A DNA stretch of 64,000 nt from contig OZ024740.1 of NCBI GenBank assembly GCA_964016885.1, positions 340,132,001-340,196,000 on the forward strand, in the 5' to 3' direction. A program made the position numbers and the translations under genes. The stretch is from Eledone cirrhosa (Eukaryota). Shown here in pieces: positions 1 to 64,000 of the stretch. A model generated the notes under the pieces. It worked only from the letters and a program-made list of their open reading frames with translations, made no database searches and was not told where the DNA came from. Numbering within the stretch: the stretch's first letter is position 1; each line of letters starts with the position of its first letter.

Positions 1-17693: not shown

Positions 17694-19140
17694 TGTAACA
17701 TATATTGGGTGTGGTTGTCTTTTAGACTCCAGATATAAGCTGAAAGTGACGTCATATTCCTTCTTAGAGGGTAACAAAAAGAATGGGTATGCATGTAAAG
17801 GCGCTGCTTGAAACTATTGGCGGTTAACCCTATGTAGGCCCTACGGGACGTGGGTATTACAACCTTTCTTTTCGTTACCCTCTAAGAAGGAATATGACGT
17901 CACTTTCAGCTTATATCTGGAGTCTAAAAGACAACCACACCCAATATAAGTTACACTGGGAGATCCTAGCTAGGGCTAGATCGTATAACGGAAATAAAAG
18001 ACCATGTGACCTCTGCGCCGCTGAGGCCCTGGAGATACTCTACGCCACAGACCACATCTTAAACTAAAAATCTGAGGCAATTTCGGCTTGTAAACATAAA
18101 TTGCACAAAACTTTCCTATATTACAGCCCCACGTTATACCCTAACGGATAGTACGATCTACACGTGGATATTTTACGTCTTGATGTGGGAGCTAAGTATA
18201 TGTTTTGTTTATTCCTTTACTTATTTGCATAGGTAAGTATGTATTACCCGTTTGTTTTGTGAAGGTACGTATACCTTCTCGTACGTATATTTGATTGTTT
18301 TGGCGTATAATTTTATATATTCTGGTACATAGGGTTTGGCTATGTGTATACGGGAGTTTTGAGTCTGTGTGAGTATGCGGGTTCGTACGTATGGTGGGTG
18401 TGTGTATTTGTGTACTTCTTGTTTTAGTTGACTTACGTCTCCGAACATTCGTGTATTTATATGTGCGTATGTGTGTGCGCTTGTTATATATGTATTTATT
18501 TATTTATATACGTTTATATAATTATTTATTTATTTGTATACACGCATACACACACACACATATTTATATGTGCGTGGTTTTGTATACCTATGGTAAGGTT
18601 TTGCGTATGCTTGCGCATGTACGTATTTGTTTGCGTGTATGTGTTTATTTATTTCTATTACTTCTGTATTGTATTTATTTACTTGTTCTTAACTCTGTTG
18701 CGGAAATTCATTTGGTTTCCTAGTTAGAATTTTAGTCTACGACTTCTGCTATACCATCTACGTGGTTTTGTCTTTGCATGCTATTGTTCTCCACGCTCCA
18801 CATATGACATATTATCTTCGTTTTTTCGTTCATTGCCAGAGAACGTCTCTATGCACCACCGAGGAGAACATTAGTCTTCGATCTCTTTATACCATAAACG
18901 TGGTTCTGTCTTTGCGCGTAATTGTTTTTCACCGCTCCTATTAATGACGTTTTATTTTTTCCGTTCTTTGCCAGCGAACGTTACCACGAACCAAAGTATC
19001 GTCTTCCTGTCTTCCTCCGGTTGCAACGTTTTTTGAAATATCCAGTTCTGCGTTTACAGATTGACTTTGTTAGTTTCAGAAGATCCCGTTAAAGGTGAAA
19101 GCAGCGATTCTTTGCTTAAACTTTCATGTTATTTTAATAA
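17694..19140 (+). mobile_element. Naiad-like PLE 3' fragment with inverted 5' piece (17,694-17,866 on -)
   Basis: Matches the GIY-YIG end and 3' UTR of 30,532-31,725 and continues to a hammerhead and TA. Confidence 0.88.
19072..19122 (+). ncRNA. Hammerhead with U4A core and monomer-type stem III
   Basis: AGTTT CAGAAGA T-CC cgttaaa GG-T GAAA GCA gcgattctt TGC TT AAACT. Confidence 0.7.
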
Positions 19141-19503
19141 ATATATATATGTATATGTATATGCATATATGTATATATATATGTATATATATATGTATAT
19201 ATATATATGTATATATATATATGTATATATATGTATATATATATATGTATATATATATGTTTATATATATGTATATATATATGTATATATATATATGTAT
19301 ATATATATGTATATATATATATGTATATATATATATGTATATATATATGCGTATATATATATGTATATATATGTATATATATATATATGTATATATATAT
19401 ATGTATATATATATATATGTATATATATGTATATGTATATATATATATGTATATATATGTATATATATATATGTATATATATGTATATATATGTATATAT
19501 ATG

Positions 19504-19536
<33 letters not shown>

Positions 19537-19614
19537 GTATATATATGTATATATATATATGTATATATATATATATGTATATATATATATACATGTATAT
19601 ATATGTATATATAT

Positions 19615-19658
<44 letters not shown>

Positions 19659-19823
19659 ATATATGTATATATATATGTATATATATATGTATATATATGT
19701 ATATATATATGTATATATATATATGTATATATATATATGTATATATATATATGTATATGTATATATGTATATATATATATGTATATATGTATATATATAT
19801 ATGTATATATATGTATATATATG

Positions 19824-19956
<133 letters not shown>

Positions 19957-19991
19957 GTATATATACATATATACGTATATGTATATATATG

Positions 19992-20054
<63 letters not shown>

Positions 20055-20144
20055 GTATATATATATGTATTTATATATGTATGTATATGTATATATATAT
20101 ATATATATGTATATGTATATATATATATATGTATATGTATATAT

Positions 20145-20190
<46 letters not shown>

Positions 20191-20223
20191 GTATATATAT
20201 ATGTATGTATATGTATATATATG

Positions 20224-20254
<31 letters not shown>

Positions 20255-20267
20255 GTATATATATATG

Positions 20268-20298
<31 letters not shown>

Positions 20299-20330
20299 GT
20301 ATATATATATGTATATATATATGTATATAT

Positions 20331-20392
<62 letters not shown>

Positions 20393-20407
20393 GTATATAT
20401 ATATGTG

Positions 20408-20460
<53 letters not shown>

Positions 20461-20461
20461 G

Positions 20462-20943
20462 TACAATATTAAAAAAATGGAAAACTATATTTATAAAACC
20501 ATATTTATTTCATTATATATATTTCGGGGATATCATATTAACAATATGCCACGCCTTCATCAGACAAAATACAATATAAACAGTTTTATAGATAAATATA
20601 TTCGACATACCGTAATAAACATCAACTTCATTTGAAGAGGTTTACGCTAGCAGACTGCTAGCAGACTGCTAGCGTAAACCTCTTCAAATGAAGTTGATGT
20701 TTATTACGGTATGTCGAATATATTTATCTATAAAACTGTTTATATTGTATTTTGTCTGATGAAGGCGTGGCATATTGTTAATATGATATCCCCGAAATAT
20801 ATATAATGAAATAAATATGGTTTTATAAATATAGTTTTCCATTTATTTAATATTGTAAATATACTCCAAATATTTGTCGAGTGCTTTTATATCAGTTATA
20901 AATATTTACTAGTTGTAACCAACAATTTTAAATATAACTTTAC
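20462..20943 (+). mobile_element. Near-perfect ~195-bp-arm hairpin element with 3' extension
   Basis: 20,462-20,653 is the reverse complement of 20,666-20,857; related fragment at 35,303-35,503. Confidence 0.88.
20744..20807 (+). ncRNA. Hammerhead with long stem II (inverted copy ~20,512-20,575)
   Basis: CTGATGA A-GG..CATATT gtt AATATG..CC-C GAAA TATA TA; stem I weak. Confidence 0.7.
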
Positions 20944-20956
20944 ATATATATATATG

Positions 20957-20989
<33 letters not shown>

Positions 20990-20996
20990 GTATATA

Positions 20997-21051
<55 letters not shown>

Positions 21052-21054
21052 GTG

Positions 21055-21189
<135 letters not shown>

Positions 21190-21190
21190 G

Positions 21191-21256
<66 letters not shown>

Positions 21257-21262
<6 letters not shown>

Positions 21263-21613
21263 GTGAGGCTTTTTTTACAAAATGAAAAATAACCGAGGTG
21301 TCCTACACAACTGAAAGTATAAGGAAAAAAACATGAAATCGAAAATGCAACTGGAGTCTTATTTTTAAAAAAAATATATGTATTTATTTGGTTTCTTTAC
21401 CGGTTTCGCAGTTCTTCTGCTTTTCAAAAGTAGAGTTGAGATGGAAGGTCTGTGGTTTTTATCACAGATGTGAGAAAAACCACAGACCCTCCATCTCAAC
21501 TCTACTTTTGAAAAGCAGAAGAACTGCGAAACCGGTAAAGGAACCAAATAAATACATATATTTTTTTTTAAATAAGACTCCAGTTGCATTTTCGATTTCA
21601 TCTTTTTTTCTTT
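21257..21613. mobile_element. Hairpin element, ~133-bp arms, apex at 21,466
   Basis: 21,333-21,466 is the reverse complement of ~21,469-21,601; same family as 56,080-56,228. Confidence 0.88.
21505..21540 (+). ncRNA. Hammerhead, C3U/G8A core (inverted copy 21,395-21,430)
   Basis: CTT TTGAAAA GCAG aagaa CTGC GAAA CCGG TA AAG. Confidence 0.82.
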
Positions 21614-21649
21614 ATATATATATATATATATACATATATATGTATATAC

Positions 21650-21680
<31 letters not shown>

Positions 21681-21704
21681 TATATATGTATATACATATA
21701 TATG

Positions 21705-21742
<38 letters not shown>

Positions 21743-21745
21743 TGT

Positions 21746-22750
21746 ATCATCATCATCATCATCATCATCAACGTTTAACGTCCGTGTTCCACGCTTGCAT
21801 GGGTTTGGACGGGGGGTAGTCCCACTTGAGGCAAGAGTGATTGTCTTGCTCGCATAGGACTGTCTGGCAGGTTTTCTACAGTTGGATGCCCTTCCTAACA
21901 CCAACCACATTTACAGTGTGGGTTGGGAGGTTTTTACCGTGTTGCCTACACGGCCACATTACAGCGTGGACTGTGTGTTTTTTTGTCGTGACACCTACAC
22001 GATCTCATTTGTTTCGGCCTCGATGGCGCGGCACCAACATAACTTTACATAGAACGGGGTGGTGTGGATGGGGTGGGGGTGGTGGTGGTGGGACGGGGTG
22101 TATTTTGTTAGAGATGCCTACTGGCTGGAGTAGGTTTTACTATATATTTAGGTAAGGCGGGTCTTCTCTGTTACTGAGTACCGCCAAAGGTCTCGGTCCA
22201 GTGACATTGTCTTGGAGAGGTGTAAGTGTGTGATGTCGGAGTTTATCAGCTCGTCCCAGGTTTTTCTAGGTCTGCCTATTCCGTGACTACCGTCTATCTT
22301 TATTGCCCTGCACTTTGTTATACAGCTATCGACTTTCATGCGCATCACGTGTCCATACCAACGTAGCCTTCTCTCGAGTAAACAACATCTGATCCCTCTT
22401 ATCTCTAATTTTTTCCTTAGTTCGTTTATGCTTTGCCGTTCACGTATATTACTGTTACACATCCAGCGGAGCATGCAAGCTTCGTTCCTCTCTAGTCTGC
22501 GTATATCCTCTGCACACAATGCCTAGGTCTCACTGCCATGCAACATTGCTGTTCGTATGCAGGCATCGTACAACCTGCCTTTCATTTTTAGTGAGAACCC
22601 TTTAGCAGCTAATAGTGGTATAAGCTCTCTGAACTTTTTCCAACCAGTTCTGACTCTAGCTACAGTACTTTCAGAGCACCCTCCCCCACTGCTGATTTTA
22701 TCGCCCAGGTAACGCCCATGTATATATATATCGCCCAGGTAACGCCCATG
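21746..22750 (-). mobile_element. RTE-PHD family LINE, 5'-truncated
   Basis: RYLGD..GSET*..GRPRKTW; (GAT)n tail into TA. Confidence 0.92.
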
Positions 22751-22846
<96 letters not shown>

Positions 22847-22940
22847 CATATATATGTATATATACATATATATGTATATATATATATATACATATATATG
22901 TATATATATATATATGTGTATATATATATGTGTATATATG

Positions 22941-24963
22941 TAAAATAAATAAGTCAAATGTTTAAAATTTAGCTTCGTTTATTACTGCTATATATATTTC
23001 GGTGACAGCCATCTTTGGCTGTGACTTCTTCAGGCAGTCCGAATTAGTGTGGTATAGACAAGTACATATGTTGTTGAGGTGTATAATCTTGTCAATACTC
23101 TGATATGCCCAGTTCCTGGTTGGGTTGTTATTTCACTGAGGAACTGGAATCATATGAATTCAAACAAACGAATTTCAGTGTCAAAGGGCCTCTTCTCCTC
23201 TCATTGGTCAGTTGTTAGAACATTCCTCATTCAAAAGTCTATAGAAATTCGTTCTGAGGCAAGCCAATCTGTAGTTGTTGTTCTTGTTATTGTTAGGTAC
23301 ATCTGACCTCAATTCTTGTGTTGGTAGTGTTGTTATTGTTGGAGTTAGCTTAAAAAATTGATAAAGTGGTAGAAGGACAAGGTAGGTGGTAAAGGAACAA
23401 AATAACAAAAAAATGTCAAACTTCCCATTGGTCAGTTTTGAGAGCATTCCTCAGTCTGAAGTCTATAGAAATTCTTTCTGGGGTGAGGCTCCCTGTAGTG
23501 TTTGTGTTTGCTATTGTTAAGTACATTTGACCCCCACCCTTATTTCGGTAGTGTTGTTGGTGTTGTGGTCAGCTTATGTCTTGCTGTTGCTGACAATTTA
23601 GAAGTATCTGTGTGTGTTTTTTCATCCCTCCTGCCACCATCTCCTGTGGTGGGGGGGGATTCTTCCATGTATAAGAAGAAATATAAGGCAATAAATGAAG
23701 AAAACAGAAAATAAATAATAAATAGAGAATAAAGAATAAATGAAAAATTGGTGAAAAAGTAATGAAAATGAATATGGAGAAGTGAAAAATAAAATGAAGA
23801 TTCAAATAAAGTAGGATAAAGTGTGTGCGTGCTATAACCAATCTCAAGGTCAGAAATATGTTGGATAGATTGGTATGAGGATCAAGATGTTAAAATAATA
23901 AAAGAATAAGATAATCAAACAAAATGTGTTTGTGTTATAATCATTCTCAACTTAAAAATAAATATAAGGTGATACAGTGAAGAGAACAGAAAACAAATAA
24001 CAAATTAATAAAGAGAAATCAAGATTTAAAATTGAAAATTGAAAATCAGAAATCAAGTAAATTAAAATGTGTTTGTGTTATATAGATGTTGGCCAAATTA
24101 TAATGGCTGTGTCCGATTCAATCCTTAGGATATCATGGTGTCTGCTCAGCCTGGGTTGTTCCCTATGGCTTGAGGGGAGTTCTCAACCTAGGGTGTTGTT
24201 ACTGCCCATATAGCTTGAGGGAGCTCTGGCCGAGAGCTGTCTACATGTTCTGGATAAGTCCCTATAGCTTAAGGGGAGTTCACATCTTCTTGCGTTGCTA
24301 CTGTCCATATATCTTGAGGAAGGTCCCGGCTCTAAGGTGTCTGCATGTCCCGAAGAAGTCGGTTCTGAGGTTTATCAGGCCGCTTCCATCTCTTAGTATC
24401 TCGAGGGTCTCGTTCAGGCATAGTTTGCATATGCAAGATCCCCCTTTATCGGGTGGTACTTTCCTGATTATGTACCAGGCCAGAGAGTACGGGGTCCTGT
24501 CCAGCTTAAGTTTCCAGATCAGGTCGGAGAGAGCCGTGATTTTCCTTTTGGCCTCCTTATTGAATGAATGGAGATGGTTGTACCAGCGGTCTTTAAAGCT
24601 CGTTGATGTGGCTCCTATGTAGAGGTGTTCGGAGTTGGGGGTTTTAACCCTACAACCGTATACTAGGTTCTTCTTAAGGCATTCATTACCAAGGGGACAT
24701 GATTCGGGGTTTCTGCAGTTGCAGAGGGTGGTCGACCTCTGCGTGCCTAGATTGGGGTTCCCGTTAGGTGTTACATGGTGGTCTTCCCCCAGGCACGGTG
24801 GGGGTCCCCGGGTCTGTTTGGGTTTTTTGGGTGGGCTCTGGGTCCCCCTTCCCTCCTTTCACATGGTTCTGCTGAGTGCTTGTATTGCCATCTTCTGGTT
24901 GTGTGTGGTTTTTAAGCCTACTCCTGTTGATGCTAGCTATGTGTTGGGCCAGATTTCTCGTAT
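22941..24963 (-). mobile_element. Second Naiad-like PLE, 5'-truncated: linker, GIY-YIG and long 3' UTR
   Basis: Minus-strand translation ~24,730-24,298: CNCRNPESCPLGNEC..LVY..YIGAT..FKDRWYNH..TALSDLIW..CKLCLNE (missing from the ORF track); continuity of the UTR to 22,941 is inferred. Confidence 0.82.
22984..23038 (-). ncRNA. Type I hammerhead
   Basis: ACTGC CTGAAGA A-GTcACAGCC aaagat GGCTGTcAC-C GAAA TATATA TA GCAGT. Confidence 0.88.
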
Positions 24964-25555
24964 GTAACAAGGTCCGGTGGTGGAGAGAGAGATATGTAAG
25001 TGGTTGTACGTTGAGATGCGTGGTGTGTATAAGATGTGTGAGATGTGTAGAATGAAGGGAAGAGTAAAAGAATAAAAATAATAATAACAACACAAGAGAG
25101 AGAGTTACCTTGGGAGAGATTTAATAGTCCCTATATATTTCGGATTCACATCCATCAACTGGGGTTTTTTCCGGGGTGGGGGAAAAGGTTGTCTGTCGGA
25201 CAACTCGGAACGCGTCTTTCGTTGTCTGTTGATTTGAATATCTCTAAAGACGCGTTCCGAGTTGTCCGACAGACAACCTTTTCCCCCACCCCGGAAAAAA
25301 ACCCAGTTGATGGATGTGAATCCGAAATATATAGGGACTATTAAATCTCTCCCAAGGTAACTCTCTCTCTCTTGTGTTGTTATTATTATTTTTATTCTTT
25401 TACTCTTCCCTTCATTCTACACATCTCACACATCTTATACACACCACGCATCTCAACGTACACCCACTTACATATCTCTCTCTCCACCACCGGACCTTGT
25501 TACCCGGAGATTTACCCATTTGCATTGTCGAGGCTTCCAAACGACTTATAAATAT
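24964..25555 (+). mobile_element. Hairpin element, ~256-bp arms
   Basis: 24,964-25,219 is the reverse complement of 25,246-25,503; its hammerhead region resembles that near 9660-9720. Confidence 0.88.
25302..25336 (+). ncRNA. Hammerhead-like variant, CAGUUGA core (inverted copy 25,129-25,164)
   Basis: CC CAGTTGA T GGAT gtga ATCC GAAA TATAT A GGG. Confidence 0.62.
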
Positions 25556-25557
25556 AT

Positions 25558-26826
25558 ATTACAGAACAAATCGGAACTATTAGATATATCAACCTGAAAC
25601 TGTTGAGCTTTAAATTTTCTAACCTCTTTAATATGGAATATTGATTATTAATTTTTTAACTTTATCCTATAAGTCTAAACATTGTAACACACTGACCCCC
25701 AATATATTCACCTCTGCTAAGATGCGAGTCCCTGTGAAAATTTTGTCGCGCCACTCCTGGCCCGACTATGGTGTGACATTAATATCGACCTTCCTTCCTC
25801 TCTCTTTCTATCTTCCTTCTTGTAGCTATCAACCATTACTTTTTTACTTCTCTAAGCAAAATTTTAAAGTTCCAACTTTCTGTCGGACTGTTGGGTGGGT
25901 TTTAATGGCGGCGCAACCAGCTCCCTGGTAAACGAGCTCACCTGGAGTGCTTGGAAAAATAAATTTCCCCTTCTTTCAGTAAATGAAAATACTCGGCGTA
26001 GCTTAATTCGCCATGGGGCCCGGGGCGCGGCCGGTGTTTTAACCGCCACATAGTACCTTTAAATTACAGAACAAATCGGAACTATTATATAATTAAATGT
26101 TAAACTGTTGAACTTTAAATTTTCTAACCTCTTTAATATTGAATATTGATTATTAATTTTTTTAACTTCATCCTAGAAGTCTAAACACTGTAACACACTG
26201 ACTCCCAATATATTCACCTCTGCTAAGATGCGGGTCCCTGTGAACATTTTCTCGCGCCACTCCTGGCTTGACCGTGGTCTGACATTAATATCGACCTTTC
26301 TTCCTCTTTCTTTCTATCTTCCTTCTTGTAGCCATCAACCCTTACTTTTCTACTTCTCTCTTCCCTTCCTTCTCTTCTCCCCTCCTCCTGTCTTCCTCCC
26401 GCCGACTTATCTTCCTTCCCCCTCTTGCTTGCCTATATCTGACCGGTAGTAGTTGCCTTTCTTCTTTTAGCTGACATTAACCCTGGCTTCTCTTCTTCTT
26501 TCTTCCCCCTTCTTCTCTCTCCTTCCTTTCTTTCTTTCTTTTACCTTGTGTCATGAGATCGACGTCAGCTTATGCTCCCATCCTTTCTGTTTTCGTTTAT
26601 CTGACCGGTAGTAGCATACTATAAAATTTAGCCACGTCACTCCAGGGCGACCGGCTGTCGGGTCTCGATTTTCAGCCCCATGGATTTTACCTATTACATT
26701 CACGTATTATATTTCGAATACCTGATGATATCACCGGATTCATACGGAACCCGGTCATTGAAATGATCATAGTATAATAAACCTTTCAAGGATTTACACA
26801 AATCCAGCCTCCTGTCATTTCATTAT
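25558..26826 (+). mobile_element. PLE-like 3' region with ~295-bp direct repeat and terminal hammerhead
   Basis: 25,558-25,853 ~ 26,063-26,359; ends in TA about 50 nt after the ribozyme. Confidence 0.65.
26718..26775 (+). ncRNA. Type I hammerhead
   Basis: ATAC CTGATGA ..ACCGG..CCGGT.. GAAA TGATCA TA GTAT; palindrome AUGAUCAU. Confidence 0.88.
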
Positions 26827-26983
26827 TATATATATATATATATATATATATAATGTATGTATATATATATATATGTATGTATATATATATATGTATATAT
26901 GTATGTATATATATATATATGTATATATATATGTATATATATATATGTATATGTATATATATATGTATATGTATATATATATG

Positions 26984-27046
<63 letters not shown>

Positions 27047-27145
27047 ATATATATATATATATATATGTATACATATATATATATATACACACATATATAT
27101 ATACATACGTATATATATATATGTATATATACATATATATATGTA

Positions 27146-27195
<50 letters not shown>

Positions 27196-27277
27196 TATAT
27201 ACACATATATATATACACACACATATATATATATAGATAAGTATATATATATATGTATATATACATATATATATGTA

Positions 27278-27327
<50 letters not shown>

Positions 27328-27411
27328 CATACATATATATATACATACGTATATATATATATGTATATATACATATATATATGTATATATATATATGTAT
27401 ATATACATATA

Positions 27412-27488
<77 letters not shown>

Positions 27489-27502
27489 GTATATATATAC
27501 AC

Positions 27503-27533
<31 letters not shown>

Positions 27534-27534
27534 C

Positions 27535-27608
<74 letters not shown>

Positions 27609-27609
27609 G

Positions 27610-27760
<151 letters not shown>

Positions 27761-27781
27761 GTATGTATATATATATATATG

Positions 27782-27825
<44 letters not shown>

Positions 27826-27826
27826 C

Positions 27827-27904
<78 letters not shown>

Positions 27905-27983
27905 GTATATATACATATATATATATACATATATATATGTATATATACATATATATATATACGTATGTATATATATATGTATG

Positions 27984-28046
<63 letters not shown>

Positions 28047-28245
28047 GTATATATACATATATATATATACTTATCTATATATATATATGTGTGTGTATAT
28101 ATATATATGTGTATATATGTATATGTGTATATATATATATATATGTGTATATATATATATATATATACATATATATATGTATATATACATATATATATAT
28201 ACGTATGTATATATATATGTGTGTATATATATATATGTGTATATA

Positions 28246-28276
<31 letters not shown>

Positions 28277-28385
28277 GTGTATATATATATATATATGTAA
28301 ATATATATATATATATGTATATATATATCTATATATATGTATATATATGTATATATATGTATATATATATATGTATATATATATG

Positions 28386-28420
<35 letters not shown>

Positions 28421-28428
28421 GTATATAT

Positions 28429-28760
28429 AAACGGAAAAAATGAAATAAAATTTCATTTCCCACTCTTAGTACGGCTGTTACTTAAATATAAGTATGTATA
28501 CGTACCTACATATATGTATATAGACATACAGTAGTATGTATATATATATACATACATGCACACATATATATATGTACGTATGGATTCACCGAACATTTAT
28601 TATAATGCTCGTTGTGTTTGTAAACAAACATCCCGTATTAAGCCGTAGTGTCTAGCAACCATCGTTGCTTGTTTGTTCAACACTACCAAAGGAACGCTGT
28701 ACTAGTTTCAAGCTTATTAGTTATCGTCAGCAGAAGTGAATATTTCAAAGAACGTTGCAA
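28429..28760 (-). mobile_element. Second copy of the 1957-2411 element, hammerhead at 28,695-28,732
   Basis: Reverse complement of ~2108-2411; same 3' end. Confidence 0.85.
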
Positions 28761-28784
28761 ATATATGTATATATATATATATGT

Positions 28785-29535
<751 letters not shown>

Positions 29536-29586
29536 TATATATATATATATATATACATATATATATACATATATATATATATATAC

Positions 29587-29621
<35 letters not shown>

Positions 29622-29650
29622 CATATATATATACATATATATATATATAC

Positions 29651-29685
<35 letters not shown>

Positions 29686-29698
29686 CATATATATATAC

Positions 29699-29731
<33 letters not shown>

Positions 29732-29933
29732 CACACATATATATATACATATATATATATATACACACATATATATATATATATATACATATATATATAG
29801 TTATATTTGGGGAGGGTCATATTTGCGTAATATTGCCAGAATTAATAACAGAACACACTCACTGTTTGGTTGGTTTTCGCTTCTCGCTGTCTTTTATATA
29901 TATATATCTGCGACCTCGCAAAACTAATTCATC

Positions 29934-29989
<56 letters not shown>

Positions 29990-29990
29990 C

Positions 29991-30034
<44 letters not shown>

Positions 30035-30040
<6 letters not shown>

Positions 30041-30434
30041 ATACTTTGGGAGGGTCATGTTGCCAATAAGAAACACACGCACCAGTTACTTTCACTTCAA
30101 TTTATTATATATTTATAAATTTACAAATCTACAAACTTATAAATTTCTGGTTGGTTGGTTGGTTCCACAACCATATAGTTGTTTATATATAGTCATAGTC
30201 CTTTCGTCACACACTCTGTGACCTCTTCAGTGACTGGGGATTCCTTTCTTTGTTTCTGTGCCTTTCCTTTCTTCTGTCCTACGCCATTTTGTTTCTGTGT
30301 GTGTGTTGTGTGCTCAGTTTGCGCATGCGCCACATCCGGGTGTCTGTGTGTGTTTGTGTTCATTTATTTATTTATTTATTTATGTTCATTTACTTATAAA
30401 CAAATAAACAAATAAACAAATAGATAAATGAACA

Positions 30435-30465
<31 letters not shown>

Positions 30466-30531
30466 ATGAACACAAACACACACAGACACCCGGATGTGGC
30501 GCATGCGCAAACTGAGCACACAACACACACA
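30035..30531 (-). mobile_element. Non-coding fold-back element with GCGCATGCGC and AAAATGGCG motifs
   Basis: ~30,300-30,392 is the reverse complement of ~30,425-30,530; hammerhead downstream on -. Confidence 0.78.
30191..30235 (-). ncRNA. Type I hammerhead
   Basis: AGTCA CTGAAGA G GTCACA gagtg TGTGAC GAAA GGAC TA TGACT. Confidence 0.82.
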
Positions 30532-32991
30532 AGAACGGGGAAAAACGAATAATACGTCATTAATAGGAGCGGTGAAAAACAATTACGCGCAAAGACAAAA
30601 CCACGTTTATGGTATAAAAGAGGTCGTAGACTAATGTTCTCTTAGGTGGTGCATAGAGACGTTCTCTGGCAATGAACGAAAAAACGAAGATAATAAGTCA
30701 TATGTGGAGCGTGGAGAACAATAGCACGCAAAGACAAAACCACGTAAATGGTATAGCAGAAATCGTAGACTAAAATTCTAACTAGGAGACCAAATGAATC
30801 TCCGCTACAGAGTTAAGAACAAAGTAAATAAATACAATACAGAAGTAATAGGAACAAATAAATACATACACGCAAACAGATACGTACATACACAAGCATA
30901 CGCAAAACCTTACCATGGGTATACAAAACCACGCACATATAAATATGTGTGTGTGTGTATGCTTGTGTACAAATAAATAAATAATTATATAAACGTATAT
31001 AAGTAAATAAATACGTATATAACAAGCGCACACGCATACCTACATATAAATACACGAATGTTCGGAGACGTAAGTCAACTAAAACAAGAAGTACACGTAT
31101 ACGCACACCCACCATACGTACGAACATGCACACTCACGCGGACGCAAAACTCCCGTATACACATAGCCAAACCCTAAATACCAGAATATGTAAAAATTAT
31201 ACGCTATAACAGTCAAATATACGTACGAGAAGGTATACATACCTTCACAAAACATACGGGTAATATATACTTACCTATGCAAATACGTAAAGGAATAAAC
31301 AAAACATATACTTAGCTCCCACATCAAGACGTAAAATATCCACGTATAGATCGTGCTATCCGTTAAGGTATAACGTGGGGCTGTAATACAGGAAAGTTTT
31401 GTGCAATTTATGTTTACAAGCCGAAATTGCCTCAGATTTTTTGTTTAAGATGTGGTCTGTAGCGTAGAGTATTTCCAGGGCCTCAGCGGCGCAGAGGTCA
31501 CATGGTCTTTTATTTCCGTTATACGATCTAGCCCTAGCTAGGATCTCCCAGTGTAACTTATATTGGGTGTGGTTGCCTTTTAGACTCCAGATATAAGCTG
31601 AAAGTGACGTCATATTCCTTCTTAGAGGGTAACGAAAAGAATGGGTATGCATGTAAAGACGCTGCTTGAAACTATTGGCGGTTAACCCTATGTAGGCCCT
31701 ACGGGACGTGGGTGTTACAACCTTACATTTGTAGACAATGTTACTAGAGAGGCATTTCCCGGATAGGGGGCAATCAGCCCGATTCCTACAATTACAGTTA
31801 GTACTACCTACAGGGTTGCACGTGTTCCTACGGCTAGGTAGTTTAGCTAAATTTGAAGCTGTGATGTTATGTGCAAGGTTAGGAGTCGTAGAGTAAGAAA
31901 TTTTAATAGTATTTCTATTAAAAATTTTACTATATTTATGTGTAGGGGGAAAATGCTTCGTAATAAGGGAAAGAAAGATCTTAGCTAATGGTGTGGCCAC
32001 CTCCATATTATATGGTGGGTTAAACCAACAAATGCGACGGGATCTATTTCTTCTAGGTCTATTTTCGTACACTGTATATGCTACCTTATCGACAAATCCA
32101 CTTCGAGCAAGAGCTTCATTGTAATAAGTGGAATGGTCGTTGAAAATGCGCTCGTTGGTGGAAAGACGGGAAAGCCTCAACGAAACGTTTCTTACCAGGT
32201 TCTTGGTTATGCTGGCAGGATGGTTGGAATGCTTACTTATGTAATTAAGCGTATCATTCGGCTTTCTATACGGGTAATACAACCCATTCAATAAATTGAG
32301 GGTAACGTCGAGGTAATTAACGACCGAGAGATTGGCCTCAACCTGTATAGAGAGGTTGAAGCCTTTAAAGAAGGCTGTGAGTTCTTTTCTGAACCTGTCG
32401 CAAGCACGAGGTCCGCACTTAGTCATGGTCAAAAGACCATCGTCACGGTACAAACCACCGCCCGCGTTGGGGAATTCGTCCTTGATAGAGAAAAGAAGGA
32501 AAAGGCCAATAAGATCAGTAACCTCCGCAGAGTCACTGGCGCCCATACTCACGTCGAATGGGGTACTATTGGATTTTTTAATCCAAATAGAGTCGTCGAA
32601 ATTAATCACCGACTTTCGGGCATTAAGGATGACATCAACTTCAAAATCCTTAACCACTGTGAGTGTTTTAGCGAAATTGATAGCTCTAAGGAGAAGTTGT
32701 AAAGTGATGGAGGAGTAGTAATTGTTGATGTCGAATTGGATAAAACGGCAATGTTCCTTGTTACATATGCCGTTGAACCAATCAATCACCGCGAAAGAAT
32801 TGTTCCACAGTGCGAGAGGGGCCAAACTTCTAATTTCAGGTATAATTCTATCAAGAATCGTTTTACTAAGTCTACCTAAATCGGACTTCGTAGGGTTAAT
32901 AAGCCGAATAGAGGGGTTGTTCGGAAAATTGGATTTGTGATCCTTCAGGGTAAAGTGGGGAGAGATAGGGTCCAGAGGTTCGGTCCGGTCA
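30532..32991 (-). mobile_element. Naiad-like PLE, 5'-truncated, 3' UTR cut before its hammerhead
   Basis: Contains the ORF below; UTR matches 18,150-18,970. Confidence 0.92.
31356..32991 (-). CDS. PLE RT + GIY-YIG, Naiad-like; uninterrupted but N-terminally truncated
   Basis: LKDHK..RLINP, QFDI, MGA, YRDDG, YLD, WFNPP, CNCRxxxxCPLxGxC, VY..YIG, CDLC; clade assigned from recalled motifs. Confidence 0.88.
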
Positions 32992-33008
32992 TATACATAT
33001 ATATATAC

Positions 33009-33056
<48 letters not shown>

Positions 33057-33060
<4 letters not shown>

Positions 33061-34500
33061 TCATCATCATCATCATCATCATCATCGTTTAACGTCCGTG
33101 TTCCACGCTTGCATGGGTTTGGACGGAGGGTTTTCCCACTTGAGGCAAGAGTGGTTATCTTGCTCGCATAGGACTATCTGGCGGGTTTTCTACAGCTGGA
33201 TGCCCTTCCTAACACCAACCACATTTACAGTGTGGGGCTGGGAGGTTTTTACCGTGTTGCCTACACGGCCACATTACAGCGTGAACTGTGTGTTTTTTTG
33301 ACGTGACACCTACACGATCTCATTTGTTTCGGCCTGGATGTTGTGGCACCAACATAACTTTACATTGAAAGGGGCGGTGTGGATGGGGTGGGGGTGGTGG
33401 GACGGGGGTGTATTTTGTTAGAGATGCCTACTGACTGTAGTAGGTTTTACTTTGTATTTAGGTAAGGCGGGTCTTCTCTATTACTGAGTACCGCCAAAGG
33501 TCTCGGTCCAGTGACATTGTCTTGGAGAGGTGTAAGTGTGTGAGGTCGGAATTTATCAGCTCGTCCCAGGTTTTTCTGGGTCTGCCTATTCCGTGGCTAC
33601 CGTCTATCTTTATTGCCCTGCACTTTGTTATACAGCTATCGTCCTTCATGCGCATCACGTGACCATACCAACGTAGCCTTCTCTCAGGTAAACAACATCT
33701 GATCCCTCTTATTTCTAATTTTTTTCTTAGTTCGTTTATGCTTTGCCGTTCACGTATATTACTATTACACATCCAGCGGAGCATGCAAGCTTCATTTCTT
33801 TCTAGTCTGCGTATATCCTCTGCACACAATGCCCAGGTCTCACTGCCATGCAACATTGCTGTTCGTATGCAGGCATCGTACAACCTGCCTTTCATTTTTA
33901 GGGAGAACCCTTTAGCGGCTAATAGTGGTATGAGGTCTCTGAACTTTTTCCACCCAGTTCTGACTCTAGCTACTGTACTTTCAGAGCACCCTCCCCCACT
34001 GCTGATTTTGTCACCCAGGTAACGGAAGCTGTCCACTATTTCTATAGAACCCTCTGCGCAGTTGAAAGAGCTAGTATTTTTGGGGCACTTGCTGCTACTT
34101 ATTGCCCCAGAACACCGGCCACATGTAAAATCTATGTTCTTAGTTAGCTTACCTGTGATCCCACTACATCTTTTATGCACCCAAACTTTGCATTTGGGAC
34201 ATAAAATGGAGTTTCTACCTACGCCTTTCCTACACTCTGAGCATGGCCACTTCCCGGAGGGGACCGCCGCCTTATTTTCTTTCTTACAAACTAGAACTTT
34301 AGTCTTAGCCAGGTTAATTTTAAGGCCTTTTGATTCTAGGCCGTGCTTCCATGTTTGGAATTTCTTCTCTAGCTCGGCCATTGATTCAGCTATGAGCGTT
34401 AGATCATCTGCGTATAGGAGTTCCCATGGGCAGCCGGTCTTGAACTCCACTGTTATAGCCTGGAGGGCAATAATAAATAGTAGGGGGCTAAGAACAGAGC
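33057..34500 (-). mobile_element. RTE-PHD LINE, 5'-truncated, frame intact 34,500-33,458
   Basis: SVLSPLLF..YADD..PHD..FRYLG; (GAT)n tail. Confidence 0.93.
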
Positions 34501-34510
34501 ATATATATAT

Positions 34511-35140
34511 AGTGTATATAGTGTATTTTGCATATATACATATATATATAGTGTGTATTTTGCAATACACTGTATGCTTAATTAAAAGCATTTCGAAGAC
34601 CTTATGCTATTGTTTTAGAGTAGTGACAGTCTCACCTACTTTAAATTTTCAGCAAACAGGGGAGATAAAGCTGACAGAGCTGTGTTTCGTACTGATTGGT
34701 ACTTATCAAAGCCAAGTACTCCACCTGTTTGCTGAAAATCATGAATGTTTGATTCTTATAGAATTTCTAGTAATAATCAGGAACTAAAACAATAGCATAA
34801 GGTCTTCAAATGCTTTTAATTAAGCATACAGTGTATTGCAAAATACACTATATATACATTCATATATATATCGCTATTTCAGAGCGCCAATTCTAATTTT
34901 TAATTTCTGCTTGACCGGCAATCGCTCTGTATAATCAGTTCCTGATTATTACTAGAAATTCTATAAGAATCAAACATTCATGATTTTCAGCAATCAGGTG
35001 GAGTACTTGGCTTTGATAAGTACCAATCAGTACAAAACATAGCTCTGTCAGCTTTAACTCCCCTGTTTGCTGAAAATTTAAAGTGAGACTGTCACTACTC
35101 TAAAACAATAGCATAAGGTCTTCGAAATGCTTTTAATTAA
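34511..35140. mobile_element. Non-coding inverted-arm element built from a 316-nt repeating unit
   Basis: TAAAACAATAGCATAAGGTCTTC at 34,785 and 35,101; 34,578-34,785 is the reverse complement of 34,937-35,140. Confidence 0.75.
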
Positions 35141-35150
35141 AAATTGCCTT

Positions 35151-35220
35151 GTCCGATGAACGAATGAGGACGTTTTTCGTATTCGTCTTATTCGGGAAAC
35201 CTCTGGTAATGAGGTAATTA
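35151..35220 (+). ncRNA. Hammerhead, U4C core, in a ~100-bp 3' fragment
   Basis: CCGATGA A CGAATGAGGACG..CGTCTTATTCG G GAAA CCTC tggtaat GAGG TA; stem I weak. Confidence 0.72.
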
Positions 35221-35240
35221 TATTGTATTGTTTATTATAC

Positions 35241-35295
<55 letters not shown>

Positions 35296-35303
35296 ATATA
35301 TGT

Positions 35304-35366
35304 ATTATATTTTATCTGATGAAAGCACACCATAATTTAACTTGGTGTCCTTGAAATATGTATAAT
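35304..35366 (+). ncRNA. Hammerhead of the 20,744 family (in fragment 35,303-35,503)
   Basis: CTGATGA AAG cACACCA..TGGTGTc CTT GAAA TATG TA; downstream ~140 nt homologous to 20,800-20,943. Confidence 0.7.
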
Positions 35367-35539
35367 GAAATAAATATAGTTTTATAAATATAGTTTCCAT
35401 TTGTTAATATCGTATTTTTACTCCAATTATTTGTTGAGTGCTATATATCAGTTATAAAAATATTTGCTTGTTGTATCCCAATAATTTAAATAGAACTTTC
35501 ACATATGTGTATATATATATGTATATATATATATATGTA

Positions 35540-35619
<80 letters not shown>

Positions 35620-36508
35620 ATGAATATAAAATGAAAGTGCTTTTATAAAGGAATTTATTAGGTATTGACATATGTTTCTGTAACAGACGGAATACCTATG
35701 TATCGCTGCTTGTGTAATCATATAATGTTAGCAAGTATTCGATAGCAAATGTATAATCAGTTGTCACTTCTTCAGAGATATTGGATAAATTGGAAAAAAT
35801 CAGAAAAATTAAAGTATTTATATTAGTTGTAAGAAAGGAAGAAGAGAAGGGATAGTATATGACAGATGGCAATTCAATTTGCTGGTAAAATATAGAAGGT
35901 TTTTAATGAGAATACAATGAGTATATGACTTATTTTATCTAAATAAGAATTTTTGGGAGTGCCTATTTTAATCTATATTTGACCAATTGAACAATAGACT
36001 GGGCTGGTCGTTTGGTGTAGTAGTATTAATACAGATATAATACGTCTTATTTGGTGTAGTAGTATTAATACAGATATAATACGTCTTATAGGTTGACTTT
36101 GCCTTTCATCCTTACGGGGTCGATAACATAAAGTACCAGTAATGCACTGGGTCATTGCTGGCCTTGTGCCTAAAGTAGAAACAAGTATTAATACAGATAT
36201 AAAGTGTCAAGTAAGGAAGAGAGAGATTTTCACTGCTACTGTATAACAACAATGATGGTAGCCTGCTAGTATATGCATTAGGGAATTGAATTAAGAAATC
36301 TCCTTTTATCTATAGCAGTTTATATTAAATGGTAAAGAATAGAAGAATTGATAGAATTAAGACTAATAGAGAATGTTAATATGTATTTTGACAATCAAAC
36401 GGAGATGGAGACAGGCGTTCAATCCTGGTAGCGTTTGTAATATGAAAATGTAGATTTCAAGCGATGGTTACAGTATAACGATCGCTCTATTGTTTTTTAA
36501 TAAAATAT

Positions 36509-36601
<93 letters not shown>

Positions 36602-36672
36602 GTATATATGTATATATATATTTATATATGTATATATATATATATATGTATATATGTATATATATATATTTA

Positions 36673-36731
<59 letters not shown>

Positions 36732-36734
36732 GTA

Positions 36735-36769
<35 letters not shown>

Positions 36770-36844
36770 GTGTGTGTATATGTATATATATATATATATG
36801 TGTATATATATATATATGTATATATAACTATATATGTATGTATA

Positions 36845-36928
<84 letters not shown>

Positions 36929-36971
36929 CATATATATATATGTGTGTTTATATATATATATATATATATAT

Positions 36972-38020
36972 ATTATGAAGAGAGAAGAAACATTTAGATA
37001 TAATTAGTAATAAAATGTATCATACCTAAACTGCTCCTAAATTCCTCGACTACGTAGTTTCGTGGCATAAACAAAAACAATATATCATAAAGATATAGAG
37101 TCTCTGCGAGGTCTGCCGACTTATCAAGAGGATACCTCATTTTACTAGTCTCAAGAACGCGTCTACACGACGTGAGAAAGAATCCCAAAAGGCGGAGGGG
37201 GAGATAGTCACGCGATATAACGGTCGAGAAACAGAGCTAAGCCTCTTATAACCCCGAAGAAAATACCACGGAGGCGGAGGGGGTATTTATATCGAGGCCG
37301 TAGAAGAGGTGGTGAAGAAGGCGAGAAGTATGAGTAATGGAAGCTTTCCAGCTGTCCCCACACTTCAAAGATTGCTCGACCAGAGGGAGTTATTAACAAT
37401 ATATTTAGAAACACACAGATACATGCGGACACACACATATATACATGAATGCATCCGCACCCAACTGTGAGTTAAGGGTGCCAACTTCACCGATGTTGCT
37501 CAATGAATGACTGGGACAGACCAATTCAGTTGAACTAGACTGAACCAGTATCCGTGGTATTTTCTTCGGGGTTATAAGAGGCTTAGCTCTGTTTCTCGAC
37601 CGTTATATCGCGTGACTATCTCCCCCTCCGCCTTTTGGGATTCTTTCTCACGTCGTGTAGACGCGTTCTTGAGACTAGTAAAATGAGGTATCCTCTTGAT
37701 AAGTCGGCAGACCTCGCAGGAACTCTATATCTTTATGATATATTGTTTTTGTTTATGCCACGAAACTACGTAGTCGAGGAATTTAGGAGCAGTTTAGGTA
37801 TGATACATTTTATTACTAATTATATCTAAATGTTTCTTCTCTCTTCATAATGTATTTTTAACTCTGATACTGGTTCAGTCTAGTTCAACTGAATTGGTCT
37901 GTCCCAGTCATTCATTGAGCAACATCGGTGAAGTTGGCACCCTTAACTCACAGTTGGGTGCGGATGCATTCATGTATATATGTGTGTGTCCGCATGTATC
38001 TGTGTGTTTCTAAATATATT
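36972..38020. mobile_element. Non-coding two-arm element from a circularly permuted ~595-nt unit
   Basis: 36,972-37,272 = rc(37,551-37,851); 37,398-37,552 = rc(37,866-38,020). Confidence 0.88.
37691..37780 (+). ncRNA. Hammerhead, C3U/G8A core, extended stem II, GUC site (inverted copy 37,043-37,132)
   Basis: TCCTC TTGATAA GTcGGCA..TATATC tttat GATATA..TGCCAC GAAA CTACGTAG TC GAGGA. Confidence 0.82.
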
Positions 38021-38047
38021 ATATATATATATATGTATATATATATG

Positions 38048-38224
<177 letters not shown>

Positions 38225-38246
38225 GTATATATGTATGTATATATAC

Positions 38247-38330
<84 letters not shown>

Positions 38331-38339
38331 ATGAAGTAT

Positions 38340-38659
38340 TTGCTTCAAAAAAAATTACCCACTGAAGAACAACCGATTGTCCTTGACAGAGAAACCCTTG
38401 ATGAGGTTGATCGCTTTATAAATGTCATGGAGGCCAACTGAAAACGTGGCTTAGGACAGTGAGGAAGACGCTGAGTTGATCTTAGGCCCACGCCTGTGTG
38501 GGGCTCGGTGATGGAACGGCGAATGGCTGACACTCATATCTTTGATAGCGTCGGACCGTCATGCTTGGTTGGCCTTCATTTGGGATATGGTAAATTCGTT
38601 GGATGGAGCCGACTCAATCGAACCAGGGTGAATGCTGCTACAAGAACAAGAACAAGAAG
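38340..38659 (+). mobile_element. Internally deleted RTE-like LINE with (CAAGAA)n tail and 13-bp TSD
   Basis: AAACATGAAGTAT at 38,327-38,339 and 38,660-38,672; LDEVDRF and GGQLKTW motifs. Confidence 0.72.
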
Positions 38660-38822
38660 AAACATGAAGTATAAGCCAACGGGTTAGAATTAACTTTCTA
38701 CCGGAGCCTTGAGAAAGCAACACCAAAATTCAGTGCCGAGCCTGTCAATGAATCAAAACTACAGAAGTAAGCTTTATTTCATCGTTATGTTTTTCTGTTT
38801 TTCCTGTTCAAATTATAGCTAT

Positions 38823-38871
38823 CTGATGAGGTCATGGCTATTACATAATGGTTATCACCCAAATATATATA
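38823..38871 (+). ncRNA. Degenerate hammerhead (GAAA>CAAA)
   Basis: CTGATGA GGT..ACC CAAA TATATA TA. Confidence 0.5.
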
Positions 38872-39048
38872 ACCGCGACTATGAATAAACAAAGTTAATT
38901 TTAAACTGTGGACTATAAGTCATGTTTATAAATATACCCCAGAGCAAATAGACCCACCTGCACACTTCATTGAGTGCTTTATCCTGCATACTAAAATGTT
39001 GATGACTAACCAACACATACTCAAATTAATATTATATATATATATATA

Positions 39049-39763
39049 CGAACAGCAATGTATCCGAACAGCAATGTTACATGGTAGTGAGACCTGGGCA
39101 CTGTCTGTGGAAGACTTGCGTAGATTAGAAAGAAACGAAGCCTGCATGCTCTGATGGATGTGTAATAGTAATATACGCAAACGGCAAAGCATAAATGAAT
39201 TGAGAGAGAGACTGAGCATAAGAGGAATCAAATGCTGTGTGCAAGAGAGGAGGTTGCGTTGGTATGGACATGTGATGCATATGAAGGATGACAGCTGCAT
39301 AAAAAGGTGCAGAGCACTAGAAGTCGATGAAAACCATGGAGTGGGGAGACCCAAGAAGACCTGGGATGAGTTGATAAAAGCCGACCTTACCCAATTACAC
39401 CTCTCAAGAGCGATGACACACAACCGTGACATCTGGCATCACGCAGTAATACAGAGTACCCGACCCTCCTACAGGTAGAAGCCGAAGCTGAAGCATATAG
39501 ACAATATGCCCCCACCCTCTCCCACTGCAAGGTGGTTGTGGAGGTGCCACGGCAAAAAAAGCACCCAGCCCACACTGTAAAGTGGACGTGTAGGCGCCAC
39601 GGAATAAAAGCACCCGGCACTCACTGTAAATGAGGTTGGTATTAGGAAGGGCATCCAGCTGTAGAAATCAAGCCAGAGTCAGTTCCCGTATGAGCAAGGC
39701 ATGGTCAGCTGACCGGCTACTGCCCACAACAGGACAACCCATCTAACCCATGCTAGCGTGGGT
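39049..39763 (+). mobile_element. RTE subfamily 2, decayed 3' part
   Basis: LHGSETW..WYGHV..GRPKKTW; UTR matches 1652-1790. Confidence 0.88.
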
Positions 39764-41448
39764 TAATTAATTTAGTTACAGATATAGTAAAAGATGAGAT
39801 GGTTATAACTGGAATACTTTTGATCACAAATCTATTTAAACAGGCTGATCTGGGGCTAAACAATAATAATGGTTTCTGATTTAGGCACAAGGCCAGCAAT
39901 TTGGGGAGGAGAAAGTTTATTAAATTGACTCTAGTGTGTTACTGATACTTTATTTTATTGACCCCTTTAAGGATGAAAGGCAAAGCTAACCTCAGCGGGA
40001 TTTGAACTCAGAACATAAAGGGCCATAACTCTAGCTACACAACATATTGTCCAGCGTTCTACTGATTATGACAATCACTGCCCTTCAATCTACCAATAAT
40101 AATAACAATGAATGCAGTTATGGCTGTGTAATTAAGAAAGTTGCTTCACAACCATGTGTTTCTGGATTCAATGCTAGTGTGAAGCACCTTGGGCAAATTT
40201 CTTTTGCCATAACCTTGAGTTGACTAATGACTTGTGAGTGAAATTTGATAGATGAAAACTGTTAGAAGACCTATTACAAATGTGTGCATGTGTAGAAGTG
40301 TGTGTGCTTGTGAGTGAACATGTGTATACCACTGATGTATATTGGTGATAAGCAGATGTTTTTGAAGAAAAATACCTTGTGGTATTTTCTTCACTCAAGT
40401 TTCACAGATACTTCCTTGTTACTCTTGACATTGTAAATGCAGTGAACTAGTTATTGGCCTTTGGAAACATTATCATCATCATCGTTTAACATCCATTTTT
40501 CATGCTAGCATGGGTTAGACAAGTTGTCTCATTTGAGGCAAGTTGGGTCTAGTGACCATGTCACCTTACTCATATATAACTGGCTAGGTTTCTACAACTA
40601 GATGCCCTTCCTAGCAACCTACAATGCCATTGTTCATAAAAAGCAATATATTATGTGTGTAGAACTCACATAGGAGGTGCTAGTATAACTTATTCCGTTC
40701 ACGTTAACATATACACTTATTTATCTTGTAGGGAAGGAGCTACACACACAGATGGCTGTATTTAAGAGGGGACACCAGCCAGAAGTTTACCTTGAAATAA
40801 TTGTTGCATATATAATCTATATAAATAACCACAGGATAATGGAATAGACATGAGAGTTGTGTTGGTTTTAACATTCTTCAGATTTAAATATAGTGAAATA
40901 TCTTTCAAACTATTTACTATTCTATTGACTTTAGTTATTCTTTATTACCACACCTTACTTTCATCTGAAATTAGATTAATCCAAAGTACTTTGATTTAGT
41001 CACAATTCTTGTGCTGTTCATTCTATCAAATTGGTGGGAAAACCTTTGCTGCCATAGCTAGCATCATGACAATGGCATTAAAGGAATGTTTGGAACACTT
41101 TCATTTCACACACATATACATAATTATATCCAAATGCAATGACTGGAAGAAAATATGCCATGTGTCATGATTTCTATTTCATTTTACATTAACTTTCCAC
41201 ATTGACATAAAATGAAAGGTGAAATATTAGTGAAACCTCATTTCTCTATATCATTGATGATTGTTTCAAAGAACTTTTAACACAAATACTGAATATTTAT
41301 TTAATGTATGCATGTATGTATGTACATAGTGGTCAACAGTAACAGTTGATGAAAGGTTGTCAGGACCGTTGTGGATATCATTGGCATTGAACCTGTATAC
41401 TCACTGTTTTTTTACACCATGTTACAACTACCAATATACATAGTTAAG

Positions 41449-41674
41449 TTAACCTTTTAGCATTTAAACCGGCCATATCTGGCCCGAATTCTCTCACCTC
41501 ATTCTCTTCAAACTGGCTGTAACCAGCCACTCATACTTATGTTAAGGTATTGTTCTCAAAATAAATATCAAAATCTTGTACATTCAATATTATGCGAGAT
41601 AATTATGTAAGATAAAGGCTTTTCTGTGAAAATACAATAGTAAATATAGAATAATGTGAATGCTAAACAGTTAA
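41449..41674 (+). mobile_element. TTAA-flanked piggyBac-like MITE
   Basis: TTAA CCTTTTAGCATT..AATGCTAAACAG TTAA; three homologous copies in the window. Confidence 0.68.
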
Positions 41675-42374
41675 AGTCTGTGTCAAATCATCAAGCTCAT
41701 CCAGTCTCAATGTAGTTATTCGACATGCTAGAAAAAGCAATCAAATTTCCCTTGATGAAATCCATATAAGGAAATGGCATGTGAAATAATGTAGTCCTAC
41801 ATACCAGTTTTTCTTTTACTGTTTAGTCAGTGAGAGAAAGCCAGTACCCATGTTACTTTTCATGGATTCTCGAACTAGTGGAAGGCAAGGATAAAGGTAT
41901 CATCCAACCAAAGACCTGACTCAAATGCTTGCAACAGAATGGAATCCACTAAGAGCACCCAAGGGCCAGGTAGTGATGTTAAACCAAGTGAGGGATTAAT
42001 CCCTTTGATACTTGGCCACCTGCAATCACCCTGGTTCTAAGATACTAAACTGTGCATTTTAAAGTGTTTATATTTATCTAAAAACCTTCCATCATAATTT
42101 TATGTAAAAGTCTTTTTTAAGTTATGTTCCAGACACCAGTTTAATAAAGAGAAAGTTAGTTATTTTACTAAATCTGTCGAAATTCTTGATTATTTTGAAA
42201 ATTATTTGAAAACCATACATAATGTCTTTCATTAAACATATGATAACAGAAGGGGTAGGTTTAAACAGTGCTGATATGAAAATGCACAAAAAGACTGATG
42301 TACACATATACACATGCACACACATACAAATATATATGCATGCACCAACAACAGATGTGTGTGTGTGTGTGTGT

Positions 42375-42700
42375 GGAATTTGAAGTCAGCTTTCACAACC
42401 TCTGCCCAGATGGCTCTTGGTCATCCTCTATTGCGACTTCCTTCCATTGGCACTCTCTGCCACTTCACCCATTGGTCATTATCTATGTGCATCACATGTC
42501 CATACCAACAGTCTTCTCTCCTGCACACCACCTCAGATTCCTCTTAAACCCAGCTTCTCCCTTAACTCATCCAAACTCTGCCTTTCTCTCACACTTACGT
42601 TGCATATCCAACAAAGCATGGTTGCTTCATTTATCTCCAGTTTATGCTTGCTCTCTGCAATCACAGCCAATGTTCCACTATCATGTGGTATCGCACACTA
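42375..42700 (-). mobile_element. Old RTE fragment
   Basis: Homologous to the C-terminal region of the RTE copies. Confidence 0.7.
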
Positions 42701-42960
42701 TCATTACAAATTAATAAGGGTGACAGTCTTTAACTATCATATTTTGTATTGTCACTCACATCATCACCATAATCATAATCACCATCATCACCATCCTTAC
42801 CATCCTCACCATCATCATCACCATTATTATCATCGTCAATTTCGTTATGACTTTGATGATAGGACATGTGATGAGTATAGAGACGGATAGCTGAGTGAAA
42901 AATTGTCAAATGATGCTAATAGAAGAAGACTGTGAGAGGAAAACTGAAAGTGATGTGGAC

Positions 42961-43320
42961 AGAAATGGTGAGAGATGAGACTGATCTGGGGATGCTTAGC
43001 CTCCAAAGGGAGATAACAAAAGTTTACTACAAAAGGAGAGGTCAAGGTGAGAAATGGTGAGAGATGAGACTGATCTGGGGATGCTTAGCCTTCAAAGGGA
43101 GATAACAAAAGTTTACTACAAAAGGAGAGGTCAAGGTGAGAAATGGTGAGAGATGAGACTGATCTGGGGATGCTTAGCCTTCAAAGGGAGATAACAAAAG
43201 TTTACTACAAAAGGAGAGGTCAAGGTGAGAAATGGTGAGAGATGAGACTGATCTGGGGATGCTTAGCCTTCAAAGGGAGATAACAAAAGTTTACTACAAA
43301 AGGAGAGGTCAAGGTGAGAA
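42961..43320. repeat. 89-bp tandem repeat x4
   Basis: Units start at 42,961, 43,050, 43,139 and 43,228. Confidence 0.95.
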
Positions 43321-43798
43321 ACGTGTTGAAACTGAGCATCTAGCATGGAATAGTACCGTGAGGCTGATCTCAGAATAAAGCTGCTCAGACTCACAAAGGA
43401 AATGAAAAAGGATCACAAGGAGAAATTGTGTGTTGAAATTGAGCATCTGGCATGGAAATACAGACATAAAAAATTGATGATGATGATGATGAGGATATAT
43501 ATTTAACAGGAGAGAAATTTTTCATTGATATTAACTGAATTACCATCAGGAAATTATTGATAACTTAGTTTGAAATTCTTTTTTTTTTTCTTTTTTTATC
43601 TAATCCATTTCCATTAATTTGTGAATCTTTCATCAGGAAATTACATAGATATATCACTTGTTAAAGAAGCCAGACATTTCATAAACATATAGTTGTTGTT
43701 TGGTTTTTATTGGTTTCTTTTTGTATTGTTTTTTTATGCTGTTGTTGTTTTTTGTCTTGCTAACCAAATGCAAACTGTTTTTATGGCAATATTAAACT

Positions 43799-43845
<47 letters not shown>

Positions 43846-58311: not shown

Positions 58312-59054
58312 GCATGGTGAACTAACTGTTGTGTAACCACTTCTATATATATATATATATATATATTGTTTGCTGTTCTTACTTAATCTTGCCTATATGT
58401 GGTGTAATTAAATATATGTTTTAAGAAGGCCAACTAAGATACAACAATCAATAAACCATATTCTGAAAGCTCAACATGAATGATCTTGAAGAAAAGATGG
58501 TGGGATTAGAGGACGGTGGTACAACAAACTCTTGGGGTTGGGGTGGAGCAGGGTATTCATATGTCTTGTGAGACCATAAATCTGTGCTTGAAAAATTCCC
58601 CTTCAAGGCACAAGCCTGGGCAAGGCTTTCTGTTGGAAACCAGCAGTCATCCATACATGTAAGTCTCCCTCTCTGTATCAATGAGATTGTTGAAGAAAAA
58701 GGCAAGAGCTGATACAGCCTGGCTCTAGTATCATTACAAGTGAATTTTGACCGCAAAGGACCAAAAGAGATGCTATTTAACACACTAACAAAGCAGACAA
58801 TCCATTGTCTTAGACTAAGATTTGAACTCAGAGAATAGAGAAGTGCAATAAATACCATGAGACATTTAATCCAAAGCTTTAACAACTCTGCTAGTTTGTA
58901 ATAAACTTTATTCCTTCTAAACACTAAGAAATTTCTAAAGAATAGGAAATTCAATCTCTGTTGAGAAATATGATATAAATGGCTTCTATGGCGACATCAT
59001 GTGAGGTTTGAACATATATAAGGCCAATCATCTATACAAACACATTTTGATCCA

Positions 59055-59640
59055 TTGTCATCATCATCTTTATGTCCATTTTTCATCATCATCTTTGATC
59101 CATTATCATCATCATCTTTATGTCCATTTTTTCGCACTTATCTGGGTTGGAGGGGTCCTTTTCAGCACAGCATCTCTCCACTCGCCGCATTCCTTCATTA
59201 TCTCCTCTGCGAGTCTCAGTGATTTGAGATCAGCTCTCACCAGGCCATCCTTGGTCTACCTCTACTGCAGCTTCCTTCCACTGGGACTTCCTGGCACTCC
59301 ACCCAGTGATCATCATCTATGTGCATCACATGTCTGTATCGATGCAATCTTCTCTCTTGCACACCACTTCGGATTTTTCTTAATCCCAGTTTCTCCCTCA
59401 GTTCATCCACTTTTTGCCCATGTTTCACTACCATGCAGTAACACACTTCGCACACAGGCATCATACAATTATCCTTTTGTACTTAGAGAGAAACCTTTTG
59501 TTGTTAATAGTGGGAACAGCTCTCTAAACTTCTTCCATCCTTTCCTTATTCCAGCTATTATGTTCTCAGAGCACCCGCCTTCACTAGGTCACCCAGATAG
59601 CAGAAGCTATCAACCACTTCTATGGATCCTACCTGACACT
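59055..59640 (-). mobile_element. Old RTE 3' fragment
   Basis: Homologous to the GGCSE..WKKFREL..GRPR region. Confidence 0.72.
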
Positions 59641-61622
59641 ATCTATTTTTATTAATTTTGTTTTGCAATTGGTGAACAATAACATTATTGGTTATAAGAT
59701 TCTAATGGGCCAATTGCTGATTCATCGCATGTCTCTATAATCAACTTCAACACAATATGTCTGTCTATTCAACATCTACACACTGTGTATATATATATTC
59801 AATATCTATACACTCTCTTTGTCTTTCTATTCAACATATACATACTATATCTGCCTGTTTACTTAATGTTGATACACTGTCTATTCAATATCCATACTCT
59901 GTACTTATCTCTCTATATATAAACACACTATATAGATATTGAATAAAGAGATAGACTGCATAGCTGTTGAATAAAGAGACACAGTGTGTAGATGTTGAAG
60001 GTGATGGTTTAGTAAAGATTGGAGTTGAAAGTAATAAAGAGATCAAGGATCATTAGAGTTTGTGTGTTGGACAGAGTGGTATACAGGAGTTGAAACTAAT
60101 TGTAAAGATTTGACGATTGCAAAATATTTGGTTTCTGCACTAAAAATACCAGTGTTGGGTGAGTGTAAAAGCAAGAATAGTTGTGAACATTGAAGTCACT
60201 TTCAATGATTTCAGAGTGAGGTGGAGTGTTTTGATGCAGAAAAAGACATAGTTATGGTTGAAGATTTTGTTCATGATTAGAATGTGTGAGATACAACAGA
60301 GAGCTCCACCAGCATGCTCTCAAATGAAGCTGTTGTACAGGAAGCATTTACACAAAATATGAACTACATGATGACAACATTCTGATTCTCATGGAAGATA
60401 CGGTTGGTCTGGCCGAAGGCTATACTGATATGAAATGAAACATTGTTTTTGCTAAAATTCTTGGCACTGAGCGTTCACAGGTGTGTGATAGATGAAGCTT
60501 ATCCAGTCAACATCTACACGCTGTGACTATTAAATATCCATTTTGTGTGTCTCTCAAATAGTATTTTTCAGCCACTTGATAGGTTAGACTATTTATAGAA
60601 AACATGAGAAACAATACTTTATAGATATGCATGGCTGTGTGTTTAAAAGGGGGTTTGTGGTTTGATCCTACTGTGCTACATGTTGAGCAAATGTCTTGGT
60701 TTCAGTAATGCCTTGTTTGTGGAAATTGGTAGGAAGAAACTGCAAACGCCCATCATATATCATCATCATCATCATCATGCATGTACATATGTATATATAT
60801 GTATGTATGCTTCAAGCACAGGCATTGCTTGATATATGACATTTTTTGCAATGCATCGCCTAACCCTAACCCTAACCATCTAACCCATGCTAGCGTGGAA
60901 GATGGACGTTAAACGAAGATGATGATGATGATGATCGTATTGCCTGCCATAGGCAAGTCTCCCTAGCTGGACTAAAAAGCCATTCTTTGTGATGCTCATG
61001 CTTAAGTTTCAAGCAATGGCATTACTCGAAATCGAGTTGCAGCCATCATCATAATCATTATGTATGTGTCTGTGTGTGTATTAGTATGTGTTTATGTGGA
61101 TGTACATGTGTGGGTGTCTATGTTTATATCCCATAACTTAGCAATTTTATAAAAATGAGATTGATTAAATAAGTACAAGACTTGAAGAAATAAGTACTGG
61201 AGGTTCATATAATCAACTAAATTAAGGTGAAGCTCCAGCATGGTCTCAGTCAAACGATGGAAATCAGTAAAAGAATAAAAGAATGTTACATATTTGTTTT
61301 AAGATGTGTCCTAATATTCTTTGTGGAATACATGCCCCTTTCCTGCAGTGTGGAGGAGGATTTGTCTGATATAGAAGTAGTAAACAGAACATAGCTAGTG
61401 GGTGTGTAGCAGACAAAGCAACTTGGGTGGGGAAAAGGAGGAGCAGGAGGAGGAGGAAAGAATTTTATGTGGGAGACATACATTGACAGTCAGATACAAT
61501 AGCCATGATCTAAATATATGTTCATATATATGCACAAACCAACTGAGTGTGACTGGGGGGGGGGGGGGGCTGTGTATATGTGTGTATGTATGTGTGTCAG
61601 TGTGGGTGTATGTGCAAGTGTG

Positions 61623-61687
<65 letters not shown>

Positions 61688-61839
61688 CAACAACAACATT
61701 CCACCCTCTATTCAATGAAAAATCAACTTAAGTCAATGAAAGTCAAAAGTAAGTTTTCAAATGACACAGAGTTGACAAAGACATAAAATTAGGTCAGACC
61801 AGCCATGCAACTGAGTAATTTTATTATAGCACATAATGA

Positions 61840-63265
61840 TTATTACCTCTGCCATAGATTAGTTATGCTATGATAGTGTTTGCCTCAGTCATAGCTTAGT
61901 GTAAGCTATGATAACTGTTACCTCAGTCATAGCTGAGGGTAAGCTATGATAGTGTTTGCCTCAGTCATAGCTTAGTGCAAGCTATGATAATTGTTACCTC
62001 AGTCATAGCTGAGGGTAAGCTATGATAATTGTTACCTCAGTCATAGCTGAGGGTAAACTATGATAATTGTTACCTCAGTCATAGCTGAGGGTAAGCTATG
62101 ATAATTATTGCCTCAGTCATAGCTTAGTGCAAGCTATGATAATTGTTACCTCAGTCATAGCTGAGAGTAAGCTATGATAATTGTTACCTCAGTCATAGCT
62201 GAGGGTAAGCTATGATAATTGTTACCTCAGTCATAGCTGAGGGTAAGCTATGATAATTGTTACCTCAGTCATAGCTTAGTGCAAGCTATGATAATTGTTA
62301 CCTCAGTCATAGCTGAGGGTAAGCTATGATAATTGTTACCTCAGTCATAGCTTAGTGCAAGCTATGATAATTGTTACCTCAGTCATAGCTGAGGGTAAGC
62401 TATGATAATCATTGCCTCAGTCATAGCTTAGTGCAAGCTATGATAATTGTTACCCCAGTCATAGCTGAGGGTAAGCTATGATAATCATTGCCTCAGTCAT
62501 AGCTTAGTGCAAGCTATGATAATTGTTACCCCAGTCATAGCTGAGGGTAAGCTATGATAATCATTGCCTCAGTCATAGCTTAGGTAAGCTATGATAATTG
62601 TTACCTCAGTCGTAGCTGAGGGTAAGCTATGATAATTGTTACCTCAGTCATAGCTGAGGGTAAGCTGAGGTATTCAGGGTATATAAAAGGAGAGGGTTCA
62701 TTTGGTATATCACTAAGGTCCTGGAGAATCATGGATGAACCTGGAGATATATGATGCGCCCAACTCTGTAAAATAGCCCCTCAGCCCATTTGAATAGAAA
62801 GGAGTTCTCTCTCTAGTGTGGGGACAAAAGCCATCTTATTTCACCTCTTAGAGAAAGCTATGATAGTGTAGTGACCTACATTCTGAGGGCTCATGGATAC
62901 ATTCTCCATACGTTGTTTGGCTCAGTTCAGTCAATCGCTACCAGCGTAGGGAGATGTATCTCGACTTCCGCCCAGAGGGAAAAATTCCCGCTTCTTTTCA
63001 AAAAACTCTCTCTTGCATCTCGACACCAGGAGGTAAACATCTCTTGATTTTGCTCAACAAACTTTCCAAAATGTAGCTACCAGAATTCTCCGAGCCGTGG
63101 CTTCTAACTTCTGCCACTGGTCTGCGTATTCCTTTTACAGCATCTTAATTTGTTTTATTTCATTTCTTATGACATGTCCTCACAGCTAACTCAACTTCTC
63201 GTCTTTGTAAATAAATTATATATCAAAAAACGTTGTAATGCCTTATGATGATATTTTCCACAACA
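61840..63265 (+). mobile_element. Probable LTR with expanded internal repeats
   Basis: TATATAAAA ~62,680, AATAAA ~63,210, ends ..CACAACA; 5' end not defined. Confidence 0.42.
61867..62665. repeat. 38-bp minisatellite (~21 units, two variants)
   Basis: GCTATGATAATTGTTACCTCAGTCATAGCTGAGGGTAA / ..GCTTAGTGCAA. Confidence 0.95.
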
Positions 63266-63397
63266 TTACTTTCAACTGCTTCAACGATGACTTCAATGAT
63301 ACAATATACAAGCAAATATTAACATTCATAACACAACATATATCCATATATCTCTCTCTCTTATTAACTATCCTCTTAAACCATTTCTAAATTGGGG

Positions 63398-63946
63398 ATC
63401 CTGCATCTAATAGAATGGTAGAGCGTTTTCATCGCCAGTTAAAAGCCGCATTGCATGCCTATCTGGATACTCTACATTGGAGCGACTACCTCCCCATAGT
63501 ATTACTCGGTATCCGCACTTCAATTAAAGAGGACCTTGGATTCTCTCCAGCCGAACTTTTGTATGGCACTACTCTATCTTTGCTAGGGCAGATGCTTGCC
63601 CCAGTCGACCTTTCTACTCAGGATCCTACACTATGTGACTCATTTGCGTTTGTATTTTCAAGTTCTGCCTCCTATGAACACTAAGCAACAAGCCATTAAA
63701 TCTTTGGTTCCGAGGGACATTGCCTCGTGGACCCATGTTTTTGTCAGAAATAACGCAGTGAGAAGTCCTCTCCATCCACCTTATTCTAGACCCTATCGCG
63801 TACTTGCACGTACAAACAAACATCTCACCATTGACTTTAATGAACATAAAGACACAGTCTCTATTGACAGACTAAAGCTGGCCTACACAGATGCTCTCAC
63901 ACCAGAGCCTCATACTCCCCCCGCCTCCTACAATTTGTCAATATAA
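63398..63946 (+). pseudogene. Ty3/gypsy integrase C-terminal remnant with GPY/F region
   Basis: MVERFHRQLK..LPIVLLGIRT..SPAELLYG, then frameshift to VFVR..PPYSRPYRVL..VSIDRLK. Confidence 0.88.
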
Positions 63947-64000
63947 ACACCACCGCAAACACCACAATCACATACAAACACTCCTTTACCTTCAACATAC

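Follow-up and report, generated by a model that had tools for sequence, protein, structure and literature searches.

The window (the whole stretch of 64,000 nucleotides analyzed here, positions 340,132,001 to 340,196,000 of contig OZ024740.1 of Eledone cirrhosa) contains at positions 36972-38020 a two-armed, head-to-head copy of a non-coding 595-nt unit that lies between two (TA)n runs. With the unit numbered from position 37551 (u1), the features of this copy are as follows:

36512-36973, no strand: left (TA)n target run (TRF)
36968-36972, minus strand: site A of the window copy (u301-305), outer 3' end of the left arm and putative reverse-transcription start (arm-end counts)
36972-37552, minus strand: left arm, Y-Z-X, from u316 round to u301-305, 585 nt with its TA-merged end, 3' end at site A (self-BLAST, end mapping)
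37043-37132, minus strand: left-arm type I U3-A8 hammerhead, the reverse complement of that in the right arm, with its predicted cut between 37048 and 37047 (self-alignment; motif scan)
37273-37397, minus strand: segment Z (u471-595), left arm only (self-alignment)
37286-37291, minus strand: TATAAA (u577-582), not conserved in the family (34 scored insertions)
37551-37552, no strand: inversion junction of two 5'-truncated arms, with a 2-nt overlap (self-alignment)
37551-38020, plus strand: right arm, X-s-Y, u1-470, 3' end at site B (self-BLAST, end mapping)
37691-37780, plus strand: right-arm type I U3-A8 hammerhead, predicted cut after 37775 (motif and pairing scan)
Parts of the right-arm hammerhead, plus strand: stem I 37691-37695/37776-37780; core 37696-37702; stem II domain 37703-37761; GAAA 37762-37765; GUC 37773-37775 (motif and pairing scan)
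37852-38020, plus strand: 165-nt "tail" (s-Y) from site A to site B; site A (37851-37855) is read through here (arm-end mapping)
38019-38020, plus strand: site B, outer 3' end of the right arm and putative second reverse-transcription start (arm-end counts)
38014-38327, no strand: right (TA)n target run (TRF)

Self-BLAST of the window aligns segment X of the right arm (37551-37855, plus strand) with 37272-36968 of the minus strand at 302 of 305 positions and segment Y (37866-38020, plus strand) with 37552-37398 of the minus strand at all 155 positions (155/155). Segment s is found only in the right arm and segment Z only in the left, so neither arm can have been copied from the other, and, because each arm has a piece that is unique to it, the template must have been a tandem or circular X-s-Y-Z. 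Two start sites on such a repeating template yield exactly the circular permutation that the arms display. A preliminary description, made from the letters of the window, had read the arms in the same way, as circular permutations of one 595-nt unit of which neither is a copy of the other, both stopping at AT-rich points that merge into (TA)n; self-BLAST and the two flanking runs (36512-36973 and 38014-38327) agree with that reading. The tandem or circular template that it had deduced, and had proposed to look for as tandem arrays, has its counterpart elsewhere in the genome, where tandem units occur with an exact 595-nt spacing on C5 and C2 and as more than 20 consecutive copies on C1. As the window copy has one hammerhead per arm, it cannot itself release a monomer by double cleavage. 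Its 165-nt tail is predicted to fold into two long hairpins. Its two arms also differ from each other by G>A at two adjacent positions, one per arm (37720-37721 and the inverted partner, L001:1670-1671).

The hammerhead consists of a 5-bp stem I, the core UUGAUAA (U3-A8), a stem II domain of 59 nt, GAAA, a palindromic stem III and GUC, and the motif and pairing scan thereby confirmed the U3-A8 hammerhead with a stem II of about 59 nt and a GUC site described before. It is absent from the Rfam output, which holds 0 hits at the gathering score and, by E-value, only weak miRNA-type hits. The core and the 5' strand of stem I (u141-152), which lay outside the query used to collect the copies, show 3 letter differences over 199 copies, while other regions vary by 1-2%, and the same letters are invariant in copies of 78-93% overall identity. 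This conservation suggests that the hammerhead is under selection. Covariation is weak in the hammerhead, where 0 of 28 pairs show double changes, as well as in the tail hairpins, where 2 of 60 pairs do and the rest are one-sided G-U changes. The monomer is strongly self-paired (z = -7.0; 0 of 100 shuffles were equally stable), G and C make up 249 of its 595 nt, and 64% of it is paired as a predicted circle. In this predicted circle the hammerhead is folded off, with its 3' half pairing with site A, and the active fold costs 8 kcal/mol.

Neither a protein-coding frame nor an LTR pair was found in the unit, and stop-free frames that lie wholly inside it are at most 87 aa long, which upholds the earlier statement that it contains no credible ORF. 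The preliminary reading as a retrozyme is supported, but two epithets of that description are not. The unit is not particularly "large," as 595 nt falls inside the range of 51-972 bp given in a recent account (preprint 10.64898/2026.07.22.740005), though it is above the 170-400 nt given in another (PMC7229834); nor is "promoter-carrying" supported, as the 34 scored insertions of a position-ordered sample have TATGAA in 21 cases, TATAAA in 11 and other letters in 2. A promoter scan remained at chance level (3 versus 2.7), and its model is bacterial and irrelevant to an animal host. The unit does not qualify as a plant-type LTR retrozyme, which has a type III hammerhead in paired LTRs, since its hammerhead is of type I and in tandem units, nor as an autonomous Penelope-like element, since a frame for RT plus GIY-YIG is missing.

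In the 3.0-Gb genome, a 21-nt core piece has 7,545 matches, and the reversed control pattern has 0. Given that the first 100 core matches form 50 clusters, we estimate that the family comprises 3,000-4,000 insertions. Two samples were drawn: 48 loci chosen by similarity to the window copy, which are biased to the 595-nt subfamily and to a complete X-s-Y or Z, and 47 loci in positional order along C1, where three more clusters were already in the first sample. After exclusion of L152, which is diverged and unparsable, 94 loci with 148 arms were analyzed; also excluded were the second copy of the duplicated L103, a diverged short arm at L136 and, at L104, two short pieces from the interior, and the long C1 array was left out of the variant counts. 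In the position-ordered sample, 591 is the commonest unit spacing (20 of 32 spacings) and 23 of 68 arms cross at least two cut sites; the commoner subfamily has units of 591 nt and that of the window units of 595 nt. Older subfamilies at 72-90% identity are represented by L172, L152, L144, L138, and L136:4273-4570, and of these L172, L144, and L138 end at the same A or B, which points to more than one wave of activity. At L103 (G000:C1:19617501-19627000), a two-armed insertion is present twice, 2,554 nt apart, as a local or an assembly duplication.

Family-wide, site A covers u301-308 and site B u467-476, 165 nt apart. The 3' ends of the 148 arms from the 94 loci fall at A in 70 cases, at B in 72 and elsewhere in 6, and 139 of the 142 A or B ends enter (TA)n. 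Among the two-armed head-to-head insertions, 47 of 52 combine one A end with one B end; one is A+A, with one arm lacking a TA flank, none is B+B and four have one atypical end. All classifiable pairs of the position-ordered sample are A+B (19/19, p = 2e-6). Single arms end at A (19), at B (23) or elsewhere (2). Genome-wide, there are at least 2,485 exact junctions of an A end with (TA)n, and 1,045 junctions of a B end with (TA)n on the forward strand alone, the reverse count being inflated by a variable gap. The 5' ends of the arms are scattered, with short overlaps at 35 of the 52 head-to-head junctions, and a target-site duplication cannot be delimited, because the insertion ends merge with (TA)n. 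The AT-rich stops seen in the window are putative start sites, fixed family-wide and used one per arm, which the preliminary description had not recognized, and they point to Penelope-type machinery. Inverted 5'-truncated arms, a tail of 30-40 bp at one end and a bias to (TA)n are features of Penelope-like elements (PMC8557442). In vitro, the protein of one such element, a predicted dimer, cleaves both strands and extends each of them, and the tail is the stretch between two internal start sites (PMC11167929). We therefore regard it as highly likely that the family is a non-autonomous Penelope-type element.

Simple TA microhomology as the cause of A and B was rejected, as the TA-like stretches u174-193, u262-276, and u421-431 took at most one end. 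A helix between A and B is predicted by the fold of the alignment as well as by local folds of u296-480 and of u226-480 (10.5 expected pairs in each), but it is absent in the circle, where it would cost 7.8 kcal/mol, as well as in the most diverged copy and in the young Penelope-like family N1 described below, and it shows no compensatory changes. Such pairing is also partly trivial, since both sites resemble the self-complementary (TA)n, and the helix is kept only as an idea.

Differences between copies amount to 0.35% within an arm and 0.34% between the arms of one insertion, compared with 2.4% between insertions. Of 132 sites with family variants, 124 have the same letter in both arms and 8 do not, compared with an agreement of 8% for arms paired at random. 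Both arms of an insertion thus very probably derive from one template or source. At positions covered at least twice, variants shared by all units number 264, those confined to one unit 183 and those in some units 5, a count that has limited power as a test for mosaic templates, because with two covering copies "one unit" is the same as "some units." Among the insertions in which an arm reaches 1,120 nt or more (23 cases), 19 distinct all-unit haplotypes are present, which implies that variants new to a single unit are repeatedly transmitted to every unit of the next insertion. A monomer circle would give such single-unit passage directly, while a linear multimer would need its own uniform source array for each haplotype. 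Based on these sequence patterns, and on the passage of 136 of the 148 arms across the predicted cut site with no indel near it in 247 copies, we propose that the template was probably a circular monomer.

On the ribozyme strand, A>G sites exceed T>C sites (25 versus 13, p = 7e-4, with polarity set by the majority letter only), as is expected after passage through an editable RNA. RNA-editing scars were also sought among the private all-unit variants and rejected there, as these comprise 7 A>G and 9 T>C and so favour neither strand. The unit also occurs as contigs in six runs of unrecorded kind, four of which were aligned with it, and no RNA record was listed as containing it. In low-depth contigs of run X5 (L002:1113-1767), A>G is found at 38 places and T>C at 14, with up to 34 changes in 218 nt; these changes look like hyper-editing of double-stranded RNA and, as the kind of run is not on record, are not counted as evidence. 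Nor is a 620-nt contig that goes round the unit, which comes from one of these runs and is equally compatible with a tandem array and a circle.

The longest arms in which no block pattern is seen have 4-5 units (up to 4.9). A longer arm is found at G000:C1:193981004-194001325 (L091-L093), a two-armed insertion of 4.5 and 29.6 units, and in the 29.6-unit arm the variants recur in higher-order blocks, 4 and 6 units long. The blocks show that this array grew by duplication after insertion, and they rule it out as proof of long rolling-circle synthesis; it is a retrozyme turning into a satellite.

The strongest competitor of the monomer circle retains the same twin priming at A and B by Penelope machinery and makes the template a linear, uncleaved multimer of a tandem source array, with the hammerhead a passenger or acting later. 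It would fit the excess of arm 5' ends at u1-35 (12 versus 4.5 expected, p = 0.002 uncorrected and about 0.04 after 17 bins), which is what an RT that reaches the start of a linear transcript would leave and which counts against a circle. In vitro, moreover, the uncleaved RNA of an anole element is the main substrate and its hammerhead is dispensable (PMC11167929), and 8 of 9 predicted Xenopus retrozymes did not cleave (preprint 10.64898/2026.07.22.740005); together with the hammerhead predicted to be off in the full fold, these results also speak against a circle, and long arrays exist that might serve as sources. However, with a linear multimer each of the haplotypes, at least 19 in number, would need a source array of its own with uniform units, and the sole long array examined is a mosaic of unit variants. 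Arrays copied in this manner could only shorten over generations, the variants in some but not all units number 5, of which only one (L113) is a single copy in each arm, and the core is strongly conserved. On balance, a linear multimer appears unlikely as the template, though it deserves to be taken seriously.

Cleaved linear monomers could also have been the templates if the RT jumped from end to end and so joined them into multimers. Uniform units would then be expected provided that the monomers came from one locus, and the arms do cross the predicted cut site (136 of 148). The wider bin around the cut, u211-245, contains 6 5' ends against 2.2 expected (p = 0.025, uncorrected). Against such jumping, no indel is found at u215-235 in 247 copies, and 5' ends are not enriched at the cut itself (u221-231: 1 versus 0.68 expected), so that we consider it very unlikely.

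As possible sources of the mobilizing protein, the genome contains 10,597 GIY-YIG candidates; the 40 loci examined sort into several families. One of them, N1 (L041 = G000:C1:145868001-145877900, L042, and L177-L201), has a frame for RT plus GIY-YIG with a CxxC motif before the GIY-YIG, a trait of Neptune and Nematis (PMC8557442), and by its frame and this motif it appears Neptune-like. N1 has 146 top hits at 97-100% identity, many of them with 775-codon frames, and a minimal U3-A8 hammerhead with 6,153 exact copies. At 25 loci it is found in (TA)n, its copies end either 82 or 150 nt past the cut (a tail of 68 nt), and 7 of 8 two-armed copies pair A with B. The distance from the cut to A is 82 nt in N1 and 80 nt in the retrozyme, and the seven letters before site B are identical in both. 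Between the retrozyme unit and N1 no DNA similarity beyond chance was detected (score 24, shuffle mean 25), and among the matches listed for the unit against 40 of the 10,597 GIY-YIG candidates only a low-complexity TG stretch is shared. At least six other Penelope-like families are present in the genome, one of which is older and also has a U3-A8-like core. The missing homology, the 68-nt tail of N1 and these other families count against N1 as the partner, and we consider its role possible rather than probable.

At L145:1760-2950 (G000:C1:23439306-23446917), a retrozyme arm of 1.8 units joins a tiny two-armed N1 pseudo-LTR fragment via a short shared T-rich stretch. It is the one unit-N1 join among 44 unpaired 5' flanks and may reflect a template switch or a later insertion beside an N1 end, which makes it a hint only. 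Near position 1182 of L002, a single contig end of run X6 appears to join the antisense strand of the unit to letters that resemble the N1 pseudo-LTR.

Alternatively, the arms might come from the pseudo-LTRs of a long Penelope element with a coding frame, as fragments whose 5' truncation stopped short of that frame, and the preliminary description had named as its own refutation that they occur only as the ends of such an element. Hammerhead, tail and inversion are indeed pseudo-LTR features (PMC8557442), N1 leaves many short two-armed pseudo-LTR fragments, and with 94 of an estimated 3,000-4,000 loci examined a rare coding parent may exist. In the 94 loci, however, no coding join was found: tblastn with five query proteins and inspection of the 44 unpaired flanks revealed no arm whose 5' end runs into a Penelope frame, every 5' end abutting the partner arm or flanking DNA. 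In the nearest case, L098, a Penelope frame is separated from the arm by (TA)n and unrelated DNA. The arms, in addition, stay within the 595-nt sequence for up to 4.9 units. As a general origin, truncation of a coding element is refuted, and we regard it as highly improbable. The idea of a satellite that spread at the DNA level with fold-back inversions, or of a misassembly at (TA)n runs, may practically be dismissed: the long C1 array did grow by DNA duplication and (TA)n is hard to assemble, but thousands of dispersed loci have identical polarized ends and random 5' ends, the A/B end rule refutes it, the arms are permutations rather than mirror images, and the unit is present in contigs of independent runs.

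The window also contains protein-like frames near the retrozyme copy. A stop-free frame of 605 codons at 31356-33173 (minus strand), whose first ~60 codons are repeats, has 21-23% identity to Penelope RT/endonuclease (E 8e-7 to 1e-4) and no Pfam hit; by this weak protein likeness it is assigned to a distinct, putatively Penelope-like family. Downstream of it, near 30,200, a hammerhead-like motif with a canonical core precedes (TA)n. An LINE-type RT fragment with a PHD-like finger is found at 33458-34606 (minus strand), and a similar-looking fragment lies to the right of the retrozyme copy (~39060-39460, plus strand).

Taken together, the window copy is best explained as a member of a young, high-copy, non-coding family of hammerhead non-LTR retrozymes (591-595 nt) that is likely to be inserted by a Penelope-like RT/GIY-YIG protein priming both (TA)n break ends on one RNA, probably a monomer circle, and we hold this explanation as a whole to be the probable one. 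The unit itself is found in tandem with a conserved type I hammerhead. Its transcripts with two or more hammerheads would self-cleave and ligate into a monomer circle, as described for other retrozymes (PMC7229834). A dimeric Penelope protein would then cut both (TA)n strands and start cDNA synthesis at the internal sites A and B (cf. PMC11167929). The observed pattern is that one strand starts from A and the other from B, each for a variable run of up to ~5 units through the hammerhead junction, with the two 5' ends joined head to head via short overlaps; loss of one arm would leave a single-armed A or B copy. The weakest step is the last, in which the mobilizer would be the young Neptune-like family N1 (example L041/L042).

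Neither the class of the element, nor its U3-A8 core, nor its size is new. With the metazoan non-LTR retrozymes (PMC7229834; preprint 10.64898/2026.07.22.740005), in so far as these sources cover them, the family shares a unit that is non-coding, arranged in tandem and equipped with a single type I hammerhead whose stem III is palindromic, a GC content below 50%, a self-paired fold, thousands of copies with mostly few units per locus, and a size within 51-972 bp. It differs from them in its U3-A8 core with a 59-nt stem II domain and in its fixed A and B ends, their pairing one per arm and its (TA)n targeting, none of which was found in the portions of these two accounts covered here. Its hammerhead is also predicted to be blocked in the circle, in contrast to most animal retrozymes (PMC7229834). 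With Penelope-like elements (PMC8557442; PMC11167929) it has in common, by the portions of these papers covered here, two internal starts, a one-ended tail, an inverted 5'-truncated arm, an AT-rich or (TA)n target and a hammerhead upstream of the starts, whereas it has no coding frame and its arms have multiple units. The tail of 165 nt is 4-5 times longer than the published 30-40 bp (PMC8557442), compared with 68 nt in N1, and the two strands use one start each (47 of 52), whereas no strand difference in start site is reported in vitro (PMC11167929).

Two further groups are comparable on the basis of the cited passages. The hammerheads of the Schistosoma Penelope elements Cercyon (PMC4209133) share the covariation of the U3-A8 core and are found on opposite strands 100-700 bp apart, but they are minimal and mostly single, while the hammerhead described here has a 5-bp stem I, a long stem II and a tandem unit. 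Chlamys elements such as MRC1 (PMC8557442) are likewise non-autonomous and Penelope-type and form multicopy head-to-tail insertions; unlike the present family, which has a hammerhead and no detected partner homology, their 3' end resembles the autonomous partner and they belong to a clade without canonical hammerheads. To the best of our knowledge, based on the open-access full-text literature exclusive of supplements, Repbase and Dfam, the rule of one start per arm, the 165-nt tail and haplotype evidence for single-unit copying have no precedent, and an anonymous entry for the family may exist in Repbase or Dfam.

Penelope mobilization and rolling-circle copying of retrozymes have been proposed from co-occurrence and from pseudo-LTR phylogeny (PMC7229834; preprint 10.64898/2026.07.22.740005), and by these accounts the return of animal retrozymes to DNA has hitherto been argued from co-occurrence and pseudo-LTR similarity. 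The family described here bears the Penelope footprint of two start sites on thousands of very young insertions, and its rule of one start per arm constrains the mechanism of integration. The retrozyme and the young candidate enzyme N1, which occur in one genome, provide a defined substrate and enzyme with which rolling-circle target-primed reverse transcription could be tested in vitro. In its most specific form, which we put only just short of an even chance, our proposal is that a dimeric Neptune-type RT/endonuclease would carry out two-directional rolling-circle target-primed reverse transcription on a single circular RNA of ~595 nt, with a different start site for each half of the dimer; the fold of the RNA, not homology to the autonomous element, would bring the two sites together across the 165 nt between them. 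If this is true, each two-armed insertion would be a direct genomic record of the retrotransposition of a circular RNA and of the origin of the Penelope tail.
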